This document shows positions 1 through 64,000 of a stretch of 64,000 bases of DNA, one piece after another. The stretch comes from a virus. Lineage: Duplodnaviria > Caudoviricetes. Position 1 is the stretch's first letter; the number at the start of each line of letters is the position of its first letter. The stretch covers positions 3,257 to 67,256 of IMG/VR virus record IMGVR_UViG_3300026541_000034; one strand, given 5' to 3'. The notes beneath the pieces are model-generated. The model was not told where the DNA came from. It searched no databases and saw only the letters and a list, made by a program, of their open reading frames with translations. The translations under genes were made by a program, and so were the position numbers.

Positions 1-326
1 GTGATGAAAATGAAATTATAAGCATCAGCTCCAGTCAATTGATTGTTGGTGAAGACGGCACCGGAGACTATGCGGTCTCATTTAATGCTAATTTTACCAG
101 CGATGCTGGTAGCAATTGCACTGCCCATTTGCGTATTAATGGTTTTGATACGACCAAGATCAAAGACGAACACCCTGGAGATAGTTCAGAGCTAGGAGAT
201 TTATCGGCCTCGGGTATAATGAAGTTGATAGAAGACGATTATCTCGAATTGCATTTTGAATCTGAAGATTCGGGTGACACGATTAAGGTGTATCAAGTGA
301 ATTTGAACATCAGGCGTATTTCATGA
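1..326 (+). CDS. 5'-truncated protein ending in a C1q/TNF-like jelly-roll domain (fibre/receptor-binding C-terminus)
   Basis: Frame open from position 3; G-D-Y-A-V-S-F..L-R-I-N-G..SASGIMKL..DDYLELH pattern of C1q-like domains. Confidence 0.65.
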   Translation, partial: DENEIISISSSQLIVGEDGTGDYAVSFNANFTSDAGSNCTAHLRINGFDTTKIKDEHPGDSSELGDLSASGIMKLIEDDYLELHFESEDSGDTIKVYQVNLNIRRIS

Positions 327-363
327 GTATGTATGGAATATAGTGACACGGAGTAACAGATAG

Positions 364-445
364 TTTATTCAATTAATTATGGAATCTGATGATTCGGGCT
401 GAAACGATTAAGGTCTATCAGGTTAATATCAGACGGATTTCATAA
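364..445 (+). pseudogene. Degenerate second copy of the 3' end of the C1q-like gene
   Basis: Translates FIQLIMESDDSG/(frameshift)ETIKVYQVNIRRIS* versus YLELHFESEDSGDTIKVYQVNLNIRRIS* at about 240-326. Confidence 0.8.
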
Positions 446-454
446 GGGATTGCT

Positions 455-634
455 ATGACACCAGTGGAAGCTTGGAAGGTTGTTCATCAAATAGCGAGAA
501 CTGCTCCTGTACCGGGAGATGTTGGCGACGCGAGGGATGAAGCTTTGGAAATATTGAGGCAATTGGCTGAAACAGAAGTTCGAAATGAGAAAAAGCAGGC
601 GGCCACAGAAAAGCCTAAATCGAAACATCAGTGA
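455..634 (+). CDS. Small hypothetical protein (59 aa)
   Basis: ATG..TGA ORF MTPVEAWKVVHQ..., AAGGGA upstream; below ORF-track cutoff. Confidence 0.5.
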   Translation: MTPVEAWKVVHQIARTAPVPGDVGDARDEALEILRQLAETEVRNEKKQAATEKPKSKHQ

Positions 635-827
635 ATGGATTGGTACAGCCATTGATGACAAGCCACGCAAGCGCGAGTGACATCCATAAAGGCATTGGCG
701 AGTTTCCGTTCTCGATGTTGGCGATTTGCCGCCCCGTATATCCGAGTATTTGACCGAGCTTTGCTTGTGAAAGCCTAAGCTGTTTTTTGCGCACGGACTT
801 CATGGTTGCTGGTGCAAGTGGTTGCAT
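615..827 (-). CDS. XRE/Cro-C1-type helix-turn-helix protein
   Basis: LSQAKLGQILGYTGRQIANIENG motif. Confidence 0.85.
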   Translation of the reverse strand: MQPLAPATMKSVRKKQLRLSQAKLGQILGYTGRQIANIENGNSPMPLWMSLALAWLVINGCTNPFTDVSI

Positions 828-842
828 AATATGGCCTTTCAT

Positions 843-888
843 ATAGATGGGGTGGTTGGCCCGATTCTCCGGAATCGGGCCGTCTTAT
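843..888 (-). repeat. Intergenic stem-loop, family A
   Basis: TAAGAC-GGCCCGATTC-CGGA-GAATCGGGCC directly after the upstream stop codon. Confidence 0.8.
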
Positions 889-1307
889 CAGGCCGGTATT
901 TCTTTGGCCTGTTCTTCTACTTCAATGTTCTCAAGTCCATTAGGGCCGCATTGGTTAAATTGAAAGTCAAAGTCACCAGGGCCTTCTTCTTTGATGGTTT
1001 CTCTCACTTGCGCGACCGCTTCGGCTGGTGTGGTGGCCAGAACGGTCACGGTAGCTTGAAGGGAATCAGTGGCTTCGGCGTTGACAGTGACGTCAAACGT
1101 TTTCAGCTTTTTATCGCCAGGTAAGACGAATTTATCGAATTCATTTATTTCTGGCATTGATAGGGGATATTCGGGTTCGCCTTCTAATGAACACCTAAGA
1201 AATTCGACTCCTTGAGCGCCCTTGTCTTGTATGCAATACAACCCTTGATCAGTGTTGCGGTAATATACGCGGCAAAAGTCCGCGTCTACTCTGTCAAAAT
1301 TGAACAT
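888..1307 (-). CDS. Hypothetical early protein (acidic)
   Basis: ORF MFNFDRVDADFCRVYY..., SD AAGGGA. Confidence 0.7.
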   Translation of the reverse strand: MFNFDRVDADFCRVYYRNTDQGLYCIQDKGAQGVEFLRCSLEGEPEYPLSMPEINEFDKFVLPGDKKLKTFDVTVNAEATDSLQATVTVLATTPAEAVAQVRETIKEEGPGDFDFQFNQCGPNGLENIEVEEQAKEIPA

Positions 1308-1324
1308 TACTACATCCCTTGCAT

Positions 1325-1384
1325 GATGCATGATTGCATCTCATGCCGCGCCACCATTGGGCAGCGCGGCATAGGTCGCAATCA
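1325..1384 (-). repeat. Intergenic stem-loop, family B
   Basis: TGATTGC-GA-CCT-ATGCCGCG..CGCGGCAT-GAG-AT-GCAATCA-TGCATC; begins with the stop codon TGA. Confidence 0.85.
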
Positions 1385-2035
1385 GGCGGCCTTTTCGATA
1401 AGCTTCAATTCATGGCCGGTCTGATGGACGAAGTCGGGCATAGTACCGAGATCGTCTGATTCGTTTACGCGAAGGCGCATTATAATAACCACGACGTTCT
1501 TATGGCCAGCAAATCGGACGACTCCGGGTGATTCTTTTCCGGAATTCATTTGCAATGCGTGGCTGTTGAGATCCATGCATGTCTTCGCGGCCATTGCCAT
1601 ATAAGACGGCGCATAAGCGTTTGAGTATTCGCCATGGCCGCTCATATCGATAGGGAATACGCGGCGGTAATCGGGAAATGTTCCTTCAATAAAAGGCCGC
1701 GATGATATTGCTATCGCTTCTTCTTTAAACTGTCCTTTCGTTGCGTAGACAATGACTTCACCCATATCCGCGCGAAGCCTAGTCTTGCAATCCTTTTTCG
1801 GCTTGCATGCCGCTAAAACTGGCTTGCTCACTTCGACAATTGCAGGCTCTGCGCAATAGCCGGACTCGTCGTGAATGGCTATTGCAACATGTCCATTCGT
1901 TGCTACCATCAAGACGCCACCTTCTGGATGAGGTGTCACATAGACGCCCATCAGGTAATAGCGCGTTTCTTCTTTTGAAACATATGGATAGCAAAGTCTA
2001 AAAAGGTTTGCGTCAACATCGATAGGTTTTTGCAT
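1382..2035 (-). CDS. DNA polymerase III beta-clamp-like protein, N-terminally shortened (217 aa)
   Basis: ETRYYLMGVY, VATNGH and IEGTFPDYRRVFP match the DnaN middle-domain motifs ETRYYLNG/VATDGHRL/IDGxFPDY. Confidence 0.8.
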   Translation of the reverse strand: MQKPIDVDANLFRLCYPYVSKEETRYYLMGVYVTPHPEGGVLMVATNGHVAIAIHDESGYCAEPAIVEVSKPVLAACKPKKDCKTRLRADMGEVIVYATKGQFKEEAIAISSRPFIEGTFPDYRRVFPIDMSGHGEYSNAYAPSYMAMAAKTCMDLNSHALQMNSGKESPGVVRFAGHKNVVVIIMRLRVNESDDLGTMPDFVHQTGHELKLIEKAA

Positions 2036-2069
2036 TTTTCTATTTCCCATTAAGTTAGCATTTTCGGAC

Positions 2070-2117
2070 CTAAGTCCGTCGCCCCACACTCGCGAGAATG
2101 TGGGGGAACTGGCTTAG
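2070..2117 (-). repeat. Intergenic stem-loop, family A
   Basis: CTAAGCCAGTT-CCCCCACATTC-TCGC-GAGTGTGGGG-CGACGGACTTAG. Confidence 0.9.
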
Positions 2118-2416
2118 CAGTTGAGATCCACGCAAAGACTGTCTATTGCTGAATCGTTCAAAATGTCTTGATCTCCACAGTCATGGCGTTGTAGGCTTCT
2201 AAGACCTTCAATGATTGTGTATATTTCGAGATCATTGAGTGGGTACATAGACTCTTTTCTTTTTTCCAGGTCATTGACTTCCTGTAGAGAAGCTTTAAGC
2301 CAATGGAATTGATTGGGAATCATTTTATGTGTAAGTTGATTTGTTTCTATAAAGTGAGTTAGTTGAAAACTAATCGTTCTATACAGTTCTAAAAGCTTTT
2401 TGTCTTTCTGGTCCAT
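2114..2416 (-). CDS. Hypothetical early protein, paralog of 2490-2702
   Basis: Shared QK..LL..Y..L...IE...LT..MIP....WL pattern; start context GGATATAGAAATG. Confidence 0.75.
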   Translation of the reverse strand: MDQKDKKLLELYRTISFQLTHFIETNQLTHKMIPNQFHWLKASLQEVNDLEKRKESMYPLNDLEIYTIIEGLRSLQRHDCGDQDILNDSAIDSLCVDLNC

Positions 2417-2439
2417 TTCTATATCCTCATGTTGTCGGG

Positions 2440-2487
2440 CTAGGCCCGTCGCCCTGCACTCTCACGAATGCAGGGAAAGAGGCTTAG
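2440..2487 (-). repeat. Intergenic stem-loop, family A
   Basis: CTAAGCCTCTTT-CCCTGCATTC-GTGA-GAGTGCAGGG-CGACGGGCCTAG. Confidence 0.9.
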
Positions 2488-2489
2488 TT

Positions 2490-2702
2490 TCATGCAAACT
2501 GGTCTCTAAGGCGAGTAAGGCTTATTGTTAGAGGGTTGCCTTGCTTAACCTTTACCTCCATGTCGATGGCTTCTAGCAGAGTAAGCAGAAGCCAATCATA
2601 ATCATCTGGTATCATTTCGTATGTAAGCCTACCGCCTTCGATCATGTCTGATAGGCCGTCATGAAGTGCTTCATATTTCTGCAAGAGCGTTTTCTGTGTC
2701 AT
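2490..2702 (-). CDS. Hypothetical early protein, paralog of 2114-2416
   Basis: MTQKTLLQKYEAL..LTYEMIPDDYDWL; same GGATATAGAAATG start context. Confidence 0.75.
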   Translation of the reverse strand: MTQKTLLQKYEALHDGLSDMIEGGRLTYEMIPDDYDWLLLTLLEAIDMEVKVKQGNPLTISLTRLRDQFA

Positions 2703-2726
2703 TTCTATATCCCTTTTTGTGGTGCG

Positions 2727-2783
2727 CTTAGTACGCCCCATGATCCGGCCGGACGAATCCGGCCGGACTTGCGAAGTACTTAG
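2727..2783 (-). repeat. Intergenic stem-loop, family A-like
   Basis: CTAAGTAC..TCCGGCCGGA-TTCG-TCCGGCCGGA..GTACTAAG; UUCG loop. Confidence 0.8.
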
Positions 2784-3328
2784 GCTTCCATCATTTCGTC
2801 ATAGATTTTGCATATGACGTAATCGATAGAGATCGCTTGACCGCTAGTAGGTCGGCCCCAAATAATGAGACCTTCAAAATCCATATCTACTTTTTCGCCT
2901 TTCTCTGCCAGCCTTTCGGCTAGGTACTTAGATACGATCCAGTGTTCATAAATTTCGACTTGATGCGGTTCTAAATTGTTGTGTTCGCAGTAATCCTGAT
3001 TACTGGTTTCCGCAATTTGCGAAATCATAGCCGTTCTGAGATCCTCAATTGGTTCATCATCACTGCAGGCAAATCCCCAATTTTCCAGGTAAGCAGTGAC
3101 GCTTTCCCGGTCTAGGTTGCGGACATGCTCAAATACAGGTTCTTCGTAATCATCTACGGGGCAAGACAGCTCAAAAGCCTTCTCGCATAGTTCGCTGAGT
3201 TCGCCTTTTGTTGTGCCGTATCCATTCGCAAGCGTACGGACAAGGCCATTAGCGCTATGACGAACTTCTTGGCTCACGAAATCAGAGACACAGCGTTGGT
3301 AATGGGCGTCTAAGTATTTGTCGTTCAT
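2780..3328 (-). CDS. Acidic hypothetical phage early protein
   Basis: 182-aa ORF with EIYEHWIVS..WGRPTSGQAI motif; SD GAAGGA. Confidence 0.8.
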   Translation of the reverse strand: MNDKYLDAHYQRCVSDFVSQEVRHSANGLVRTLANGYGTTKGELSELCEKAFELSCPVDDYEEPVFEHVRNLDRESVTAYLENWGFACSDDEPIEDLRTAMISQIAETSNQDYCEHNNLEPHQVEIYEHWIVSKYLAERLAEKGEKVDMDFEGLIIWGRPTSGQAISIDYVICKIYDEMMEA

Positions 3329-3335
3329 AATTTGT

Positions 3336-3405
3336 CCTTCGCCACTCGATGCCTAATTGCATCCCATACCGCGCCACTAGGGCGACGCGGTAAAGGCTGG
3401 AATTA
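3336..3405 (-). repeat. Intergenic stem-loop, family B
   Basis: TAATTCC-AG-CCT-TTACCGCG..CGCGGTAT-GGG-AT-GCAATTA-GGCATCGAGTGGCGAAGG. Confidence 0.85.
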
Positions 3406-3645
3406 CAGCGCAATGGCTTGCGCTAGGTGCTTGAAATAATGCAGCACGTCGCCATTCAGGAAGTCAATTTTAACGATTGTGGTCTTGATCGCGTCTCGTT
3501 CGTTTCTGGGTGCTTGTTTCATTGCTTCGACAAGACAGCCAACGGGGATTCTATTTTCTCCACTTGGCCCATCGACAACAAGCATTTGCTCTGCGTCGAT
3601 TCCCTTTTCACTTAGAAACGTGTCAAGCCATTTTGAAAATGTCAT
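3403..3645 (-). CDS. Conserved hypothetical phage protein
   Basis: MTFSKWLDTFLSEKG..IVKIDFLNGDVLHYFKHLA; SD GAAGG. Confidence 0.8.
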   Translation of the reverse strand: MTFSKWLDTFLSEKGIDAEQMLVVDGPSGENRIPVGCLVEAMKQAPRNERDAIKTTIVKIDFLNGDVLHYFKHLAQAIAL

Positions 3646-3651
3646 GGTGTA

Positions 3652-3717
3652 CCTTCGCCACTTGATGCTTGATTGCATCCCGCGCCACGCCGCAAAGTGT
3701 GGTGCAGGTTGAAATCA
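3652..3717 (-). repeat. Intergenic stem-loop, family B
   Basis: TGATTTC-AA-CCT-GCACCACAC..GCGTGGCGC-GGG-AT-GCAATCA-AGCATCAAGTGGCGAAGG. Confidence 0.85.
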
Positions 3718-3720
3718 ATT

Positions 3721-3769
3721 CTCAGTGTCTTCAAGGTCAACCTGCTAACAGGATGACCGAGAGGCTTAG
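3721..3769 (-). repeat. Intergenic stem-loop, family A
   Basis: CTAAGCCTCTC-GGTCA-T-CCTG-TTAG-CAGG-T-TGACC..GACACTGAG; in tandem with a family B element. Confidence 0.75.
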
Positions 3770-3966
3770 GCGTATTTGGCGATATGCTTGAGAAAGATTT
3801 CTAGGTCGGTTCCGCCATTTCGTAAAAATACCAGACTAATTTCAGCCAGCATGGTCATGGTAGCGTCACATTCTGCGATCTCGTCCATGACATATTCGCG
3901 GTTCCCATTTATCCAAGAAATATACAGTTCGGTTGCACGTTCGGCTGTACCGATTACCATTTTCAT
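3766..3966 (-). CDS. Hypothetical protein, first gene of the early operon
   Basis: 66-aa ORF, SD AGAGGA. Confidence 0.7.
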   Translation of the reverse strand: MKMVIGTAERATELYISWINGNREYVMDEIAECDATMTMLAEISLVFLRNGGTDLEIFLKHIAKYA

Positions 3967-4093
3967 TTTCCTCTAAGGTTTGACCTTAAAGAAACTGAGA
4001 AGCACCTTGAGCGTCTGCTCTTTTCCCGCTTCGCCGTTCGTGTCCACCTTACGCGGTTTCGGGCTCTGCGTTGTCTGCTGCTGTTGTCCCTTC

Positions 4094-4122
4094 AATATAA
4101 GAACTCATTTCCTATTTGTCAA
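4094..4122 (-). promoter_or_regulatory. Sigma70-type promoter of the early operon
   Basis: TTGACA (4122-4117), 17-nt spacer, TATATT (4099-4094). Confidence 0.8.
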
Positions 4123-4154
4123 GTGGGCCTTATGAAATAGTTTCTGGTGACGTC

Positions 4155-4676
4155 ATGACCGAAAATACTAAAAATGCTCTTGTCGTGTACGACGGCGAGG
4201 AATCGCCTTTCGGCCTGCCAGACTTGACGGATAGTCAAATGAATTTCGTGCTTGGGATCGTCGCGGGGAAGAACGCTTCGGACGCCTACCGCGCGGCGTA
4301 CAACGCGGAAAACATGAGCGCGCCGGCCATTTGGGTAGAAGCCAGCCGGCTACGGTCTAATACTAAGGTCGCCCTATGGCTGGAACATGTGAAGGAGATG
4401 GCGCTTATTGACATTGCTTGCACTCGTGAAGCTCATCTTCGCGAACTTGAGCGATTAAAATTCTTGGCGCTAAAAAATAACAACATGGTCGCCGCGATCA
4501 ACTGCGAACATCTGCGCGGCAAGGTGTGCGGACTCTATGTGGAGCTACGCGCCGACGTTACGCCTCCTGATCCGATACGGACCTTGAACGAGATCGCAAA
4601 GCTGAATCCGCAACTCGCAGAAGCGCTGGCCGTGAAACACAATGTCGCATGGCAGCTTAAGGAAACAGTCCATTGA
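4155..4676 (+). CDS. terS: Terminase small subunit
   Basis: LTDSQMNFV..GKNASDAYRAAY..ASRL..N.KV HTH pattern of Terminase_2. Confidence 0.8.
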   Translation: MTENTKNALVVYDGEESPFGLPDLTDSQMNFVLGIVAGKNASDAYRAAYNAENMSAPAIWVEASRLRSNTKVALWLEHVKEMALIDIACTREAHLRELERLKFLALKNNNMVAAINCEHLRGKVCGLYVELRADVTPPDPIRTLNEIAKLNPQLAEALAVKHNVAWQLKETVH

Positions 4677-4960
4677 GCAAGCGTCCTTTCCTCGTCAATG
4701 ACCAAACGAATGTCGTCCACATGGGGCCGGTTCGGGAAAGCCATGAAAAGCGTTTAGAGAACTTGAAGGAAATCATCGCGGTTCAGCTACTTGACGGGCA
4801 TTGGAACCTTGACCCGTATATGCTCGGTTTGGCCAATGGCTTGCTCCTCGCGCAATCAATCATGGACGAGATTGACCCAAAATTTCTTTACGCGCCGGAC
4901 GCCTGGAAAGCGGACGAGATCGCGAACTGTGAACCGCCCCAACCGGAAAGTACAGCATGA
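4673..4960 (+). CDS. Hypothetical protein
   Basis: ORF overlapping the terS stop and the next start. Confidence 0.6.
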   Translation: MSKRPFLVNDQTNVVHMGPVRESHEKRLENLKEIIAVQLLDGHWNLDPYMLGLANGLLLAQSIMDEIDPKFLYAPDAWKADEIANCEPPQPESTA

Positions 4961-5484
4961 CAACGATTGTTACAGATGGCCGCATTGTCGCCTCGGATAC
5001 CCAAGCCGATTGTGGTGGCGTAATAGACTCCGGTAATCACGATAAAGTGATCGAATATAAAGGAAAAGTGTTCGCGCTTTGCGGCGCGGTTGCATTCCTT
5101 CAACCTCTGGCAGAGTGGTATATTGCTGGCAAAGATCCGCAATCTATGCCGCGCGGCGATAAAGAAAATCGGAATCTCCATTATGCATTTTGGGCCTTCG
5201 ATGCTGGAAAGCTCTGGGAATTCAATCACACTATGCCCTATCCGGTTGAATGCTTCGCCCCTGCTTTCTTTGGTAGTGGCCGCGAGATTGCATTAGGTGC
5301 TTTCGCGTCAAATCCATCGCCAGTCGAAGCGGTAAGGAAGGCTATGAAATGGGACGTCTATACAGGGGGCGAAGTGCGAGTCCTTGAATTGCCAAAGCAT
5401 TTGCAGATTGCCCAAAGTGAGCCCGGTATCATCGAACAAGCGGCGCCTGTAAACGGAACAGAGCCAGCTTGGATGAATGACTAA
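4957..5484 (+). CDS. HslV/proteasome-beta-like Ntn peptidase
   Basis: N-terminal MTTIV, ASDTQ, DKV, GSG..ALGA..EAV..A...D.YTGG. Confidence 0.8.
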   Translation: MTTIVTDGRIVASDTQADCGGVIDSGNHDKVIEYKGKVFALCGAVAFLQPLAEWYIAGKDPQSMPRGDKENRNLHYAFWAFDAGKLWEFNHTMPYPVECFAPAFFGSGREIALGAFASNPSPVEAVRKAMKWDVYTGGEVRVLELPKHLQIAQSEPGIIEQAAPVNGTEPAWMND

Positions 5485-5547
5485 ACTATCTTGCATTGCC
5501 TGATTCGTCGTGGTAGATCGAAAGGTGTTGTCATTGGAAGGGCAAGT

Positions 5548-5733
5548 ATGACGATTGTTGCTAATCGCCACTATCGGCAATCGTTGGCTATGTGGGTTCA
5601 CCTCCTAAGTCCTTGCTCACTCATTGGCCACACTTGGAACGGAGCGACTGCCATTTTTCCCCCGCCGGTTCAGTGGCAGTCGCTCGAATTCTTCGGGGAT
5701 GGCATGAGGCAACTCTATCCTTCTAGAATTTAG
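5548..5733 (+). CDS. Small hypothetical protein
   Basis: ATG with SD GGAAGG. Confidence 0.4.
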   Translation: MTIVANRHYRQSLAMWVHLLSPCSLIGHTWNGATAIFPPPVQWQSLEFFGDGMRQLYPSRI

Positions 5734-5742
5734 TTTCCTTCT

Positions 5743-5790
5743 AGGATGGGTGACTGTCATTCGATCGCAACTTATGGCAGTCACCTACCT
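5743..5790. terminator. Long hairpin where the two operons converge
   Basis: GGTGACTGTCAT..ATGGCAGTCACC stem. Confidence 0.6.
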
Positions 5791-6003
5791 TGAAAAATGA
5801 AAAGTAGTCCCATTGAAAACCAGTCGGCAACAGTCCCACTTCCAGCGCCGCGCCGTGAGACAAGGCGACATAGCTAAGTAAGCCTTGGTCGCCCTTTCCT
5901 CGCATCCATGATCACGAAGCCATTGATTGAACAGAAGGACAGCTTCGAACTCATGTTCAGCATGGCCTAAGAGCTGGGTGCTTAGGTAGACCGGATGTTT
6001 CAT
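5785..6003 (-). CDS. Hypothetical protein
   Basis: 72-aa ORF coupled to the upstream gene by ATGA overlap. Confidence 0.6.
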   Translation of the reverse strand: MKHPVYLSTQLLGHAEHEFEAVLLFNQWLRDHGCEERATKAYLAMSPCLTARRWKWDCCRLVFNGTTFHFSR

Positions 6004-6320
6004 TGCTTGGGTTCGTCTGCCAGCGCAACCATAGCCTTACCGGTTTCCAAGTCCAGGTAGGAGAAAACCATTTCGAATGAAATGCTATCCGCGCGCGGTT
6101 CATAGCCTTGTGATATCGCGAAGGCTTCCAGGTTCCTACGCATATGCGTAAGAGTGCGTATCTGCACCCGATGGACAATCTTACGCGCAACCTTGCGCAG
6201 GCGGGACATAATTATTGGGTGATTGGCCATGTATGAAAAAAGGCCGTATTCGTTCTCAGCAATCTGGCTGGCAACGCCGTCTATAAAATCTTCTTCAGTC
6301 ATTGCATACCTCGCAATCAT
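6000..6320 (-). CDS. Hypothetical protein
   Basis: ORF in the minus-strand operon; start uncertain. Confidence 0.6.
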   Translation of the reverse strand: MIARYAMTEEDFIDGVASQIAENEYGLFSYMANHPIIMSRLRKVARKIVHRVQIRTLTHMRRNLEAFAISQGYEPRADSISFEMVFSYLDLETGKAMVALADEPKQ

Positions 6321-6549
6321 CTAGGGGGCACGGCTCAAGATCGCCGATTCCAGATAGTAGATCTTTTCCAATCCATGGCCAATTTGGTTTCTTGCGATCA
6401 TCCCATAGACACCAGCTATGCATCCCATAGCCAAACCATTTACCCGTAGGCGCGTAAATAGTAATGTGGTGGCGCGAACCGCTTTTGTCTTGCATTAGCT
6501 CAATGCCGTTCAGTGCAGCCCACGCTAAAATCTCTCGCTTCGTTTTCAT
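6295..6549 (-). CDS. His/Cys-rich small protein, paralog 1 (CPLDDCEVC)
   Basis: MKTKREILAW..HHITIYAP..H..C.W..KPNW..EPCPLDDCEVC. Confidence 0.8.
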   Translation of the reverse strand: MKTKREILAWAALNGIELMQDKSGSRHHITIYAPTGKWFGYGMHSWCLWDDRKKPNWPWIGKDLLSGIGDLEPCPLDDCEVCND

Positions 6550-6598
6550 GGTATTCTCCAATGAAGAAGGCGGCCACTCGATCATGACCGCCTCGCTA

Positions 6599-6850
6599 TT
6601 AGCTGTGACAGACTTCGCAGTCATCCAGGGGACACGGCTCTATTTCGCCACCACTAAGCAAGTCTCGCCCAATGTATGCCCAGTCCGGCTTTGATCCGCT
6701 CCATACGCATAAATTGTGAATGCCATGGGAAGCAAACCACATGCCGTTAGGTGCATAGAGATGTATGTGGTGATCACAAAAGCTGTACTCTTGATCCATG
6801 TGGATATCATGGAGCTTAAGCCATGCTAAAACTTCTCGTTTCGTTTTCAT
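6599..6850 (-). CDS. His/Cys-rich small protein, paralog 2 (CPLDDCEVC)
   Basis: MKTKREVLAW..HHIHLYAP..H..C.W..KPDW..EPCPLDDCEVC. Confidence 0.8.
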   Translation of the reverse strand: MKTKREVLAWLKLHDIHMDQEYSFCDHHIHLYAPNGMWFASHGIHNLCVWSGSKPDWAYIGRDLLSGGEIEPCPLDDCEVCHS

Positions 6851-6981
6851 ATCATCATGCCCACAATCAGGCCAGCAATCTGCAGAGTGATGTAAACCGC
6901 TCCCAGAGCCATCACCGTCTTGAAACTCATGAGCTTGTCAATAAAGTCACTCATGATAAATCTTACTAATAATTCTCTCAT
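6847..6981 (-). CDS. Small membrane peptide
   Basis: C-terminal hydrophobic helix VMALGAVYITLQIAGLIVGMMI; start uncertain. Confidence 0.5.
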   Translation of the reverse strand: MRELLVRFIMSDFIDKLMSFKTVMALGAVYITLQIAGLIVGMMI

Positions 6982-7272
6982 TTTGTCGCCTTTCAATAAG
7001 AGGGTATGCAAAATTAAATTTGCTAAATTAATTGTCGCGTGGTATTCAATGATCGTTAGAACTTTTGAAACTGTCGAACTGTGCTTCACATGATGGCGGG
7101 TTTTGGTGTGAACTTCTGAAACCCGTCATTGTGTTTTTTAATTTGAAATGAAAAAGGTCGCCCGCGCGCGTATAGTATAGGGTAAGGGCATGCTGGCTGT
7201 AGGGTAAAAGTTGAATTGTGCTCGTGCTTCTCGTTTTGGGTAGCCGCCCCGATGGTCTGGGGCGGCCTTGGT

Positions 7273-7437
7273 CTACTCTGGGTTCGCTAGGAGCCAGAGC
7301 CGGACTTGTTCGAGGGCTTCGCGATCTGAGTCCGTGAGCGTCGGTTTCGCCGGTTTGGCGTGGCGCTTTCGGGTTGCCCAGACCGAGTCCCGTTCGCCTA
7401 TCGGCGTTGGGGTTCGGCGTGGTTCGCCTGGCTGCAT
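7273..7437 (-). CDS. Small basic protein (54 aa)
   Basis: MQPGEPRRTP..LWLLANPE*, SD AAGGAC, followed by a GC hairpin at about 7243-7267. Confidence 0.55.
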   Translation of the reverse strand: MQPGEPRRTPTPIGERDSVWATRKRHAKPAKPTLTDSDREALEQVRLWLLANPE

Positions 7438-7505
7438 CGTGCGTGTCCTTTTCGTTGCTGTACCCTAGATATGGGGATTCCGAGGTGGTTTTGCAAGTCG
7501 AAACC

Positions 7506-7569
7506 GATCACGATTTGATCACACCGTGTCACGATTTCGTGACCGTGATTGCGTTCACATTTTCGTGAC
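7506..7569. promoter_or_regulatory. Array of three TCAC..GTGA-type palindromes (operator or packaging-protein sites)
   Basis: GATCACGATTTGATC, GTCACGATTTCGTGAC, TCACATTTTCGTGA in the divergent non-coding region. Confidence 0.55.
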
Positions 7570-7804
7570 AATCTGGGGCAAAAGCAGAACGCTTTCCATA
7601 ATGTTTATTATGCGAATCAAATCAGTGGCATATTTACCACGCTCTCACGCTCACCTATAGGTCAACGCCTGCCCACGCTGTGGCCCACGCCAGCCCTGCC
7701 GCTCGCTCGCGTGCCAGTCGCTGGCGCTCTGGGCCTGGGCCTGGGCGCGGCGCTCTACAGGAAGGCCGCACACCCCCTGGCGTCTGGCGCGGGGTCTCCA
7801 GACC

Positions 7805-7833
7805 TCATCATTCGTCCAGACAAATCCAAACGG
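7805..7833 (+). repeat. 29-nt repeat, copy 1
   Basis: TCATCATTCGTCCAG-N7-CAAACGG. Confidence 0.8.
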
Positions 7834-7852
7834 GTTTTAGGGATCACGGTTT

Positions 7853-8104
7853 ATGGATGCGAAGCTTAGGACGTGGGCAGATGCCAATTCCGCAGAGGCA
7901 ATAGTTAAGGGTGCGCGCGATCTTATGCACTTTGTCGATCGGCTTGAGCGTCACGACAGGGAGCAAGCGATAAACAATATGATTTGCCGGTGCGGTCACA
8001 GGCATGCTGATCATACTAAATCTTACTGCATCAACTACACGGGTGGTTTTTGCAAGATTTGCGACTGCAAGAATTTTCTTTACGACGCGGAAAAAACAAT
8101 ATGA
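7853..8104 (+). CDS. Hypothetical protein with Cys/His zinc-finger-like motif
   Basis: CRCGH.HADH..C..C.ICDC. Confidence 0.65.
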   Translation: MDAKLRTWADANSAEAIVKGARDLMHFVDRLERHDREQAINNMICRCGHRHADHTKSYCINYTGGFCKICDCKNFLYDAEKTI

Positions 8105-8397
8105 AACTGGAAGTAGATTTATTGCGAGAAATTCTACTTTTCGCCAATGATACGCTGGGGCACATGGCGCCGGAAGATTTCAATGATTATCCACGAGATA
8201 TTGCTCTTGATCAGTTTCAATTTTTGGTTGATAGCAAGCTGGTGCATGGTACGTACATTGATGGTTGTCTATGTGGTTTACGCGGTCTTACAAGGCATGG
8301 CCGTCGCAAAATGGCCAGCGTCCCAGATTCGAAAGTTTGGAAGTCGGCCATCAGGTCTGTTCGGGAAGAATATTTTCTGGTGCATTTAGCGGTATAG
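8101..8397 (+). CDS. DUF2513-like winged-helix protein
   Basis: MK.EVDLLREILL..GLTRHG pattern; paralog of 16299-16667. Confidence 0.6.
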   Translation: MKLEVDLLREILLFANDTLGHMAPEDFNDYPRDIALDQFQFLVDSKLVHGTYIDGCLCGLRGLTRHGRRKMASVPDSKVWKSAIRSVREEYFLVHLAV

Positions 8398-8402
8398 CCA
8401 TT

Positions 8403-8431
8403 TCATCATTCGTCCAGCGGATTTCAAACGG
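8403..8431 (+). repeat. 29-nt repeat, copy 2
   Basis: TCATCATTCGTCCAG-N7-CAAACGG. Confidence 0.8.
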
Positions 8432-8584
8432 ACTACCGCAGCGCGATCTAGGCGCTAGATACCATCCAGGCGCCACGGAGCAGCCGCGCAGCGAGCGTTA
8501 GCTCATAGCTAGCAATATTGGCTACGTCGGCGGAGCGCGCATCAAGCCACCCTTCACGCAACTCTAGACGGAGATTACACACTC

Positions 8585-9061
8585 ATGGATTGTGATGGTG
8601 ATACCAAGCAAGTTAGAATTTTCAATGTAGAGGGTGATCCAGGCCCAGCCGGCCCGGCGGGTGATCCTGGAGCGCCGGGGTTGCGAGGAGAAGCTGGTTT
8701 TCCTGGACAGGCGGGTCCAGCAGGCGTTGCTGGTCAACCGGGGCGGCAAGGGCTGAATGGGTTGGATGGGCTGCAGGGCGATCAAGGACCTCCTGGGGCG
8801 CAAGGTCCAGCAGGACCTTCCCTCAATATTCCAGTTTTTGCACTGATGCACGACTTTCCAAGTGATGGTTCGATCTTATTGGCTTTTTACCGGCCTCCAT
8901 ATGGCATATCTAACAATACCGGTGGCAAAGCAGTAGATCAGCAATTATTGCATTTTGTTGGTGGCAATGGAAAATGGAGCGATATTGAGATTTACCGGGA
9001 TGCTACTAAAACCACACGAATAGGTACATCTACTAGAACGGGATGGCGCGCATTATGGTAA
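8585..9061 (+). CDS. Collagen-like protein (21 Gly-X-Y triplets) with a small C-terminal domain
   Basis: [14 protein letters not shown] followed by G-X-Y run; SD GGAG. Confidence 0.85.
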
Positions 9062-9118
9062 TATGCGCACTGATTATGTGCGGCTTGGGTGGCGTTTTTA
9101 AACGGAGATTACCTTGTT

Positions 9119-9454
9119 ATGGAATGCAATACTGACACTAAGCAGGTTCGAGTTTATAATATTGAGGGTGATCCTGGACCTGCTGGACCTATGGGTCCAC
9201 CTGGTCCCGCTGGCACCGGTTCTCTTATTTATGATAATCTGAGTAATTTTCCTACGGATGGCTCTGCTTTGATAGCTTATTTCCAGCCGGAGTTTGGCAT
9301 AAACAGGAATGGCGGCGTATATGCTGATCGGATATGTTGTTTTTTTGCAGGAGGCAACGCTCCACCTGCAAGCGTTTTGTTTTTTACGAATGCTGAGAGG
9401 ACTCAACAGACGAGTGCCAGATTACAGCCAGGGTGGGTAGTCTTGTATTTTTGA
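9119..9454 (+). CDS. Collagen-like paralog (about 5-6 triplets)
   Basis: [28 protein letters not shown]; same GGAGATTAC start context and C-terminal domain. Confidence 0.85.
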   Translation: MECNTDTKQVRVYNIEGDPGPAGPMGPPGPAGTGSLIYDNLSNFPTDGSALIAYFQPEFGINRNGGVYADRICCFFAGGNAPPASVLFFTNAERTQQTSARLQPGWVVLYF

Positions 9455-9573
9455 CTTAGGGCCTAGACACCGCTCTTCACCCACGCTAAATTGATTGATC
9501 GCCGCCAAGCACACCCGATATAGGGGACATTGAAGGGCCGCACGCGGACACGTTCGGCTCTTCATCCTGGTTG

Positions 9574-9586
9574 CTTCCGGAACACA
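9574..9586 (+). repeat. 13-bp direct repeat, left of the R-M module
   Basis: CTTCCGGAACACA. Confidence 0.85.
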
Positions 9587-9597
9587 TTGCCTGGGGT

Positions 9598-10587
9598 ATG
9601 AATATCAAATCTTTAAATACAGGTCTCCGTAAGGCAGCCAAAGCAAAGAAAGACGAGTTTTATACCCAGCTTGGTGATATTGAAAAAGAGCTAAAACACT
9701 ACAAAGATCAATTCCGCGGCAAAGTAGTATTTTGCAATTGCGATGACCCAAGAGAAAGCAATTTCGTCAAATATTTCAGCATGAATTTTGAACATTTGGG
9801 GTTGAAGAAATTGATCGCTACACATTTTCAAGATGCGGATTTATTTACGAGAGAGCATCCATATAAATTGGAATACACTGGCGATAAAAACGCTAACCGC
9901 ATACCTGATCCAGACGAGTTTACTATCGAGATGATAGGTACTGGCGACTTTCGTAGCGAAGAGTGCATAGAGCTGCAGAAAGAAGCTGATATTGTCGTAA
10001 CTAACCCGCCATTTTCTCTGTTTCGTGAGTATCTGGCACAGCTTGTGGAATATGAAAAAAAGTTTTTGATTATCGGTAGTAAAAACGTAATTACTTATAA
10101 AGATGTATTTCCTTTGATAAAGGAAAACAAAATGTGGCTTGGGTATGGATTTGAAAGAGGTAATGCATATTTTCAGACGCCATATAGCAATGATAGCTAT
10201 GCAAGCGGCGTGTACAATCCAGAAACCGGCCTTGTAAAATTTCGTAATGTAGGTTGGTTTACAAACCTTGATACCACAAAGCGTCACGAAGATTTGGTTC
10301 TTTACAAAAAATACACTCTCGCAGAATTTCCTAACTATGATAACTACGATGCGATCAATGTTAATAAAGTAGCTGACATACCAATGGATTATGACGGTTT
10401 TATGGGCGTACCGATTACCTTCACTGATAAATACAATCCTGACCAATTTGAAATGTTTGGGATAATGAACACGGGTGAAGAGAACAAGGGTATAAGGTAT
10501 GAAGGAACGCCTCATGGCAGGCCAGTAATCAACGGCGTTGAAAAATATTTGCGTATTTTAATAAAAAATAAGAAAATAAATAATTAA
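9598..10587 (+). CDS. Adenine-specific DNA methyltransferase, EcoRI-methylase family
   Basis: AKKDEFYT, VFCNCDDP and VTNPPFS motifs. Confidence 0.92.
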   Translation: MNIKSLNTGLRKAAKAKKDEFYTQLGDIEKELKHYKDQFRGKVVFCNCDDPRESNFVKYFSMNFEHLGLKKLIATHFQDADLFTREHPYKLEYTGDKNANRIPDPDEFTIEMIGTGDFRSEECIELQKEADIVVTNPPFSLFREYLAQLVEYEKKFLIIGSKNVITYKDVFPLIKENKMWLGYGFERGNAYFQTPYSNDSYASGVYNPETGLVKFRNVGWFTNLDTTKRHEDLVLYKKYTLAEFPNYDNYDAINVNKVADIPMDYDGFMGVPITFTDKYNPDQFEMFGIMNTGEENKGIRYEGTPHGRPVINGVEKYLRILIKNKKINN

Positions 10588-10588
10588 T

Positions 10589-11680
10589 ATGAAAATTGAG
10601 CTGCATAGAATCCCTGTGCGTGAAGTTATTGTCGGCTACAAAGACAGCGCCGAGGAAGGTGTAGTTGCTTACGATGGCAAGCTCGACATCCGACCAAGAT
10701 ATCAGCGTGAATTTATCTATACCGGCGATCAACGCAACGCCGTAATCAAAACAATCAAAAATGACTTCCCGCTCAATGTGATGTACTGGGTTAAAACTGG
10801 TACGGGTAATTTTGAAGTGATGGATGGTCAACAGCGCACTATTAGCATCGGGCAATATATAAACGGAGACTTTTCAATTAAAAATATCTATTTCCATAAT
10901 TTAAAGGATGAAGAACAAAACCAAATTTTGGATTATGAATTAATGGTTTACTTCTGTGAGGGCACAGACAAAGAACGACTTGACTGGTTCGAAATTGTCA
11001 ATATTGCCGGCGAAAAATTGACCGATCAAGAAATACGTAATACAGTTTACACTGGACCATGGCTTTCAGACGCAAAACTAAAGTTTAGTAAAACAGGTTG
11101 TGTCGCATACTTGTTAGCAAGCGAGCATGGATTGCTTTTAAAGGGTTCCCCAATACGTCAAGAGTACTTAGAGACTGCGTTATCGTGGATCAACTACGGA
11201 GAAGTTGCCGACTACATGGCAAAACACCAGCATCACGAATACGCTGACGAGCTGTGGAATTACTTTCAAAATGTCATTGCGTGGGTGGGCAACGTTTTTC
11301 CAAATTATCGCAAGCAAATGAAAGGTATTGGGTGGGGGGTTCTTTATAATAAGTTTCAAAATAAATCTTTTAATGCCGACGAACTGGAAGCTGAAATAGC
11401 CGAATTAATTCAAGACGACGATGTAACCAGTATTTCTGGCATTTATCCTTATGTACTGACTAGGCAAGAGAAATATCTCAACCTTCGAGCATTTAACGAC
11501 AAAATCAAGCAAGCTACCTACGAACGGCAAAAAGGTATCTGTGCTAAATGTGGTGAGTATTTTAAAATAGAGGAAATGGAAGCGGATCACATAACGCCTT
11601 GGCACGAAGGCGGCAAAACAACTTCAAAAAACTGTCAGATGTTGTGTGCGACTTGTAATCGCGTAAAAGGAGATCAATAA
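10589..11680 (+). CDS. DUF262 (GmrSD-like) plus C-terminal HNH endonuclease
   Basis: RPRYQREF, VMDGQQR, EADHITPW..GGKT..NCQMLC..CN. Confidence 0.92.
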   Translation: MKIELHRIPVREVIVGYKDSAEEGVVAYDGKLDIRPRYQREFIYTGDQRNAVIKTIKNDFPLNVMYWVKTGTGNFEVMDGQQRTISIGQYINGDFSIKNIYFHNLKDEEQNQILDYELMVYFCEGTDKERLDWFEIVNIAGEKLTDQEIRNTVYTGPWLSDAKLKFSKTGCVAYLLASEHGLLLKGSPIRQEYLETALSWINYGEVADYMAKHQHHEYADELWNYFQNVIAWVGNVFPNYRKQMKGIGWGVLYNKFQNKSFNADELEAEIAELIQDDDVTSISGIYPYVLTRQEKYLNLRAFNDKIKQATYERQKGICAKCGEYFKIEEMEADHITPWHEGGKTTSKNCQMLCATCNRVKGDQ

Positions 11681-11704
11681 ATAGTGAGGTCATGGTCACG
11701 GCAT

Positions 11705-11717
11705 CTTCCGGAACACA
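11705..11717 (+). repeat. 13-bp direct repeat, right of the R-M module
   Basis: CTTCCGGAACACA. Confidence 0.85.
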
Positions 11718-11906
11718 AAGCCCAAGGCCATTCCCTCTACGAAGAGCACCGCTCCTGTACAGCCTGGGCACTGGGGCCAATAGTTCACGGCGACTATGAC
11801 GGTGATGACGAACGCGGCGCTTAGGCCGGCTAATATCAGATTTTTCATACTTTCATCATATTTCGTGTACAGTGGTTCGTCCAGGCAAAACGAATCGGGG
11901 GATCGA

Positions 11907-12179
11907 ATGAAGAAGCACATGCTGGGCGACGCACCGATAGAGCCATCGTTGCATGCGGACATGAATGCGCTGGCAAGCGCGATTGATGGATATCTGAACG
12001 AGGGCGCTACGGGCAAGGCCCGGAAGAATGGGTTTGTTCTTCTCGTTTTCCCGTTTGGCAACAATGACGGGCGCTGCAATTTCATTTCGAACGGCGCCGA
12101 CCGCAAAGACGTCGTTATTTTGATGAAAGAAATGATTGCTCGTTTCGAGGGCCAGCCGGAGATAGTGGGCCATGCCTGA
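11907..12179 (+). CDS. Conserved hypothetical phage protein
   Basis: GFVLLVFPFG..NFISNGADRKD; SD GGGGGA. Confidence 0.75.
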   Translation: MKKHMLGDAPIEPSLHADMNALASAIDGYLNEGATGKARKNGFVLLVFPFGNNDGRCNFISNGADRKDVVILMKEMIARFEGQPEIVGHA

Positions 12180-12432
12180 GATGGGAGCAACGGGGGAATT
12201 CCCAGACGGCAAACTTACGCCGGACGATGAAGGCGCACTCCAGTTCTCCATAGGACATCAGGACGGCAAGGTTGTGCTAGACTTCGGAACGCCCACGGTT
12301 TGGATCGGCATGGAACCACAGCAGGCGAGAGACCTTGCGCGATGTCTTTTTGATCATGCGCGGCGATGCTCGGATGCGAAGGGGCCTGGAATGCCACCCA
12401 AGCAAGGGGGATGTCATGGACAAAGAGATTGA
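12172..12432 (+). CDS. Conserved hypothetical phage protein
   Basis: GATGEFPDGKL..DEGAL..VVLDFG..WIGM. Confidence 0.7.
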   Translation: MPEMGATGEFPDGKLTPDDEGALQFSIGHQDGKVVLDFGTPTVWIGMEPQQARDLARCLFDHARRCSDAKGPGMPPKQGGCHGQRD

Positions 12433-12685
12433 AGTAGAGACGGCTGAGGAGCAACTGGCTGAGTGGGTCAAGGGAAACTCACTTCACGGCTATCAGTGTT
12501 GCCCGGATTTTAGCTGTTGTCAGGATCACTTCAAAGCTCCTCGCGCGGTACGTGAAAAGTTTGCAGCCGCGAACGAGGCAGATAGAATGGAGTTCCTGAA
12601 AATGTTCTTAGCCGAAGCCTTTGCCGAAGCCTTCGCGGAGAAGAACGTCCATATTGCCGGAGATGAGCCTGGAATTACAAATTGA
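12416..12685 (+). CDS. Hypothetical protein with CCPDFSCC motif
   Basis: Motif in translation; overlapping operon arrangement. Confidence 0.7.
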   Translation: MDKEIEVETAEEQLAEWVKGNSLHGYQCCPDFSCCQDHFKAPRAVREKFAAANEADRMEFLKMFLAEAFAEAFAEKNVHIAGDEPGITN

Positions 12686-12692
12686 GAACAAC

Positions 12693-12890
12693 GTGGACGG
12701 CAGAATATTACCAGAATGGGTAGCGCGGGACTGTGGCCCCTGCTGCCGCGAATATATGCCCCTCTCCGCGAAGCAGCGAAAGTGCGAGCACCATGCATTC
12801 GAATGGACGCGGCACCTCCAGCGCTGTCTTGTGTGCGGCCTAAGCCGATCGCGCATAGTAGACATGAGGCTGGCGGAATTCATCAGATAG
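12693..12890 (+). CDS. Cys/His-rich small protein
   Basis: CGPCC..CEHH..CLVCG; start uncertain. Confidence 0.5.
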   Translation: MDGRILPEWVARDCGPCCREYMPLSAKQRKCEHHAFEWTRHLQRCLVCGLSRSRIVDMRLAEFIR

Positions 12891-12909
12891 CATAGAAAGG
12901 GAAATAGCC

Positions 12910-13080
12910 ATGGCAAAAAAGCGCGCATTCAAGAGCAAAACGAGCACTCCTGCCGAGACTTCCCCCGGTAGCATAGGGGTACTGTCTACGGGGAAGCGTA
13001 TCAAGACAACGTCGATAAGTCCGGATAGTGGAAGATTGCGGCGGACCTCGGTCCAGGGTAGGAAGCTGGGTCTAAGGTAA
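12910..13080 (+). CDS. Small basic (K/R/S/T-rich) peptide
   Basis: MAKKRAFKSK..RKLGLR*, SD AAGGGA. Confidence 0.55.
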   Translation: MAKKRAFKSKTSTPAETSPGSIGVLSTGKRIKTTSISPDSGRLRRTSVQGRKLGLR

Positions 13081-13083
13081 GCA

Positions 13084-13242
13084 ATGAAGCCAACGAGGCA
13101 AGATATTCTAGAAGATTTCAGCATGGAGGACGACATGACGCCCGCGCTTCTGAAGGCGTACATTTTTCGCTATCCCCAATTAGAGGATGAGCTTCAGGAA
13201 ATCTACCTCCTGTATACGTTTGGCGATCTTGAGGTGGAATGA
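13084..13242 (+). CDS. Small acidic protein
   Basis: MKPTRQDILEDF..RYPQLEDEL; coupled to the next gene. Confidence 0.55.
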   Translation: MKPTRQDILEDFSMEDDMTPALLKAYIFRYPQLEDELQEIYLLYTFGDLEVE

Positions 13243-13505
13243 TGGGAGAATGTGCCCGAACGTTTCATAATGAGGGCATTTGGCGCGTCATCAAAGCGAA
13301 GACCGACCCAATTCATGGGCGTGTAATATTGACGGAGGCGCTGGAGATTCCGCTCGCCGGATGCTTACTGCATGTTACTACAGAGCATTTCAATCACGAT
13401 GGTTTGATTGACAGGATGGTGGACATGATATTTGTTCCTGGCGTTTGCATTAAAGTCGCGGAGGAGTGGACTGGAGATCCTGTTTACTTGCTGGCAAAGC
13501 TCTAG
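13239..13505 (+). CDS. Hypothetical protein, paralog of 14095-14367
   Basis: T.A.EI...GCL..VT....M.FVPGV pattern. Confidence 0.7.
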   Translation: MMGECARTFHNEGIWRVIKAKTDPIHGRVILTEALEIPLAGCLLHVTTEHFNHDGLIDRMVDMIFVPGVCIKVAEEWTGDPVYLLAKL

Positions 13506-13506
13506 C

Positions 13507-13680
13507 ATGAAGACATACATGATATTTGGGCGTTTATTGGGAATTTGCTCCGTGGTCTTCGGATTGTATATATTGATTTTCGAAATATTCTACGCAACGT
13601 TCGTCTCAGCATTTGCACTGGCAGTCGTTGCGGTGCTGGTATTCGTTGGGATCTCCATGGTGATGGAAGACGGGAGCTGA
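13507..13680 (+). CDS. Small two-helix membrane protein
   Basis: Almost entirely hydrophobic 57 aa. Confidence 0.6.
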   Translation: MKTYMIFGRLLGICSVVFGLYILIFEIFYATFVSAFALAVVAVLVFVGISMVMEDGS

Positions 13681-13684
13681 AATC

Positions 13685-13897
13685 ATGAAAATTGAAGAGC
13701 TGCAGGCGATGAGGGAGTGGGCTCAAGGCAAGATAGCCACCGGTGCAGAGCCCCCGTGGGCTTGGTATCAGTACATGAAGCTGATCGAGACGCTCGACGC
13801 TATTATTGGTGGCATGGAGTGCACTGTTCGGATGGATCTTCCGGAAGATAAGGGAACCGGCCATTTGCGAGTGATTCCGGTAGTTTTGCCGATGTGA
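13685..13897 (+). CDS. Hypothetical protein (EPPWAWYQYMKL motif)
   Basis: 70-aa ORF, SD GGGAG. Confidence 0.7.
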   Translation: MKIEELQAMREWAQGKIATGAEPPWAWYQYMKLIETLDAIIGGMECTVRMDLPEDKGTGHLRVIPVVLPM

Positions 13898-13974
13898 GGT
13901 TTAGTCAGCACAGGAAAGCATTCAGAGTGGAGGGCCTGTGTCCCTGTGAAGCTCTAGCTCAAAAGGAGATTATT

Positions 13975-14085
13975 ATGGGTGCACATCCAAGAAAAGCTTC
14001 ATCTCATATGCCGAAATCTGCTACGAAGAAGGCTACGAAGAAGCCGAAGAAGCGGAAAACTGGCCATAAGACGAGTCACAATTAA
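13975..14085 (+). CDS. Lys-rich peptide
   Basis: MGAHPRK..KKATKKPKKRK; SD AGGAG. Confidence 0.55.
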   Translation: MGAHPRKASSHMPKSATKKATKKPKKRKTGHKTSHN

Positions 14086-14094
14086 GGAGCAGGC

Positions 14095-14367
14095 ATGAAT
14101 GGTAAAGGGCCATTGACTTTGGTTCCGGATCACGGCGGCGATCAGGATGCATGGACATTCATTTGCAGGGTCAATATTGATGGATTCGAGGAAACGACCA
14201 GGGCGATGCAAATTAGCGATAAGGGCTGCTTAGTGCAGGTTACTGCGAAGCGTTACAATCAGCAGCGCAATGAATATGGGTCATGGGTCATAGCCAAGTC
14301 GCTAACGTTTGCACCTGGCGTCAAAGTGGTGAAGGTATTCGGAAGCGATACCTTTACGCTAGAGTAG
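14095..14367 (+). CDS. Hypothetical protein, paralog of 13239-13505
   Basis: TRAMQI..GCLVQVT..LTFAPGV; SD AGGAG. Confidence 0.75.
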   Translation: MNGKGPLTLVPDHGGDQDAWTFICRVNIDGFEETTRAMQISDKGCLVQVTAKRYNQQRNEYGSWVIAKSLTFAPGVKVVKVFGSDTFTLE

Positions 14368-14377
14368 GAATGCGCGG

Positions 14378-14500
14378 CTAAACCGCAAATAGCGCCACGA
14401 GCACGAACGCGCTGAATATAAGCGACATAACTGGCGCTTCGTAGAACGCCTCTGCGATCAAGCAGAGCGCAATTACCCCTATCCAAAACAAAATTACCAT
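14378..14500 (-). CDS. Antisense-oriented two-helix membrane peptide (40 aa)
   Basis: MVILFWIGVIALCLIAEAFYEAPVMSLIFSAFVLVALFAV*. Confidence 0.45.
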   Translation of the reverse strand: MVILFWIGVIALCLIAEAFYEAPVMSLIFSAFVLVALFAV

Positions 14501-14559
14501 AGTTCATCGTATTGCACTTGCGATCGTGTGTCCAGGCAAAACCATAAGGAGTTCGTATT

Positions 14560-14895
14560 ATGACTACGACTACTGATCTTATTGAAATGGCATTTACAGC
14601 TGCTGGCGTGCCGTCGCCTGTCACAGATCAACAGACTAAAGCCTTGAGCTGGCTCAAGTTTATGACGGAGTCCTGGACAGTACAGGGTATTACTGTCTCC
14701 TTCGATGATATTGTTGCAGATGTTGAGCTTAACGAAAGTGAAGGTAGCTCTTCTGCGATTGTTAGTAACTTAGCTGTGTTGCTTGTTTTAAATCTTGATC
14801 TTACTGTCTCGAACGCAAAGTTCACAAACTTAGATACTGCCGCTATGAGAGATCTTGCCATGCTCAAGAAGGTTTTCCCACCCGCCGAGGATTGA
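14560..14895 (+). CDS. P22 gp4-like head-tail adaptor homolog (orphan)
   Basis: DLIEMAF.AAGV..M..SW..QGI..SAIVSNLA resembles the gp4 pattern DL..AAL.K.GV..M..W..GI..SAV..NLA. Confidence 0.55.
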   Translation: MTTTTDLIEMAFTAAGVPSPVTDQQTKALSWLKFMTESWTVQGITVSFDDIVADVELNESEGSSSAIVSNLAVLLVLNLDLTVSNAKFTNLDTAAMRDLAMLKKVFPPAED

Positions 14896-14953
14896 CGCCC
14901 AGCGCGCGTAGGCGCATAGTGGAGGCTTAGAGCTTATTTCATGAGGCGGGGCA

Positions 14954-15238
14954 ATGCACACGAAAGACATTCTCGCAGTGGAGCTGCATAAGGCTGGCTT
15001 AGTCGATATGGCCGTGAAGGCTGGGCAGGGCTACTATCATGATTATTTATCGCCTCTTGACTTCCCATCCTTACAACTCTCTACGGACCTTATGGAAGCA
15101 GGAACGCCGGCAGCTCTCTCTCTGTGCGACCGCCAGATAAAAGGCGAGTTCGAAGCGAGTAAGGAGGAGGTTGACGATTGGTCTGTGAGCCCAGAAGCTA
15201 AAGAGATTTTTGCGGAGCTGATAGGTGATAAGAAATAA
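14954..15238 (+). CDS. Conserved hypothetical phage protein
   Basis: GYYHDYLSPL..GEFEASKEE. Confidence 0.75.
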   Translation: MHTKDILAVELHKAGLVDMAVKAGQGYYHDYLSPLDFPSLQLSTDLMEAGTPAALSLCDRQIKGEFEASKEEVDDWSVSPEAKEIFAELIGDKK

Positions 15239-15736
15239 TTGGAACAGGTAACACCAGAGCAGTGTAAGCAGGTTGTCCGCGAGGAAGACTTATCGTGGCT
15301 CGGCCATCACAGATGCTTCATGTGTCAGTCGATGGTGGGGTATTCATTCGCACTTTTTGATGGCGAGCTTACTGTAGCGTTTCTGAGTTCATGCTCATGT
15401 AGCTATGGAGTGAATGTTGAGATGCGATCGTGGGAATCGTTCGCGGATGAGTTCAATATACAAGAGCCCGAAGTCCGAAAGCAGATGTGGAAGAGGTTCA
15501 AAGCTGGTAAGCCGCTTCACGAATTTGACGAGGATACCAAGCCTTTTATCCCTATTCATAACGCTGATGATTGGAAGCTCATATCTATAGCCCTGAGTGA
15601 CGACAAACGGCGTATTGAATGTGTGTTGACAATGAAGAGTAAGGATGGGGGCCGTTGGGTCAAGAGAGTGACCATGCAAAGAAAAAAAGATGGTTTAGTT
15701 TGCTTTGACGAAAGCTCGGTTTATGAGCGGGATTGA
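15239..15736 (+). CDS. Hypothetical protein with Cys motifs
   Basis: HHRCFMC..SCSC; TTG start. Confidence 0.65.
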   Translation: MEQVTPEQCKQVVREEDLSWLGHHRCFMCQSMVGYSFALFDGELTVAFLSSCSCSYGVNVEMRSWESFADEFNIQEPEVRKQMWKRFKAGKPLHEFDEDTKPFIPIHNADDWKLISIALSDDKRRIECVLTMKSKDGGRWVKRVTMQRKKDGLVCFDESSVYERD

Positions 15737-15742
15737 TGGAAA

Positions 15743-15928
15743 ATGACATTTTTTGGTTGGTTCGTTGGGGATTTTTTAGTTCTATGTATTCTCCTATTAA
15801 TTAGTTATTCCCTTTACCAGATTACGAAGTGTCTCCGGGATATAGTTAGCATAATGCGTAATAGGGTAGAGGCCGACCTCGTGAGAGAAGAAAATCGGCT
15901 TCGTAAGGCTGTGAATGACTCACGATGA
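15743..15928 (+). CDS. Small membrane-anchored protein
   Basis: N-terminal hydrophobic helix. Confidence 0.55.
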   Translation: MTFFGWFVGDFLVLCILLLISYSLYQITKCLRDIVSIMRNRVEADLVREENRLRKAVNDSR

Positions 15929-16295
15929 ATTCAAACATATGGTCGATCGCGATGCTGTCAAGGTGAGATTCAGGCTCGCGGCGCGTATGTTGCTCTTTTA
16001 TCATTATCCGGGATTGCAAGAACGGGTTTATACGCCGAGATATTTGATTATGCGTATTTCAGCGCACGCAGCGCAAGTATTTTCACTTTTGTCACTTTTT
16101 TTTGCACCGCTGTACGTTCCTTTGGCTTTGGTATTGTATAGCTATTGGATGACCACGATATTAATTCGCTGTGTGGATGGTGTTTTATTGGATGTGGCGC
16201 TGGCGGACAGACGTTTCTACGAATCGGCACTGGGTAAGAAGGTTCTCGTCATTACTATCGCCCCGTGGGCGCGGAAGCAGCTACAAATAGGATAG
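15915..16295 (+). CDS. Membrane protein
   Basis: Central hydrophobic segment. Confidence 0.6.
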   Translation: MTHDEFKHMVDRDAVKVRFRLAARMLLFYHYPGLQERVYTPRYLIMRISAHAAQVFSLLSLFFAPLYVPLALVLYSYWMTTILIRCVDGVLLDVALADRRFYESALGKKVLVITIAPWARKQLQIG

Positions 16296-16298
16296 GAT

Positions 16299-16667
16299 AT
16301 GAAGCGGGACGTAGGGCTAATACGCAGCATTCTTTTCGCAATCGAAGCGCAAGACGACGATGCCATTCTATCGCAGTATCCCACGGACAAGATTGTTCAT
16401 CATGTACACATTATGGCGCTCGGTGAGCTTGTAATTCTTCTCGACGTAGAGGAGGAATTTCCAGGCTTAGCCTCTTGTGAGCTTACGTGGTCCGGCTATG
16501 AGGCTCTAGATCTACTTCGGTCTGAAGAGGTGTGGCTCCGTGCAAGAGATATTGCTATTGGAATGGAGATTGAAAGCTTTGAAGTCCTTATCCATATATC
16601 AATAAGTATTGCCAAAAATATGATAGAAGACGCAACAGGTAGGTCAGCCAATTATAGTTTGAATTAG
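16299..16667 (+). CDS. DUF2513 family protein
   Basis: MKRD.GLIRSIL..YHV/HHV..LTWSGYEALD.LR..VW. Confidence 0.8.
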   Translation: MKRDVGLIRSILFAIEAQDDDAILSQYPTDKIVHHVHIMALGELVILLDVEEEFPGLASCELTWSGYEALDLLRSEEVWLRARDIAIGMEIESFEVLIHISISIAKNMIEDATGRSANYSLN

Positions 16668-16678
16668 AGGACTAAGTT

Positions 16679-16948
16679 ATGTTCGGAAACAATCAAATGG
16701 AATGTATGCTGCGAGTGAAGCCTCCGGTAGTTCCATCTTACCTTGTTGAAAACCATACGAGCTTCAGCAGGATTCTTTCATCTATTATTATCAATCATCG
16801 CGACGAGTTCGCTCTTATGCGCGACGGGAATGTTATCCGGTATTATCCTCATAATTTTGTAGCTAAGAGCAAAGGGGAGAAATTCTACCCTGACGGCCGT
16901 TTCTGCGTTTTCAAGGTGACAGAGCCGAAAGCTGTCATGCCGGTGTGA
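16679..16948 (+). CDS. Hypothetical protein
   Basis: ORF with SD AGAGGA. Confidence 0.55.
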   Translation: MFGNNQMECMLRVKPPVVPSYLVENHTSFSRILSSIIINHRDEFALMRDGNVIRYYPHNFVAKSKGEKFYPDGRFCVFKVTEPKAVMPV

Positions 16949-16957
16949 GGAATGTAG

Positions 16958-17197
16958 ATGCGAGGCTGGGCTTTCTTCAAAAAAGTTGGTTTTGATGGCT
17001 GGACTTTGGTTGAATGGTGCGCGCCGTATCCGCCGAAGTGTTGGAGCTTTTATTTTACGTGGCCAGCTTATCATGAGTCTCCATGGCCGCCCCGTTATTG
17101 GATGAGGAAAGGACGAAGCCAGGGGAACGGGAAGACTACCCGTAGGAATCTTTATCTGCCCTACATAGGCACATTTCACTTGTACATTGCGAGATAA
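16958..17197 (+). CDS. Trp/aromatic-rich protein, probable paralog of 17212-17625
   Basis: MRGWAFFKKVGFD versus MRGFKFFHKAIGFD. Confidence 0.6.
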   Translation: MRGWAFFKKVGFDGWTLVEWCAPYPPKCWSFYFTWPAYHESPWPPRYWMRKGRSQGNGKTTRRNLYLPYIGTFHLYIAR

Positions 17198-17211
17198 TTA
17201 GGAGCATTAGA

Positions 17212-17625
17212 ATGCGAGGATTCAAGTTTTTCCATAAAGCAATAGGCTTTGATCCTTTCAGATGGGTCTTGGCCTCGTATCACTCGCCGCATTCATTGAC
17301 TTGGAGTTGGTATATCAATTTCACAGTACTTCGAGAGGGCGAACCTCGCGCATGGCCGATATTTTGGACCCGGAAGCTTGTGAAAATAAGTGGATTGAAG
17401 GCCGTGAATTGCGGCTTCCGCATTCCCTTCATAGGAACAGTCAGGTATTCATGGCAGAGTCCTGTGTGGTTTCGGGATCTGTATTGGGATCTTAGGAATC
17501 ACCCTCCTGTTGTGCATATTACCGGTCAACCTGGAGAGAAGTTGCAGCCTATTATTCGAGATAGCGCGAAAATTATTCCTCTGAATGCTGACCGAGGCGG
17601 TATTATTCCGCCTTACGAAAGCTGA
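17212..17625 (+). CDS. Trp/aromatic-rich protein
   Basis: SD AGGAG; W-rich. Confidence 0.65.
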   Translation: MRGFKFFHKAIGFDPFRWVLASYHSPHSLTWSWYINFTVLREGEPRAWPIFWTRKLVKISGLKAVNCGFRIPFIGTVRYSWQSPVWFRDLYWDLRNHPPVVHITGQPGEKLQPIIRDSAKIIPLNADRGGIIPPYES

Positions 17626-17705
17626 TGGAATTGACTTTGCCAATTATCGGCGGAGTGCTGTTCGTTTGCGCAGTGATCGCAGTCGTAATTATTATGAATT
17701 GGTGA
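17625..17705 (+). CDS. 26-aa single-helix membrane peptide
   Basis: MELTLPIIGGVLFVCAVIAVVIIMNW*; TGATG-coupled. Confidence 0.5.
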   Translation: MELTLPIIGGVLFVCAVIAVVIIMNW

Positions 17706-17895
17706 TTACGGCATCTTTTCAGAAATTGGCTTCTCTGAATCTTCACACTCAGCGCTCTGCGCGCGAAGGGCTCCGGATCTGTCCAGATAGACATAATATA
17801 CGCTCAGTGCTAAAACGGCTCCGACAATGCCGGCCACGATTGCTTCTAATATTCTTTTTAAAGTTTGCATGGGTTGCCTTTCATGGGGATTCGAG

Positions 17896-18045
17896 ATGGA
17901 CTGGTTAAATTTTCAGAGCTGGCGCCGCATGGGTGACGAGGGACGCCGATATCGAGAGCGCTATTACCTTTTTGGTTGGATCTGGACACCTTTCATCTTC
18001 ACGAAACGCTTACCACAGAATAAAGGTCGTGCCCATCTTGAATAA
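17896..18045 (+). CDS. Small hypothetical protein
   Basis: MDWLNFQSW.., SD GGGGA. Confidence 0.45.
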   Translation: MDWLNFQSWRRMGDEGRRYRERYYLFGWIWTPFIFTKRLPQNKGRAHLE

Positions 18046-18225
18046 CTTATGCATGTCAGATGAGAATTGGCCGAAAACCCACCAGAGGACTGCTCCGATG
18101 ATGACAAGCCTGATTATCATGGCGATACCAACGGCGCGACGACTAAATGGCTCTGGCTGTTCAGATTCATCAGAGACCCATTCGAAATCACCTTCGTATG
18201 GATCTCTATGCTTTCTCTTCTTCAT
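18010..18225 (-). CDS. Small membrane protein
   Basis: Hydrophobic AVGIAMIIRLVIIGAVLWWVF; ATGA-coupled. Confidence 0.55.
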   Translation of the reverse strand: MKKRKHRDPYEGDFEWVSDESEQPEPFSRRAVGIAMIIRLVIIGAVLWWVFGQFSSDMHKLFKMGTTFILW

Positions 18226-18554
18226 TCGACTCTTTCGCCTGACCAAACGAGTACATATCCTAAATCTGATGTAATTATATTGCAATCCGATAGCGTAAGG
18301 ATGCTGCCGTTGATTGTAAATAGGCACGAGCGATCGGGAATGTCCTTGGGATAAGTGAATTCTATTCGGTCTCCAACTTTTTCCCATTTGTATTGCAGAC
18401 CTGCTTCGATGATTTTGACATAATCGTTGCCGGTCCCGCCATGCCTGAATTCAAAAGAATCTTCCTGTGCGCTTTCCCAAATTCCTATGAGTGGGTCTAT
18501 TGGCTCTGAATAATTTGTTGATAATGCGACGAGGATAGTCAAGATTTCTAACAC
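18222..18554 (-). CDS. Exported lipocalin/DUF5640-like protein, paralog 1
   Basis: Hydrophobic N-terminus, LIGIWES..F.F..G.G..W..C..C. Confidence 0.6.
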   Translation of the reverse strand: MLEILTILVALSTNYSEPIDPLIGIWESAQEDSFEFRHGGTGNDYVKIIEAGLQYKWEKVGDRIEFTYPKDIPDRSCLFTINGSILTLSDCNIITSDLGYVLVWSGERVE

Positions 18555-18556
18555 GG

Positions 18557-18925
18557 TTACTCTCCTGCAAGGACGATCCCTTTTCTACCGGTCCAACTAT
18601 TAACAATTCCTTGCGATGTACTCATTATGCAGCTGTCAATCGTAATGGTATCGTATAGCACCATTTCTTGGATTTTATACCTGCAAATATTATGCGCGTC
18701 TCTCGTTAGATGAGAAAATATTATCGAATCTCCTTCTAAGAGTTCCCACCTGAAGTATGCAGTTGCTCTTAGGTAATTATTATAGCCGCGACCTTTTCCA
18801 TTGTGTGCGAATTCCATGAAGTCTCCATCCTGACTTCCCCATTTCCCAACAATTGAGTCTCGGGTTTTTCCTGCTGTCAGAAGTAGAAGCACAAAGCAGA
18901 GCGCCAATATTTTCATCTTAAACAT
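18557..18925 (-). CDS. Exported lipocalin/DUF5640-like protein, paralog 2
   Basis: Signal peptide, IVGKWGS..F.EF..G.G..W..C..C. Confidence 0.65.
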   Translation of the reverse strand: MFKMKILALCFVLLLLTAGKTRDSIVGKWGSQDGDFMEFAHNGKGRGYNNYLRATAYFRWELLEGDSIIFSHLTRDAHNICRYKIQEMVLYDTITIDSCIMSTSQGIVNSWTGRKGIVLAGE

Positions 18926-19022
18926 GAGCTTATCTCCAAGGTCTCGAAACCTTACCAAAATACACGTTCAGATGGAAGGGCGGCATGTCAGCGGCTCTTG
19001 TTTTTCCCCAGAGGATTTCAAT

Positions 19023-19445
19023 ATGTCAAAAAGCAATGTATTTGAACAAGCTATTTTGGAGCTTATTTTCAATGCGGTTGATATTGCCAATATCGCAGAT
19101 GATACCGTTACAGCTCCTGCAACGACGTTGGAAGTTTCGCTTCATTTTGCGGAGCCGGGCGAAACGGGCAACATGTCTACGAACGAAGCAACGTATACCG
19201 GCTATTCGCGCGTCACTGTAGCGCGAACCGCTGGCGGCTGGAATGTAACAAGTGGTGTAGCAAGCCCGGCCAACGATATTGTTTTCCCAGTCGCAACTGC
19301 CGGCACTGAAACGCTCGTTGCCATAGGTATAGGGTCTGGAGTGGGCAACGATTTGATGTACTCGGGCAGCTTGACCCCATCCATTTCGGTCAATCCAGGT
19401 GTTACCCCTCGGGTGACGACGGCCAGTACTATCACTGAGGACTGA
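19023..19445 (+). CDS. Phage fibre-associated structural protein
   Basis: MSKSNVFEQAILELIFN..EATYTGYSRV.V.R..GGW pattern. Confidence 0.75.
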   Translation: MSKSNVFEQAILELIFNAVDIANIADDTVTAPATTLEVSLHFAEPGETGNMSTNEATYTGYSRVTVARTAGGWNVTSGVASPANDIVFPVATAGTETLVAIGIGSGVGNDLMYSGSLTPSISVNPGVTPRVTTASTITED

Positions 19446-19447
19446 TC

Positions 19448-20845
19448 ATGCCAGCTCCCGCGAATCTCGTTCAAGAAATTTCATTATCAGCCGGCCTGGG
19501 CGACTTTACGCTCACGGCTGCTGATGGAAGACAGACGTTCAATCAGGCGTTCGGGATTGGCGGGACTGACTTGTTCGATTATTTCATAACGAACCGGGAC
19601 GCGGGTGAATGGGAGCGCGGCACCGCGCATCTTCTGAATGCAACGACGCTCGTGCGCGATACGATTGTTGAGTCTTCAAACAGCGACAACCCGGTTAGCT
19701 TCGCTGCCGGCACGAAGGACGTGACCAATGATGTCCCGGCTGACAATCAAGTGCTCCTGGATGGGACGCAAACGTTCACGGGGGTGATGGGCTTTGAGCA
19801 GCCAATTCTTGCAGTCAACGACGTCTCTGCGCCAACGGATGCTAATGCGGACGGTGCTGGTTTTGCAATTAAAGGGACGGTAGACAAAACAATAACATGG
19901 GATGACGGCAACGAGCAGGTAAGGTCTTCAGACCCATTTCATGCTCCGGTGCTTGCATTTGCTGATACCTTATTAACCCCTTCCGGAGATTGGGATAACG
20001 AGGGAATCAAATTCGATGAAGAGTCACTCTTAAGATTTGATACTAGGAACGTTATTTTTGAGGAAGGAGGCGTTATAAAATTCGATAATATTGACCAGAT
20101 CGATAGTACGGCAAAGGCGACGATCGAAGCCACTATTACTGCGCTTCTAAATTTAACATCTGTTGGTGCTTTAGATGCAGGTTCGATAACGAATGGCTTT
20201 GGCGATATAGATATTGGATCAAGTACGCTTACGGCTACAGGAACGATAAACGCAGCCGGTGGATCGACTTGGGACAACACTGGCATTGATCTTTCGGATG
20301 GCGATTCTCTGCAGATTGCTGGCTTTGAAATGCTTAGGATTAGCGGGGGCGCCGGGTTTCTATCAAATATTACTGTGCTCGACCAAGACACAGAGGACAC
20401 GATCGTCGCCGCGATGCCTGCCGCAACGACTAGCCTCGAAGGTTTTGCGGAGTTTGCAACGTCCGTAGAATTTCAAAGCAATTCCACCAATATCCGCGCA
20501 TTAGAATCCAATCAAGTTTGGGACGCACAGGCAGAAGTAGCACTAACTTCCACTTCCAATTCCGTCGCCTGGGATATGGATACTGGGTTCAATTTTGATA
20601 TTGATACTCTCTCGGAGAACACGACTATTGCAAACCCGACCAATACTCACGTTGGGAAGTCGGGGCACTTGCGAATTGTGCAAGACGGTACAGGTACGAG
20701 AACAGTCGCTTTCGGTTCAAACTTTGAGTTCGCTGGTGGCAACGCGCCGACAGCATCCACCGATCCTGCAGCGGAAGACATGTTCTTCTACAAAGTCATA
20801 TCCAGTACGCGCATTCTCATTTCGAGCATTTTGGATATTTCGTAA
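19448..20845 (+). CDS. Tail fibre-like protein
   Basis: N-terminal VQE..G.G..TL..WE.G..L.R..SSN domain; C-terminal L.IVQDGTG.RTV.FGS domain. Confidence 0.75.
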   Translation: MPAPANLVQEISLSAGLGDFTLTAADGRQTFNQAFGIGGTDLFDYFITNRDAGEWERGTAHLLNATTLVRDTIVESSNSDNPVSFAAGTKDVTNDVPADNQVLLDGTQTFTGVMGFEQPILAVNDVSAPTDANADGAGFAIKGTVDKTITWDDGNEQVRSSDPFHAPVLAFADTLLTPSGDWDNEGIKFDEESLLRFDTRNVIFEEGGVIKFDNIDQIDSTAKATIEATITALLNLTSVGALDAGSITNGFGDIDIGSSTLTATGTINAAGGSTWDNTGIDLSDGDSLQIAGFEMLRISGGAGFLSNITVLDQDTEDTIVAAMPAATTSLEGFAEFATSVEFQSNSTNIRALESNQVWDAQAEVALTSTSNSVAWDMDTGFNFDIDTLSENTTIANPTNTHVGKSGHLRIVQDGTGTRTVAFGSNFEFAGGNAPTASTDPAAEDMFFYKVISSTRILISSILDIS

Positions 20846-21588
20846 TGCCGCTTCCTGGAATGATATCGCCACCGGGCTTCTTTGAAACCCCAGTTGCAAC
20901 AGGTCCGCAACCCCCTGTAACGCTTGACTTGAAAGTCCAATTTGAAATGGACGCTACAATACCGCCAACAGCAACGTCATGGGTGGACGAAGTTGCTGGT
21001 ATCGAATTGATTGTTCAACCTTCTATGGTTGCGCCATCTATTATTGTTGGTGGGACGCCTACTGGCCAAGATTATTACGAATTTACAGTGAATGAAGGCT
21101 TAGGAACTATTCTACTTGCAGGTGAAGACATTCCTGCAGATGCCGATAGCCGAAGCATGTATCTCGTTTGTAGATTCGAATCAACACAAACCCCGAATTT
21201 TCATGGAGTGGTTTACGGCGACCCTTCTGGAAGTGATGAAGCGTTTGGCTTAATTTTGGACCCCTCATTTACTACTATTTCAGCTGATTTTTTCTTTTCT
21301 CTTTTCAACAGCTCATCACTGGTTAAGGACAGTACATTTCATGTTCTATTACTGTCATATGATACTTCGGATAATATTTTAATAGAGAGAGACAATGTTA
21401 GCGGTTTATTTGTTGATGTAGGTATAAGAGAACTTGTTTTGGAAAAACTTTATATCAATGAATTAATAGATGACTCTGTAGGTGCGGAAATTGATGTAGC
21501 TGCTATTCTTATATACGCAGGTGCTCACAACGCGGCGGATAGACTAGCAACATTTAATTATTTAAACGATAAATACATAGGAGCATAG
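20845..21588 (+). CDS. LamG/concanavalin-like fibre-associated protein
   Basis: MPLPGM start, beta-rich body, C-terminal IAAILIY..H...R...YL..KY. Confidence 0.6.
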   Translation: MPLPGMISPPGFFETPVATGPQPPVTLDLKVQFEMDATIPPTATSWVDEVAGIELIVQPSMVAPSIIVGGTPTGQDYYEFTVNEGLGTILLAGEDIPADADSRSMYLVCRFESTQTPNFHGVVYGDPSGSDEAFGLILDPSFTTISADFFFSLFNSSSLVKDSTFHVLLLSYDTSDNILIERDNVSGLFVDVGIRELVLEKLYINELIDDSVGAEIDVAAILIYAGAHNAADRLATFNYLNDKYIGA

Positions 21589-21592
21589 ATAC

Positions 21593-22432
21593 ATGATCGG
21601 TGCTACTATAGGTGCGGCGATTGGATCGGCGGGCTTAGCTGCTGCAGTCGAAGAAGCTGACTTCGCAATAAATACCAACACAATGGTCGTTGCAGTCGGT
21701 GAGACGGATGCGGAAGCGTCGTTCTCTATTGCTGGCAATACTGTTGTTTCTGGCGACAGCTTGGCCAGCGGCGAGGCTGAATTCAACATCCTAAGCATGG
21801 GGGCGGTTTCTCCAGTTGGTGAAGGCGGAATCTTATCCGCATTCTCTGTCACTGGCGATGCCGTAGTTGCCGCTGTCAGCGCAGCGGATGCAGCCGTTTC
21901 GTTCGATGTAATAACGAGTACCGTCGTTCTTGCTGTTAGTGCTGCAGTTGCAGAGGTTTCGTTTTCCATTGCAGGTGATACCGTTGTTGCTGGCGATAGT
22001 TTGGCCGGTGGCGAGGCTGAATTCAATATTAACAGCACTGCTCTCGTCTCTGCAGTAGGCGTTGGCGAAGGCGTCGCCGCATTCTCATCTGAAGGCACTA
22101 CCGTTGTTGCTGCAATTGGCGAAGCCGATGGGATCACCCAATTCTCGATCGAGGGCGATACCATCGTTGCGCCGGTCACTCAGGGCGGAGTTGAGGTTGC
22201 ATTCACGGTCACTGGTGACACCGCTGTCGCCGCGATCAGCGCCGCCGACGCGGGCGTCATGTTCATGCTCGATGGCACGACCGTTCTGGACATACAGACA
22301 GATCAATTCAACGTAACGATCGTGGATACGGACAAGTTGCAATTGCCTGTTGATTTCGTTCTCGGCGGAAACATCAAGCCAGAGAGCCCAGCGATCAATT
22401 CAGTTTTAGCGAGACATATTTTCAATGAGTAG
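21593..22432 (+). CDS. Ala/Val/Gly/Thr-rich repetitive structural protein
   Basis: Internal repeats FSIAG.TVV.GDSLA.GEAEFNI. Confidence 0.7.
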   Translation: MIGATIGAAIGSAGLAAAVEEADFAINTNTMVVAVGETDAEASFSIAGNTVVSGDSLASGEAEFNILSMGAVSPVGEGGILSAFSVTGDAVVAAVSAADAAVSFDVITSTVVLAVSAAVAEVSFSIAGDTVVAGDSLAGGEAEFNINSTALVSAVGVGEGVAAFSSEGTTVVAAIGEADGITQFSIEGDTIVAPVTQGGVEVAFTVTGDTAVAAISAADAGVMFMLDGTTVLDIQTDQFNVTIVDTDKLQLPVDFVLGGNIKPESPAINSVLARHIFNE

Positions 22433-23045
22433 CATTCTTTTTTGTACGCCATGTTTTGGTGGCCAGGTTTTTGCCCCTCACATGAGATCCTGCCTGGAAC
22501 TTACGGGGATTTTGACACAAATAGGGCTCGAATATGATTGGCTAATTCGGTGGAATGAAAGCCTGGTACATCGCGCGCGCATGGGCATGACCGCTGAGTT
22601 CTTGGAAACAGATCATACCCACATGATGTGGCTCGACGCTGATATCGACTTCGTAGCGGACGACGTCGCCAAGTTGTGGAATATGGATGCCGATATCGCG
22701 GTCGGCGTATATCAGATGAAGAAAGAAGGCGCCGGCTACGCGGCTTGGTTAGGGGGCAAGCTCATAACCGAGCTGGACCAGTTCAAAGAACCGATCGCGG
22801 TAGACTACGCCGGAACCGGCTTCATGATGATCAAGCGCGAAGTCATAGAGCGTCTCTCTCTCGAAGTCCCCGCCTTTGCGAATGAATATACTGATGTCCC
22901 GGCTCTTTATATGACGCCAATTAGTGGTGGCGTCCTTATGAGTGAAGATTACTTTTTCTGCGAACTCGCGCGGGAGCACGGCTACAAAGTGATGATGGAT
23001 ACGAGCGTGCGTCTCGGTCATTGGGGATTGAAGCGCTATGGATAG
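22425..23045 (+). CDS. GT-A fold (GT2-like) glycosyltransferase
   Basis: LVHRAR, WLDADI (DxD), GTGFMMIKR, SEDYFFC, GH. Confidence 0.85.
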   Translation: MSSILFCTPCFGGQVFAPHMRSCLELTGILTQIGLEYDWLIRWNESLVHRARMGMTAEFLETDHTHMMWLDADIDFVADDVAKLWNMDADIAVGVYQMKKEGAGYAAWLGGKLITELDQFKEPIAVDYAGTGFMMIKREVIERLSLEVPAFANEYTDVPALYMTPISGGVLMSEDYFFCELAREHGYKVMMDTSVRLGHWGLKRYG

Positions 23046-24499
23046 CAACCTTGTCTGAACTTGAGCTTCTTGGTGAGCTGACCGCTGAACTTGAGCGCGG
23101 CTTAGCCCAGAATAAACTCGCGACGTATGAGCCCTACAAGTTTCAGCAAGAGTTTCATGCCGCTGGTCGAGATAATCCTGAACGTATGCTTATGGCGGCG
23201 AATCGCACGGGCAAGACAATGTCGGCGGCTATCGAAGTCACTTACCATTTGACAGGTCTCTATCCTGATTGGTGGAAGGGTAAAGTATTTGAGAGTCCGA
23301 CGCTTTGTTGGACGGGCAGTACTACGAATGAGACGTCCAAAGACATCGTTCAGAAGGAGCTTATAGGCGGCTTAGGTGAGGATTTGGGTACTGGATGGGT
23401 GCCTAAATCGCTGATTGTCGGCAAGCCTACGACGCGCCAGGCCGGTGTCAAGAATGTAGTCGATTCTTTCAAGGTTCGACATGTGTCGGGTGGCTTATCA
23501 GAATGTGTTCTCAAGACCTACGAACAGGGTTGGCAAAAATGGCAAGGCGCCGCTCCTGATGTTGTTTGGCCCGATGAAGAGCCGGATGATTATATGATAT
23601 TTTCAGAAGCTCAAACCCGTATCTTGACATCGGGCGGGATTCTTCTGGTGACATTCACCCCGCTGCTCGGGCTAACCGATTTAGTGCAGCATTTCCAAGA
23701 AGGCGGCAAAGGAATCTTTCTCTTAGGCGCAACCTGGGAAGACGCTCCTCATTTGCCGAAAGATGAAAGAGATAGGCTTGCAGCTTCTTATCGCGCGCAT
23801 GAGCGGCCCGCGCGAACTAAGGGCATCCCAATGATGGGCGAAGGAGCCGTATTCCCGGTTCCTGAAGAAGATATCATGTTCAATCTTAGTGATTGGCCGG
23901 GAGGTATCCCGAGATATTTTGCTCGCATGAAAGGCTGCGACTTTGGCATGGATCATCCCGCAGCCGGTTCAGAGATCGCATGGGATCGCGACCAAGATAT
24001 TATCTATGTCATCGACTGCTATCGGAAGGCTCAAGAGAAGGCTCCGTACCACGCCGCGTGGTTCAACAAGGCAAACCGACGAATCCCGGTAGCGTGGCCG
24101 CATGACGGTATGAACCGCGAAACTGTTGGTGGCGACAAGCTCGCGGACACATACCGCAAGCATGGCGCCAACATGATGGGCAAGTCTGCGCGCTATCGAA
24201 AGTCACCAGGTCAAAAAGAAGACAAGGGCGGCCCGCAGCCGGTCGAGCCGATCGTTGATGAGGTGCTTGAGCGCATGCTTACCGGTCGCTTTAAGGTCGC
24301 TTCCCACTTGAACGGGTGGTTCGAAGAAATGCGCTCTTATCATAGGAAAGATGGCCGGATAGTTGCCCGCCGCGACGATATTTTGAAGGCAACTTTCTAC
24401 GCCGTGATGATGAAACGCTATGCGGTTACAGCCAGTGAATACAGGCCGAATGCATATGCAGGCCCGCTGGTTCCGGTTTCCAGCACGAGGTTACAATGA
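23021..24499 (+). CDS. terL: Terminase large subunit
   Basis: Walker A AANRTGKT, Walker B VVWPDEEP, C-terminal nuclease DFG..DD; true start possibly 23051. Confidence 0.95.
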   Translation: MGIEALWIATLSELELLGELTAELERGLAQNKLATYEPYKFQQEFHAAGRDNPERMLMAANRTGKTMSAAIEVTYHLTGLYPDWWKGKVFESPTLCWTGSTTNETSKDIVQKELIGGLGEDLGTGWVPKSLIVGKPTTRQAGVKNVVDSFKVRHVSGGLSECVLKTYEQGWQKWQGAAPDVVWPDEEPDDYMIFSEAQTRILTSGGILLVTFTPLLGLTDLVQHFQEGGKGIFLLGATWEDAPHLPKDERDRLAASYRAHERPARTKGIPMMGEGAVFPVPEEDIMFNLSDWPGGIPRYFARMKGCDFGMDHPAAGSEIAWDRDQDIIYVIDCYRKAQEKAPYHAAWFNKANRRIPVAWPHDGMNRETVGGDKLADTYRKHGANMMGKSARYRKSPGQKEDKGGPQPVEPIVDEVLERMLTGRFKVASHLNGWFEEMRSYHRKDGRIVARRDDILKATFYAVMMKRYAVTASEYRPNAYAGPLVPVSSTRLQ

Positions 24500-24870
24500 A
24501 AAAACAAGCTTTTGAAGAGGCTTGCCGGAAGGCGGCCATGACTCCTGCACACCGTACAAAAATTCTGGGCTATGAGGTTTTCATCGCCGATGGTTTTTCG
24601 TTTGATCCCCACACAAAGTTTGCCCGGTTTGGTATTGAGAAGGGTGAATTCCCGCTGGGTGCCTATGCAACCATGTGGTGGGTTGCCAAAGACGAAGAAC
24701 TCGACATTGGACAACCGTTGTTTTTCGATTTTCTCCATAATCCTGAATACGATTTAGCGACCAAGAAAATGGCGCGTGTCAATACTGCCGTTAGGGAAGC
24801 TGGGGCTTTTCTGAAAAGACGCAAGGAAATAGCTAAGGAAATAGCTCAGAAGGTTCGCAGCAATGCCTAG
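24496..24870 (+). CDS. Hypothetical protein between terL and portal
   Basis: Translationally coupled on both sides. Confidence 0.7.
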   Translation: MKKQAFEEACRKAAMTPAHRTKILGYEVFIADGFSFDPHTKFARFGIEKGEFPLGAYATMWWVAKDEELDIGQPLFFDFLHNPEYDLATKKMARVNTAVREAGAFLKRRKEIAKEIAQKVRSNA

Positions 24871-26740
24871 TCAATCCGATGTCAGGGAAATTACAAAAGG
24901 CGGCGGGATCGCCAAGAAGCGCCGGTTCGACCAATCGGACTGGAAGTTTATTGCCGAGTTTGTGATTGAGACGCATCGGACGCGGAAGGAAAATAGGCGG
25001 CATCGCGAACGGCATTGGAAGGAGATCGACCGCCAAGTGGCTATGGAGCCTTGCAATAAACATAAAGTCATGCCGGACGGGACCATTGATACAACCCGAA
25101 CGTGGATGGCGGAAATGGAGCTTCCGCTCCAGGCCCAGGCTCTGGAAATTCTGACGGGAGATGCAAGACGTATGTTATTCCCGCCGAGTGGGCCTTGGTT
25201 CAAAGCGCATGCAGAAACGACAGACGAGTATTTGGATAGAGCTGATTTTTCGTCAATTATTCTTGGCGATAAGGCGGAAGTCCCTTCTCTGATCACTCAA
25301 GATAATGCGGACCATCTTGTCCGAGGATTTATCCTCAATTTCATGCGCCAGAATGATTTTAAGTCCCGCATGGACAGGATAAACGCTGAATCTTTTCAGT
25401 ATGGCATGGGGATAGGCCGGGTCCGAAAGGAAACCAAGAACGTTTATATTCACGAATCTCGTGGCGTTATAAAGGAAGAGAAGCGCATTCCTGTTGTTGT
25501 CCCCAACTCAATCAAAAGAGTTTATTTGGCGGAACCGCTCCCCAGTACCCACTCTGCGCAAGTGCTCGGTGAAGCCATAATCGCGGAAGATTGGATGAAG
25601 CTCGACAACCTTCGACTTGCCGCGAATAGAGGTTCAAACGATCCTAACAACGAAGATGGCGGCTGGATGTCTGCCAATGTCAAGAGACTTGAGCCAGATG
25701 AAAATGGCATGGTCCAACTTCTGGAGTTGGAAGGCGACATTGTCGTCCCGAGAAAAACTGTACGCAGCATAGTTATCCCTGGAGCCATTGTTACGGTCGC
25801 TATTGGTGGTAAGAATGGGTCGAGTGGAGAAGTCACACGATCAGTAGTTCGGTTCCGCTACAGGAAAATGCCATTCTCAAGCTATGTGCTCTTTCCTTAC
25901 CATCATGAATCGGTAGACGAGGCTTACCCGACAAGCCCACTTATGAAAGGACGCCCTGTTCAAATTGCAGCCGTTGACGCATTGAACCGGTTGATGGACG
26001 CGGCCGCTCTTAAGAACGCGCCCCCTGTTGCATTCGATAAAGACGATACAACGTTCGGGGGGACCGGTGGGCCGCGGATTCATCCTAATGCGCTCTGGGA
26101 GACGCTCGGAGACATAAAGGTTTATTCTGAAATTGGAGGCGAGCCAGCGGCGATGTCAGCGACATTGTCCTTGTTCATAAATCTATATGCCGAGTTGACC
26201 GGCGTTCTTCCCTCTCGTCTCGGAGCCCAGACCGTATCGCATACGACGGCATTCGCTAAGGATGCAGAGATCCAAAGGGGTGCGTCTCGAACGGTTGATT
26301 TCGTCCAAGCGTCTGGTGACGGACCTTTCGTTCGGATGCTCGATATGATGTATCAGATGGGGCTTTCCTCATTTAGGCCGAATGAAACAATGAGCTTCTA
26401 CATTGAGTCTTATGGGGGCTATGTCAACATTGGGAAAGAGCATCTTCCCACTCATGCGAACTTTGAATGGTTCGGCGCCGGTGGACCTGCTGAACAAGCG
26501 CAGAGGGAAGCTAAGCGCGTTCAAAGCCTGCAGACCGCAATTCAAATAGATCAAATCAAAGTTCAGCAAGGCGAAAAGCCGTCGCTTGATCTAACTGCAG
26601 CTCAAGCGCAGACGCTTCGAGAAGGCGGCTGGACTGATGTCGATACACTTATCAAAGAAGAGCCGGTTGAAGCGCCGCTGCCGGTTGAAAACCCAGGCAT
26701 TGTGGAAACAGCCTTGAGAGGAATTGATCAAGCAGCATGA
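24863..26740 (+). CDS. Portal protein (podovirus type)
   Basis: 625 aa, position, YG.GI and LTGV..S.LG..T motifs. Confidence 0.85.
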   Translation: MPSQSDVREITKGGGIAKKRRFDQSDWKFIAEFVIETHRTRKENRRHRERHWKEIDRQVAMEPCNKHKVMPDGTIDTTRTWMAEMELPLQAQALEILTGDARRMLFPPSGPWFKAHAETTDEYLDRADFSSIILGDKAEVPSLITQDNADHLVRGFILNFMRQNDFKSRMDRINAESFQYGMGIGRVRKETKNVYIHESRGVIKEEKRIPVVVPNSIKRVYLAEPLPSTHSAQVLGEAIIAEDWMKLDNLRLAANRGSNDPNNEDGGWMSANVKRLEPDENGMVQLLELEGDIVVPRKTVRSIVIPGAIVTVAIGGKNGSSGEVTRSVVRFRYRKMPFSSYVLFPYHHESVDEAYPTSPLMKGRPVQIAAVDALNRLMDAAALKNAPPVAFDKDDTTFGGTGGPRIHPNALWETLGDIKVYSEIGGEPAAMSATLSLFINLYAELTGVLPSRLGAQTVSHTTAFAKDAEIQRGASRTVDFVQASGDGPFVRMLDMMYQMGLSSFRPNETMSFYIESYGGYVNIGKEHLPTHANFEWFGAGGPAEQAQREAKRVQSLQTAIQIDQIKVQQGEKPSLDLTAAQAQTLREGGWTDVDTLIKEEPVEAPLPVENPGIVETALRGIDQAA

Positions 26741-26982
26741 CTATGACGCCAGAAGTACAAATCCTCTTAGCTGATCTACGCCAGCACCCGCTATTTTCAG
26801 CACTTATCAAATCGGTGCCAGCGCCAAAATTGGCCAGCTATAGACCATCGAAATCCGGCAGCCTCGAAAGTGTGGGTGCCCAACATTGTTACCAGTCAGG
26901 ACAGATGAGCCAGCACAAGTTGTGGCTTAGCTTTCTGACAGGAGAAAAGATTCCCGACATCGGGGATGACAGCACTTCGTGA
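26737..26982 (+). CDS. Hypothetical protein
   Basis: Coupled ORF after portal. Confidence 0.6.
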   Translation: MTMTPEVQILLADLRQHPLFSALIKSVPAPKLASYRPSKSGSLESVGAQHCYQSGQMSQHKLWLSFLTGEKIPDIGDDSTS

Positions 26983-26998
26983 AAGGAGAAAATTCACT

Positions 26999-27679
26999 GT
27001 GCCCGAAGAACAAAAACAGCAACCCGTGGAAAAGAAAACCGACGTTCAGGTCCCGCCTGTAACTGAGGAAACTGTCGCACGGAAAGAAGACGATCTTGAA
27101 GATTTGTTGGCCCAATATGATTCAGGCCAGCCAAAGACTGAGGTCGCTCCAGCGGCTGATGCCGGGTCGTCAACAATCAAGCCTGAACCTAAGCTGGAAG
27201 CGGATACCCAAGAATCGGTAATCCTGCAAAAGCTGAATGCTATGGAATCGGAGCGAACCGCTGAACGTGAAACCGAGCGCGCTGCCGACGCCGAGAAACT
27301 ATTCAAAACCGACATGGCCGATACCGTCAAATTAGTTCGCGGAGATCTAGATGCGGACCATTGGGACGACGCTCTTGTCGAGGGATGGATTGATGCAATG
27401 GCTAAGAAGGATGACCGTCTCGCAACCGCGTGGGCGGAACGCCACCAGAGACCACAGCATTTCGAGAAAATTGTTGCTGGATTGGGACGGAAATTTCACG
27501 CGAAATTTTCTTCCTTCCCAGATAAGCAGGCTACCGAAGACAAGGAAGCCGTAACAGCAGCGGTTCAGGGTGCGTCAACCACGGCCCCTGAAAAGAAACC
27601 TACCAACTACAATAGCATGTCCGATGCCGCGTTCGGTAAATCAGTACGAGAGGAATACGGTTTCGATCCATTGCAGTAG
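26999..27679 (+). CDS. Capsid scaffolding protein
   Basis: Charged helical protein upstream of the capsid gene; GTG start with SD AGGAG. Confidence 0.7.
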   Translation: MPEEQKQQPVEKKTDVQVPPVTEETVARKEDDLEDLLAQYDSGQPKTEVAPAADAGSSTIKPEPKLEADTQESVILQKLNAMESERTAERETERAADAEKLFKTDMADTVKLVRGDLDADHWDDALVEGWIDAMAKKDDRLATAWAERHQRPQHFEKIVAGLGRKFHAKFSSFPDKQATEDKEAVTAAVQGASTTAPEKKPTNYNSMSDAAFGKSVREEYGFDPLQ

Positions 27680-27714
27680 TTGACAGGGGCCACGATCCAT
27701 AAAGGAAAGCGATC

Positions 27715-28806
27715 GTGACTCTACAGATTACCGCTACCGACGTTGAACTACAAAAACCGATCAACGTCGTCTTTGAGCAAACTTTCCTGCGCAGAGCGCA
27801 GCAGCTTGCTCCTTATTTCGCCGGCACTATGCCCGGCAGCATCAGCAAACAGATGGGTACTTCCACAATTAAGTGGAGGCGTATCGAACAGGAAACTCCA
27901 TCGACTACGGCCCTAACTGAGCTGACAGGCAATGCGACCTTTATGATGGGTCGCGATGCCGATGTCCCGACATTTACGGACATTACAGCGACACTTGCGA
28001 AGTTTGGTCAGTTCTACATCGTCAATGAAGAAGTTGACCTATTTAACCCCAACGGCACCGCTGCAGAGCTTGTAGCTGTTCTTGGAGAATCCGCCGGCCG
28101 GTCATTGAACCAGCTCATGCGCGATATCGAAGAGGACAACTCCACCCAGCGCTTCGCCGCAAATGTCGCAGCTACTGTCAACGTCAACACCGTTGTCAGC
28201 GTAGGTGATCTTAACCGGGTCATTAATGAGCTAACGGTAAACTCAACTCGCGTTTTCATGCCACTTACAGAAGGTAACACCAGCATTGGCACAGCGCCGA
28301 TCCTGTGGAGTTACTGGGCTATTTGTCATCCAGACGTTGCTGTTGATGTCGCCGCGCTTGATGGTTTCAAGAGTGTTGAAACCTATGCAGGTCAGACGGT
28401 CATCGCCAATGGTGAGTTCGGGTATTACTCGCTTGCTGGACGCGGTGTGCGTTTCATCATGACCGAGGATGCCAGCATTGATCTTGGTGCCGGTGCCGTA
28501 GGCGGAACGGATGTTCGAGAAACTGCCTCTGATGCCGATATCTATACCATTGTTATCTACGGTAAAGATGCTTTCGGCTCTGTCGGTCTCGGCATGCGTC
28601 ACACTGATGGCATTTATCGTGCTGGTGACAATACTGGCGGTTGGGAATTGATTTTCCATAATCGTGGGTCAGGCGGCATTGCCGATCCGTTCAATGAGAT
28701 CTCTACGCTTGCATGGAAAGCTTGGTTTGCAGGTGCGGTTCTCAATACTGATTGGTCGCGCGCGCTGCGTGTCGCCGTAACTGATCTATCGAATGCTCCT
28801 AGCTAA
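27715..28806 (+). CDS. Major capsid protein, N4-gp56-like family
   Basis: 363 aa; TIKWRR, G.F..V.E, HPDV..D, G.DA.G, DP.N...AWK motifs. Confidence 0.88.
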   Translation: MTLQITATDVELQKPINVVFEQTFLRRAQQLAPYFAGTMPGSISKQMGTSTIKWRRIEQETPSTTALTELTGNATFMMGRDADVPTFTDITATLAKFGQFYIVNEEVDLFNPNGTAAELVAVLGESAGRSLNQLMRDIEEDNSTQRFAANVAATVNVNTVVSVGDLNRVINELTVNSTRVFMPLTEGNTSIGTAPILWSYWAICHPDVAVDVAALDGFKSVETYAGQTVIANGEFGYYSLAGRGVRFIMTEDASIDLGAGAVGGTDVRETASDADIYTIVIYGKDAFGSVGLGMRHTDGIYRAGDNTGGWELIFHNRGSGGIADPFNEISTLAWKAWFAGAVLNTDWSRALRVAVTDLSNAPS

Positions 28807-28817
28807 GAATTGAGAAT

Positions 28818-28850
28818 GGCGGGAGAGGGGAAATCCCTCTCCTCCCGTTT
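28818..28850 (+). terminator. Hairpin terminator after the capsid gene
   Basis: GGGAGAGGG..CCCTCTCCTCCC followed by TTT. Confidence 0.6.
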
Positions 28851-28866
28851 AGCAGAAAGATGAATT

Positions 28867-29505
28867 ATGCAGCTCCTTACAATACAAGATCCTCGGGACA
28901 ATCTTGAAAAAGCGCGCAAGAATGAACTTGTGGATTTTGCACATGATCATCGTATTGCAGGGGTTGATCCTGCTATGCCGGCCATTCTCATTCGTAAGAT
29001 TCTGCGGAGCAGGGGTCATGTTGATATTACTGTGCCGGTTCGCCTCCTTGGGCAAACGCCCGGCGCCAGAGGATCTTCTGGGCCGTCTACTCCGGAAAAT
29101 ACGGTTGAGATGCTTGCCGACGATGACTTGATGCAGCAATGGCTTAGAAGCCAGGGGGTGGAGACGCCTACAGTTCCGGACGTGCCGCATGCCAATGGTC
29201 ATGCGCATGACTATTCCAATGAAGTTGACCGAATCAGAGAAGGGGCTGAGCGCGCTATCCGTGAAGGACAAGCGATACTCCTGAGCTTGAAAGTGGACAA
29301 GAACTGGACGAATGAGACGGAGCTACCTTCCGGAGTTCAAGACCTGGAAGCGCTCGAACCAAAGAACCTTCCGATAGATAGTATGAAGATGCCCGAGCTG
29401 CGCAAAGCATGCAAAGCAGCCGGAATCAAGATGAAACGCACCGATAAGATGCTGGATTTGAGGGCAAAGCTCAATGGCGAAAACACTTCTGAATGCAGTC
29501 AATGA
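28867..29505 (+). CDS. Protein with C-terminal HeH/LEM/SAP-like motif
   Basis: IDSMKMPELRKACKAAGIKM..LRAKL. Confidence 0.65.
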   Translation: MQLLTIQDPRDNLEKARKNELVDFAHDHRIAGVDPAMPAILIRKILRSRGHVDITVPVRLLGQTPGARGSSGPSTPENTVEMLADDDLMQQWLRSQGVETPTVPDVPHANGHAHDYSNEVDRIREGAERAIREGQAILLSLKVDKNWTNETELPSGVQDLEALEPKNLPIDSMKMPELRKACKAAGIKMKRTDKMLDLRAKLNGENTSECSQ

Positions 29506-30202
29506 AATCCTTAAGCGTCTTTCTCTAATCGCCGGTGACTCCGGTGAATTGACGTCGCTGACGGATTCCGCGCGGCAGCCCGCGATTGACATTTCTGTGC
29601 AGGTCATCAACGAAGCTGTGGACCGGATGTACTATGCGTCCAATCTGATGATGCCAACCGGACAAGCTGAAGATACCATTACGCTTCTCCAAGGTGTCAG
29701 AACTTATGCCCTTGCGACTGATCTAGTCCGGCTTCGTTATCCATTCATTGACAGGGTGAATACACAGCATCTTTTCGAATTCAAAGGTGGCTATAATCAG
29801 ATACTCATATTCGATCCGGAGCTGGATGATGTGGGGCTTCCTCATTTCGGGGCAATAAGTCCTGTTGATGGTCAATTCTTTGTCGATCGCGCGCCGCGAG
29901 CCGAAGAGGCAGGAAGGGTGTATTTTTACCAATATGACAAAGACCTTTCCCTGCAATTCGCTACTGATTTATTTCCATTCACTGATGCCGTTTTTCGCGC
30001 GCTCGTACCCGCCTGGGTGCAGTTATGGAAACGCGAGCGCCGTAACCAATTCGACGATGGTTTGTTCACGGCCGGTATGGGGCTTGCTTCGCGGCTTTTG
30101 ACCAAGAAAATAATCAGGTCATCTTACTCTCCGAGACTCCATGGCGACTGTGGTGGTCATGGCGGTCATCATGGAGGCCATGGGGGCCATCATGGTAGAT
30201 AA
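29474..30202 (+). CDS. Head-tail adaptor / tail tubular A-like protein with His/Gly-rich tail
   Basis: TLLNAVNEIL start; position; ends HGDCGGHGGHHGGHGGHHGR. Confidence 0.75.
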   Translation: MAKTLLNAVNEILKRLSLIAGDSGELTSLTDSARQPAIDISVQVINEAVDRMYYASNLMMPTGQAEDTITLLQGVRTYALATDLVRLRYPFIDRVNTQHLFEFKGGYNQILIFDPELDDVGLPHFGAISPVDGQFFVDRAPRAEEAGRVYFYQYDKDLSLQFATDLFPFTDAVFRALVPAWVQLWKRERRNQFDDGLFTAGMGLASRLLTKKIIRSSYSPRLHGDCGGHGGHHGGHGGHHGR

Positions 30203-31790
30203 AATAGGCCCAGATGATCTCGACGTAGTTATCAAATTTGGCGGCGGTCTCCATACACGAGCCTCTGAAGACGAGATAGATCAGCGAGAGGCAGCGGCGG
30301 GTAATAATTTTTTACTCGATCTGGAAAATCTGCAATTAAGAAATCGTCCTCCGTTTGATCTTATCGGTCAGGTGCCAAATGGACAAGAGATACGCGGCGG
30401 TGGATCTCTCCTGAAATCAGATGGAACGGTTTCGACACTGGTGCAAGCTGGCGATACCGTATTTGAGTGGGATGGGATTACAACGTTCACATCTGTCGGC
30501 ACTGTCGATCCTAACGCTCGATTGCGAGGGCATTGGCGGACCCATAATTTTACCCTGGATGACAAGCTGTTGCTTACAGATCTAAATCTGGTTGAGGTGG
30601 TCAAGGAATGGGACGGTACAACTTTTGCCGATATTGTATTCACAGATGAGGAGGAAGTGCCGTTCGGAACTTTCTTCGCGAAATATCTCTCCATCTCTCT
30701 TGAGAGGGCTGTGTTCTCTCATGTAAGAGATCCAAGCCAGGTAATTAGGCATATGATGGTTGGGTCGAAGCAGACCGACTTCACGCAGATCACTGTATCT
30801 AATTTGCCTTCCAATGCTCTAAGTGAAGAAGATCCTTTCTTCCTACTCATGCCGGACCTCAGACCCATAAATGGGCATGTTGAAGCTTTCGGCACGACAA
30901 TATTATCCACTCAAAAAGGCCGTTTATTTAATCTGGCGGGCTCCTCTGCGAAAGATTTCTCGTTCAGTGATTTCTATCCTGGCTCCAATGCGAGTGGCGA
31001 GGAATCGCTCGTTTATATTGGCAACGATATTATTTACGGGCGTCAAGGAAGAATCGAGAGCGTAACAGACACTCAAAGATTTGGAGATTCTGAAGCGGAC
31101 GATCTTTCTAGGCAGATATCAGACCAGATTGAGGGATTTACAGCCTGGTCGTCGGCCTATAATTCGAGATTAAATCGGGCTTACCTATTCCCCGAAGATG
31201 AAGCGGAAGTGTGGATTTTCAACACAGCGCTAAGAGGACAGCAGCTTAGTCCTTGGATGCGTTGGAAGACAGAACATCCACTGGACTTTAAGCCAACATT
31301 TCAAATGACCATGCTCGATCCTCAGAATGGACTTGAGTTTCATTTTATGGGGGATGAAGACGGCAATTTCTATCGGACAGAGGGCACTGGAGTTGGGGAC
31401 GGTGGCACTACAAATATTGAGACTGAATGGCTTACTAAGCTGTTCTCCGCGCCCCTTGATTCTGAAGCATTCAATTTTGAGGGATGGATAAAATATCGCA
31501 AAGGCGACTCGGCGACTGTAGTCCTCACTTTTGAATTTGCCGGTATTTCAGTCTTCAATGAAGCGATAACGATTACATTTCCTGCAGTACCGGGGCGCAC
31601 GGTTTATTCTGGAGGCGCCCATTATAATGACGGACAATTTTATGGAACACAATTCAGTGGACGTCTCACGCGCCAAAAATTCCTCGTCGCCGGTCAAGGG
31701 AACGAATTCCAGCTCCGGGTCCAGGTCACGAACACGGCCAATTTCGAAATCAATGAAATCGGCGTTAGGCTCACCGCCGCGAGCGGCTAA
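30192..31790 (+). CDS. Tail nozzle / tubular B (P22 gp10-like)
   Basis: 532 aa, F.GGL start, beta-rich, position after adaptor. Confidence 0.75.
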   Translation: MVDKIGPDDLDVVIKFGGGLHTRASEDEIDQREAAAGNNFLLDLENLQLRNRPPFDLIGQVPNGQEIRGGGSLLKSDGTVSTLVQAGDTVFEWDGITTFTSVGTVDPNARLRGHWRTHNFTLDDKLLLTDLNLVEVVKEWDGTTFADIVFTDEEEVPFGTFFAKYLSISLERAVFSHVRDPSQVIRHMMVGSKQTDFTQITVSNLPSNALSEEDPFFLLMPDLRPINGHVEAFGTTILSTQKGRLFNLAGSSAKDFSFSDFYPGSNASGEESLVYIGNDIIYGRQGRIESVTDTQRFGDSEADDLSRQISDQIEGFTAWSSAYNSRLNRAYLFPEDEAEVWIFNTALRGQQLSPWMRWKTEHPLDFKPTFQMTMLDPQNGLEFHFMGDEDGNFYRTEGTGVGDGGTTNIETEWLTKLFSAPLDSEAFNFEGWIKYRKGDSATVVLTFEFAGISVFNEAITITFPAVPGRTVYSGGAHYNDGQFYGTQFSGRLTRQKFLVAGQGNEFQLRVQVTNTANFEINEIGVRLTAASG

Positions 31791-32340
31791 GAAAAAGAAA
31801 GAAGCGAAGCCAAACTGGAGACTGAGAAAAACACTTTCTCGGGGCGCAAGCATGCATCCTATTGAAGATCAGGATTTGCGCTATATCTGGGCGGCTTATC
31901 GTATGAAGGGACTTCCGACATTAGCCCAGAGATTCACAGATGGGAACATGGATCAGGTTGAGTTCAATAAGGAGCTTGGAAACGAATTGGTCGCCAACTA
32001 TGACGAGGCATGGACGCTGCTTGCCAGTTCAGATAAGGGACCGCGACCAGTTGGTCTTGTTCTCGCCTTTTGTGCCCATTGGAATCCGACGTTTTCGCCC
32101 TTCATGATTGTCGCTGACATGATTTGGTTCCCATGGGCGACGCCGAGAAACAAAATCGAAACTGCGGTCAAGTTTTTCAGCGAAATCAGGAAAGACATAA
32201 ACATGGTCGAGTATGCAAAGAGAGAACATCAGAGGTTCTTCGATATGATGTGCGCTCATGGTGTCATGCGCCGCGCCGGTACTTCTCATGTTGTCTATCC
32301 TGATCAGCCAACGGCGATCTACGAGACGAGGAGAGTCTAA
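31753..32340 (+). CDS. Virion assembly protein (possibly GNAT-like)
   Basis: Position between nozzle and ejection proteins; start uncertain. Confidence 0.5.
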   Translation: MKSALGSPPRAAKKKKEAKPNWRLRKTLSRGASMHPIEDQDLRYIWAAYRMKGLPTLAQRFTDGNMDQVEFNKELGNELVANYDEAWTLLASSDKGPRPVGLVLAFCAHWNPTFSPFMIVADMIWFPWATPRNKIETAVKFFSEIRKDINMVEYAKREHQRFFDMMCAHGVMRRAGTSHVVYPDQPTAIYETRRV

Positions 32341-33077
32341 TGGTCGCTTCTGCTATTGCATCACTAGGTGCATCAGCAATTTCGGCTGGCGCAAGTTTTG
32401 GCCTGTCGAAATTGTTCGGCGGCGGCGACGAACCTGCAGCTCTGCCGCCACCACCAGGCATCAATGCTGGAGGGTTGCGAGCCAAATTCGGAAGCGGTGG
32501 TGTAAATGTCACCAGCTCTGCTGAGCGGCAAGGTTTAGTTAGCGGTCTTGCTAGAACATTTCCGGAGCAGGCTGGGCAAATAGGAGAACTAAGAGAGCAG
32601 GTAACTCCAGGTTTTGGCCGATTGACTACGTCACGGCTGCAGGAGGTTGAGAATGCTCGCCGGGGCGCCATCGGTAATCTACGTGAGAATTTGCAACGGC
32701 GCCGCGTTCTCGGCTCCAGCTTCGCCGGCGACGCATTGACGAGGGCCGAGTCGCAGTTTGGACAGCAAGCGGAACAAGTCGCAGCCGAATCCTTCTTGCA
32801 AGAGCTTGACCTCTCCCAGCAATTGATTCAGCAGGAATTCACAGCGCGGCGTGGTGAATTTACGACGCAGCTCGACGAATTGAACCTGCAAGCAGATCTT
32901 GCCACTAAGTTGGCATCAGGAGCAACACAGACACTTGGAGCGAACGCGCGCTTAAAGGCGGAGCTAGACGCAAGATCACAAGAGGGAGCCGGTAGGTTCT
33001 TCGGTCAGACCGTCCAGCCGTTCATTGACAAGCTTGGAGAGTTCGGCGGCAACTTCCTTGGGCAAGCTTTTGCTTAG
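32340..33077 (+). CDS. DNA ejection / internal virion protein (gp7-like)
   Basis: Ala/Gly-rich N-terminus; RRRVLGSSF motif. Confidence 0.65.
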   Translation: MVASAIASLGASAISAGASFGLSKLFGGGDEPAALPPPPGINAGGLRAKFGSGGVNVTSSAERQGLVSGLARTFPEQAGQIGELREQVTPGFGRLTTSRLQEVENARRGAIGNLRENLQRRRVLGSSFAGDALTRAESQFGQQAEQVAAESFLQELDLSQQLIQQEFTARRGEFTTQLDELNLQADLATKLASGATQTLGANARLKAELDARSQEGAGRFFGQTVQPFIDKLGEFGGNFLGQAFA

Positions 33078-33125
33078 CATTACGCGCTTCCGGACGCATA
33101 GAAATTTATAGAGGAGCAATGCGCT

Positions 33126-34397
33126 ATGGCCGATGGTATTTTTCTTGGTGGTCTCCAGACTGGAATTAAACAAGGTCGCGAAGGCGCTAGGGCCAGTCGA
33201 AGCCTGGATATTACAGAGAAAACTTCACAAGAGAATATTCGGCTAAGGTCGCAAGGGCTTCAACTGCAGGAACGCCAAATCAAAAACGCGGAACAGCGTG
33301 ATCTCGCCGCTCGTTCGGACAAAGCCATCGCCGATACTATGAGCATTATCACAGAGGTTATCGAAGCGGGAAAGGGGGCTGGGCGAGATTCAGAAATGAT
33401 CTCTAAAAGTATAGCGCCTCTGCTGGAAGATGTGACGGGTATTGCCGAACGCGCCGGTCGTGACCCAAACAGGTTTACGGCGCAAGTTCAGGCTCTGATT
33501 TCCGGGCCATCGCCAGAAGAAGCCGCTGCGGGTTCCGGCCGCGCGGCCGCGACCGAGATCACTTCGCAAGCGCAAGCTCTTGAGGCAGGCGGCATCCCGC
33601 CAGCGTCGGCGCAGGCAACGGCAGGAATAAAGCAGCCAGCGCAGCCAAAGGCCATTCAACTCAGAACGTTCCAAATGCCTGATGGCAATTTCTTGAGCGT
33701 GCGGGCAGACGATGCGACGCAAATCAATGCAACGCTCGAAGCTGGCGGCGTAGAGACGCCGCGCCGCGTAGATGCTGCGACAGTGGCTGGTTTAGATCCA
33801 CTTACGGCGTCTACTAGGCAGGAAGTGGCAAAGACGCGCGCAGACATTGGCGATCTTGCTGGTAATCTGGAAGAGCTAGGGGTTGCGCTGAAAGCGTTCG
33901 AAAAAACACCAGAAGCTGGCGGCATCTCTGGGACCGTAATTGAAAAGGCTGGCGGTCTTCTGCAGCAGCTCCCTGGTGGAGTGGGCGAGAAGATCCTTGA
34001 AGCTGCGGGTGTTGATCCGGCAAAAGTTACGAAGGTCAGAACGCAGTTCAGGACGCTGACCGCGCAGATGCTTACGACCATCACTAAGGAGACCAGTCGT
34101 TTTTCGGATGCAGAACGTGAGATTGCACAAGAAACGCTTAAGACACTTGATATCACCGCGTCAGAGCCGCAAATCAGAGCCGCATTAGAGACAGCTACCG
34201 ATCTTCAAGAGCGCGCCATGGTTCGATTGGTCGATAAGCTTAGAATTCAGGGCAAGATAACTGATGAAGAGCTTGGGACAGCTAAGGGAATCGATAACTT
34301 GGAGGTGATTTTGAAGAAAAATGGCATGACGCAAGATGCCGCATTGCGAGCCGTTATAGATTTACGTGCGCGTCTGGGCATTACGGGGTTGAATTAG
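33126..34397 (+). CDS. DNA ejection / internal virion protein
   Basis: Helical, Ala-rich, podovirus position. Confidence 0.6.
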   Translation: MADGIFLGGLQTGIKQGREGARASRSLDITEKTSQENIRLRSQGLQLQERQIKNAEQRDLAARSDKAIADTMSIITEVIEAGKGAGRDSEMISKSIAPLLEDVTGIAERAGRDPNRFTAQVQALISGPSPEEAAAGSGRAAATEITSQAQALEAGGIPPASAQATAGIKQPAQPKAIQLRTFQMPDGNFLSVRADDATQINATLEAGGVETPRRVDAATVAGLDPLTASTRQEVAKTRADIGDLAGNLEELGVALKAFEKTPEAGGISGTVIEKAGGLLQQLPGGVGEKILEAAGVDPAKVTKVRTQFRTLTAQMLTTITKETSRFSDAEREIAQETLKTLDITASEPQIRAALETATDLQERAMVRLVDKLRIQGKITDEELGTAKGIDNLEVILKKNGMTQDAALRAVIDLRARLGITGLN

Positions 34398-34401
34398 AAC
34401 A

Positions 34402-36915
34402 ATGCCAACTCTATCCGAACTGATACTTGCAGAAGAAGAGGAAAGGGCATCTGACCTTGATGGCGGCGCTGTGCCCAGCCTTCAGAGCCAAACTGAGAGT
34501 ATACAGAGAATAGAAGGTGCTGAGGTTTCGTTATCGCAGCGCATTCGTGAGCAGCAACAATTGCGCGAGCAAGGAATCAGCACTCCTTCAGTTCAGGAAA
34601 TAGATGTATCTCAAAGGCAGGAGTTTTTGTCCAGTCAGGTAGGCGGCGGCCGATTGGGCGAGCCCGGCTTTGAAGATACGCTGATCCGAGCTGATATTGG
34701 CTTAGCCGATATATTCGCGGAGAAAAAAGCGAAGTTCCTGGACAGCTTCCCCGAAGGAGACTTTGTTCAGGTACAGGAGCCTCCAGTTGAGGCTGGTCGG
34801 TTTGCTACTGGTCGTGGCGGCGCGACAATCATGTTTCGCAGAAATCAAGATGAGCCGTTTGCCGAGTTTGACGCTGCCGCACTTGATAGGTTTGAACTTC
34901 TCGGAGATTTGGCGGATATTTCTGGCGATGTGCCGGCTATGGCTGGCGAAGTCGGCATGGCAATACTCACCCAAGGATCTAGCCTACCTCTTCAAATAGG
35001 AGCTATCGCAGCCGGGACGGTTGCCGGCGATGTGATCAAAGAGATCATGGAGGAGACAAGGGATTTTCTGACAGGCAAGAATTTCCAGCAAGAAACGCTC
35101 GGCGAAGAAATCGGCCGGATTGGCGCTAGGGCTGGGATAGCCGCTGCCGGTACGGCACTCAGTCCCTTGATCACGGGTCCTTTGAATATTTATCGGGGCG
35201 CGGCCTTGATGAAAATTCTTCCTGGTGCTCCCAAAGCCCAGATAGCTGCAAAAGTACTGGACATTCCTGCATTGCTTCCCAATCAGATCGCCGCTAGCCC
35301 GCTTGTTCAGCGCCTTGGACAGCAATCACAGGCAACGGTGAGCACACTGAGTAACTATGTCAGGGCACAGGAAAAAGCCACGGTGCAAGCCATCTCACGT
35401 TTGAGAGATGAAGATGCTTTGAAATTTGCTCTAGGCAATTTCCAGGTGATGCATGACGCTGCCTCGAAACAGGTTCTGGCTGGTGCTAAGGCGGCAAAGA
35501 CAAGTCTGACTGAGGGCGGGACGGCTATTCAGTATGGGATAGCGGAATATAATAATTTTGCAAGGGCAGCCGTGAATTCTGCTTATGCCCGCGCCCGCGA
35601 AGTCGCTACGCCAGAATTTGACTTGGCGCCAGCTTTGGCCGTTGCGAAAGAGTTGAAGATTGGTTCTTTCGGAGCTGGAAAGAAGGGCAAAGCGGTTAGC
35701 CTGCAAGCGCCGACAGCAGCTATCTCGGCGGAGATCAAGAAACTGGGATCGCTCAGTCCGTCGTTGCCGACGATCTCGCGCAATGGCGTCGTGATGACTG
35801 GGACTGACCAGCTTCGCGCTGTTCGCTCAAACCTGAATGCGTTGAAGTCAACAGCTCCTGCAGGATTGCGGACGCCAGAAGAGAGACTTACGAATTCGCA
35901 AGCGAATACGCTCTTCTTCGCGGTTGATCGCGTCCTCAAGAATCCGAAGAATGCTGATCCAAAGTTCCTCTCTGCCTGGAAAGAGGCCAATGATGTAGCG
36001 GCTGCAAAATTTGCTACGGAAGAAAAACTGATAATCACTCAGGCAACGAAATCGGAAACGCCAGCACAGATGGCTGACAGGCTGGCCAAGCCACTTCAAG
36101 TTGATAATCTGCAGGTCCTTAAAGACACGCTCCCCGAGGAGCAATTTAAGACATTCCAGAATGCGATTGAGACAGATTTCATTGCGCCGCAAAATATCAA
36201 CAATTTAACGAAGAGATTGAGGACCTTCGATAGTGACACTTTGGATCTTCTCATGACTAAGGAGGCGCAAGGTAATCTAAAGAAGATTGGTCGCGATATA
36301 GATCAAATCAATCAAATGGATATTTCCGGCATATTGGAGCGTCAATCCAGTGTCGCTGCCGTTGTCCGGGACTTGACGGACAGGAACGATACAGCCGCTA
36401 TTTCTCAATTGATCACCCGTGCCAACCAACTGCCGCCTGGTGGTCATCAGAAAAGAATAATACGTGCTGGCATTGTTGAAGATGTCTTCGATAAATCTAT
36501 TATTCGCCGAGAGAATGAATTCGTCCTGAACGGCAATCAATTCGCAAAAGAAATAAAGCGCTTAAAGGATACCGGTCTCGATAAAATCTTAACGCCAGAG
36601 GATAATGTCGTTCTCAACAATCTGGACGATGTCGCGGATTTCCTCAGTGTTACATCAGATTCCGGCACATCGCTTCAAGCGGCTTCTCTTGCTGCAGGAC
36701 TAAGACAGGGCGACGTGAATGCCCTGGTTACGTTGTTTGAGAATATCGGAACCGGACGGTTGCTTACCAATCGTGTTTTCCAAAGAGTCATGCTCGGCAC
36801 AGGCGCAGAGAGAAAGCCTTTCGCTGAATTTAGAGTAATGGGCGCCATATTGGGCCTCGAACTGACTGATTTTTCAAAAGCCAACGACGCTGAGAATCAG
36901 CCGCCGCCGAAATAA
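34402..36915 (+). CDS. Large DNA ejection / internal virion protein
   Basis: 837 aa helical protein, last of the ejection trio. Confidence 0.6.
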   Translation: MPTLSELILAEEEERASDLDGGAVPSLQSQTESIQRIEGAEVSLSQRIREQQQLREQGISTPSVQEIDVSQRQEFLSSQVGGGRLGEPGFEDTLIRADIGLADIFAEKKAKFLDSFPEGDFVQVQEPPVEAGRFATGRGGATIMFRRNQDEPFAEFDAAALDRFELLGDLADISGDVPAMAGEVGMAILTQGSSLPLQIGAIAAGTVAGDVIKEIMEETRDFLTGKNFQQETLGEEIGRIGARAGIAAAGTALSPLITGPLNIYRGAALMKILPGAPKAQIAAKVLDIPALLPNQIAASPLVQRLGQQSQATVSTLSNYVRAQEKATVQAISRLRDEDALKFALGNFQVMHDAASKQVLAGAKAAKTSLTEGGTAIQYGIAEYNNFARAAVNSAYARAREVATPEFDLAPALAVAKELKIGSFGAGKKGKAVSLQAPTAAISAEIKKLGSLSPSLPTISRNGVVMTGTDQLRAVRSNLNALKSTAPAGLRTPEERLTNSQANTLFFAVDRVLKNPKNADPKFLSAWKEANDVAAAKFATEEKLIITQATKSETPAQMADRLAKPLQVDNLQVLKDTLPEEQFKTFQNAIETDFIAPQNINNLTKRLRTFDSDTLDLLMTKEAQGNLKKIGRDIDQINQMDISGILERQSSVAAVVRDLTDRNDTAAISQLITRANQLPPGGHQKRIIRAGIVEDVFDKSIIRRENEFVLNGNQFAKEIKRLKDTGLDKILTPEDNVVLNNLDDVADFLSVTSDSGTSLQAASLAAGLRQGDVNALVTLFENIGTGRLLTNRVFQRVMLGTGAERKPFAEFRVMGAILGLELTDFSKANDAENQPPPK

Positions 36916-36978
36916 CGGTTTTTTTCATTCAACATTTTTCTGATCAGCGCCGCTCATAGCGGGCGTAAATCTATAGGT

Positions 36979-38247
36979 ATGCTCATGGGTAATCCATTTA
37001 CACCGTCTGCGATCAGTGCAGCGTACAATCTCAATCCGCCGACTGATGACGCCGCGAATACTGAGAATAATGAGGTTGAATGGCAAAAGCATGTTGACAA
37101 AATTGGCGACCCTTTAGTGGATTTCAATGAGTCAACAGATGCAAACGCCAACACCGCTTTCGCCAAAGTAGTTGGTGGCGCCGGGCTGCTTCCGACTGCG
37201 CTTAGCCGTCCAGGTCAAGAAACAGATCAAGGAAAACTTATTTCCGCGACGGCTTCTGGCATTGTGCTCACGACTCCCGATGCGGTCGCTGTTGACGATC
37301 CATTCGTTTATGCCTTTGTGAATAATTCCTTGGGCAATATCACCATTGATGGGAACGATGACCAGACTATCAATGGCAAAGAAAATGCTATTGTTGTTCC
37401 GCCAGGGAAAGGGGGCTTTCTATATACTGATGGTGTAAACTGGTTCGCCCCTGGTCTTAACTTTGACACGGTAGCGATTTTGCCTCGGTCTCATCTTGCG
37501 GGCCTCGTAACGGCGATCGGCACTGATACTGATCATGAAATCGATGTAAGGCTCGGTGAATGTCGCGACAGCACAAATCTGGTAAATCTTGCTCTCGCGG
37601 CGACCTTCTCTAAAAAAATTGATAATATCTGGGTTCCTGGCTCTGGTAATGGCGGCCTCGCCGATGGCGTAACGCTCACGACACAGCAATGGCTGCATAT
37701 GTTCCTTGTTGAGTTAGATGGTGGTGAGACAGATGTGGGATTTGATGAAGAAATTACTGCGACGAAGTTACTGAATACGAGTGGTGTTGGTACGAAGTTT
37801 AGGCGTATTGGCGCGGTGAAAACAGATGATTCTGAGAATTTATTCCCTTATCTACAGATTGGCGATGATTGGTGGTGGGCTGATAAGGGTCAACATAGAA
37901 TACTTGATGATGTACCGCTTACTGACAATGCGGTTAACTTCGATGCGCAGGTTCCGCCAGGACTTAAAATATATGCTCATTTATCACTTTCAGGTTTCCA
38001 AGATGACCTTAGTAGCAATTGGTCGGTTGTTGTTAGTGATCCAGATTTTCCCGCTATTAGTCCATTTGCATTCGGCAATTATACTATGAGAGCAACGGGT
38101 TTAGGAAATCACGAAAAGACTGAATTATTTAGTGTTTATACAAATGAAGATGGTGAAATTCGTTTCGGGACTACTGGTCCAGACGAGGACGTTAGATTCA
38201 GTATGGTAGCTCGTGGTTGGACTGACCGCAGAGGACGTGACGACTAA
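36979..38247 (+). CDS. Tail fibre / spike protein
   Basis: ITIDGN..TING fibre motif, beta-rich C-terminus ending GW.D.RG. Confidence 0.75.
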   Translation: MLMGNPFTPSAISAAYNLNPPTDDAANTENNEVEWQKHVDKIGDPLVDFNESTDANANTAFAKVVGGAGLLPTALSRPGQETDQGKLISATASGIVLTTPDAVAVDDPFVYAFVNNSLGNITIDGNDDQTINGKENAIVVPPGKGGFLYTDGVNWFAPGLNFDTVAILPRSHLAGLVTAIGTDTDHEIDVRLGECRDSTNLVNLALAATFSKKIDNIWVPGSGNGGLADGVTLTTQQWLHMFLVELDGGETDVGFDEEITATKLLNTSGVGTKFRRIGAVKTDDSENLFPYLQIGDDWWWADKGQHRILDDVPLTDNAVNFDAQVPPGLKIYAHLSLSGFQDDLSSNWSVVVSDPDFPAISPFAFGNYTMRATGLGNHEKTELFSVYTNEDGEIRFGTTGPDEDVRFSMVARGWTDRRGRDD

Positions 38248-39173
38248 TGAGTATGAATTTCTACGGCAAAGCCGAGCGCTTGACGGACGCGGGCATATGG
38301 CGCGCGGCTGAGTTCCTCGGCCTGGAGCGGGCGGCGAAGCTTCGCGCTGTGATGAAAGTCGAGTCGCTGAATTCCATGTTCAGGAAAGATCGGCGGCCAC
38401 CTATCCTATGTGAAGGACACATTTTCTATCGGAACTTGAAGGGCAAAAAGCGGAACCATGCTGTTCGCGATGGCCTTGCTGCGCGACGCTGGGGCGTTAT
38501 CAAGTACATGCGATCACACGCGGGGCGATATCGTAAGCTTGAGCGCATGATGGCTATTGATGAAGTGGCCGCGCTTAAGTCAGCGTCCTGGGGCGGCCCA
38601 CAGATTCTTGGTCAGAACCATAAGCAATGTGAATATGCAAGCGTTCATGGGTTCGTCGCTGCTATGTGCGCGTCTGGTGATAACCAGATTATGGCAATGG
38701 CAAGGTTCATCAAGAATGATAAACGTAAGCTTCACAGCAAGATTGCCTATCGCCGCATTACGATGCACGAGGCAATGAAGATTGGCGACTGGCACGTTTT
38801 CGCAGAACTGTACAACGGCCCCGCGCAAGAAAAACACAATTACGAAGGCCGGATTAGTAAAGCTGTGCGCTACTTCGTGCGCCGGCCGCTGGCGAAGCAA
38901 CTGGCCAAGATTGAGCGCGAAGAGCTTATCAAAGAAGTGGCGCCGCCGACGAAGGTCCAGGAGGTCGTCCAGCAGGGCAAGAAGGATCTCGTCGAGAAGG
39001 TCGCGCCTCTCTCTATTTCTGCAATCCTGATCCAGCAGTTCACCGACTCAGCAAGTGAGCTTTCCGGCGTCGCGACGTACCTGCCGGCCTTGGGCACATT
39101 CGCCGCCGTTCTCGTCGGTCTCGCCGTATGCCTAGCGCTGTACAACGTCGCCAAGACATGGAGGGCCGCGTAA
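38247..39173 (+). CDS. N-acetylmuramidase (DUF3380/PF11860-like) endolysin with hydrophobic C-terminus
   Basis: VES, EGH.FYR, SASWG..QI.G.NH, W..FA..YNGP..Y. Confidence 0.88.
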   Translation: MSMNFYGKAERLTDAGIWRAAEFLGLERAAKLRAVMKVESLNSMFRKDRRPPILCEGHIFYRNLKGKKRNHAVRDGLAARRWGVIKYMRSHAGRYRKLERMMAIDEVAALKSASWGGPQILGQNHKQCEYASVHGFVAAMCASGDNQIMAMARFIKNDKRKLHSKIAYRRITMHEAMKIGDWHVFAELYNGPAQEKHNYEGRISKAVRYFVRRPLAKQLAKIEREELIKEVAPPTKVQEVVQQGKKDLVEKVAPLSISAILIQQFTDSASELSGVATYLPALGTFAAVLVGLAVCLALYNVAKTWRAA

Positions 39174-39499
39174 TGTCATTCTTCCTCAGAATGGGGCTCC
39201 AGGGACTCAGCGCGCTCATACCCTTCAAGTCTCTGCTCTATATAGGGCTAATTGCGGGCGTCGTAGGCTCGCTGGTGTTGTTCATCAACGTCCGCGACGC
39301 AAACCTCATCAAAGAGGCAAGGGCCGCCAGTGACGCTATATGGGGCGAGAAGATCGCGGTTGAAAACCTCAAACATGAAAGGGAGATTTCAGATGCAGAG
39401 AAAGCTGCTCGCAATGTTATTCCTGTTTCTGCTGACAGGGCTGAGCGCTTGCGGGTCTGCGCCAGTGAAATACATAACTGTCGTCAAACTAGTGAGTGA
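39173..39499 (+). CDS. i-spanin (Rz-like)
   Basis: N-terminal membrane helix plus coiled coil; overlaps the lipoprotein ORF. Confidence 0.7.
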   Translation: MSFFLRMGLQGLSALIPFKSLLYIGLIAGVVGSLVLFINVRDANLIKEARAASDAIWGEKIAVENLKHEREISDAEKAARNVIPVSADRAERLRVCASEIHNCRQTSE

Positions 39500-39608
39500 T
39501 CATTGTCGCGTGTATAGTACGAAAGACAGTTGGCATCCAGACGACACTCAGAAGACAATAGACAAAGTCCGCAAAGACAACGCCAAGTACGCAGAAATGT
39601 GCAAATAG
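39393..39608 (+). CDS. o-spanin (Rz1-like lipoprotein)
   Basis: Lipobox LSAC; overlaps the Rz-like gene. Confidence 0.75.
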   Translation: MQRKLLAMLFLFLLTGLSACGSAPVKYITVVKLVSDHCRVYSTKDSWHPDDTQKTIDKVRKDNAKYAEMCK

Positions 39609-39744
39609 AAGCGCCTGCCTGGAGCGAAACGCTAGAAACACCCCAGACAGACTTGACGCTACAACCGCTTGAACGGCTGTGCGCCCTCATTCATTCAACC
39701 CTAGATTGACGGCAAGGCCAAGAGATTAAAGATGGCAACAGCAA

Positions 39745-40065
39745 ATGACAGGTTCAGCCAAACCAGACACAGCACTGTACCCTCGCCCGAGCCAGGACTT
39801 TTACGACATCCAGTGGAGACTGAGAATGGCGGAGAGAATGGCTACGCTCGAAGCGGGCCTTCGAACGGGTCTGCGAGACAGGAGCGAGAGCCAGCACAGC
39901 AACGTTTTGGACCGCGACAGGGCCAGAAAGCTGGAGCTGTCAATGGCAAGGTTGAGGGGGGACTTGATCAATTTGCGTCTGATCGTGAAACTTCTCATAC
40001 TCGCAGCCCTCATGGCCGCAAGCGTAACGTTTCCAGACATAATCGGTCTGCTTGGTCTTATCTGA
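39745..40065 (+). CDS. Coiled-coil plus C-terminal membrane helix protein (holin candidate)
   Basis: LIVKLLILAALMAASVTFPDIIGLLGLI; start uncertain. Confidence 0.45.
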   Translation: MTGSAKPDTALYPRPSQDFYDIQWRLRMAERMATLEAGLRTGLRDRSESQHSNVLDRDRARKLELSMARLRGDLINLRLIVKLLILAALMAASVTFPDIIGLLGLI

Positions 40066-40118
40066 AACGTCGGATGATAGCGGTTGTTGATGTGCTCAAC
40101 TTGGGCTGGGGCACCTAC

Positions 40119-40430
40119 TTAGTAGGGCTCGTTCTCGTTCATTTTTTGATATGAGTCTATTTTAAAAGGCACCGTAAGTGCGTCGCTCGTTGAATATTTG
40201 CCTATGTTGACGAGGATGTCATGAATTTCCAGGCATTCATCAGCGCGAATTTTATTCTCTTTCGCACCGTAATGTTCTCCAGCTTTCGTGCATACTTCCA
40301 CCATTTTGACATATTGCCGGTGCCGGGCTAGCAGCAAAGTAGTTACCAATATTTCTTCGATTTCCCTGCTCACTCTCCGAGCGTCCTCTTCATGGTAGGG
40401 CGTTACGATAGCCCTACTCCACGCAGACAA
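40119..40430 (-). CDS. Hypothetical protein
   Basis: 103-aa ORF; start uncertain. Confidence 0.45.
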   Translation of the reverse strand: MSAWSRAIVTPYHEEDARRVSREIEEILVTTLLLARHRQYVKMVEVCTKAGEHYGAKENKIRADECLEIHDILVNIGKYSTSDALTVPFKIDSYQKMNENEPY

Positions 40431-40450
40431 TGGAGTAGGGCTTTTTTATT
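40410..40450 (+). terminator. Intrinsic terminator
   Basis: AGCCCTACTCCA-N9-TGGAGTAGGGCT followed by a T run. Confidence 0.75.
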
Positions 40451-40579
40451 TCAGGCAAGAGAAAGCCTCGCAACTGCCGGGTGGTTGATCCATACAGCTA
40501 CGAGGCTCTATCCTCTCTATCGGAACTTGGGGGTCCGTTAAAGCTCAGAGAGGAATTCCTTAAATGTGATTGACATAAC

Positions 40580-41254
40580 TCAGTTGAGTAACCAGGTAAT
40601 GCCTGCGCGCGCCGCTATAAAGTTAGCATCAGTATTAGTATCCTCAAATTCGAAACCGTAGTGCAACACTTCAGCGCGGACTGTCATATTTTCCATAATT
40701 TTCATTTCCGCACCGCCGCCTACGACAAAACCTGTTTCGCTATATTCTTCGGAGTCTGTAAAAGTGGTTATTCCATCCGTGATCGCATAATCCACCTCAG
40801 CTTCTGTCCAGGCGATGCCACCCGTAACATAGAGTAATGTTTTATCAGAAACAACAGCACCAATACGTCCACGGATACTTGCAAGATAGTTAAAATCTAC
40901 ATCCAATTGATCGCATATACCAAGAACACATCCACTTTCAGTGTAATCGGCACCTAAAGAAGAAATATCACCTTCAATTCCGTATAAAAAGCCGCCATTA
41001 ACGATATTGAAGCCTCCGTGGATACCCCCGACGAATCCTCCGTCAAGATCTTCATCGGCACCATTATTAGTGTTTTCGAGATTTCCCGTACCGTAACCCA
41101 CATGGCCACCAATATAAGGGCCGCTCTTCCATCCACTATTCGATTCGCCACTATGCGATTCGAAAGGACTAATCATATCAGCAGCGCTGACCTTGCTTAT
41201 AAAGCAGGTAAGAACAAAAGCCCCTACCAGTAATTTCAATGTCAACTTTTTCAT
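40580..41254 (-). CDS. Outer-membrane beta-barrel, Omp25/RopB (OmpA-like) family
   Basis: Signal peptide, W.G.YIGG..GYG, YGIEGD, SIRGRIG, GFVVGGGAE, C-terminal aromatic. Confidence 0.92.
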   Translation of the reverse strand: MKKLTLKLLVGAFVLTCFISKVSAADMISPFESHSGESNSGWKSGPYIGGHVGYGTGNLENTNNGADEDLDGGFVGGIHGGFNIVNGGFLYGIEGDISSLGADYTESGCVLGICDQLDVDFNYLASIRGRIGAVVSDKTLLYVTGGIAWTEAEVDYAITDGITTFTDSEEYSETGFVVGGGAEMKIMENMTVRAEVLHYGFEFEDTNTDANFIAARAGITWLLN

Positions 41255-41277
41255 AGTTTTGGTTTCCCTATTGTTGA

Positions 41278-42936
41278 TTACCACTCGTAACGAGCGCCGC
41301 CCTTGAGAGCCCAGTCATTGCTGCCGCTGTCGCTGTCAAGCAAAGTGGAACCACCTATATAAGTGGTAATTTCACTGTTGAAACGAATGCTTGCGGTGAT
41401 GCCCAGAGCTTCAGCACCGTCTGTCATTCCGAAGCCGCCCGCAATGGACCCAGTCTTACCTGGACTTACGTAATCTGATGGAATGGCGAGCGCGAGCGCG
41501 AGCGAGTCTTTGATGGCTTGCTCATTCTGATCGATCCGAGAGCTGTTAGTGTCGATCCGAGAACTGTTTCTTTTGACACCGAGTCTGTTGTCCTCAACAG
41601 CGCCAACATTGCCTCCGGTTGCGTATGTTAGAATGTCGTTTGTGTTTTTGTCGATCTTCACGTCCTGAGCATCATCGGCAGTTATGCGCTCAGCCGTCTC
41701 TGTTGCTATATCAGTAGCATTGTCGTCAATCCGCACTCCTAGAGCATCGTCACGAGAGACTGAAGCAGTACTTTCGGTATCAATTCTCGTGCCTAGAGCG
41801 CGATCATCAGCAATTGATGTCGCTTTATCATCATCCATCTGCCTTTCTAAAGTTATGTCACGATCAAGTGAAGCAGCACTTTCGGCATCAATTCGATCAT
41901 CTAGATCATCGTCACGAGCTTCCGAAGCAAATCTTTCGTTATTGATCCTTACACGTAGAGCTTCGTCACGATCTTCTGAAGCAGTGCTTTCTGTCTCAAT
42001 CGCCGTTGTATTGCCGCCGATTGCAGTGGCTAACCCGGTGTCGCGATCTCTCGATGCTTGATCTACCTTTTCAATTTCTGTTTTGTTGACGCTAATCTCT
42101 GTATCGAGATCACGGATTGTTTCTTGGTTGTGATTAGCTGTCTTGCGAACTTCTTCAATATCTTTTTCGTTGGTTTCAGCTATGTGCTCGACGTCCGTTA
42201 GGCGCTGATCGCCATTAAAGTCATCGCCTTTGTCACCTTTGTCACCCTTGTCGCCTACGGCACCGGCTACACCTATATCGCCTTTGTCACCGTCGTCGCC
42301 TTTGGCTCCGTCGTTGCCTATGGCTCCGGCTAGACCCGTTTCGCCTTTGTCACCGTCGTCGCCTTTGGCTCCGTCGTTGCCTATGGCTCCGTCGTTGCCT
42401 TTGGCTCCGTCGTTGCCTTTGGCTCCGTCGTTGCCTTTGGCGCCATCGTCGCCTTTGGCACCATCGTCGCCTTTGTCACCCTTCTCGCCTGGTACAATTG
42501 CTGCAATTGCTGCATTCTGGTCTGCGTCAGTTGTCGCCTGTGTTGCTGCTGCGGCGGCTGCTGCTGAGTTCTGGTCTGCGTCAGTTGTCGCCTGTGCTGC
42601 AGCGGCGGCGGCGTCTGCGGCTATACGGGCCGCTTCCTCGGCTTTGATGTCTTCGTAATTGAACTCTATTACTTCTTTATTCCGCGCAACAACGTTACCT
42701 TGATCCCATTCAGCCTGAAGCTCATGGCCAAATGCTGTACTAGCTTCATCGCCTACAGCAAGAAATTCCGCAATATAAGCGGGGGTAACGTTGCATACAT
42801 CACCGCTATCACCACCTTCCGTAGTGGGGCCTTTGTCATGAACTGCGATAGTGCAATTATGTTTTGCCATCGCCCCGCTTGTGTAGATGGTAAGAGCAAA
42901 CGCTCCTGCCAATAATTGCAATGCTATTTTTCGCAT
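41278..42936 (-). CDS. Trimeric autotransporter adhesin (YadA-type anchor) with collagen-like stalk
   Basis: Signal peptide, 30 G-X-Y triplets, coiled coils, anchor ending GGARYEW. Confidence 0.9.
   Translation of the reverse strand: MRKIALQLLAGAFALTIYTSGAMAKHNCTIAVHDKGPTTEGGDSGDVCNVTPAYIAEFLAVGDEASTAFGHELQAEWDQGNVVARNKEVIEFNYEDIKAEEAARIAADAAAAAAQATTDADQNSAAAAAAATQATTDADQNAAIAAIVPGEKGDKGDDGAKGDDGAKGNDGAKGNDGAKGNDGAIGNDGAKGDDGDKGETGLAGAIGNDGAKGDDGDKGDIGVAGAVGDKGDKGDKGDDFNGDQRLTDVEHIAETNEKDIEEVRKTANHNQETIRDLDTEISVNKTEIEKVDQASRDRDTGLATAIGGNTTAIETESTASEDRDEALRVRINNERFASEARDDDLDDRIDAESAASLDRDITLERQMDDDKATSIADDRALGTRIDTESTASVSRDDALGVRIDDNATDIATETAERITADDAQDVKIDKNTNDILTYATGGNVGAVEDNRLGVKRNSSRIDTNSSRIDQNEQAIKDSLALALAIPSDYVSPGKTGSIAGGFGMTDGAEALGITASIRFNSEITTYIGGSTLLDSDSGSNDWALKGGARYEW
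42230..42490 (-). repeat. Tandem 9/18-bp repeats encoding GAKGDD/GAKGND
   Basis: Repeated GTCGTTGCCTTTGGCTCC units. Confidence 0.85.
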
Positions 42937-43200
42937 TTTGTATTTCCCTTGATTGCCTAAGTCCAAATTTTGATTTGAGCGGGCCTCCCAGGTAGCGGCG
43001 TTCTGGGAGGCCCTGTGTGCCCCCGGCTGCTAGTGGGTAGAAGCCAAAGATCCAAGCCTTCTAATGAATATCCGCTATTCCAGCCCCCTTCTCTATGTCA
43101 TTTGGCACACTGCTACATGGAATCACGGCAGAGCAAACCAGAAATTTATGATTTCAACAAAAAATTTGAGGATCGTGTCTTCTGCGCAACATGAGAAAAG

Positions 43201-43413
43201 TCAAGCTGCCTTACACATTTTCTTTATCTGGACGATTAATCTCGCGGCGAAATCAACCGTTTTCCCGTCACGATGCACTTGCTCTAATAAAGTTGCGCGT
43301 TGATCATGTAATTTGAGAATTACACGGCGCAATCGGAAAATTTCCTCTGCCGCTTCATTGGTCAGGACATTGGCAGATTCGTTCTCCTGGAGACGCACTA
43401 TGATATCTTGCAT
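43201..43413 (-). CDS. Small coiled-coil protein
   Basis: DIIVRL..EAAEEIFRLR motif. Confidence 0.6.
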   Translation of the reverse strand: MQDIIVRLQENESANVLTNEAAEEIFRLRRVILKLHDQRATLLEQVHRDGKTVDFAARLIVQIKKMCKAA

Positions 43414-43419
43414 GTTTTA

Positions 43420-43650
43420 TTATAGGATTATCTTGTAACGCGGAGCGGTGGCGTTTCTTATATCAGCGGACGCGAGTTGGGATTGCCCGTTGATATTTAT
43501 GAGATAGGTTTCCGTTCTGACGCACTTGTCACTCTTGAAAAAATCGAAGGTCACACACCCTGGGACTTCGTCTCTAGCGCAGACTCGTTCATGCCAGGAG
43601 AGATGCTTTTTAACCTCAGCTTCCGATGAGATGCGATTTGTGACGCTCAT
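43420..43650 (-). CDS. Hypothetical protein
   Basis: 76-aa ORF, SD AAAGGA. Confidence 0.55.
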   Translation of the reverse strand: MSVTNRISSEAEVKKHLSWHERVCARDEVPGCVTFDFFKSDKCVRTETYLININGQSQLASADIRNATAPRYKIIL

Positions 43651-43663
43651 AGTGTTTTTTCCT

Positions 43664-44035
43664 TTATTGTATAATTTTGATTTTTCGCATTACGCCGTTG
43701 ATCAGCTCAGTCAGAGCATCAAGAGCTGGACCTTTGTCCTCTCTTAATTTTTCACCAAAATAGGATGGAAAGCGATCTTCGTTGTAGTCAATGTTAAATG
43801 CGAAACATCCGCGCTTCATGATTGATATGTACAGGTAGCCATACCCCCTAATGCCCCCTTGTAGATATCCAAAACTTCTTGGGGATACGGTGAAGAGAAT
43901 ATCGAAATGAGTGTCCTTGCAATCGGTCCAGGCAACAATGCAAGATCCATTTAACATCAATTGGTCGGCTATTGCTTCGTAGCTGTCTGGTCCATTTACA
44001 ACCTGTTGCCATTTGTCGAGAATTGGTCCTGTCAT
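43664..44035 (-). CDS. Hypothetical protein, paralog of 45366-45746
   Basis: NG.D.Y.AIA..W.D..TH.DILFT..ELINGVMR. Confidence 0.75.
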   Translation of the reverse strand: MTGPILDKWQQVVNGPDSYEAIADQLMLNGSCIVAWTDCKDTHFDILFTVSPRSFGYLQGGIRGYGYLYISIMKRGCFAFNIDYNEDRFPSYFGEKLREDKGPALDALTELINGVMRKIKIIQ

Positions 44036-44592
44036 AATTTATCTCATTTTGGGCTTGCAATCTCTGCGGCATTTTATTATATATAGAGCTGGTCCGATAG
44101 ATCAATTATGTTGTTCATTCGAACATTTCTATATACCCAAGTTAGCATTAGTCCAGGAGCGGCACCTTCAAACAGGTGTCGCTCTTTTTGTCGTGCCCTG
44201 ATCGATTCTGAGGTCGTCCAGGAAAATGAGAGCCCATACTATCCGATCGATCGCATATAGCAAAGCTTCATTCTCCTGGACACTGCACAAACCAACACCC
44301 TCCCGAAAGTTGTTTTTCGCGCTACCGTAATTACGATAAATTTTTAATGATTTGTGGACTCAGATTCTGTAGCTTGGCCTTAGCCATGGCGATTTGTCCT
44401 TAAATCGTTGGTCGCTGTGGTTAGGGGCTATCGGGTGTTTGCCGCACTCGGTAGTCCCGCCTCTATAAGGCAGCCACAAGAAACTTACGTTATACCTAAT
44501 GATTCGTATTAACAAGAGATTGGTTACTTGTCTAGCCAGTCAATTCAAGCGTGCGGACGTTTTACACATAAAAATGAAGTGTATTCAATCAG

Positions 44593-44961
44593 TTAAGACG
44601 TTCCAGATTTTCCGTTCAGCGGGAATAAACGATTCAGCAGTTCGTCCTTTGTCAACCGAGTGGTTGCCACCGTATATCCGCTCAATATGTCCAATACAAA
44701 TTTAAACACATCTTCCTTGGTTTCATTCTCCGCGATCATGCACTGATAGCTGATTGCCTCTACATATGCCTTGATCCTATCTTCCTCTGGATATCGATCA
44801 ATCGTTCTGTAAACGCAGAACAGGAAACAAGAGGCCATATCCATTACGCTGATCTCGTGACCTTCTTCGATCAAGGCGTCGGCTTTCTCATAGGCTACGC
44901 TTCCGATGGCATTGCTGAGTTCCGCCAAGACTCTCATGCGCTTTTCCGATTTATCTTCCAT
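44593..44961 (-). CDS. Hypothetical protein
   Basis: 122-aa ORF, SD AGGAG. Confidence 0.7.
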   Translation of the reverse strand: MEDKSEKRMRVLAELSNAIGSVAYEKADALIEEGHEISVMDMASCFLFCVYRTIDRYPEEDRIKAYVEAISYQCMIAENETKEDVFKFVLDILSGYTVATTRLTKDELLNRLFPLNGKSGTS

Positions 44962-44962
44962 G

Positions 44963-45382
44963 TCATCTCCTCATTCTCGTAGCTTCGACTACGCGGGATA
45001 GGATCGGCTTGATTTGTTTCGGATGCAAGCCCCCTGCATAGAGTTCGCTCCATGCCCAGGCGAAGGCTTCTCTTCGGTCAGTATTTGCCCACCATTCTTG
45101 ATCGCCCAATCCTTCATACCATTCATTGAATACGTCTTCATGAGGGGTGCGGATTTCTGATGAGGATACATCTGCTATGACCTTGGCTTCTCCGTAATGT
45201 TGAAGATGCCTGCATGGTTTGCACTTGTCCCAGTATCGGAAATGATTACGTCCCGGTTTAGGTATGAAGCCAACCGGGTGTTGATAGCGCTTCATGGTTT
45301 GATGACATTTAGGACATTCATTGCCATCTCCATCGCAGATGCTTTTGCTCATTCGCTCGTTCGATTCATTTTTCGTTGTCAC
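44963..45382 (-). CDS. Hypothetical protein with zinc-ribbon motif
   Basis: CPKCH..WDKCKPC. Confidence 0.65.
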   Translation of the reverse strand: MTTKNESNERMSKSICDGDGNECPKCHQTMKRYQHPVGFIPKPGRNHFRYWDKCKPCRHLQHYGEAKVIADVSSSEIRTPHEDVFNEWYEGLGDQEWWANTDRREAFAWAWSELYAGGLHPKQIKPILSRVVEATRMRR

Positions 45383-45746
45383 TCCAAATTTCTCGCATTA
45401 CGCCGTTGATCAATTCACCGAGCGCTTGCATTGTTTTCTCACCGTGCTCTCCGAGTTTCTCAGCGATATACCCTGGATGCAAATTTTTAGTGGGGCTCGT
45501 AAGCGCAAATCCGAAAGAGCCGCGTCTCATCAGCGATACGAATAAATCATTATCGGCTTTGATGCCGAAATATAGGTGTCCGAATTTGCGAGGGGATAGC
45601 GTAAATAGGATATCGTAATGGGTGTAGTGAGTATCGCTCCAGCCAATGATGCAGCATTTATTTTTAATCAATTCCGCTGCAATTGCCCTGTAGGTGTCCG
45701 ATCCATTATTGACCTGATGGTAATCATCAAAATTTGGGCATGTCAC
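45366..45746 (-). CDS. Hypothetical protein, paralog of 43664-44035
   Basis: Protein similarity plus a 20-nt identity at 43685-43704 / 45393-45412. Confidence 0.75.
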   Translation of the reverse strand: MTCPNFDDYHQVNNGSDTYRAIAAELIKNKCCIIGWSDTHYTHYDILFTLSPRKFGHLYFGIKADNDLFVSLMRRGSFGFALTSPTKNLHPGYIAEKLGEHGEKTMQALGELINGVMREIWSDNEK

Positions 45747-46233
45747 TTTTCTGTCTCTCCTTTGAGGTCTCTGTAACCAAGGATTTTATTTCAGCAATTG
45801 CGTCTTTATTCCAAATACATCCAGAGGCACAATCCCATCCATGATACCATAAGAAAGAAGGACCCTCTAAGCGGCGCGACCAAATGTAAGGTGCAATGAT
45901 TATGCCTTGGAATGCCTCTGCTACTGCAATCCAATCGATTAATTTTATGTCAATGATTGAGTTGGGAAATGACTCGACGCTGAATTTTTCGTGAAAATCA
46001 TCTAGTTCTTCTGCGCTTTTAAGCCAAAGTATATTTGCATCTGATTGCAATTTAATTTCAGTAATGCAGTCAAGACATCCGAAGTCATTATCAGTACACC
46101 ACTCCTTCCAATCATCGTCGCCCTCAATTGAGATCCATAAACCTTTTGGCTTCAAAGATGTTCCTTGATCCTTAGCAGGAGTAGACCACACTTCAGTCAG
46201 GTGTCCTGCGCCATAATGTAGAAATCGACTCAT
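45727..46233 (-). CDS. Conserved phage protein with KPxGLW / GWDCASGCIW motifs (possible ADP-ribosyltransferase-like fold)
   Basis: Motifs seen in translation; fold assignment is inference. Confidence 0.6.
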   Translation of the reverse strand: MSRFLHYGAGHLTEVWSTPAKDQGTSLKPKGLWISIEGDDDWKEWCTDNDFGCLDCITEIKLQSDANILWLKSAEELDDFHEKFSVESFPNSIIDIKLIDWIAVAEAFQGIIIAPYIWSRRLEGPSFLWYHGWDCASGCIWNKDAIAEIKSLVTETSKERQKSDMPKF

Positions 46234-46296
46234 GGTTGAAATCCTAACATTATCCGCCCCCTTATCCACCGTGAACGGAGAGTGATCGAAATAAGG

Positions 46297-46545
46297 CACT
46301 TGGGCGCACTTGGGCGCAGAATCGACGGTTGCGCCCAAGAGGATTACTTGGGCGCACCTTGGGCGTTCACATTCCGTTCACCGCACATAATAAGGGTTTG
46401 TCCAGCCGCATCAACACCTTGAAAAGCCGCAAGAAACCATATAGTACAACGGTTACTTAATGGGGCGTAGCGGCTAAGTATCATCCGAATTCTTCTGTAC
46501 TTTCAATGACTTGAAGACCATCGCTTGGGCGCATGTTGGGCGCAT
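46297..46545. other. attP region with integrase arm-type repeats
   Basis: Seven TTGGGCG(CA) copies: 46297, 46307, 46330 (inverted), 46346, 46358, 46524, 46535. Confidence 0.75.
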
Positions 46546-47740
46546 ACAGGTTTTTGGCGCTCTTTTGATTGAGGGTTTTCATGATCAAATCCGTCGCATC
46601 CCTGGCATTTACCAAATGGTTAGGCGAGAAGCTTTCATACCATTCCTCGGTGGTGCGATGATCGGGATCTGTGTGCCCCATCCACGCAGCGCGCTCCTCT
46701 CTCGACACCGGCATTCCTTGCAATGATCTTGTCCGTGTCGCCATATAATGGCGCAGCGTATACGGCACGAATTCCGGCATTCCGACTTTGGCCGTGATCT
46801 TTTTGAAGGTCTTATTGTTGATCGTTATGATCGCGCGCCTTCCATAAAAAATAGGGCGGTCCACGTCCCAGTCGAGATACCAGCCGCGCAGATTATCGGT
46901 CAGTCTTATCTTCGGGCGGATCTTTTTTGTCTGCACCCGTCCAGGCGGATTCAGGTCGATAATGCCGCGCTCAAAATCAACCTGGTTGTTGATGCTGAGT
47001 TCTATGTTTGCTTCCGGACGCGCCCACGTATTCAGCGCCTGAATGACAAAGCGGAAAATGTGCTCATGCTCGATGGCGTTGATGAATTTTACCAACTGGC
47101 TGTCGTTCGGTATCCACTCACGCCGGCTTGGCCGGGGCTGGTTGGTGACTTTGCAAATCAAATCTATTTTGCAATGAATGATGTGCGTGCGGTTCAAGAT
47201 CACAACCTCACGCTCCTCGCCCTTGCTGTCATAAATCAGGTAGGGATCGATGGCGCGCGCCATGGCCGCTTTGATGGTTGATAGATAGGTGTAGATCGTT
47301 TTTGCCTTGAAGCCATGTTCATCGCTGCACCACTTCATGAAGGCGCGCTGTCTGGCCAGGGTAAAGTCGGCAACCTTGGGCGCTGCCGACACGGTCTTTA
47401 GGTATTCATTGACCAGAGTGCAGGCGCGACCGGCTGCGCCGCTGGCGCGGATGCCGTTGCCGTGGCTGTCCATGTAGAATTTTAGAACTTGCGCCATCAA
47501 AACCGCTTCCGGCGATAGCGGCTCATTCTCTGGCTCGCCGTAAACAATGGCAATAAGAAGGTCTTTGGCTTCTTCTAGGTCACTGGTTCCAAGAGACGCA
47601 CGGCGCGTGCGTCTAAGTCCGGGGTCATACCAATAACGGTAGAAGTTTTCCGAGCCTTCCTTTTGTTCGAGCCATTGACCTTTAACTTCGAGGATACGTC
47701 CATTTTCCTGGACTGGCCCGCCAGTTCGTTTTTTCCGCAT
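46481..47740 (-). CDS. int: Tyrosine recombinase / integrase
   Basis: WARPEA (R), YTLRHYMATR, MGH and terminal Y motifs. Confidence 0.92.
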   Translation of the reverse strand: MRKKRTGGPVQENGRILEVKGQWLEQKEGSENFYRYWYDPGLRRTRRASLGTSDLEEAKDLLIAIVYGEPENEPLSPEAVLMAQVLKFYMDSHGNGIRASGAAGRACTLVNEYLKTVSAAPKVADFTLARQRAFMKWCSDEHGFKAKTIYTYLSTIKAAMARAIDPYLIYDSKGEEREVVILNRTHIIHCKIDLICKVTNQPRPSRREWIPNDSQLVKFINAIEHEHIFRFVIQALNTWARPEANIELSINNQVDFERGIIDLNPPGRVQTKKIRPKIRLTDNLRGWYLDWDVDRPIFYGRRAIITINNKTFKKITAKVGMPEFVPYTLRHYMATRTRSLQGMPVSREERAAWMGHTDPDHRTTEEWYESFSPNHLVNARDATDLIMKTLNQKSAKNLYAPNMRPSDGLQVIESTEEFG

Positions 47741-47940
47741 AGTTTTTTCCTGTGCCGATTGATGTATGTAATGAGCTGCGCTTGTGTATAGAAGGCGCCC
47801 TTCTTCATCTCGAAGAATTCTATTTCACCGCGTTGGCGGGCGCTGCGCAATTCTTTTTCGGCGAACAGGTCGGAATATTTTTTCAAAACGACTTTCTCGG
47901 GGATGAGATCGTCAATTGATAGTAACTCGGTACTGAGCAT
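47575..47940 (-). CDS. Excisionase-like DNA-binding protein overlapping the int start
   Basis: Winged-helix-like LRSARQRGEIEF..YTQAQL; position. Confidence 0.6.
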   Translation of the reverse strand: MLSTELLSIDDLIPEKVVLKKYSDLFAEKELRSARQRGEIEFFEMKKGAFYTQAQLITYINRHRKKLCGKNELAGQSRKMDVSSKLKVNGSNKRKARKTSTVIGMTPDLDARAVRLLEPVT

Positions 47941-47944
47941 CAGT

Positions 47945-48244
47945 TTAACTTTTATCTTCGTTAAAAAGTTTGTCCAGGCGCTCATTTGCGCGGGCGATCA
48001 TTGCGGTGCGCTCTGATGTTTCGTCCTCAAAGTAGCAGTCCACGTATGGGGTGTTGTCGCGGTTGCCGTTATTGCGAAACTTTCCTCCAAATCCTAGTAA
48101 GCTGTTGAGCCTATATTCCCCGCAGCCTTCTCTTTGAATAGAGAATTCAAAGAAATCCCTGTGATCTAGCGGTGGCATGCCGCACTCTTCTTGTAAGATA
48201 ATGCGAATGGCTTTTGCTTTTTCTGCGTCTATAAATCTATTCAT
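47945..48244 (-). CDS. Conserved hypothetical phage protein
   Basis: EYRL...LGFGGKF..YVDCY.EDET.ER. Confidence 0.7.
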   Translation of the reverse strand: MNRFIDAEKAKAIRIILQEECGMPPLDHRDFFEFSIQREGCGEYRLNSLLGFGGKFRNNGNRDNTPYVDCYFEDETSERTAMIARANERLDKLFNEDKS

Positions 48245-48245
48245 T

Positions 48246-48458
48246 TCACACAAGCTCTTTTTCAATCGCCAGCCATTCGGGCAACGTGACGGTGATGCAG
48301 CCAATGTGCCCATGATATTCAATCTCAATCTGCGGCTTCGGCAGCCAAACACTTTCCTTTTCTTCGTAAGGATTGGCTATGAGTATGGCGTCGTCAGTTT
48401 CGCCAATGTAATCAAATTCCAACTCGATCAGGTTTAATTTTCGTGCAATGTCGTTCAT
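48246..48458 (-). CDS. Small phage protein
   Basis: ETDDAIL..VWLPK.QIE..TLPEWLA.EK.L. Confidence 0.75.
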   Translation of the reverse strand: MNDIARKLNLIELEFDYIGETDDAILIANPYEEKESVWLPKPQIEIEYHGHIGCITVTLPEWLAIEKELV

Positions 48459-48652
48459 GATTTCTCGTCCTTTTGAATGAAGCGCTCTTCGACATAAAGT
48501 GATGGATACTTGTGCCGGTGCGTAAAGCGCGGATCGCGGTAATGCGGCGGCTGCTTCATCGGGCCGGCGAAAGGATAGTTCACGCGGTCGCAGAGATTGC
48601 CATCGGCTGGGATTGCTGGTTCGTCGGCGGGATGGGTATATTTCGACTTCAT
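48455..48652 (-). CDS. Hypothetical protein
   Basis: Coupled ORF. Confidence 0.5.
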   Translation of the reverse strand: MKSKYTHPADEPAIPADGNLCDRVNYPFAGPMKQPPHYRDPRFTHRHKYPSLYVEERFIQKDEKS

Positions 48653-49092
48653 TGGATGATCTCCAGCTCTGCGCCAAACTTGTGCACGAAGCGGCCGCGC
48701 TCATTGATTGTGACTTTGCGGTAAGGATCTCGTCCCTCGCCATCCAGTTCGCACAACTTGCGGTCCAGCAAACATTGCAAAGTAGGAAAGCCACAGACGC
48801 GCCAGACAACATCAGGTGGTCCGTATGCATCGTAGAACGGCGGGTAGTATATGGATCTGGATAAAAACCAGCGTTCGCTCAGTGTTTTAAGGGCGAAACG
48901 TTGTATGCCTGACAAGGCTTCCCATGTCGCTTGCGCGCCAGTTATCCCAAGGCGAATGTCGCGCAACTTAGCGTTCAGCTCGTCAACAAGATCCTGCCGC
49001 CCGGCATGTTGCAATTCCCGGCGGACGCGCTCCATTTGCCGCTCGCCTTGTCTGTCCAGCTCTTGCAGGACGTCATAGTCACGCTCAATCAT
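48649..49092 (-). CDS. Hypothetical protein
   Basis: Coupled ORF, 147 aa. Confidence 0.6.
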   Translation of the reverse strand: MIERDYDVLQELDRQGERQMERVRRELQHAGRQDLVDELNAKLRDIRLGITGAQATWEALSGIQRFALKTLSERWFLSRSIYYPPFYDAYGPPDVVWRVCGFPTLQCLLDRKLCELDGEGRDPYRKVTINERGRFVHKFGAELEIIQ

Positions 49093-49274
49093 AGCACCCG
49101 CTCCGCGTTGACCTTTGTGCGGTAGTCGCGAATAATCGCTTGTTGGATTGCCATCTGGTTGCTCAGCCAGGTTTTTGATATTCCACCTTCGATTTGTTCT
49201 TCGCGATTGTTTTCCATTGCGTTGAAGGTTAAAATTGCAGTGTCCAGTTTCTGCGTGTTCGTGATATTGCTCAT
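49089..49274 (-). CDS. Hypothetical protein
   Basis: Coupled ORF; start uncertain. Confidence 0.5.
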   Translation of the reverse strand: MSNITNTQKLDTAILTFNAMENNREEQIEGGISKTWLSNQMAIQQAIIRDYRTKVNAERVL

Positions 49275-49284
49275 GCCCATCCCT

Positions 49285-49695
49285 TTATGCCCAATAAATG
49301 ACGCCACCGACGTGACGCCCCCAGACCAGTGTCATCTCGGCGAAGTCATCACGCGCCGCCCATAGGTCGCGCGCAAACTGCAAGCAGTCGATGCCGCGCT
49401 CTGCAAACCATCTGATTTCATTCAATGAAGCTTCGCGCTCGATGGCGTTGTGAGCAACCCGCGACATGGGGATCGCCCAGCGGTCGGAGCTGCGCATGGC
49501 CATGCCGCGCTCAAAGGTGTCTTGTTTCAGGTGGTGCGGATCGCTCGGCGCCGGTGCGGTGGTAATGCAGCAGCGAAGATTGCGGATGCTCACGAGGTGA
49601 GACTTGGAAATGCCTGTTCGAGGCTTGTGCTTGCGATTGCGGTGGCGGGAGGGCGCGGCCTTGAAGCGCGGCCCTGTGTGTTGGATAATGCTCAT
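49285..49695 (-). CDS. DUF968/Ref-like HNH-type nuclease
   Basis: H...IR.L.CC....SDPHH..SDRWAIP....H. Confidence 0.7.
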   Translation of the reverse strand: MSIIQHTGPRFKAAPSRHRNRKHKPRTGISKSHLVSIRNLRCCITTAPAPSDPHHLKQDTFERGMAMRSSDRWAIPMSRVAHNAIEREASLNEIRWFAERGIDCLQFARDLWAARDDFAEMTLVWGRHVGGVIYWA

Positions 49696-49892
49696 TCTTT
49701 GTGCTCTGCTGTTGCAAGAGCAATAGGAAGCCAGTCACGCAGATTTCCATTAGCGTCTGGATGCTGCGATCGAACAAACCTCCATAAAATATCATGAAGC
49801 TCGGAAATGTAATCAAACGGTTCGCTGTCGTGACTGATAAGCTCATCGCGTAGAAAGGCTTTTTCGCGAGGCTTCATTACGAGTCTTGTCAT
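49692..49892 (-). CDS. Hypothetical protein
   Basis: Coupled ORF. Confidence 0.5.
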   Translation of the reverse strand: MTRLVMKPREKAFLRDELISHDSEPFDYISELHDILWRFVRSQHPDANGNLRDWLPIALATAEHKE

Positions 49893-50434
49893 GCGCTCAT
49901 TCCTGCATTTGCTGAAAGGGAACCGCGCTTGACACTCAATAGGTCGTCCAGGAAGTCGAGAACATCTGATTTCGATTGTTGGAAATCAGCTCGGCCCATC
50001 GCCGGTATAGATTGAGACATTGCGGTGTAAACGCGCACGGTATTCTTTTCGATGGCCACGATTGCAAACTCGTCATGTTTCCGTGCAAAAGCCACGACTT
50101 TAAGAGCGTCGGCCTTGCGCCCAAGAACCATTGATTCTAAGTTGAACCATCTGGTTTTGATCAGGGCATATTTGCGAAGGTGTTCAGGCGACGCGAATTC
50201 TTGGGCATAGATTTCTGGTAGGTTTTTCCACGCTTCCCCGACGCTCGCAAAATAGTGCCCATGTGATTTAAAGGAACGCTCTTCGATCTCGCCCAAGCTG
50301 TATTGTTTGCCCTCTTCGAATTGCCGGACACAAACATTACGGAAGCGGCTGAGCGGAACCATTTTGCCATCGGCCCATTCAAAAATCACAGGAGTGATAG
50401 TGAATGAGCCGGGTTTGAGAGCGTGCTTCGACAT
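49889..50434 (-). CDS. NinB/DUF1367-like recombination protein
   Basis: RS..SH..YFA..EHLRK..SQS..M...F pattern. Confidence 0.55.
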   Translation of the reverse strand: MSKHALKPGSFTITPVIFEWADGKMVPLSRFRNVCVRQFEEGKQYSLGEIEERSFKSHGHYFASVGEAWKNLPEIYAQEFASPEHLRKYALIKTRWFNLESMVLGRKADALKVVAFARKHDEFAIVAIEKNTVRVYTAMSQSIPAMGRADFQQSKSDVLDFLDDLLSVKRGSLSANAGMSA

Positions 50435-50437
50435 GAC

Positions 50438-51112
50438 CTAGAACGGAATTTCGTCCTCTAGCTCTGCGCCATAGTTGACATCTGCCGGGGGAGCCACATC
50501 TAGCGGCGGCGACACAGCTAGCGGCGCTTGAGCATCACCATTCCACCCACTGCTCGCTTGCGCTGGCGCGGCCTGCTTCTGAACATTGAAATCTGGGATA
50601 TTCTCTCGCGGCACCCATTTCACGAGATCGAATTTTGGCTCGTAATTCGTGCCGTGTTGGCCGGGGATCGGTTCGACGCCCATGCTTTTGTAGATTGGGA
50701 CCATATGCTGGTTGCCCTGCAATTCCATTTCAAATTGCGCATACATATTGATAATGGCTGTCACAGTCGAATTGGCACAAGAGCAAAACTCACGAAGCCC
50801 AATTATGCCGTAGCCACCAGAAATTTGTGAATTGCCGAAGACATTGACTTCAAATCCCCGCTTAAATTTCCCTTCTGGTTGATCGGCCATCTCGGTTAAG
50901 CTTGGGTCCCATTTTTTTATGGGAGCACTGGCTGTCGGGAAACATAGCCAACCGGTTTTGATCTTGGCCATATCGAAAGCGAGAATGGGACTGACGATCT
51001 CGATTTCCATTGAGGCGTCTTTTGGTTTGACGTACCAACGGCCAGCTTTGGCATTGAATTTTATGAACGGCGTAAAGTCGCCGCCATCAGACGGATTCAG
51101 CATCAATGGCAT
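50438..51112 (-). CDS. Single-stranded DNA-binding protein
   Basis: Acidic C-terminal tail EDEIPF; recombination module position. Confidence 0.65.
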   Translation of the reverse strand: MPLMLNPSDGGDFTPFIKFNAKAGRWYVKPKDASMEIEIVSPILAFDMAKIKTGWLCFPTASAPIKKWDPSLTEMADQPEGKFKRGFEVNVFGNSQISGGYGIIGLREFCSCANSTVTAIINMYAQFEMELQGNQHMVPIYKSMGVEPIPGQHGTNYEPKFDLVKWVPRENIPDFNVQKQAAPAQASSGWNGDAQAPLAVSPPLDVAPPADVNYGAELEDEIPF

Positions 51113-51121
51113 TTTACTCTC

Positions 51122-51637
51122 CTACTTGATTGATAATCTGGTTGCTTGGTTGCTCAACTGAGCGCCGCGTATGACTTTGCCTTCTTTCAAAGCGATAAGA
51201 ATGGCTTTCTTGTCTGGCTCGCGTGTGGTTTTGATATACTTCTTTGGCAGTTGATCGACGTCGGCTTGACCGACGCTTGGCGGGTTCTTTTGGATTGCAC
51301 AAGTAATTCCGAAGCTGACAATTTTTGGTCTACTGAGATCATCCATGAGATAGAAAATAGCGGCGGTTTTTCGTCTCGCCCGATCGCTATGAAGTGCTTT
51401 TTTCTCTTGAAGTCTCTTTATAGTATCGGCAAGACCTGCAGCTATCGCCTTGTCCATGACGACGGTTTGTGCAATGCGTCCCACAGCCTCGTCCAGGCCG
51501 GTCTCACCGTCCACAGTATCGACAAGACACTCTTCGTCGTCAGCCAGCTCGGGGATCATCTCCAGTAGTCTGTCGCGGGTCAGGCGCCAGACTTGAGCTT
51601 CATAGGCGAGAGAGTTGCGTTTTCCATTCGTCTTCAT
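51122..51637 (-). CDS. Siphovirus Gp157 family protein
   Basis: KNPPSV..D...LP..Y......PDKKAI...LK.G..I.GA.L. Confidence 0.85.
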   Translation of the reverse strand: MKTNGKRNSLAYEAQVWRLTRDRLLEMIPELADDEECLVDTVDGETGLDEAVGRIAQTVVMDKAIAAGLADTIKRLQEKKALHSDRARRKTAAIFYLMDDLSRPKIVSFGITCAIQKNPPSVGQADVDQLPKKYIKTTREPDKKAILIALKEGKVIRGAQLSNQATRLSIK

Positions 51638-51765
51638 TTACCGTGTACCCACCAATTGATCACAATCCTAATAAACTCAATAGTTTCCCGTGTTGTCCAC
51701 AATGCAACCAAGCAAATCGGAACCATCAAAAGAAGAATTGGAATGAGATAAATGAGGTCTTTCAT
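51634..51765 (-). CDS. Small membrane peptide (43 aa)
   Basis: MKDLIYLIPILLLMVPICLVALW..; ATGA-coupled on both sides. Confidence 0.55.
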   Translation of the reverse strand: MKDLIYLIPILLLMVPICLVALWTTRETIEFIRIVINWWVHGK

Positions 51766-51854
51766 CTCTCACCTCCAAATTGCTCCCATGCCAGGCCGCC
51801 GAATACAACGATGAAGCCGGTCCATGCGATGACGTGGAACGCGATGTAGATCAT
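51762..51854 (-). CDS. Small membrane peptide (30 aa)
   Basis: MIYIAFHVIAWTGFIVVFGGLAW..; ATGA-coupled on both sides. Confidence 0.55.
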   Translation of the reverse strand: MIYIAFHVIAWTGFIVVFGGLAWEQFGGER

Positions 51855-52249
51855 TGCCGATACCTTTCGTCAGTATTGCACTCCAAATCATTGCGGCCAC
51901 GGTCCCAGCCATCCAAGTACATCAGTTGAGCAAAGGGCGGAAAGTAACAGGCTTTGTTGCGTTCAATGCCACTACTGCTTTCAACCCAGCCGACGACATA
52001 GGGATGTTTTGCCGTTCCATATGTCAGCGCTATAACTTCGAACTCTGAAGAGTTCGCAAGCAGGCAGTGACCATATTGCCTGAAGACTTCGCCGAGCATT
52101 AAGTCGGTTACACAAGGTTCAATTTGGTTCTGAGCCCATTTGTGCAATCCGCGCGCCAGCGCAAGCCTCAAATGTTTAGGATTGGATTTGAACCAATCAG
52201 CGAAATATGCTTCCGCTTGAAACTCACATATTCGCTGGTAAACCGTCAT
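51851..52249 (-). CDS. Hypothetical protein
   Basis: 132-aa ORF. Confidence 0.6.
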   Translation of the reverse strand: MTVYQRICEFQAEAYFADWFKSNPKHLRLALARGLHKWAQNQIEPCVTDLMLGEVFRQYGHCLLANSSEFEVIALTYGTAKHPYVVGWVESSSGIERNKACYFPPFAQLMYLDGWDRGRNDLECNTDERYRQ

Positions 52250-52430
52250 TTTCTAACTCGAACAATGCTCCTGAGCAGAAACGCTGGCGCCAAAGGCGAT
52301 CGGCCGACTTGACCAAAGCTTCGTGTCCTTTTCCGATGGCTTCACGCCAACGATTATACTCAGTGCTATAACGATAAGGGGATTTGCAATACGCCGAATG
52401 AGATGATTTTTTTTTGCGTTTTCGCGCCAT
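52224..52430 (-). CDS. Small basic protein
   Basis: MARKRKKK..; coupled ORF. Confidence 0.55.
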   Translation of the reverse strand: MARKRKKKSSHSAYCKSPYRYSTEYNRWREAIGKGHEALVKSADRLWRQRFCSGALFELENDGLPANM

Positions 52431-52810
52431 TACACAGCCTCGTTTACGTGCCAGTCAGGGCGAAGCTCTGCGTGTAAATATGTTTCGAGAAACGGCGGCA
52501 GCGGTAACTTAGAGCGCCTAATTTGGATTGCGACTTCGCAATACCAAAATGTTGCAAATGAACTGGAAACATCTATCCACACCCCATTTGCATACAGCCG
52601 AAGGATCATTACTGGGGCTCCGTAATAACCAATCATCAGATCCTTTAGGACTTTAGAGCGCCCGCCTTTATTCAAAATCTGCGAGGGCACAGCCATTTCA
52701 CCGTCACCCTGTCTCTCGACAACCAGATAAAAATCTTTTTCTGGCAAGAGATTCATATCCGAGTGCCCAATAGGCTTTTTCAGTTGCGCTATATTCGTGT
52801 CCATATTCAT
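52430..52810 (-). CDS. Hypothetical protein, first gene of the leftward operon
   Basis: 126-aa ORF, SD GAGGGG. Confidence 0.6.
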   Translation of the reverse strand: MNMDTNIAQLKKPIGHSDMNLLPEKDFYLVVERQGDGEMAVPSQILNKGGRSKVLKDLMIGYYGAPVMILRLYANGVWIDVSSSFATFWYCEVAIQIRRSKLPLPPFLETYLHAELRPDWHVNEAV

Positions 52811-52926
52811 TCCCCCCTCTGGCTGCAGCTCGTCCTTGGACGATCAAATAGGCCGCATACCAATCTGGAATTATCACAGCGAATCTCCTTTACGCATGAC
52901 TATGGAGATGATTGTTTCCCCGCCCA

Positions 52927-52956
52927 GTCCCGGCGACGCGCTACTATCGCCGGGAC
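52927..52956. promoter_or_regulatory. Perfect 10-bp hairpin in the leftward leader
   Basis: GTCCCGGCGA-N10-TCGCCGGGAC. Confidence 0.5.
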
Positions 52957-53000
52957 CGTGTGCAGGGAGGTAGCCTCTCAGATGGATAGCCCACCTAAGT

Positions 53001-53053
53001 TGCAATTACCTTTTTAAACAAACATTTTCTCCAAATCAAGCAAATTCTTTCCT
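53001..53053. promoter_or_regulatory. Putative left operators (AGCAA-N5-TTGCT-like)
   Basis: AGCAAATTCTTTCCT at 53039; TGCAATTACCTTTTT at 53001. Confidence 0.45.
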
Positions 53054-53093
53054 GAAACAGGAAAATGGAGAAAATCGTTGGATTACTTGGGGT

Positions 53094-53846
53094 TTAGAAG
53101 GACTTGAAAGCAAAAACAACACGCCCAATAACGTGTCCCTGCATATCTTTGTCGATAATATAGGAATCAAAAGCGGAATTTAAGGGAGTTAAACGAATCA
53201 CTTTGTTTCTGCCATCTTGAGAAACGACAGAGAACTGGCGGCATACAAGACGTGGCATCTTGTTCATGTGCGCAAAAACGTAACAGCCATTCGTTAGCTC
53301 AGCAGTTGGATCGTAAAGGACACGTATTCCATATGGAAGATCTGGAGCCATGGACTCATCTTCCATGGGAATAATTTGTCCGTATCTTATGCCATGTCCC
53401 TTCATGACCTGTCCTTCTTCTAAAAGAAGCTTCGTTTCAAGCTCTGTGAGGGGAGGGAACGCTATATTGAAAAGGCTATTTACGCTGAACGAATCACTTG
53501 TAAATTCCACCTCAGAATTCACAATACCACTTTGAGTAGAGTCTGGCTCTATAAATGCTCCATTTGTTTGGTCTGGGCACAGAGCAGCAACAAGTTCCTG
53601 TGGATGAAACAGGCCGAGGATCTCATGTTTTTGAATTGGCGGCGTGCCGTTCCCAAGAAAAGCGCGGATTAATTGCTCTTCGATTCGCGGGGGCAGGTAA
53701 TCAGATGAGAATTTTAATTCGTAATACCGGTAGTTGCTATCCAGCTTAAAGCCGCCTTTCTCGGCGACTTCTCTTTGTGTGATTTGACGACTTCTCCGCA
53801 AGTTTTTAAGGCGTGTGCGTGCGAACGTTTCCGAATCTTTTTGCAT
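53094..53846 (-). CDS. CI-like repressor (XRE HTH plus S24 peptidase-like domain)
   Basis: RLKNLRRSRQITQREVA..YRYYE; DESMAP..G.RVLYDP..LTPLNSAF. Confidence 0.88.
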   Translation of the reverse strand: MQKDSETFARTRLKNLRRSRQITQREVAEKGGFKLDSNYRYYELKFSSDYLPPRIEEQLIRAFLGNGTPPIQKHEILGLFHPQELVAALCPDQTNGAFIEPDSTQSGIVNSEVEFTSDSFSVNSLFNIAFPPLTELETKLLLEEGQVMKGHGIRYGQIIPMEDESMAPDLPYGIRVLYDPTAELTNGCYVFAHMNKMPRLVCRQFSVVSQDGRNKVIRLTPLNSAFDSYIIDKDMQGHVIGRVVFAFKSF

Positions 53847-53862
53847 TTTCAAATTATCGCAT

Positions 53863-53948
53863 AGCAAAAACATTCCGACAATGAAAAAATAATTGCTAAA
53901 ACGGGAAAGCTGTGTTACTCGTTTTCCTCTAATAGCAAAAAGATTGCT
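53863..53948. promoter_or_regulatory. Putative right operators (AGCAA-N5-TTGCT)
   Basis: AGCAAAAACATTCCG 53863, GAAAAAATAATTGCT 53883, AGCAAAAAGATTGCT 53934. Confidence 0.55.
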
Positions 53949-54089
53949 GATGCAATGCGGCCAGTCGCCGTTGTATTGAATCGTCCGCGCGGCTTGGCCC
54001 CCCGCCCGCTGCCGCGCTGATGGCCCCAGACCGCCACCGCTTAAATGGTCTGGGGCACCATTTTGTAACCCCAGTATGAGGAAAGTCCC

Positions 54090-54458
54090 TTGGCAAAAAG
54101 TGTAAAGAAAATCCGCCCCGGTCATAACAGCCCGCATGACGCTGACAAAGTTCAGAACGTTCTCGATCTCGTTGCAAACTTGAACGGTCAAATTGAGACT
54201 GAAAAGGCAGCATATATGTTGGCCTGCAAAGCTATACGAAGCGATATCAAAGTCGTTTTCCGCGATGCTAAGAACGAGGGCCTTCCCGTGAAAGCTCTGA
54301 AGAATATCGTCAAGGATCGCGCCGCTGAGAAGGCTGCCGAGCGGCGCCGTACTGATTTGGATACCCCGGATTTGGAAAGCTATGATCAGATCGTATTCAT
54401 GCTCGGCGAGCTTGCCGGGACACCGTTAGGAGACTCCGCGCTCGCCGCCGCTGCATAG
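54090..54458 (+). CDS. GapR/DUF2312-like nucleoid-associated protein
   Basis: GHNS motif; IRSDIKVVFRDAKNEGLPVKALKNIVK.R matches the DUF2312 pattern DIKDVYAEAK..G.D.K.L..I. Confidence 0.65.
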   Translation: MAKSVKKIRPGHNSPHDADKVQNVLDLVANLNGQIETEKAAYMLACKAIRSDIKVVFRDAKNEGLPVKALKNIVKDRAAEKAAERRRTDLDTPDLESYDQIVFMLGELAGTPLGDSALAAAA

Positions 54459-54465
54459 GTGCAGC

Positions 54466-54981
54466 GTGAAAATTCTCGCATTAGATCTTGCGACCCAACT
54501 CGGCTGGGCTGTCGGCACTCCTGCCGATGGCCCTGAGTGGGGTACGCACAGGTTGCCAAAGACCGGTGAAGATATCGGTAAGTTTCTCGCTGTCTATGAT
54601 AAATGGCTCATCAGAATGTTGGATTGGTATGCGCCAGATTTGGTAGTCGTCGAAAAACCTATCAATATGACCAATGCAAGATCCACTATTTGGGTCCGGC
54701 TGAAGCTGAACGGCCTTGTCTCGCATACGGAATTCAGATGTCACACCAGTGGCTTTGAATGCGCATGGGCTGACAATTGGGATTGGAAGCGGCACTTCGT
54801 TGGCTACACATTCGGCAAGAAGACCAAGCCATATCCGGTTTTCCAAGCCTGCAAATATCGTGGCTGGAAAGCAGTCACGACGGATGAAGCCGATGCATTA
54901 GGCATCTGGGATTATTCAATCTGCAATCTCATCCCTGAAAAAGCTCATGAATCTACGCCTCTATTCGCGGGGGCAACATGA
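54466..54981 (+). CDS. RuvC-like Holliday junction resolvase
   Basis: ILALDLAT..GWA, VVVEKP, DEADALG. Confidence 0.85.
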   Translation: MKILALDLATQLGWAVGTPADGPEWGTHRLPKTGEDIGKFLAVYDKWLIRMLDWYAPDLVVVEKPINMTNARSTIWVRLKLNGLVSHTEFRCHTSGFECAWADNWDWKRHFVGYTFGKKTKPYPVFQACKYRGWKAVTTDEADALGIWDYSICNLIPEKAHESTPLFAGAT

Positions 54982-55481
54982 ATTGGACCAGCGAATGTGA
55001 CGGTCTTCTCATCCAGCGTTGGGATGAAAATGTATTGAGCGAAGACATTGCCAGAGAATTGGACGTGCCATCAAAAGTAGTTAAGCAACGGGTGCTTACA
55101 TTACGTAGACGCGGGGTTTCTCTTAAGAAAAAAAGAAGCAATCTTGTTGGTACAGTTAGAAAAGAGCACGACGAAGAGCTTAAGATAGAAGTATTGCATA
55201 GAGTTAAATTAGGTTTTACTCGCGCGAAAATAGCTCAAAGCCTATCTCTGACAATAGGACAAGTTGTAGGAATTGTATATCGCGATAAAGAAGAAAAAGA
55301 AAGCGATGAGACTTTTCCTATTAAAGGAGGAAATGGGTTACGTGGATTCTTCCAGGGCCAATACCGCATTACCGAGGATGTGATGTTGGAATACCCTAGT
55401 TTGGACCCTCGCGACACAACTGGACGTTTTTTCAACGATCCGCTTCCTGGAAGGTCGGCGTTAGATCAAAGAGGGTATTGA
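54978..55481 (+). CDS. GcrA-like regulator with duplicated HTH
   Basis: MNWT...L...W......IAREL resembles the GcrA N-terminus; second HTH IAQSL..T.GQVVGIVYR. Confidence 0.6.
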   Translation: MNWTSECDGLLIQRWDENVLSEDIARELDVPSKVVKQRVLTLRRRGVSLKKKRSNLVGTVRKEHDEELKIEVLHRVKLGFTRAKIAQSLSLTIGQVVGIVYRDKEEKESDETFPIKGGNGLRGFFQGQYRITEDVMLEYPSLDPRDTTGRFFNDPLPGRSALDQRGY

Positions 55482-56920
55482 TGGCTTTAGAGGCGGTAGA
55501 TGACTTCGGTGAGTATCAGGTAGAGCCTCATAATATTGATGCTGAACAAGCGCTGATAGGCGCCATTATGATAACCAATGAGGCATATCAAATTGTCTCG
55601 ACATTCCTAGACGCGGAACATTTTTTTGAACCTTTGCACATGCGAATCTATGAAGCGTGCGCGGATTTAATTGCCAAAGGCGGTGTTGCTGATCCTATTA
55701 CTCTCAAGTCGTACATGGACGGCGAGCCCAAGATCCAAGGCCCTGATATAGACTATACCGTTGCCGGATATCTTGCACACCTCATGGCCGAAGCATGTAC
55801 CACAATTTCAGCCAAGGGATATGGCCAGACAATTCATGATCTGGCTCTGCGGCGCGGGTTGGCCATCATTGGCGAGGAGATGACCCGAACGGCTTACCAC
55901 TCGCCGATAGACTATTCTGTTGCTGAACAAATCAGTCAAGTCGAAAACGATCTTTATGAACTTTCGTCGCCGCTCACAGACCGGCGCCAGGCGTCGCATA
56001 TCTCCTCTGCGGTAGCCGAAGCGCTCGACGTGGCCAATAGAGCTTATCAGCGAGACGGCAGTCTTGCCGGTCTGCCTACCGGCTTGGCGGACCTTGATAG
56101 TAAGCTCGGCGGCCTCGCGGCTTCGGATTTGATCATAATTGCAGGCCGTCCCAGCATGGCGAAGACGAGCCTTGCGACCAATATCGCATATTCCAATGCT
56201 TTGAGCCAAGTGCCGGTGGGGTTCTTCTCGCTGGAAATGTCGAGCGTGCAATTGGCGAATAGAATAATCGCGCAAATCTCTAAGATTTCATCAGAAAAGA
56301 TTCGTCGCGGCGAAATCACAGAAGATCAATTCAGGCAATTGAGCAGCGCCGGTAACACCCTGCAGCGCCTGCCTTTGACGATAGATGAGACCGGCGGTCT
56401 ATCGATCGGCGAACTGGCGGCGCGCGCCCGGCGCATGCAAAAACGCCAAGGCATACAGCTACTGATTATCGACTATTTGCAGCTCATGGTGGGCTCTAAA
56501 AAGTCCAGCTCTCGCGTCCATGAAATCACTGAGATTACGATGGGGCTGAAGGCGCTGGCGAAGGAACTCAACATCCCTGTCATTGCCATTTCGCAGCTCT
56601 CGCGCCAGGTCGAGACGCGCGCCAATAAACGGCCTCAGTTGGCAGACTTGAGAGACTCTGGATCGATTGAGCAAGACGCCGATGTCGTCCTCTTTCTCTA
56701 CCGCGAAGAATATTATTTGGAACGAGAGAAACCCCTCGTTGACGACATTGCAAAGTATTCTGAATGGCAAGGCAAGATGGATAAACATCACGCCCTTGCC
56801 GAGATCATTATCGGCAAACAGCGCCACGGGCCAACGGGCATGGTGCAAGCCAGGTTCAATGCCGAGCTGACCCAGTTCAGCACTCTGTCTTACCGCGATC
56901 ATCCAGGAGGACCGCTGTGA
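55478..56920 (+). CDS. dnaB: Replicative DNA helicase DnaB
   Basis: PHNIDAEQALIG, TGLADLD, GRPSMAKT, IDYLQL, QLSRQVE, LRDSGSIEQDAD, KQRHGP. Confidence 0.95.
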   Translation: MMALEAVDDFGEYQVEPHNIDAEQALIGAIMITNEAYQIVSTFLDAEHFFEPLHMRIYEACADLIAKGGVADPITLKSYMDGEPKIQGPDIDYTVAGYLAHLMAEACTTISAKGYGQTIHDLALRRGLAIIGEEMTRTAYHSPIDYSVAEQISQVENDLYELSSPLTDRRQASHISSAVAEALDVANRAYQRDGSLAGLPTGLADLDSKLGGLAASDLIIIAGRPSMAKTSLATNIAYSNALSQVPVGFFSLEMSSVQLANRIIAQISKISSEKIRRGEITEDQFRQLSSAGNTLQRLPLTIDETGGLSIGELAARARRMQKRQGIQLLIIDYLQLMVGSKKSSSRVHEITEITMGLKALAKELNIPVIAISQLSRQVETRANKRPQLADLRDSGSIEQDADVVLFLYREEYYLEREKPLVDDIAKYSEWQGKMDKHHALAEIIIGKQRHGPTGMVQARFNAELTQFSTLSYRDHPGGPL

Positions 56921-57876
56921 GCAAAGCGCCGGCCATGCCGATATTTATCGACGCTTATCTGAGCGATACGACCCACTTATCGACGGAAGAGCATGGAGCT
57001 TATTTATTGCTCCTCATGGCCATGTGGCGGCGCAATGGAAGCGTGGCGGACGACGACCGGGACATCGCCCGCATGGTCGGTCTTGGCTTGGCAAGATGGA
57101 AAAAAATCAAGGAAAGATTGCGGCCTCTTTTGACTTTTGAGCAGAGTCAAATTACACAAAAACGACTAAAAAAAGAATGGAATTACGTCACCGACTACAA
57201 AGAAAAACAGCGAAAAAATGCGCAAAAAAGATGGGCAAAACCCAAGGGAATTAAGGATTTAGCAGATGCCACCGCATATGCCAAACCCCATGCCAAAACG
57301 CAATCTGGCATATGCACCCATACCCAAGAAGTAAAAGAAGAAGACTCAGAGTATGCCGATAGACCGAGTCCTATAACTCTTTTTGATGGTGAGGAAACAT
57401 TGCGCAAATCGAAAAATTTGCGCGGCCCCACGTTCGAAGAATTTTGGAAAAGGTATCCAAGGAAAAGGGGCAAGCAGTCAGCGGCCAAATCCTGGAAACT
57501 TCTTTCCGCTGAAAACCGTCAAGCGGCGATCGATGCCCTGCCAGCTTACGAGGCGGCCTGCAAAGAATCCGACACGGACCTGCAGCACGGCAGCACCTAC
57601 CTGAGCAAACAGACCTGGAAGGATTTTGAGGCCGAGGCCACGACCGAATGGCACGAGCAGCCAGAGGCATGGACGTTGCCCGCGGATTATTTTCTCGCCC
57701 AGCTCCAGGACAAGCAGCCAAACGGAAAATGGTTTCCGAAAAAGCTTGGGCGTCTCGCCGCGTGGTTCGGCTATCCGCCGTCACGCCAGGCACTGGAAGA
57801 ATATTACGGAGCGCAGAAGCTCCAAGAAATTGCAACGAAATTTGGATTTAGCATTGAGGTAGCCGGGCACGCTTGA
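56917..57876 (+). CDS. Replication initiator, DUF1376/YdaU family
   Basis: MP.FIDAYLSDT.HLSTEEHGAYLLLL; FEEFWKRYPRK.GK. Confidence 0.88.
   Translation: MSKAPAMPIFIDAYLSDTTHLSTEEHGAYLLLLMAMWRRNGSVADDDRDIARMVGLGLARWKKIKERLRPLLTFEQSQITQKRLKKEWNYVTDYKEKQRKNAQKRWAKPKGIKDLADATAYAKPHAKTQSGICTHTQEVKEEDSEYADRPSPITLFDGEETLRKSKNLRGPTFEEFWKRYPRKRGKQSAAKSWKLLSAENRQAAIDALPAYEAACKESDTDLQHGSTYLSKQTWKDFEAEATTEWHEQPEAWTLPADYFLAQLQDKQPNGKWFPKKLGRLAAWFGYPPSRQALEEYYGAQKLQEIATKFGFSIEVAGHA
57266..57311. repeat. Iteron-like repeats inside the initiator gene (probable origin)
   Basis: ATGCCA at 57266, 57278 and 57290 (12-bp period) plus inverted TGGCAT at 57306. Confidence 0.6.
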
Positions 57877-57887
57877 AACCATGAAAA

Positions 57888-58427
57888 TTGAGGAGAGAGA
57901 CAATGAATTTCGTATTGCTGAGAACACAGCTAGGTCAATTTGCGACGCGCATATTTGACTGGTGGATGAGACCGGACGAGGACGATGATTATTCGTACTA
58001 TGAACCTGATGATGACGCGCAATTCCGGGCGCCGCCGCCGTTGCCGATGACCAAGCCTGTGGTGGTTGAAGCCGAACATTCTCCAACGAGTGATTTGATA
58101 CTGGTGCTCAAAGCGACCAGGGATGATTTGGACGAGAATTTGGATGAGCCAATTACGATTGATGACTTTGCCATGGCTGAGATCCGGCGTCTTATTATTG
58201 AGTGTTGTCCACACCAGATTTCTGCAAGGTTTTCCTTCCTCGCCCTTTGGGATGAGGTTGTCGATCCGGTCGAGCGCTGGGTCAACCTGAACCAGGTTGC
58301 TACCATGCTGATGACGATTGAGATGTATTTCTGGCCAGGGAATCCTCGGGTGCGTGTACTGCGCTTAGCCTGTGAAGCGCGAGCCCGCATGGCTGAGAAA
58401 ATGTTGCGGTTGGAGGTAGCGGCATGA
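57888..58427 (+). CDS. Hypothetical protein
   Basis: 179-aa ORF; start possibly 57903. Confidence 0.65.
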   Translation: MRRETMNFVLLRTQLGQFATRIFDWWMRPDEDDDYSYYEPDDDAQFRAPPPLPMTKPVVVEAEHSPTSDLILVLKATRDDLDENLDEPITIDDFAMAEIRRLIIECCPHQISARFSFLALWDEVVDPVERWVNLNQVATMLMTIEMYFWPGNPRVRVLRLACEARARMAEKMLRLEVAA

Positions 58428-58876
58428 CTATGGACAGTACCCCAAAAGAACCGTTTGAAGATACGGCTGAAGAGCGCAGCGTGAACTTTGTGAAAGAGCT
58501 TGAATGGCTCATCAACAAATATTCCATGGAGAATGGATCGGACACGCCAGATTTTATTCTCGCTGAATATCTGTTTTCCTGCCTGCAAGCTTTCAATTCC
58601 ACAGTGAACCGTCGCAGCGCATGGTTTGGCATCAAGCATTTCCCGACAAGGATTGAGAACGCCATTGATGATGAAGATGAAAAGAAAACGGCAGACGAAT
58701 GGCTCGCGCATCCTGATTATGCGGGTCTCCAAATTCTTGATCCAGATGGCTGGGATCGTCAGAATTTTGAAGAATCTTGGGCTGAACCTATTACCCAATC
58801 TGAGTTCGTTCTGCGGATGTGCCAGTCAACATGTGACTTGGGGAAAACCTTTGATGAAAAAAAGTTGATCTCATAA
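58424..58876 (+). CDS. Two-domain hypothetical phage protein
   Basis: ENGSDTPDFILAEYL module followed by ILDPDGWDR..EF module. Confidence 0.75.
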   Translation: MTMDSTPKEPFEDTAEERSVNFVKELEWLINKYSMENGSDTPDFILAEYLFSCLQAFNSTVNRRSAWFGIKHFPTRIENAIDDEDEKKTADEWLAHPDYAGLQILDPDGWDRQNFEESWAEPITQSEFVLRMCQSTCDLGKTFDEKKLIS

Positions 58877-58913
58877 AGGGATCGTATTTACAAAAAGAAA
58901 GTAAGAAAATCTC

Positions 58914-59414
58914 ATGATTGAATGGTATTTGGTGGTCGCAGATCACTTAGGAATGAATACAGCGGAGGCGTCTTTGACCGCGCTTGGCTGCCAGGTCTAC
59001 TACCCTCGGGAGAAGATCATGGTCACACGGCTCAATAAGCGGGTGAAGGTTGAGCGCGGTCTTTTGTATAAATACATGTTCGTCGGCAGAGAGACGGGCA
59101 TAAGCTTTTATGATATCGGCGAAGCTAGAGGTGTCCAAAGATTGCTTGATGATATGGATGGGCGCCCGGCGAAAATAGCCGCTGATATAGTCGAGCGCTT
59201 CAGGCGTAATGAGCGCTACGGGAAATATGATTACACGACCCGTGACAGGCGCAAGGGGCTGCTACCGGTCGGTTCCGAGGTGAGAGTGCTTGACGGGCAG
59301 TTTGAAGGCTATACGGGCATTGTCCGGCGTTCTGGCGGCACAGACAAAATCAGAGTGTTCTTGGCCGAGAAATTCGTCGTTCACATTCCGATAGACAGCG
59401 TCGCTTACGTTTAA
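58914..59414 (+). CDS. NusG/RfaH-family antiterminator
   Basis: NGN domain (WY.V..YYP..L...YMFV) plus KOW motif (VGSEVRVLDGQFEGYTG). Confidence 0.88.
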   Translation: MIEWYLVVADHLGMNTAEASLTALGCQVYYPREKIMVTRLNKRVKVERGLLYKYMFVGRETGISFYDIGEARGVQRLLDDMDGRPAKIAADIVERFRRNERYGKYDYTTRDRRKGLLPVGSEVRVLDGQFEGYTGIVRRSGGTDKIRVFLAEKFVVHIPIDSVAYV

Positions 59415-59548
59415 GCTCTCTTCTTGGTTTTCTTTTTTGTTCCGGGCCGGACCATCGACAGCGCGATCGCTACGGCCTGTCTTTGTGGCTTGCCCTCGGC
59501 TTTCAGTTTCCTGATTTTGTTTGAAACTTTTTGGTTTCTCGCGGTCAT
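59411..59548 (-). CDS. Small basic protein, DUF6496-like
   Basis: KAEGKPQRQAVAIALS motif; below ORF-track cutoff. Confidence 0.65.
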   Translation of the reverse strand: MTARNQKVSNKIRKLKAEGKPQRQAVAIALSMVRPGTKKKTKKRA

Positions 59549-59586
59549 AGCAAAACCTTTCGCCTTTTTCTGTTTATAACAGGAAA

Positions 59587-59601
59587 TTAATGAATTATTA
59601 A
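59587..59601. promoter_or_regulatory. CtrA-box match upstream of the OMP gene
   Basis: TTAA-TGAATTA-TTAA. Confidence 0.45.
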
Positions 59602-59667
59602 TGTTTACATTGGAACAACCTTAATTGCAATGAGGTAGCGCTTTAAGCAATTAAAAAGGGGTTTCTA

Positions 59668-60624
59668 ATGTTGAAAAGAAGTTGTTTCGCATTAGCGTTT
59701 ATAGGCGCATTTGGGCTCGCTGGGATATCGGACGTAAAGGCTGATCCTACATCTACCTGGGATGGTGTTTATTTTGGTGTAGGTGGTGGTGCGGGTTTGC
59801 TTAGCGGTTTGTCAGTTAACGCGAACAGATCGAAGGATTTGATGGAAAGGAATTGTTACAGAATAGATAGAGACGGGAAATGTGAGGACCCAGAAGATGA
59901 GTGGTGGAAAATAGCTGATTGGTGGTTTGATAATGGGCTCAGCAACGGAGAAGATGAGGATTACAGTTATTCAAAATCTATCAATGATATAAATGATGAT
60001 TGGCGGGTCTTTGGCACAATTCAGGTTGGTGTCGATAAACAAATTGGTCAGAAGTTTGTCATTGGTGCCTTTGCAGATTATGATTTTTATGCAGATTCTG
60101 ATGGTAGCTTTGCGATGCCTTGGAATATAAGCCAGCGGGATTGGGCATTAACCGGCTCGCTTAGTGGCAATGTTGAGCTGGAAAAAGTATGGAGTGTTGG
60201 CGGGCGCATTGGAGCGTTGCTTACTCCGAAAATGTTGCTTTATGGGATGGGCGGCTATACACAAGCAACCCTTGATGGAAATGTGGTTTTGGTAGCGGGT
60301 GATAGCAGGGGCACCGATACTTTGTCCCTTAGTTTCCCTGATGAGCTTCGTGGCTACTTTGTCGGAGTTGGTGGTGAATACAAATTCGAAAATAATATGT
60401 CGTTCAAAGTCGAATATCGTTATTCAAAGTTTGATAGTGATAGCGCTTCAGTTTCGAATAATTTCGTAACCTATGATCTTCATGATGAATCTAGCGGCTG
60501 GCAACACAAAAGCATTTTCGATCGTGATTTGGGTATTGGTATTGATCCTGAATTGCATTCAATTCGCGCGGTTCTTGCGTACAGGTTCGGGGCTAGTGAC
60601 GAAGGAATGCAGCCTTTGAAATAA
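59668..60624 (+). CDS. Outer-membrane beta-barrel, Omp25/RopB family, with large loop insertion
   Basis: Signal peptide, WDGVYFGVGGG, GGRIGALL, GYFVGVGGEY, VEYRYS, AYRF, C-terminal PLK. Confidence 0.9.
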   Translation: MLKRSCFALAFIGAFGLAGISDVKADPTSTWDGVYFGVGGGAGLLSGLSVNANRSKDLMERNCYRIDRDGKCEDPEDEWWKIADWWFDNGLSNGEDEDYSYSKSINDINDDWRVFGTIQVGVDKQIGQKFVIGAFADYDFYADSDGSFAMPWNISQRDWALTGSLSGNVELEKVWSVGGRIGALLTPKMLLYGMGGYTQATLDGNVVLVAGDSRGTDTLSLSFPDELRGYFVGVGGEYKFENNMSFKVEYRYSKFDSDSASVSNNFVTYDLHDESSGWQHKSIFDRDLGIGIDPELHSIRAVLAYRFGASDEGMQPLK

Positions 60625-60804
60625 CAAGAAAAGGAGGGGGGTAGTTGATAGATACGTATTGTCACAACTACACCCCTTTACTTTACTCCTGTGCGAGTCT
60701 ATATCTTCGCTCGTGGGCTGCAAAGCCTATGAAAAATACAAGGGGAGTGAGTACTCAGTATAACAACAACCCCATTGTTAAAATAAAAGCTGCACAAGCC
60801 AACT

Positions 60805-60852
60805 AGCGCCGCTTCTCCGGCCCCCCGCTCTGGAATGAAGCGGCGCTTTTTT
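60805..60852 (+). terminator. Intrinsic terminator between OMP and mucR
   Basis: AGCGCCGCTTC..GAAGCGGCGCT followed by TTTTT. Confidence 0.7.
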
Positions 60853-61279
60853 ATCGCCGAGTTCCAAGACCCATCTTCTTCGCAAGGTTAGATCTGGTCG
60901 TAGCATAGTTGGGAGCCACCATGGGATAGTCGTAGGGCAAGCTCCACTTCTCTCTATATTCATCTGGTGTGAGGCTAAAGTGCGTTCGTATATGCCGCTT
61001 TAGAGATTTGAACTTCTTGCCATCTTCAAGGCAGATGATGAAGTCCGGAGTGATAGATTTTTTCACAGAGACAGCAGGTATAAGATCGGGGTTTATGGGT
61101 TTTGCCTCATTGTGAGCGGCTTGGCATACAGCGTTCGATACCTCCAAAATTAGGTTTGGGAGATCAGTCATTGTAACCGTATTATTTTTAACGTAGGCGG
61201 CAACAATATCCGTCGTCAATTCGATGTTATTATCTGCCTCTTTCCCTACTGGCAACTCACCGTTCGTTTCATTTGTCAT
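60851..61279 (-). CDS. mucR: MucR/Ros family zinc-finger regulator
   Basis: LTTDIVAAYV.NN, PAVSVKKSITPD.IICLEDGKKFKSLKRH, EYREKW.LP.DYPMVAPNY..RS.LAKKMGLG. Confidence 0.97.
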   Translation of the reverse strand: MTNETNGELPVGKEADNNIELTTDIVAAYVKNNTVTMTDLPNLILEVSNAVCQAAHNEAKPINPDLIPAVSVKKSITPDFIICLEDGKKFKSLKRHIRTHFSLTPDEYREKWSLPYDYPMVAPNYATTRSNLAKKMGLGTRR

Positions 61280-61520
61280 TTATTCGTCCCTTTAGAAAGT
61301 AGCCGGGTTATTTTTCCAAGCTTACCAAGTGATTGGTCAGTTGCCTTACTCAGGACAACAACCGTAACGGGAAATATAACCAGAATATGCTTCTGTTGTA
61401 AAGAGAAGTTGGGAATACTGATATTAATGTGGATAAGTTGTTGATTGTTCAGCTATAAATTATTTTTAATTTGAGATGAAAGAAAATTGTTGACAGGCTA
61501 TATCTCGTATGATATTCAGC

Positions 61521-61675
61521 GGGGATTGCTTGCGCAAACGTAGAGGTTTGTCCAGACGCGCAAGGTCTGGACCGCCTATTTCAAGAAGTGCTAGATTCCA
61601 GACGGAATCTCGGCATTTTTGTCATGTCTGGGGCAAGCAAAGAAAAACCGGCCAATTTGAGGTTGGCCGGTCATA
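61521..61675 (+). ncRNA. Candidate structured non-coding RNA
   Basis: TTGACA at 61490; outer stem TTGCTTGC/GCAAGCAA encloses hairpins GTCCAGAC/GTCTGGAC and AGATTCC/GGAATCT; terminal hairpin 61647-61671. Confidence 0.45.
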
Positions 61676-61678
61676 AGT

Positions 61679-61963
61679 TTAGAAGAATTTCATTCCTCCA
61701 TTTCCGTTGGTTTTTGGTTGAATGAACGTTTTTTCGTTCTCTTGCTTTTGGGCTGCTCTGACTTTGTCTTGTTGTAGGTGGTGGTTCTCAAAGTCGTTAA
61801 CAGCCAGTGCCGATGCCACCATATAGACGATCTGTATTACCAACAATTGGTCTTTAAGTTTTTCAACATCCTTTCCAACCATTTCAGCTAAGTGATGGAC
61901 AGACTCTGCTCTTTGGCGATATTTTTCCAAAGCAGCTTCTGCCTTTTTTATACGCTCACACAT
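61679..61963 (-). CDS. Hypothetical coiled-coil protein
   Basis: 94-aa ORF, SD AGGAG. Confidence 0.6.
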   Translation of the reverse strand: MCERIKKAEAALEKYRQRAESVHHLAEMVGKDVEKLKDQLLVIQIVYMVASALAVNDFENHHLQQDKVRAAQKQENEKTFIQPKTNGNGGMKFF

Positions 61964-62117
61964 GTCCTTTCTCCTATTGGAGTCGTTGGTGATCTATATA
62001 TAAGGCATCGTTTTTGATTTTGCAATGCAATACCTATCACACATTATCACGTTTGATCACATTTCCGTGAAAACCCCTTCCCTTGTATTTTCCTAGTCTT
62101 CTCATTATGGTTATGGG

Positions 62118-62330
62118 ATGGGAAAGCATAGAGGACATCAGGGCGGCAGACGCCCCTTGGACGGTGAGACGATGACTGAACAGCTCGTCTTTCGTGTTCC
62201 CGTAAAGTTGGCGCAGCAAATAGATGAGCGGTGTGATGCGCGCGGGGAGCCGGAACGCGCTGCGATGATCAGATATCTATTGAAGCTTGGAATTCAAACT
62301 GATATTCGCGATTTCAAACTCGCCGACTGA
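62118..62330 (+). CDS. Ribbon-helix-helix (CopG/Arc-like) DNA-binding protein
   Basis: GGRRPL..QLVFRVP..L..IDE..RAAMIRYLL. Confidence 0.75.
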   Translation: MGKHRGHQGGRRPLDGETMTEQLVFRVPVKLAQQIDERCDARGEPERAAMIRYLLKLGIQTDIRDFKLAD

Positions 62331-62438
62331 CCTTTTTCTAATTTGCAAATAACTTTTGATTTTCGTCGCCCATATAGGAAATCGAAAGTTATCTCAACCT
62401 CTAGCTGCTTCCCTCTGGTAGCGCTGGGGTTTTGAGCA

Positions 62439-62478
62439 GGGTCACTGAATGGCCAGATTCAGTGACCCATTTTATTTC
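62439..62478 (+). terminator. Strong intrinsic terminator ahead of the structural-looking operon
   Basis: GGGTCACTGAAT-N6-ATTCAGTGACCC followed by ATTTTATTT. Confidence 0.75.
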
Positions 62479-62539
62479 TCCTCCCCCAAAAATTGACCGG
62501 TTCCTCCCTCTTCCGGCTGCTTTATGAAAGAGCCTAGCT

Positions 62540-62860
62540 ATGACCAAAATCGCAACGGACTCTCGCGGTCGCCCGGTCCAGGCGCTTCGCCTTGGGTCAA
62601 CTACTGTTACGGAGTTCAGCGATAGCTCCGCTCTGGCGACCGTGGCCAACAACAGCAATGACACGAGAATATTTCAGCTCGTCGCGACGGCACCTCTTCA
62701 TTTTGTAATAGCCCCTACACCGGTCGCGACAATAGGTGACGTGTACCTACCGGCAGAGGTCATCTTGTTCATTGAGATGGGGCCAAAGGACAATATCGCA
62801 TACATCAAAAATATTGCGGCTGACCTGGATGGCACTGCATATCTTACGGAGGGCTTGTGA
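62540..62860 (+). CDS. Small beta-rich, probably structural protein
   Basis: DSRGRPVQALR..GTAYLTE; typical of virion accessory proteins. Confidence 0.6.
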   Translation: MTKIATDSRGRPVQALRLGSTTVTEFSDSSALATVANNSNDTRIFQLVATAPLHFVIAPTPVATIGDVYLPAEVILFIEMGPKDNIAYIKNIAADLDGTAYLTEGL

Positions 62861-63399
62861 TGGCCGCTATACACACTCAGGGCGCTGCATCAGCGCTTGC
62901 ACTTCTTGATGCGGCTAGCGATCCTGAACGGACAAAAGATGCGATAGCTCGCATTGAGGAAAGGGAAGCCAGCGCCAGAGAGGCCGCAAAGACTGCGCGG
63001 GCGGAAATCACTGAACTGCAAACTATGCGCAAGGATCTGGACAGTCACGCAAAAGCGATGGAGGCGGCGCAGTCCAAATCAGAAGCGGATCTTGTCGCCA
63101 GGCAAGAGGCTATGGCCAAGTCGGAAGAGTCAATTAAGCGGCGAGACACAACGCTGAAAAATGATCGCGCCACTCTGCGAACGGAGCAAGCGACTCATAA
63201 GCAGACAAGTCGCATTGATATGGATCGACTTAAAAATCTGGAAATCTCTCTCAGTGGCAGAGAAAAGGGATTGAAAAAAGAGCAGACGAAACTAGAGGAG
63301 CAAGCGGCAAGTTTACAGGGCGCCATGGTTGCTGCGAACCTTGTCAAGGCTCAATACGAAGCCAAGGCGGCGAAATTAACAGCGGCGCTCGTGGACTAG
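62857..63399 (+). CDS. Coiled-coil protein
   Basis: Ala/Glu/Lys heptad-rich. Confidence 0.65.
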   Translation: MMAAIHTQGAASALALLDAASDPERTKDAIARIEEREASAREAAKTARAEITELQTMRKDLDSHAKAMEAAQSKSEADLVARQEAMAKSEESIKRRDTTLKNDRATLRTEQATHKQTSRIDMDRLKNLEISLSGREKGLKKEQTKLEEQAASLQGAMVAANLVKAQYEAKAAKLTAALVD

Positions 63400-63403
63400 T
63401 CCC

Positions 63404-64000
63404 ATGGTCATTAATGTCCAGCGCTCGGGCTCGACCAATCTCGCACGGGGCAATCCGTTCAACACCCTGTATATCAAGGGCAGCGAGGGTGTTGACGGCA
63501 GTATCCGGATCATATTCGTTGAAGGGGATTTGGTTGCTCATATAGAGGAGCGGGCAAACGGTGTATGGAACGACACGGGCTTTAGGTTCGACTCCTCATC
63601 TGTGTCGCTTGGCCGTGATTTTCTTCTGTCTGCGGTCGGCGGCTTCATGGAGACGCAAAACCCATCACAGATAGTAGACCATCTGAAGGCTCTTGTCCCT
63701 CATATAGAATTCAATAATTTTGGCACCTTGGGCGCCGCCCACATGCCGATTCTCGATGTAAGACAGACTTTCACCGTCTTTGCAGGGCCGTCCACGGGAG
63801 AGATCGTTGCCACGTCCATCGGGCAAATCTTCATGGTGGACCCGACGCGAATATTACATTCTTCGTCGCACATAATTGGCTCCGTAGGCGCGACCGAAGA
63901 GGTGGAGGTCAGCTACTATAAAGGCACTGACAACAGCGGACTTTTGCTCAATCGATTGGTGCTTCCTGCCAGCGCCATGGCGGCGAGTATGCCTTTGGAC
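63404..64000 (+). CDS. 3'-truncated, probably fibre/structural protein
   Basis: Open frame from ATG 63404 to the window end (MVINVQRSG...); not in the ORF track. Confidence 0.6.
   Translation, partial: MVINVQRSGSTNLARGNPFNTLYIKGSEGVDGSIRIIFVEGDLVAHIEERANGVWNDTGFRFDSSSVSLGRDFLLSAVGGFMETQNPSQIVDHLKALVPHIEFNNFGTLGAAHMPILDVRQTFTVFAGPSTGEIVATSIGQIFMVDPTRILHSSSHIIGSVGATEEVEVSYYKGTDNSGLLLNRLVLPASAMAASMPLD

Follow-up and report, generated by a model that had tools for sequence, protein, structure and literature searches.

Phage accessory operons are a trial ground for new genes, and the ways in which promoter-less genes are added to them and expressed have been worked out in detail for few systems. 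Here we ask what the structured elements between the genes of one such operon do, in an uncultured phage from sediment. The window (the whole 64,000-nt stretch of DNA that was analysed) covers nearly the whole of a phage genome that is complete at 67,256 bp, and the host is probably an alphaproteobacterium.

The operon and its genes

The operon is on the minus strand, as are all of the features given below, and has eight genes and seven junctions. Its near-consensus sigma-70-type promoter (4094-4122; matches to the consensus at 11 of 12 positions, spacer of 17 nt) is kept in the related contigs L020, L031 and L034. A promoter scan found no minus-strand promoter in the junctions; this single promoter serves the whole array, and the genes themselves are promoter-less. 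At the 3' end of the leader, which is about 130 nt long, a 12-bp hairpin (3967-3994) pairs the Shine-Dalgarno sequence of the first gene and is nearly invariant in four relatives.

The first gene, g1 (3766-3966; 66 aa), belongs to no family. It is followed by g2 (3403-3645; 80 aa, phrog_6004), which is present in many unrelated phages, and g3 (2780-3328; 182 aa), which has no clear family. The next two genes are paralogs with 36% identity over 56 aa (E = 7e-11): g4 (2490-2702; 70 aa) is the short one and g5 (2114-2416) has 100 aa. A shortened sliding-clamp-like protein of 217 aa is encoded by g6 (1382-2035), and g7 (888-1307; 139 aa) again has no family; the last gene, g8 (615-827; 70 aa), encodes a helix-turn-helix protein. 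That the operon is an 'early' or 'host-takeover' operon is what we infer from its genes and its sigma-70-like promoter.

Structured elements in the junctions

A reading made from the sequence only had placed eight structured elements in the seven junctions, and the folding results agree: there are eight stable, GC-rich hairpins, two of them in the first junction (J1, 3645/3766), and every junction folds more stably than its dinucleotide shuffles (z from -2.6 to -4.5). The operon region is 4.35% of the genome and contains 6 of the 24 strongest 44-nt local folds on both strands of the whole genome, as well as 5 of the 17 best DNA-perfect hairpins.

In six of the eight elements, 20-22 bp form an irregular helix with one to three conserved single mismatches. 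The upper stem is GC-rich, 10-14 bp long and free in its middle sequence as long as pairing is kept, whereas the lower stem includes the stop codon of the upstream gene. A small hairpin on the 3' side (hairpin 2) is an alternative to the extended helix. J1b (3664-3718) has an extended helix at 3669-3718 with a relic UGA in its base, an upper stem at 3683-3704 and hairpin 2 at 3664-3679. In J2 (3348-3406), the extended helix (3353-3406) holds the UAA stop of g2 in its base, with the upper stem at 3367-3392 and hairpin 2 at 3348-3363. J3 (2730-2780) is an irregular helix of 20 pairs with an upper stem at 2743-2768, in which three double changes occur among four genomes. The extended helix of J4 (2435-2487) spans 2440-2487, its upper stem 2452-2475 and its hairpin 2 2435-2448. 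J5 (2065-2117) has the g5 UAA stop in the base of its extended helix (2070-2117), an upper stem at 2082-2105 and hairpin 2 at 2065-2078; J6 (1325-1385) has the g6 UGA stop in the base of its helix (1330-1385), an upper stem at 1344-1371 and hairpin 2 at 1325-1340.

The remaining two, J7 and J1a, are without an extended helix. J7 (858-881) is a lone simple hairpin of 10 bp with a constant stem and a loop that differs in each of three genomes. J1a (3735-3758) resembles one family in its 5' flank only; it has a conserved U.U mismatch and, in L020, one double change from U-A to C-G. Apart from these two, the elements do fall into two sequence families, as proposed, in which the outer parts are conserved and the inner stems vary with compensation.

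No U-tract follows any of the eight hairpins, and a scan for terminators gives no minus-strand call in 400-4400, whereas other parts of the genome do have canonical terminators with a hairpin and U-tract (near 62.4, 40.4-40.5 and 60.8 kb). In agreement with the sequence-only reading, the elements are thus not intrinsic terminators. The same result bears on the suggestion that they attenuate transcription weakly or act as pause sites and in this way lower expression stepwise along the operon, as was proposed for the stem-loops of PeSLs, the repeated units of T4-like phages. GC-rich intergenic hairpins would suit this role, and PeSL stem-loops lowered reporter expression (PMC2839356); nevertheless, U-tracts are missing here in a genome that has them at its canonical terminators, no NusG-like factor is encoded in the genome, and the conserved lower stem and hairpin 2 would be left unexplained. 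We regard attenuation as highly unlikely.

Covariation and strand

Five related contigs carry the same elements, and three alignments of them support 22, 20 and 20 pairs, conserved single mismatches included. The share of cells that are paired is 94.9%, 95.7% and 100%, respectively, as against 12-53% when the partners are slid. Double changes are found at 7, 4 and 3 pairs (14 in total), and shuffles equalled the observed covariation score in 0/500, 0/500 and 6/500 trials. In J3, the changes 2747G>A and 2764C>T co-occur in two independent metagenome runs. The elements therefore recur in related phages with compensatory changes, which the sequence-only reading had made a test of its proposal.

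The pairs also indicate which strand folds. Among the pair cells there are 51 G.U and 8 A.C, and therefore it is the sense strand that folds, most simply as mRNA; on these alignments, the junction elements would be structures of the operon message. The sense fold is more stable than the antisense fold in 19 of 21 elements, and in the covariance models sense copies reach 74-105 bits, compared with 22-33 bits for antisense copies.

Gene gain, loss and exchange

The genes that lie between the elements differ among relatives, as expected by the earlier reading, and the breakpoints are at or inside the elements. One additional gene, gX, sits between J1a and J1b in L020, L031 and L032 and is missing from the window and from L034; genomes without gX retain the J1b element, though no gene ends there. 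Two contigs, L033 and L034, have no g2, and in both the start of g3 is joined to an element of J1b type. Between the window and L031, a tract that runs from inside J1b via g2 to inside J2 is 98% identical, and its flanks are 72-80% identical. The g4/g5 pair is duplicated, fused or split among the relatives; these tandem paralogs fit the suggested cassette duplication, here of a gene with its 3' element. In the second family, the 5' and 3' halves combine differently between copies. The breakpoints fall at varying places inside the shared homology, with no single fixed point.

Because each genome has several similar copies, the elements can act as recombination joints. The best reading of these comparisons is that they double as joints for homologous recombination, at which genes would be deleted, duplicated, inserted and exchanged. 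That breakpoints are at gene boundaries may partly reflect the survival of only those rearrangements that preserve genes.

Variable gene content between the elements, together with imperfect inverted repeats that start from the stop codon and have conserved outer parts, variable inner parts and unpaired bases, is also what an attC-like cassette system would show, in which the elements are single-stranded DNA sites for a site-specific recombinase. Integron attC sites recombine via the bottom strand, and here the G.U (G.T in DNA) pairs favour the coding strand. A search of the complete genome with PF00589 finds no tyrosine recombinase, although all control genomes match, and no serine recombinase was found in it either. 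Direct reading of 26 junction sequences shows none of the attC core sites (RYYYAAC, GTTRRRY), and the breakpoints vary within shared homology. Because the phage has no integrase, an attC-like mechanism is unsupported, and we consider the chance of such a system to be very small; this part of the earlier proposal does not hold.

The stop codon and the alternative hairpin

The second base of the stop codon (G of UGA, A of UAA) covaries with a base in the loop of hairpin 2, being G-C in 7 sequences and A-U in 3, and the pairing is retained in the UAG variant of L034. The extended helix and hairpin 2 are mutually exclusive, and the hairpin 2 of the second family shows a double change of its own, from A-U to G-C. 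The upper stem begins 6-12 nt past the stop, which from the ribosome footprint is about the edge of a terminating ribosome.

With the stop codon in the lower stem of both families, these features suggest a two-state switch that senses ribosomes. A ribosome at the stop codon would melt the lower stem, the 3' strand would form hairpin 2, and upstream translation would be reported in this way, with coupling to downstream initiation or to decay protection as the outcome. Folding models lend little to such a coupling: translation start regions are 0.4-0.9 unpaired in every model, and keeping the first 16 nt unpaired shifts the accessibility of the next Shine-Dalgarno sequence and start region by a few hundredths on average, in both directions. 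Pairing of the ribosome-binding site is not consistent, and constrained folding led us to reject, as a general rule, masking of the next ribosome-binding site by the stop-codon stem. The element kept where gX is missing, and where no gene ends, also speaks against the switch, which we consider quite improbable. Slightly less so, and still speculative, is a module that senses ribosomes, supplies a stop codon to any gene placed before it and ties message stability to translation. It would be a portable plug-in unit for promoter-less genes: with an untranslated cistron, the full 22-bp helix would form and be cut, and with a translated one, the lower stem would be open and hairpin 2 formed.

Proposed processing and stabilisation of the message

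The reading we prefer, with a probability of about 0.5, is that the elements are intercistronic helices for processing and stabilising the mRNA, probably of RNase III type, that also serve as recombination joints; from their form and position we infer that the RNA is cut there, by which enzyme, and that it is stabilised. In this model, the irregular lower part of the helix is where the polycistronic RNA would be cut, by host RNase III or by a similar step specific for double strands. The upstream cistron would then be capped at its 3' end by the stable upper hairpin, and the downstream cistron would carry the small hairpin 2 close to its 5' end, with its ribosome-binding site open in both states. 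In the DNA, general recombination would use the element copies as short homologies. An idealised RNase III substrate has 22 bp, and internal loops or mismatches lead to cuts in a single strand that leave stabilising 3' hairpins (PMC3867540). One study characterised RNase III from an alphaproteobacterium and mentions the T7 R1.1 substrate (PMC6121014).

The processing model assumes a one-sided cut, because the stop codon would be lost if the lower stem were cut on its 5' strand. The very GC-rich upper stems count against it, as do J7 and J1a, which fall short of an irregular helix of 20-22 bp. All 12 sequencing runs listed as containing the phage are DNA, and it makes up small shares of them; no RNA run is among those listed.

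J7 and J1a are more easily accommodated if the hairpins are passive decay terminators, that is, if the upper hairpins block 3'-to-5' exonucleases and set the lifetimes of the cistrons with no specific cut by RNase III. All eight elements, these two included, give a stable GC-rich hairpin just past the stop, and the loop sequence is free. Intercistronic hairpins of the Rhodobacter puf operon and REP elements are precedents. A plain exonuclease barrier would require the upper stem alone, however, so that the conserved lower and middle stems, the mismatches, the covariation of stop codon and loop and the constant length of 20-22 bp are left unexplained. We therefore hold passive protection to be unlikely, though worth keeping in view. 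The stop-codon stem could possibly have a translational role.

What the operon offers is one promoter and a set of selected RNA helices that bear stop codons, and these helices are where close relatives have gained, lost and exchanged genes. If the elements are processing or stabilising sites, they would provide a simple rule for dividing an operon RNA into stable single-gene messages, and an example of a regulatory RNA repeat that serves as a recombination joint. They are short and modular and can readily be tested in reporters.

Distribution of the elements

Relatives were found solely via protein clusters in Logan/ENA assemblies; single-protein searches for the locus in IMG/VR gave no close relative, and the operon DNA has no match among isolated phages. 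An Rfam scan of 400-4400 found no family, with one chance-level match (E = 4.2) on the other strand. Motif scans of IMG/VR returned 14 single matches without hairpin context, about the number expected by chance on a rough estimate, and none for the second motif; those of GTDB genomes and JGI metagenomes returned none. At the level of exact matches, then, these scans give no sign of the elements as host repeats or outside the clade. Three phages (L023, L024 and L026) whose small-terminase-like protein has about 50% identity were set aside: their layout differs, and the covariance models find no element in them. The g2 homolog of coliphage FtMidnight has a junction of 22 nt, so the element does not accompany g2 into unrelated phages.

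Comparison with known systems

Integron attC sites are likewise imperfect palindromes that start from each gene's end, with outer parts that are conserved and inner parts that vary, and in integrons, too, one upstream promoter serves an array of promoter-less genes. The array described here differs in having no integrase, attI or core motifs, an opposite strand preference and variable breakpoints.

PeSLs of T4-like phages (PMC2839356, PMC4122927) also combine a repeated intergenic stem-loop with a Shine-Dalgarno sequence and start codon near small genes of unknown function; here, too, the genes nearby are small and variable. In both systems, the motifs delimit the indels and replacements that distinguish close relatives, and the proposed cause is homologous recombination from one copy to another. 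Each PeSL unit contains a strong sigma-70 promoter (PMC2839356). As the junctions are without a promoter, the elements are not PeSLs, and the analogy drawn earlier fails in the strict sense. Moreover, the PeSL stem was proposed as a terminator, whereas here a longer, covarying mRNA helix includes the stop codon.

The stabiliser hairpins of Rhodobacter puf and E. coli REP similarly follow a stop codon in polycistronic RNA and can shield upstream sequences from exonucleases. In contrast to the elements described here, they are single or few per operon rather than one per junction, and lack both stop-codon pairing and an alternative hairpin.

The RNase III sites between T7 early genes (R0.3 to R1.3) and those of SP82/SPO1 are irregular hairpins, related in sequence, that extend over about two helical turns with internal mismatches and no U-tract and are located between the genes of a phage operon transcribed by the host RNA polymerase; our elements likewise lie between the stop and start codons of a single-promoter transcript. 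The 3' hairpin is expected to stay on the upstream message, which is a prediction in our case. There is no sequence or Rfam relation between the two sets, and ours are candidate sites in a phage whose host is from a probably alphaproteobacterial lineage. The present elements further differ in that the stop codon is inside the helix, a small 3' hairpin competes with it, and the copies mark the boundaries of gene gain and loss.

Operon and junction elements

The operon on the minus strand has a single near-consensus sigma-70-type promoter (4094–4122, minus strand), and the promoter scan found none in the junctions. The leader of ~130 nt (3967–4093, minus strand) has at its 3' end a 12-bp hairpin in which the Shine-Dalgarno sequence of g1 is paired and which is almost invariant across four relatives. 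In another small hairpin of the leader, one pair has changed on both sides, from A-U to G-C; these hairpins may provide translational control of the first gene. The eight genes are g1 (66 aa, no family), g2 (80 aa, 3403–3645, phrog_6004), g3 (182 aa, no clear family), the paralogs g4 (70 aa) and g5 (100 aa), g6 (217 aa, 1382–2035, clamp-like), g7 (139 aa, no family) and g8 (70 aa, helix-turn-helix). The g6 product, far below full clamp length, weakly matches the DNA polymerase III beta clamp central domain and phage processivity-factor families. Homologs of g2 at 46–60% identity occur in coliphage FtMidnight and many mycobacteriophages, and the search also matched Vibrio, Leptospira, Bacillus and Methylophilales phages; g2 appears to be a widely travelled small gene with no assigned function.

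Junctions in the operon are 60–120 nt long; in the rest of the genome, the structural genes touch or overlap one another. The seven junctions contain eight GC-rich stems of 10–14 bp with four-base loops, two of them (J1a and J1b) in the first junction, and 7/7 fold better than shuffles (z −2.6 to −4.5), in agreement with the structured elements proposed in the sequence-only reading. The operon region makes up 4.35% of the genome and holds six of its 24 strongest 44-nt local folds. No U-tract follows any of the eight stems (sequence reading and terminator scan), whereas textbook hairpin-plus-U-tract terminators are present in the same genome at ~62.4 kb, 40.4–40.5 kb and 60.8 kb. Thus, the junction hairpins are another class of element, and the earlier view that they are not intrinsic terminators stands; that they serve as weak attenuation sites is possible. 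The U-tract terminators (40380–40530, 60780–60860 and 62420–62495) sit at operon ends, and two of them, flanked by an A-tract and a U-tract on opposite sides, could act in both directions.

Covariation and strand of the fold

Isolated phages and IMG/VR were searched and gave no close relative. Protein clusters in Logan and ENA assemblies yielded five contigs that share the operon (L020, L031, L032, L033 and L034) and two more distant relatives (L022 and L030). Three alignments were made: the GAUGC-type family (J1b, J2, J6 and homologs, n = 10 sequences), the CUAAG-type family (J4, J5 and homologs, n = 7) and the g3>g4 type (n = 4). The best model in each is an irregular helix of 20–22 pairs, with 94.9, 95.7 and 100% of cells paired, respectively; 7, 4 and 3 pairs are changed on both sides, and the covariation score was reached by 0/500, 0/500 and 6/500 shuffles. 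When partners were slid by one to three columns as a control, pairing was 12–53%. In the upper stem of the CUAAG family all changes in the four variable pairs are double changes, and the coupled changes 2747G>A and 2764C>T were found in two metagenome runs as well; loops vary freely. The expectation of related, covarying elements in other phages was therefore borne out, and every junction carries a selected sense-strand helix.

Three results place the fold on the coding strand, most simply in mRNA: G.U pairs outnumber A.C cells 51 to 8 in the aligned elements, 19 of 21 elements fold more stably as the sense strand, and covariance models score sense copies at 74–105 bits and reverse strands at 22–33 bits. 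The same models returned no further copy at a convincing score in the 67-kb genome or 16 other loci, and the fold thus appears private to this operon and clade; Rfam gave no sequence relation to any family. At the junction of a g2 homolog in an unrelated coliphage no such element is found, so the elements belong to the lineage and not to the genes. Before the clamp-like gene of L022, whose protein is only 42% identical, the junction is built on the same plan, its predicted fold having 20 pairs; the architecture is thus older than the close clade. This 77-nt junction (in L022 429–520) holds the stop codon at the base of its stem, along with a short conserved motif in its 5' flank.

Stop codon and second hairpin

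In both the GAUGC and CUAAG families the upstream stop codon lies inside the helix, as part of the lower stem's 5' strand. This strand pairs with bases that otherwise make up the loop and the 5' arm of a small hairpin (5 bp), which lies after the big helix and ahead of the ribosome-binding site; the extended helix (upper plus lower stem) and the small hairpin are mutually exclusive. Covariation links the stop codon's middle base to the loop base of the small hairpin (G-C in seven UGA sequences, A-U in three UAA), and pairing is kept in the UAG variant of L034. Within the small hairpin of the CUAAG family, one pair has changed on both sides, from A-U to G-C. Genomes lacking gX, an extra gene in some relatives, retain a relic UGA in the J1b stem.

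The elements could possibly be a ribosome-sensing switch. As a test of a translational role, each junction was modelled free and with its first 16 nt held open, mimicking a terminating ribosome. Whether free or held open, the junctions left the downstream start regions 0.4–0.9 unpaired, and the two states did not differ consistently; the elements thus do not, as a general mechanism, mask the ribosome-binding site that follows.

Gene content and breakpoints

The window has the order g1-g2-g3-g4-g5-g6-g7-g8, and L031 has g1-gX-g2-g3-g4-g5-g6-g7-g8. In L020 and L032 the order is g1-gX-g2-g3-(one fused g4/5)-g6-g7-g8, in L034 g1-g3-g4'-g5'-g6, and in L033 g1-g3, where the contig ends after g3; the g4/g5 region differs between genomes, being single in some and duplicated or split in others. 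The position of gX is exactly between J1a and J1b, and therefore the tandem J1 hairpins of the window mark an empty site. Both L033 and L034 carry a J1b-type element fused to the start of g3, as would be expected from recombination of the shared 3' parts of same-family elements or from entry of g2 there. The window and L031 are 98% identical over ~340 nt (within 3353–3718 and L031 2796–3197) that comprise the 3' part of J1b, g2 and the 5' part of J2. Since the flanks are only 72% (g1) and 80% (g3) identical, this tract points to recent exchange of one gene. CUAAG-type elements combine 5' and 3' halves in different ways. Rearrangement breakpoints thus lie at or inside the elements.

The proposed cassette shuffling is supported in its varying gene content and breakpoints, but not as site-specific recombination: searches of the complete genome gave neither an integrase nor a resolvase. 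They likewise gave no phage RNA polymerase, NusG or RNase III. An attC-like system, to which the elements had been compared, is very unlikely given this lack of a recombinase.

Genome, host and occurrence

The record, rated complete (67,256 bp, of which the window covers bases 3257–67256), has a 118-bp terminal direct repeat at its ends and encodes a large terminase, DnaB helicase, muramidase, outer-membrane beta-barrel proteins and an S24-peptidase repressor-like protein (53094–54191). Tyrosine and serine recombinases are absent from the whole genome; if the phage is temperate, integration would not be by the usual enzymes. Relatives carry GapR and GcrA genes, so the host is probably an alphaproteobacterium. 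Marine and sediment metagenome runs hold near-identical pieces and one 67.5-kb relative. A small-terminase-like gene (4155–4676) adjoins the operon promoter on the opposite strand, ~18 kb from the large terminase gene (23021–24499); phages with a ~50% identical protein have a NusG-like gene just upstream, which the window genome lacks. An EcoRI-type adenine methyltransferase followed by a GmrSD-N/HNH nuclease (9571–11680) looks like a defence or anti-defence pair.

Interpretation and comparison with known systems

We favour a reading in which each cistron would be processed and stabilised at its junction helix in an RNase III-like manner, because the 20–22 bp length and conserved mismatches match RNase III requirements (PMC3867540). 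Mismatches of this kind make the enzyme cut one strand, leaving a stabilising 3' hairpin (PMC3867540). It is also possible that the elements are pure exonuclease barriers. Under the favoured processing and stabilisation, homologous recombination between repeated copies would be an evolutionary by-product or benefit.

In its working the array would resemble the RNase III sites of T7 early genes. The likeness to the promoter-early stem-loops (PeSLs) of T4-like phages holds for evolutionary behaviour, with gene gain and exchange at the elements (PMC2839356), but not for the definition, as the junctions have no promoter; neither recombinase, promoter nor U-tract goes with the elements. Three points are new in comparison: a stem that incorporates the stop codon and is accompanied by a covarying alternative hairpin, a single promoter serving an array with one element at each junction, and direct evidence, from the comparison of relatives, that cassettes have been exchanged within an uncultured phage clade.

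Follow-up and report, generated by a model that had tools for sequence, protein, structure and literature searches.

Every gap of an eight-gene leftward operon in an uncultured phage holds a hairpin, and in one hairpin type, which we call family A, the pairing of the inner stem is kept by compensatory change. As judged from aligned copies, this preservation of pairing indicates that the family A structure is under selection. With a probability of roughly 55%, the hairpins are sense-strand mRNA structures that block decay or mark processing sites, shaped like the RNase III sites of phage T7.

The operon and its hairpins

The window, meaning the whole stretch of DNA that was analysed (64,000 nucleotides), is nearly all of one complete 67-kb phage genome. 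This genome carries a MucR/Ros gene, which suggests that the host is an alphaproteobacterium. The features of the region are as follows.

615..3966, minus strand: leftward operon of eight small genes (ORFs; Pfam and PHROG matches; structured windows)
4094..4122, minus strand: sigma70-like promoter TTGACA-17-TATATT, 11/12 matches, upstream of the whole leftward operon
3735..3769, minus strand: hairpin D, 3' of the 66-aa gene, stop context CCTAAGCC
2730..2780, minus strand: hairpin C, between the 182-aa gene and the 70-aa gene
2490..2702, minus strand: 70-aa gene, a shortened tandem paralog with its stop codon inside the CTAAG of A2
2436..2487, minus strand: family A copy A2, between the 70-aa gene and its 100-aa paralog (sequence, folds, alignment, covariance model)
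2114..2416, minus strand: 100-aa gene, paralog of the 70-aa gene, with its stop codon inside the CTAAG of A1
2065..2117, minus strand: family A copy A1, between the 100-aa gene and the 217-aa gene (sequence, folds, alignment, covariance model)
2038..2047, minus strand: translation leader GG(A/G)(A/T)ATAGAA, just before ATG (whole-genome regex search)
1313..1387, minus strand: family B hairpin (repeats D1, I3, I10), with two more copies at 3336-3405 and 3652-3716
858..881, minus strand: 843 hairpin GGCCCGATTC-tccg-GAATCGGGCC, a generic perfect 10-bp stem with a 4-nt loop, between the 139-aa and HTH genes

The eight genes encode proteins of 66, 80, 182, 70, 100, 217, 139 and 75 aa, and the intergenic gaps between them measure 45-120 nt. 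Consensus scans found no promoter-like site in any operon gap, the sole strong site being that at 4122..4094, and no terminator-like site on the minus strand at positions 1-4300. Between the promoter and the first gene, the sequence at window 4078-3959 has 98% identity to L001, one of four related contigs (L001, L002, L003 and L058). The 100-aa protein has homologs P0002-P0004 and is related to the 70-aa protein (BLASTP E 7e-11, 36% identity over 56 aa). A leader, TTTCTRKKKCATTTCTATATCC, is duplicated at 2405-2426 and 2691-2712 (repeat D10), and the shorter motif GG(A/G)(A/T)ATAGAA recurs at 2417-2426 and 2703-2712, for a total of three in the genome by regex search.

The hairpins are of several types. 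In hairpin C, 20 pairs make up an irregular helix that is closed by a UUCG loop and has an inner perfect 10-bp stem at 2744-2767; the hairpin folds at -37.8 kcal/mol (z -4.88). In four sequences, 100% of its cells are paired and four pairs are changed on both sides. It is not homologous to family A, with which it shares only the stop context CCTAAG. Hairpin D, with the stem GGUCA-U-CCUG / CAGG-U-UGACC at 3758-3735, folds weakly on the sense strand (-14.6 kcal/mol, z -0.82); among three sequences, one pair has changed in a compensatory way from U-A to C-G, and in L058 the closing pair is broken. The 843 hairpin lacks CTAAG ends, and its orthologs in L001 and L058 keep the stem and alter the loop alone. 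Family B is unrelated to family A and occupies the other three gaps.

The initial annotation had grouped A1, A2 and elements at 843-888, 2727-2783 and 3721-3769 into a single family. Its individual readings were accurate: GATTC-N4-GAATC in the 843-888 element is the hairpin at 858-881, and the CTAAG start of the 2727-2783 and 3721-3769 elements reads (C)CTAAG in the sense direction and overlaps the stop codon of the gene upstream. The grouping itself did not survive a covariance model, R1, built from eight family A copies. Its scores are 81.1 bits for A1, 73.5 bits for A2 and 9.1 bits (E 4.4) for the 843 hairpin, and at E <= 10 it returns neither 2727-2783 nor 3721-3769. There is no third family A copy in the 67-kb genome.

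Structure and covariation of family A

On the sense strand, family A reads CTAAGCC NN TT N CCC [N4] TTC [N4 loop] GAG [N4'] GGG CGACGG RCYTAG at 2117..2070 and 2487..2440, and the N4/N4' boxes of the two window copies are CACA/TGTG and TGCA/TGCA. In A1, the 100-aa gene has its TAA stop within CTAAGCC (2117-2111). The upper stem of A1, 10 bp at 2105-2082 with a 4-nt loop, extends to 2107-2079 by two more pairs beyond a bulged C, and a 5-bp mini-hairpin follows at 2078-2065. In A2, the upper stem lies at 2475-2452 with the TGCA/TGCA box and a GUGA loop, and the mini-hairpin CGGGC-CUA-GCCCG lies at 2448-2436. The common shape is an upper helix of 10-12 bp, then an internal loop or bulge with an invariant CGAC, and an optional lower helix of 7 bp. 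Invariant U-A and U.G pairs stand at positions 2-3 from the loop, beside the loop-closing pair. The long form has 19 pairs, and the upper stem comprises 10 contiguous pairs and two past the bulge. The internal loop (AGUUC or UCUUU opposite CGAC) is present only when the lower stem forms. The lower, outer stem and the mini-hairpin are close in energy, and the probability of the outer stem spans 0.04-0.96 across eight copies. No Rfam family matches the hairpins.

The two copies had been proposed to differ by compensatory changes in the inner stem, and this holds with added support from their orthologs. We aligned eight copies, the two from the window and six from the four related contigs. The 10-bp upper stem is paired in 8/8 copies, with four pairs changed on both sides and zero changed on one side only. 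These changes fall in the 4-bp box, which takes four forms (CACA/TGTG, CACG/CGTG, TGCA/TGCA and CATG/CATG) between invariant flanks. The covariation score is 0.319 compared with 0.159 +/- 0.027 in shuffles, none of 500 shuffles reaches 0.319, and slid registers of the alignment contain no double changes. The mini-hairpin adds one A-U to G-C covariation.

The box has no single-sided intermediates. Concerted correction at the DNA level, by template switching in a palindrome, predicts the same pattern.

The outer stem behaves differently. The CTAAGCC/GGRCYTAG pairing has no covariation in the eight copies, and its pair 9-50 is an A.C mismatch in 4/4 A2 copies. In A1, it includes a bulged A (T on the + strand). 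The outer stem competes with the small covarying mini-hairpin. Of the proposed ends, a TAA stop inside CTAAG and a terminal CTTAG, the stop is present, but A2 ends in CCTAG. The pattern CTAAG-N25-50-CTTAG is not above chance, with two matches versus 0.82 expected and 21/100 shuffles reaching two.

A1 and A2 follow tandem paralogous genes and thus stem from one tandem duplication of gene, 3' hairpin and leader. They are paralogs and not copies of a mobile element. The family A motif is absent from IMG/VR and GTDB genomes, and all matches in JGI metagenomes are chance matches.

Strand preference and conservation of the gaps

Folding of both strands, a check that had been suggested, yields stable sense hairpins for family A and hairpin C, and + strand folds that are broken at wobble positions. 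In family A, U25.G34 is invariant in 8/8 copies and pair 17-43 alternates between C-G and U.G (4 and 4 of 8), while hairpin C contains the wobble pairs U17.G55 and G23.U48. On the + strand, these wobbles become C.A mismatches and the folds show gaps. The wobble pairs therefore indicate a preference for the sense RNA strand in family A and hairpin C. The 843 hairpin is more stable on the + strand (-26.7 versus -19.4 kcal/mol for sense), as is hairpin D (-21.1 versus -14.6 kcal/mol).

The commonest sense loop, UCGC, is GCGA, a GNRA loop, on the opposite strand, so that loop identity does not tell the two strands apart.

The gaps are at least as conserved as the genes that flank them. In comparison with L001, A1 is 92% identical and its flanking genes 78% and 86%; the hairpin C gap is 95% identical and its flanking genes 79% and 82%. 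The hairpin D gap is 92% identical and the 66-aa gene, the one flanking gene shared with L001, 65%.

Possible roles of the hairpins

While structure, conservation, strand preference and duplication origin are shown, we infer the function as decay barrier or processing site, and with it any role of RNase III. All the genes share the minus strand and follow one strong promoter. One early polycistronic transcript would start at the promoter at 4122..4094 and run leftward, meeting in each gap a (C)TAAG stop context, then a stable hairpin with a 4-nt loop, and then a short A-rich single-stranded leader with a ribosome-binding site (RBS). The hairpins would block 3'-to-5' exonucleases or mark sites of endonuclease processing, and might do both at once. 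The long RNA would in this way be divided into pieces, each with a protective hairpin at its end, and this would set the stability and yield of each gene. The genome has no phage-encoded RNase III, so if RNase III is involved, it would be the enzyme of the host.

Intercistronic decay-terminator hairpins, such as those of the Rhodobacter puf operon and the REP elements of E. coli (malE-malF), shield the upstream segment from 3' exonucleases. The phage hairpins resemble them as stable hairpins between genes of a single operon. They differ in that here a hairpin lies in every gap of an eight-gene phage operon and several unrelated sequence types are used. Family A consists of two adjacent copies; REP elements, by contrast, are numerous and dispersed.

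The early RNase III signals of phage T7, such as R1.1, are likewise intergenic hairpins, in an early phage RNA that host RNA polymerase makes as one polycistronic transcript. R1.1 lies between early genes and has a 4/5-nt internal loop (PMC6121014). In typical E. coli RNase III substrates, a protective 3' hairpin is left behind because internal loops restrict the enzyme to cutting one strand, and a minimal substrate has 11 bp between cut and loop with a UA/UG distal box beside the tetraloop (PMC1540722). Likeness to R1.1 extends to about two turns of helix, a tetraloop-capped upper stem of at least 10-11 bp and, where the lower stem forms, an internal loop (PMC1540722; PMC6121014). The 19 pairs of long-form family A and the 20 of hairpin C make about two helical turns, which matches a typical E. 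coli RNase III substrate and the size expected of such a site (two turns, or at least 11 bp from cut to loop; PMC1540722). The U-A and U.G pairs near the family A loop resemble the UA/UG distal box (PMC1540722). Against RNase III by E. coli rules, the base of the upper stem, in the region of the proximal box, is CCC/GGG, and proximal-box G-C pairs inhibit binding or cleavage by the E. coli enzyme (PMC1540722). Host rules may differ, however: the RNase III of S. meliloti cuts R1.1 at atypical sites (PMC6121014), and the E. coli rules are thus possibly not transferable to this host, which is probably an alphaproteobacterium with other RNase III preferences than those of the T7 host. Family A also differs from R1.1 in having no sequence similarity to it, a G-C-rich upper-stem base and a lower helix without covariation, and cleavage here is hypothetical. 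The 843 hairpin and hairpin D tell against the reading as well, being only about 10 bp long and more stable on the + strand.

Could the hairpins act on transcription or translation instead? They are stable, G+C-rich and placed directly after stop codons, as attenuators or terminators without a U-tract might be, staging the expression of the operon and perhaps read through with a phage antiterminator. Stem-loops of the PeSL (promoter-early stem-loop) type, between small phage genes, have been shown to terminate transcription (PMC2839356). In an intrinsic terminator, however, a U-tract comes immediately after a G+C-rich hairpin on the transcribed strand, and no hairpin here is followed by a sense-strand T-run (the sequences after the stems are GAAAAUGC, ACAACAUG and AACCACCC), in keeping with the negative terminator scan. 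Efficient termination after each of eight genes behind one promoter would silence the distal genes, and no antiterminator was identified, all of which leaves this role unlikely. A translational role, in which local folds of the gap shield each RBS from interfering coding sequence nearby, or in which pairing of the 5' flank with the downstream Shine-Dalgarno (SD) sequence is freed by the terminating ribosome and couples the genes, appears improbable too. With the stop codon inside the element, a terminating ribosome must open the lower stem, and the near-equal energies and wide range of outer-stem probabilities given above speak for such a role, as does the conserved leader GGATATAGAA-ATG. The 5' flank beside the stop codon is CCUCU in A2 and D, and in some minimum-energy folds (win_A2, L003_A2) CCUC pairs with GAGG or GGAG of the next RBS. 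Such anti-SD pairing is nevertheless missing in the A1 copies and in L002_A2 (flank CCAGUU), and a gap of about 75 nt is long for translational coupling.

Readings at the DNA level fare no better. PeSLs, which T4-type phages carry in many dispersed copies, each join a sigma70-type early promoter to a terminator stem-loop (PMC2839356, PMC4122927); they flank small genes and mark where insertions and deletions break off. The gaps could likewise be conserved linkers for homologous recombination through which genes are shuffled as modules, a function that could coexist with one in RNA. Here, as with PeSLs, a variable part of the phage genome has conserved stem-loops placed between small genes whose function is unknown, and gene content next to them differs among close relatives. 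The mosaic identity fits: the block of the 80-aa gene is 98-100% identical between the window and L001, compared with 55-80% for neighbouring genes, and stops within the two family B gaps; conservation is higher in the gaps than in the genes; and it is exactly between hairpin D and a family B element that a 112-aa ORF occurs in some of the genomes and is missing in another. Yet high-identity blocks (2808-2598, 2217-1800) pass through hairpin C and A1, respectively, without ending there, so that family A lies off the mosaic breakpoints, and a hybrid gene in L058 arose by unequal crossover inside paralogous coding sequence. Each hairpin type has two or three copies, those of family A adjacent, and without promoters in the gaps the defining PeSL composite is absent; we consider linkers a doubtful explanation. 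Highly unlikely is the wider proposal that the structured gaps (A, B and single hairpins) are dedicated module boundaries for gain, loss and exchange of single accessory genes in this lineage of probable alphaproteobacterial phages, a promoter-less analogue of PeSLs or integron cassettes, possibly aided by the formation of hairpins or cruciforms or by the divergent tyrosine recombinase of the phage. The initial annotation had drawn a parallel between the ends of the elements and those of integron attC sites, as an inference only. On an attC-like reading, the elements would be recombined as folded single-stranded DNA by a site-specific tyrosine recombinase and the operon would be an integron-like cassette array. 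The core sites of attC, R''/R', are RYYYAAC ... GTTRRRY with conserved AAC/GTT triplets; the R and L boxes are paired, and the recombined strand carries extrahelical bases. Integrons have IntI and attI beside the array, and cassettes move as an ORF plus one attC with junctions in R'. In form, family A resembles attC as an imperfect palindrome at or near the stop of a small gene (here from the TAA itself), with conserved ends and a paired centre that varies; where the outer stem forms, it would also carry a bulged base, as in A1. The operon genes are small and all in the same orientation. However, the ends are CTAAGCC ... GGACTTAG or GGGCCTAG, with triplets AAG and CTT or CCT, and neither IntI nor attI is present. 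The only recombinase-like ORF, a divergent one of the tyrosine type at 46481-47740 (phrog_1, E 1.3e-20), is 43 kb distant; with NF040815, the XerA/integron-integrase model, whose cut-off is 220 bits, it reaches 23.5 bits, and PF00589 has zero matches in the 67-kb genome. Excision by attC x attC recombination would take one hairpin, whereas the gene of 112/113 aa found in L001 and L058 is absent from the window with both hairpin D and the family B element retained; neither this nor the L058 hybrid, the two gene-content differences among the relatives, is a hairpin-to-hairpin excision. The non-covarying outer stem with its A.C mismatch in A2, the bias of the wobble pairs towards sense RNA and the absence of the motif from IMG/VR and GTDB genomes also stand against attC, which we regard as extremely improbable.

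The integron-like reading, which would have been important had support been found, is thus unsupported, and the hairpins are most likely ordinary structures that stabilise or process mRNA and do not make up a new kind of system. If our preferred reading as decay-blocking or processing hairpins is true, nature has here provided a clean case of selection acting on RNA structure in an early operon of a phage, at the core of which are four compensatory pair changes within a 4-bp box with invariant flanks, in an uncultured phage with a probable alphaproteobacterial host. It would also provide a compact substrate on which mRNA processing and decay in hosts of this kind can be tested, as well as reusable insulator hairpins for operon building.

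The leftward operon and its phage genome

The 67,256-bp contig, of which the window takes up bases 3257-67256, has ends that overlap by 117 bp (1-117 and 67140-67256), and it therefore represents a complete phage genome, circular or terminally redundant. Encoded in it are small and large terminase subunits, a head-tail adaptor, tail fibres, a DnaB-like helicase, a divergent integrase-like protein and a full MucR/Ros regulator (PF05443, E 2.7e-47). The MucR/Ros family is mostly alphaproteobacterial, and the gene suggests an alphaproteobacterial host. No RNase III gene of the phage's own was found in the genome.

Eight small genes lie in one run, all on the minus strand, with hairpins in the gaps between them.

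Features of the leftward operon
4122..4094, minus: strong sigma70-like promoter (TTGACA-17-TATATT, 11/12 matches)
3966..3766, minus: gene of 66 aa
3735-3769: hairpin D
3645..3403, minus: gene of 80 aa (phrog_6004)
3328..2780, minus: gene of 182 aa
2730-2780: hairpin C
2702..2490, minus: gene of 70 aa
2487..2440, minus: family A hairpin, copy A2
2416..2114, minus: gene of 100 aa
2117..2070, minus: family A hairpin, copy A1
2035..1382, minus: gene of 217 aa (phrog_3007)
1307..888, minus: gene of 139 aa
858-881: hairpin at 843
842..615, minus: gene of 75 aa, HTH protein
1313-1387, 3336-3405 and 3652-3716: family B hairpins (GATGC..TGATTGCATC..CCGCGCC), filling the operon's other three gaps

The promoter points away from the small terminase gene. 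Consensus scans found no promoter-like sites in the gaps between operon genes and no terminator-like sites on the minus strand, so that a single leftward polycistronic transcript is the simplest reading. Another small-gene region, at 5600-9600, contains a second cluster of 60-nt windows with very stable folds (-33.9 kcal/mol at 7241-7300 and -35.2 kcal/mol at 7681-7740, for instance), and similar gap hairpins may be present there too.

Compensatory changes in the hairpins

The initial annotation placed five hairpins with CTAAG...CTTAG ends in one family. Hairpins are indeed present at all five places, but they are not one homologous family. The end pattern does not exceed chance: it has 2 matches where 0.82 are expected, a count that 21 of 100 shuffles reach, and the A2 terminus is CCTAG, not CTTAG. 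A covariance model built on all eight known family A copies gives the window copies 81.1 and 73.5 bits and the 843 hairpin 9.1 bits (E 4.4), while 2727-2783 and 3721-3769 go unreported. Regex and fuzzy searches of the genome found no further family A copies.

On the sense (minus) strand, both core copies read CTAAGCC-NN-TT-N-CCC-[N4]-TTC-[loop of 4]-GAG-[N4']-GGG-CGACGG-RCYTAG, where the variable 4-bp box is CACA/TGTG in A1 and TGCA/TGCA in A2; their folds reach -28.4 and -27.7 kcal/mol respectively (z about -4.1 each). The compensatory changes claimed for this inner stem are borne out, and they are reinforced by six copies from relatives. Through homologs of the 100-aa and 217-aa proteins we reached four related contigs, L001 (a 67.5-kb phage that shares the window's gene order), L058 (4.8 kb), L002 (0.8 kb) and L003 (1.2 kb), which bring the total to eight copies. 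A more distant relative, L059, was rejected as a source: its 217-aa homolog has 39% identity, but it lacks family A elements and is arranged differently.

In the eight-copy alignment every cell of the 10-bp upper stem is paired, with two-sided changes at four pairs and one-sided changes at none. Four box states occur (CACA/TGTG, CACG/CGTG, TGCA/TGCA and CATG/CATG) between invariant flanks, and slid registers of the upper stem contain no double changes. The covariation score is 0.319 versus 0.159 +/- 0.027 in shuffles, 0 of 500 of which reach the observed value, a figure that is not a probability because the eight copies come from related sequences, in which only about four double substitutions are independent. 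The complete absence of one-sided intermediates in the box would also fit a DNA palindrome whose arms are corrected in concert by template switching, a caveat on all of the readings discussed below. Beyond family A, all 20 pairs of hairpin C are kept in four sequences, and four of them show double changes; one compensatory pair is present in hairpin D, where one closing pair is broken, and in the 843 hairpin variation is confined to the loop. The alignments indicate that selection for pairing is real and extends across all gaps of the operon.

The outer stem fared less well. Covariation is never seen in the proposed CTAAGCC/GGRCYTAG pairing, and all four A2 copies have an A.C mismatch at pair 9-50. 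Its 3' strand can fold alternatively into a 5-bp mini-hairpin (CGGAC-UUAG-GUCCG in A1, CGGGC-CUA-GCCCG in A2), which is paired in 8/8 copies, with covariation (A-U to G-C) at one pair. The two folds are close in energy, with an outer-stem probability of 0.04-0.96 across copies. In L002 and L003 the upstream gene ends at a TGA one base earlier, yet CTAAGCC is kept, so the sequence has a role beyond the stop codon. Across the whole window CTAAGCC has 14 matches versus 6.3 expected, 13 of them on the minus strand and only three inside the operon; several of the others lie within long plus-strand ORFs, where they read GGCTTAG and may simply reflect codon usage.

Wobble pairs bear on the strand of the fold. 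The sense strand of family A has U25.G34 in 8/8 copies and, at pair 17-43, C-G in some copies and U.G in others, while hairpin C has U17.G55 and G23.U48. Folding of both strands, which had been suggested as a check, gave a divided picture: plus-strand folds have gaps at these pairs, which become C.A mismatches there, and hairpins D and 843 are more stable on the plus strand. The mismatches favor a fold acting as RNA on the sense transcript. Tetraloop identity was discarded as a strand indicator, since the antisense counterpart of the sense UCGC is GCGA, itself a GNRA loop.

Origin, conservation and distribution

A1 and A2 follow paralogous genes (E 7e-11), of 100 aa and 70 aa respectively, and the leader before each gene is duplicated as well (2405-2426 and 2691-2712). 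Together these indicate that A1 and A2 are not independent insertions but the products of a single tandem duplication of leader, gene and hairpin. In L058 one hybrid gene of about 101 aa (3044-3350, counted from an ATG at 3044; gene calling gives a longer ORF of 115 aa that begins at 3003) replaces the two paralogs of window 2114-2702. It is similar to the 70-aa gene in the N-terminal half and to the 100-aa gene in the C-terminal half, and only A1 follows, which points to an unequal crossover inside the coding sequence or to the pre-duplication state.

Between the window and L001, gaps are conserved as well as or better than their flanking genes. Identity is 92% for the A1 gap (flanks 78% and 86%), 95% for the gap with hairpin C (79% and 82%) and 92% for the gap with hairpin D, against 65% for the 66-aa gene, its single comparable flank because the other neighbor in L001 is a 112-aa ORF absent from the window. 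Identity along the operon is mosaic. The block of the 80-aa gene (3330-3700), which takes in the adjoining halves of two family B gaps, is 98-100% identical between window and L001, whereas neighboring genes are at 55-80% and L058 is only about 82% identical across the block. This looks like a recent exchange with ends in the family B elements, whose arms measure 20-24 nt, with about 80% complementarity. High-identity blocks pass through the family A hairpins and hairpin C and do not end there. Separately, the 3' end of the plus-strand gene running into the window (247-327) is partly duplicated about 125 bp downstream (371-446, 79-84% identity), and the copy resembles the leftover of a C-terminal module swap.

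In L001 (8351-8689) and L058 (1677-2018), a 112/113-aa gene separates hairpin D from a family B element. In the window that gene is missing as an ORF-only indel (3717-3721), and both hairpins are kept back to back in a 120-nt gap. The relatives thus present two gene-content differences and no hairpin-to-hairpin excisions.

Rfam at gathering thresholds returned no family for the whole window, and a sensitive DNA search of 50,697 phage records with window 1-8000 returned no match. In IMG/VR, motif scans and a protein-based locus search were both empty. A motif scan of JGI metagenomes gave 54 matches, all attributed to chance because the CTAAGCC context occurs in 0/54 and complementary boxes in 2/54, in unrelated G+C-rich sequence. 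GTDB genomes had no match, so neither a prophage copy nor a host was identified. Within these scans of IMG/VR, JGI metagenomes and GTDB, the motif appears confined to a narrow lineage.

Possible roles of the hairpins

The parallel with integron attC sites drawn by the initial annotation is unsupported, as three of the defining features tested failed: the triplets here are AAG/CTT, PF00589 has no match in the genome, and the indel pattern of the relatives is incompatible. On a fourth feature, paired boxes with extrahelical bases, the picture is mixed, with a bulged A in the outer stem of A1 but no covariation in that stem. The sole recombinase-like ORF is 43 kb away (46481-47740, minus) and encodes a 419-aa protein of the phrog_1 integrase family (E 1.3e-20), without a Pfam match and at 23.5 bits versus a cut-off of 220 for the XerA/integron-integrase NCBIfam model; it is a very divergent tyrosine-recombinase-like protein. 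Sites of attC type can be given almost no credence. Recombination linkers acting at the DNA level are also quite improbable; unlike the promoter-early stem-loop (PeSL) cassettes of T4-type phages (PMC2839356), the gaps here are without promoters, copies are few and family A lies away from block breakpoints. Transcription attenuation is unlikely and would have to proceed without the U-tract of intrinsic terminators, which is absent here. Translational insulation or coupling by hairpins between genes is no likelier than attenuation.

On the sense mRNA, the intergenic hairpins would instead serve as decay barriers, processing sites or both, a role that we infer with a probability of roughly 0.55. 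The early RNase III signals of T7 are similar in size; R1.1, for example, lies between genes 1.0 and 1.1 and forms a hairpin of 60 nt that contains a 4/5-nt internal loop (PMC6121014). The elements here have 19-20 irregular pairs and a 4-nt loop; beside the pair that closes this loop, a U-A and a U.G pair are invariant. For E. coli RNase III, cut and loop must be 11 bp or more apart; the enzyme favors a UA/UG distal box beside the loop, and where an internal loop limits cleavage, a protective 3' hairpin is left behind (PMC1540722). Several points count against a strict RNase III reading: the CCC/GGG at the upper-stem base is inhibitory to the E. coli enzyme, the lower helix of family A is uncertain, and the S. 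meliloti enzyme acts differently on R1.1 (PMC6121014). The compensatory changes themselves are real and well supported, and they belong to ordinary hairpins between the genes of a phage early operon.

Follow-up and report, generated by a model that had tools for sequence, protein, structure and literature searches.

Whether phages that carry relatives of alphaproteobacterial nucleoid and cell-cycle regulators use them to reprogram their hosts is the question raised by a 64-kb stretch of viral DNA (hereafter the window; bases 3257-67256 of a virus record 67,256 bp long). A sequence-only reading had placed a GapR-like gene (54090), a GcrA-like gene (54978) and mucR (60851) close to one another in this window, together with a match to the CtrA box (59587), and had proposed that they act as one kit. 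An ORF check and a motif check found all four features exactly where they had been placed. From the analyses presented here we conclude, with moderate confidence, that the region combines two parts of a complete temperate phage, an arm for immunity and early replication and an accessory island. Homologies, gene order, gene overlaps, synteny and statistics were observed directly, whereas the activities and expression states given below are inferred.

Layout of the region

The virus record is bounded by 117-bp direct terminal repeats and has a CheckV completeness of 100%. The phage is complete, temperate and ~67 kb in size, with an alphaproteobacterial host that is probably a member of the Hyphomicrobiales. 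A survey of sequencing runs listed only small DNA shares, in sediment metagenomes, and no RNA run. Megablast of positions 53000-62000 against GenBank phages returned zero matches. The features of the region are the following:

53094-53873, minus strand: CI/LexA-type repressor with an S24 peptidase domain (start at 53846 or 53873; phrog_4 transcriptional repressor, E = 3.4e-8)
53861-53945, no strand assigned: two ATAGCAAAAA[C/G]ATT copies spaced by 71 bp, found by repeat search; candidate operators in the divergent control region
54090-54458, plus strand: diverged GapR-family protein, 122 aa, TTG start (PF10073, hhalign), opening the rightward early operon
54466-54981, plus strand: RuvC-like Holliday junction resolvase (phrog_159, E = 3.4e-9)
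54978-55481, plus strand: DNA-binding protein with two helix-turn-helix (HTH) domains, 167 aa, previously read as GcrA-like (AF2 model, tail homology)
55478-56920, plus strand: DnaB-type replicative helicase (PF03796, E = 3.2e-98; PF00772, E = 9.9e-22)
56917-57876, plus strand: DUF1376 primosomal/replication-initiation protein (PF07120, E = 9.9e-15; phrog_9327, E = 2.9e-36)
58914-59414, plus strand: NusG/RfaH-like transcription antiterminator (PF02357, 29.2 bits; phrog_6386, E = 6.9e-15; NCBIfam UpxY/RfaH, E = 5e-15), closing the early operon
59587-59601, plus strand: TTAA-N7-TTAA match, TTAATGAATTATTAA, in an AT-rich spacer that precedes the OMP gene; count consistent with chance
59668-60624, plus strand: outer-membrane beta-barrel protein (OMP), accessory gene (PF13505, 36.7 bits; GC 43.7% vs 48.8% for the window)
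60851-61279, minus strand: full-length MucR/Ros, 142 aa (PF05443, 160.3 bits)
61373-61402, minus strand: sigma70-like promoter match TTTACA-18-TATATT (10/12, ~95 nt upstream of the MucR start; a consensus match only)

The rightward operon (54090-59414) is tightly packed and divergent from the S24-type repressor gene. It encodes, in this order, the GapR-like protein, the RuvC-like resolvase, the two-HTH protein, DnaB, the DUF1376 protein, two proteins without an assigned function and the NusG/RfaH-like protein, with stop/start overlaps at 54978-54981, 55478-55481 and 56917-56920. The order repressor (on the minus strand), GapR-like, RuvC-like, two-HTH and DnaB is kept in three related metagenome contigs, each 6 kb or shorter, whose repressor homologs, 257-259 aa long, have PF00717 in the corresponding place. 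We tentatively infer that the two repeats of the control region may be operators. The GapR-like gene occupies the cro position of lambdoid phages, which would also fit a regulatory role. No iteron-like array was present in 53700-62400, and no relatives of the NusG-like protein were found in viral contigs.

The GapR-like protein

The homology to GapR proposed from sequence was borne out at the family level, and profile comparisons show that the protein is a diverged member of the family rather than a GapR equivalog. It scores 29.3 bits against PF10073 (cut-off 22.6), the match spanning profile positions 20-56 of 72 only, and 21.1 bits against the NCBIfam GapR equivalog model NF052541, the cut-off of which is 140. 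Comparison with six canonical GapRs using hhalign aligned residues 17-80 onto residues 8-60 (94.8%, E = 5.4e-8, 36% identity). Identity to canonical GapR is low, at about 33%, and PDB GapR chains matched at E of about 0.008. An AF2 model consists of helices at residues 15-62, 67-91 and 98-108. Searching with this model, VIA returned free GapR (6jyk_A) in its top row (Z 5.7, rmsd 5.1, 75/77 residues, 21% identity), on a par with generic coiled coils (Z 5.4-5.6), and Foldseek against the PDB yielded nothing significant. The gene call of the source, 80 aa in length, was rejected in favor of the 122-aa form on the basis of codon-position bias, substitutions within the N-terminal 42 codons being biased to the third codon position.

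The protein shares with GapR (Caulobacter CCNA_03428, PF10073/DUF2312/UPF0335; among phage copies, Azospirillum phage Cd gp10 and the one in Mesorhizobium phage Cp1R7A-A1) its Pfam family and a predicted three-helix architecture, and the columns that are invariant between them include the basic residues K39, K54, K68 and R77. It departs from canonical GapR by a basic N-terminal extension, an 11-residue insertion in helix 1 and a longer C-terminus, and from other phage GapR copies by its PF10073 score (29 bits vs 100-118 bits). Because of the insertion and the extra termini, its clamp geometry and activity may differ from those of GapR. Phage copies of GapR are common (152 GenBank phage records) and had rightly been cited as known, as had GcrA in phiCbK. 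With the present protein as the query, tblastn against phages gave zero matches, no homologs were found in viral contigs, and a metagenome search returned a single 1.3-kb fragment.

The gene has its early-operon setting, with a Holliday junction resolvase and a DUF1376 primosomal protein, in common with GapR in published phages: in Azospirillum phage Cd a canonical GapR gene neighbors a resolvase and DUF1376, and in Bradyrhizobium phage ppBeUSDA76-2 it neighbors DUF1376. Phage GapR appears to be part of a recurrent replication/recombination module (GapR, resolvase, DUF1376) and not a device for taking over the cell cycle. GapR is described as acting on topoisomerases and on DNA that is AT-rich or overtwisted (PMC13408042). 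The most likely target of the phage protein is the DNA of the phage itself. There it would form a GapR-type helical clamp on AT-rich or overtwisted segments and might in this way relieve the topological strain that arises when phage DNA replicates, recombines or undergoes early transcription.

The place of the gene in the operon could also be read differently. In contrast to canonical GapR in other temperate phages, it leads the genes that diverge from the repressor, with no ORF of at least 40 aa between the two, an arrangement repeated in the three relatives, and the candidate operator repeats fall in the intervening 216-bp spacer (53874-54089). The protein might accordingly be a Cro-type early regulator, with a diverged GapR fold that binds the divergent control region and opposes the repressor, instead of a general topology factor; its strong divergence from canonical GapR and its added termini would fit such a specialization. 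We nevertheless hold this to be unlikely. The canonical GapRs found elsewhere in early replication/recombination operons, beside a resolvase or DUF1376, are not at the cro position, the basic residues conserved in GapR are kept, and we know of no sequence-specific binding by GapR. A factor acting on DNA topology thus remains our preferred interpretation of the GapR-like protein.

The two-HTH protein and its C-terminal tail

The product of 54978-55481 had been likened to GcrA, and the HMM comparison that the sequence-only reading had itself put forward as a refuting test went against this assignment. PF07750 (GcrA; gathering score 26.9 bits) gave zero hits at E ≤ 10 for the protein and zero hits in six frames across the whole phage; in three host-like genomes the same search scores GcrA at 170-191 bits, and phiCbK gp222 is likewise detectable with PF07750 (PMC3556154). 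The sole resemblance to GcrA, or to gp222, is a weak one between each of the two HTH repeats and the ~45-residue N-terminal HTH of GcrA: hhalign matched the first 40 residues of the protein to that domain (74%, E = 2.9e-5, 40 columns) with no alignment beyond column 40, and BLASTP matched the two repeats at E = 3e-4 and 0.22. The Cys/Trp-Pro pattern of GcrA (C-x-W-P-x-G-D-P ... F-x-F-C-G ... Y-C-x-x-H) is absent from the ORF. The protein has two HTH domains against the one of GcrA, lacks the GcrA linker and C-terminal domain, the latter being the sigma70-binding domain (Haakonsen 2015, PMC4647560), and ends in a different peptide. Given the missing PF07750 match and the missing sigma70-binding domain, the identification of this protein as GcrA was rejected. 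Its AF2 model shows three-helix bundles at residues 3-44 and 66-110 followed by a disordered tail. Fold matches of this model were to generic HTH domains (Z up to 7.8), GcrA was not within the top 50 rows of the VIA search, and Foldseek against the PDB returned nothing significant.

The ORF overlaps both the stop of the RuvC-like gene and the start of dnaB. The two-HTH gene is translationally coupled to dnaB, which points to replication, and its product would be a DNA-binding protein that is specific to phages and produced jointly with DnaB. Tblastn against phages gave zero matches, searches for relatives in genome, viral and metagenome contigs found none, and a profile of the protein found none in 32 MucR-bearing viral records.

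The C-terminus consists of a conserved peptide, DTRDxTGRFFxDPLPGRSALDQR, that is common to many small, otherwise unrelated phage HTH proteins (consensus [EV]IPxDTR[DS][LI]T[GA]RxFGDP[LIM]PGRSALD[QR]R). Tail-bearing proteins elsewhere are encoded near DnaB, PolB, RecA or DnaA_C genes, in phage contigs with a separate, true GcrA gene. A word search with the tail only returned just the four close homologs, PHROGs holds no family for the peptide, the string PGRSAL retrieved only an unrelated PE_PGRS paper from the literature, and the tail family occurs in only 3 of 151 genomes of one bacterial order. The tail peptide is the sole element of the region that appears undescribed. We suggest that this invariant tail docks onto a partner. 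A more ambitious proposal, to which we attach a low probability, is that the tail defines an undescribed family of phage early proteins and serves as a transferable docking motif that recognizes a single conserved partner, be it RNA polymerase/sigma70, the replicative helicase or another part of the replisome. If true, the tail would tether diverse DNA-binding heads to one machine, following a GcrA-like logic without homology to GcrA.

The protein could still be a functional analogue of GcrA in which the HTH domains read the DNA and the tail takes over from the C-terminal domain as the contact with RNA polymerase/sigma70. Besides the weak similarity of both repeats to the GcrA N-terminal domain, the initial ~46-60 positions of PF07750 are matched by 17 of 51 remote hits as well, the nearest Atlas clusters contain viral GcrA-domain proteins, with scores under the trust level, and a conserved, disordered peptide is what a docking motif would look like. 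The repeats, however, match Myb, HTH_23, sigma70 region 4 and AsnC-type HTHs equally well or better, and the presence of a separate true GcrA gene in phages with tail-bearing proteins argues for a different role of the latter. Together with the coupling to dnaB and the lack of a GANTC signal described below, these observations make a GcrA-like function quite doubtful, and a DNA-binding protein of the replication operon is the interpretation that we retain.

The TTAA-N7-TTAA match at 59587, which had been offered as a CtrA box, is the only one observed vs 0.92 expected, and 64 of 100 shuffled sequences have at least one; regulation through a CtrA box was thus rejected, the count being that of chance. 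GANTC sites, for which an enrichment check had been suggested, are instead depleted (175 observed vs 294 ± 15 expected), reach at most 8 sites per kb and form no arrays, and a CcrM-type methylase (PF01555) had no match in the phage. Epigenetic control through GANTC and GcrA was rejected on these three grounds.

MucR, its accessory island and the co-occurrence of regulators

The third regulator is MucR, as had been proposed. The protein scores 160.3 bits against PF05443 (cut-off 25.4) over positions 3-123 of 123, its N-terminal region being present and matched by the profile, and matches Ros (2JSP) at E = 2.8e-31. It has the same full length, N-terminal oligomerization region and zinc-finger domain as A. 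tumefaciens Ros, the MucRs of Brucella, Sinorhizobium and Caulobacter, and the phage copies of Erythrobacter phage vB_EliS_R6L (gp61) and Mesorhizobium phage Cp1R7A-A1, and its identity to MucRs encoded on the chromosomes of Hyphomicrobiales and Stappiaceae is 57-69%. The zinc-finger ligand positions are C83, D86, H96 and H100; this pattern (C-x2-D-x9-H-x3-H) is typical of the nearest chromosomal relatives, 73 of 80 of which have the C-D-H-H variant in a sample biased by the CLEDGKKF search pattern. In a MucR tree the phage copy forms a long branch, and neither a supported sister nor a host clade emerged for it. Phage MucR is rare but already annotated, occurring in 6 of 50,697 GenBank phage records, one of the six looking chromosomal.

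Unlike chromosomal MucR/Ros, the gene is phage-borne and lies beside the OMP gene in an AT-rich accessory island (GC 41-45%), on the opposite strand to the early operon and 5.4 kb away from it. The promoter-like site at 61402-61373 is the joint best consensus match in 53000-63000, one of three at 10/12. Judging from this layout, mucR is probably a separate accessory gene with its own candidate promoter, and its expression would not depend on the early operon and may take place in the lysogen.

This arrangement bears directly on the proposal of a coordinated kit, in which S-phase activation by a GcrA-like protein, stimulation of topoisomerases by GapR and the S-to-G1 switch by MucR would together favor phage replication or lysogeny. 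Likely host relatives do own GcrA, GapR and MucR, and phage GcrA in phiCbK was proposed to push host replication (PMC3556154). Sets of such regulators also recur in alphaproteobacterial phages: among 32 other MucR-bearing viral records, GapR is present in five and GcrA in four. This small sample thus contains pairs but no triple: none of the 32 records holds both GapR and GcrA in addition to MucR. GapR and MucR are both missing from phiCbK. Moreover, the GcrA call does not stand and the sigma70-binding domain is missing, the CtrA box is a chance match and the GANTC, array and methylase results are all negative. The genes also belong to different transcription units on different strands, two of them in the early operon and mucR apart from it, an organization at odds with a single kit. 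Nothing was found here in support of host cell-cycle reprogramming, which we regard as very unlikely. Because a diverged GapR and an add-on MucR are present and the third regulator is not GcrA, the phage is a rather unremarkable case of something already observed in alphaproteobacterial phages, the carriage of copies of host regulators, and adds one more complete genome to the growing list of those with copies of host nucleoid proteins.

Gamma-proteobacterial plasmids and phages carry 'stealth' or competitor proteins of the H-NS family, such as Sfh of R27. There, too, a mobile element has its own copy of the xenogeneic silencer of the host lineage; the families differ, the present one being the zinc-finger MucR and not H-NS. 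The phage MucR would silence AT-rich DNA in the manner of H-NS, and in doing so would either supplement the MucR of the host or mix with it. MucR has been reported to be such an H-NS-like silencer of AT-rich DNA (PMC9410896, PMC10746212, PMC9779718), and a review of the Ros/MucR family states that the role of MucR with phage-derived genes has not been studied (PMC9779718). Being rare and functionally unexplored, full-length, equipped with its own candidate promoter and located beside a gene for a surface protein, the phage MucR described here offers a workable case in which to test whether a silencer is supplemented or interfered with.

Early operon and control region

The phage is temperate; its 67,256-bp record carries 117-bp direct terminal repeats (CheckV completeness, 100%), and no close relatives were found among GenBank phages or IMG/VR contigs. 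All four features from which the sequence-only reading had assembled a cell-cycle kit (GapR-like, GcrA-like and MucR genes and a CtrA-box match at 59587) were found where it had placed them, alongside the other elements listed here.

46481-47740, tyrosine integrase (phrog_1)
53094-53873, repressor with an S24-peptidase-type C-terminus
53861-53874 and 53932-53945, two copies of ATAGCAAAAA[C/G]ATT, 71 bp apart in the repressor/GapR-like spacer, candidate operators
54090-54458, plus strand, GapR-like protein
54978-55481, plus strand, two-HTH protein (the "GcrA-like" gene)
55350-55478, conserved tail peptide of the two-HTH protein
58914-59414, NusG/RfaH/UpxY-like antiterminator, closing the early operon; the AT-rich accessory island and the late genes come directly after it
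59415-61963, AT-rich island with an outer-membrane beta-barrel gene, MucR and a 94-aa minus-strand ORF
60851-61279, minus strand, MucR

A single, tightly packed plus-strand operon spans positions 54090-59414, in which stop codons overlap the next start codon at three junctions, and encodes, in order, the GapR-like protein, a RuvC-like resolvase, the two-HTH protein, DnaB, a DUF1376 primosomal protein, two proteins of unknown function and the NusG/RfaH-like antiterminator. It diverges from the repressor gene across a 216-bp spacer. The order repressor, GapR-like, RuvC-like, two-HTH and DnaB is kept in three related metagenome contigs, and PF00717 is present in repressor homologs of related contigs. 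Immediately ahead of the ribosome-binding site of the GapR-like gene, at 54024-54055, is a GC-rich hairpin (CCCCAGACC, a 14-nt loop and GGTCTGGGG, then CACCATTTT), possibly a leader structure or an attenuator for this operon.

The three regulators had been taken for one unit. While the GapR-like and two-HTH genes belong to the early operon, MucR lies 5.4 kb further on, on the opposite strand, in its own island (41-45% GC versus a window average of 48.8%) and behind a promoter-like site ~95 nt upstream whose score is joint-best in the region; the three regulators are thus not one unit.

The GapR-like and two-HTH proteins

The GapR-like protein scored 29.3 bits against the Pfam GapR profile (cut-off, 22.6), matching the middle of the profile only, and PDB GapR chains matched it at E about 0.008. 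Profile-profile comparison with six canonical GapRs, drawn from other phages and from host-like alphaproteobacterial genomes holding real GcrA, GapR and MucR, returned 94.8% probability and 36% identity, the alignment revealing an 11-residue insertion in the long helix 1. In its AF2 model, three helices come in the same order as in GapR, and a further, short helix is added at the C-terminus; the top VIA row was free Caulobacter GapR (Z 5.7, tied with generic coiled coils), the only row extending over all three helices (75/77 residues). Because the Pfam match is partial, the Z 5.7 tied and the score far under the NCBIfam GapR equivalog cut-off, we regard the protein as a diverged member of the GapR family and not an ortholog. 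The 80-aa form called in the source was rejected in favor of a 122-aa TTG-start form, since over the first 42 codons most of the differences from two relatives are at third positions.

The GapR-like protein probably works on the DNA of the phage, in replication, recombination and early transcription; this agrees with the retention of its position in the operon and with the action on AT-rich or overtwisted DNA described for GapR. Its gene faces the repressor, and a Cro-like regulatory role is conceivable as well. The GapR gene of Azospirillum phage Cd comes after a Holliday junction resolvase gene and before a DUF1376 primosomal gene, and that of Bradyrhizobium phage ppBeUSDA76-2 adjoins DUF1376; the GapR/resolvase/DUF1376 module thus recurs as an arrangement for replication and recombination.

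The GcrA-like call, in contrast to that of GapR, proved to be a misidentification. PF07750 had no match even at E<=10 in the two-HTH protein or in six frames of the whole phage; in three host-like genomes this profile does detect GcrA, at 170-191 bits. Against the real GcrAs of these genomes, the first 40 columns alone aligned (hhalign, 74%), with BLASTP E values of 3e-4 and 0.22 for repeats 1 and 2. The C-terminal domain through which GcrA binds sigma70 and recruits it to promoters (PMC4647560) is absent from the two-HTH protein. In the AF2 model of this protein, two HTH bundles of three helices each precede a disordered C-terminus, and the fold-search matches were generic HTHs (Lrp/AsnC, Myb, sigma region 4, small terminase). 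Remote sequence matches were multi-HTH proteins, themselves matching many HTH families, PF07750 (through its first ~46-60 positions) being just one of these. The two-HTH protein would be made together with DnaB.

The C-terminus of the two-HTH protein is an invariant peptide, DTRDxTGRFFxDPLPGRSALDQR, found behind unrelated HTH heads on about half of its remote matches (P0014, P0024, P0027 and P0032-P0054; consensus, [EV]IPxDTR[DS][LI]T[GA]RxFGDP[LIM]PGRSALD[QR]R). The bearers are many small phage HTH proteins with unrelated N-termini, encoded in phage early or replication regions where a distinct, true GcrA gene is present as well. The tail, predicted to be disordered, belongs to no Pfam or PHROG family and had no match in a literature search. 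We read it as a putative docking motif for some partner, and it is possibly the one new item here. In two other remote matches, P0013 and P0031, a MucR-type zinc-finger segment is joined to numerous tandem GcrA-N/Myb-like HTH repeats.

MucR and its island

The MucR call is beyond doubt: PF05443 matched at 160.3 bits over the whole profile and a solved Ros domain at E 2.8e-31. The ligand positions are C83, D86, H96 and H100, C-D-H-H being the commonest pattern among its nearest chromosomal relatives. In the tree, its branch is long and closest to chromosomal MucRs of Hyphomicrobiales, and no sister has support. Viral copies (L089-L118) have longer branches than chromosomal ones (L002-L081) and a far more variable fourth ligand position (H, D, A, Q, N, R, K, Y, L, S, E or T). 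As MucR is an H-NS-like silencer of AT-rich DNA (PMC9410896, PMC10746212), the phage protein most likely acts as an extra such silencer, possibly on its own island as well. Nearby are a 45-aa highly basic minus-strand ORF (59411-59548) and, between the island and the next plus-strand gene block, a 70-aa ORF (62118-62330) that is ribbon-helix-helix-like by eye only.

Occurrence in other phages and cell-cycle sites

Of 50,697 GenBank phage records, 152 contain canonical GapR; nearly all of these belong to phages of Alphaproteobacteria, and the gene is mostly unnamed or labelled DUF2312/UPF0335. GcrA occurs in 32 records, mostly phiCbK-like (PMC3556154), and MucR in 6 (one apparently chromosomal) plus 30 IMG/VR contigs. 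As raw counts, five of the 32 MucR-bearing viral records, including Mesorhizobium phage Cp1R7A-A1, hold canonical GapR and four hold canonical GcrA; none of the 32 holds both. Phage-borne GapR and MucR are thus already known, and the present phage is a further case. In GenBank phage records H31, H39, H41, H42, H92 and H93, the host is given as Microcystis or Synechococcus, and the GapR or GcrA genes share 45-72% identity with Pseudovibrio proteins; these phages may really infect Alphaproteobacteria present in the same cultures.

The CtrA-box match is at chance level (1 found versus 0.92 expected). GANTC, rather than enriched, was depleted to about 0.6 of expectation (175 observed versus 294 +/- 15), and neither GANTC arrays nor a CcrM-type methylase were found in the phage. 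The sequence-only observation is partly confirmed and its interpretation partly supported, a diverged GapR and MucR standing and GcrA and the CtrA box falling away. At the left end of the window, paired GAATC-N4-GATTC (or reverse) sites recur at 258-271, 382-395 and 863-876 and probably belong to stem-loop elements.
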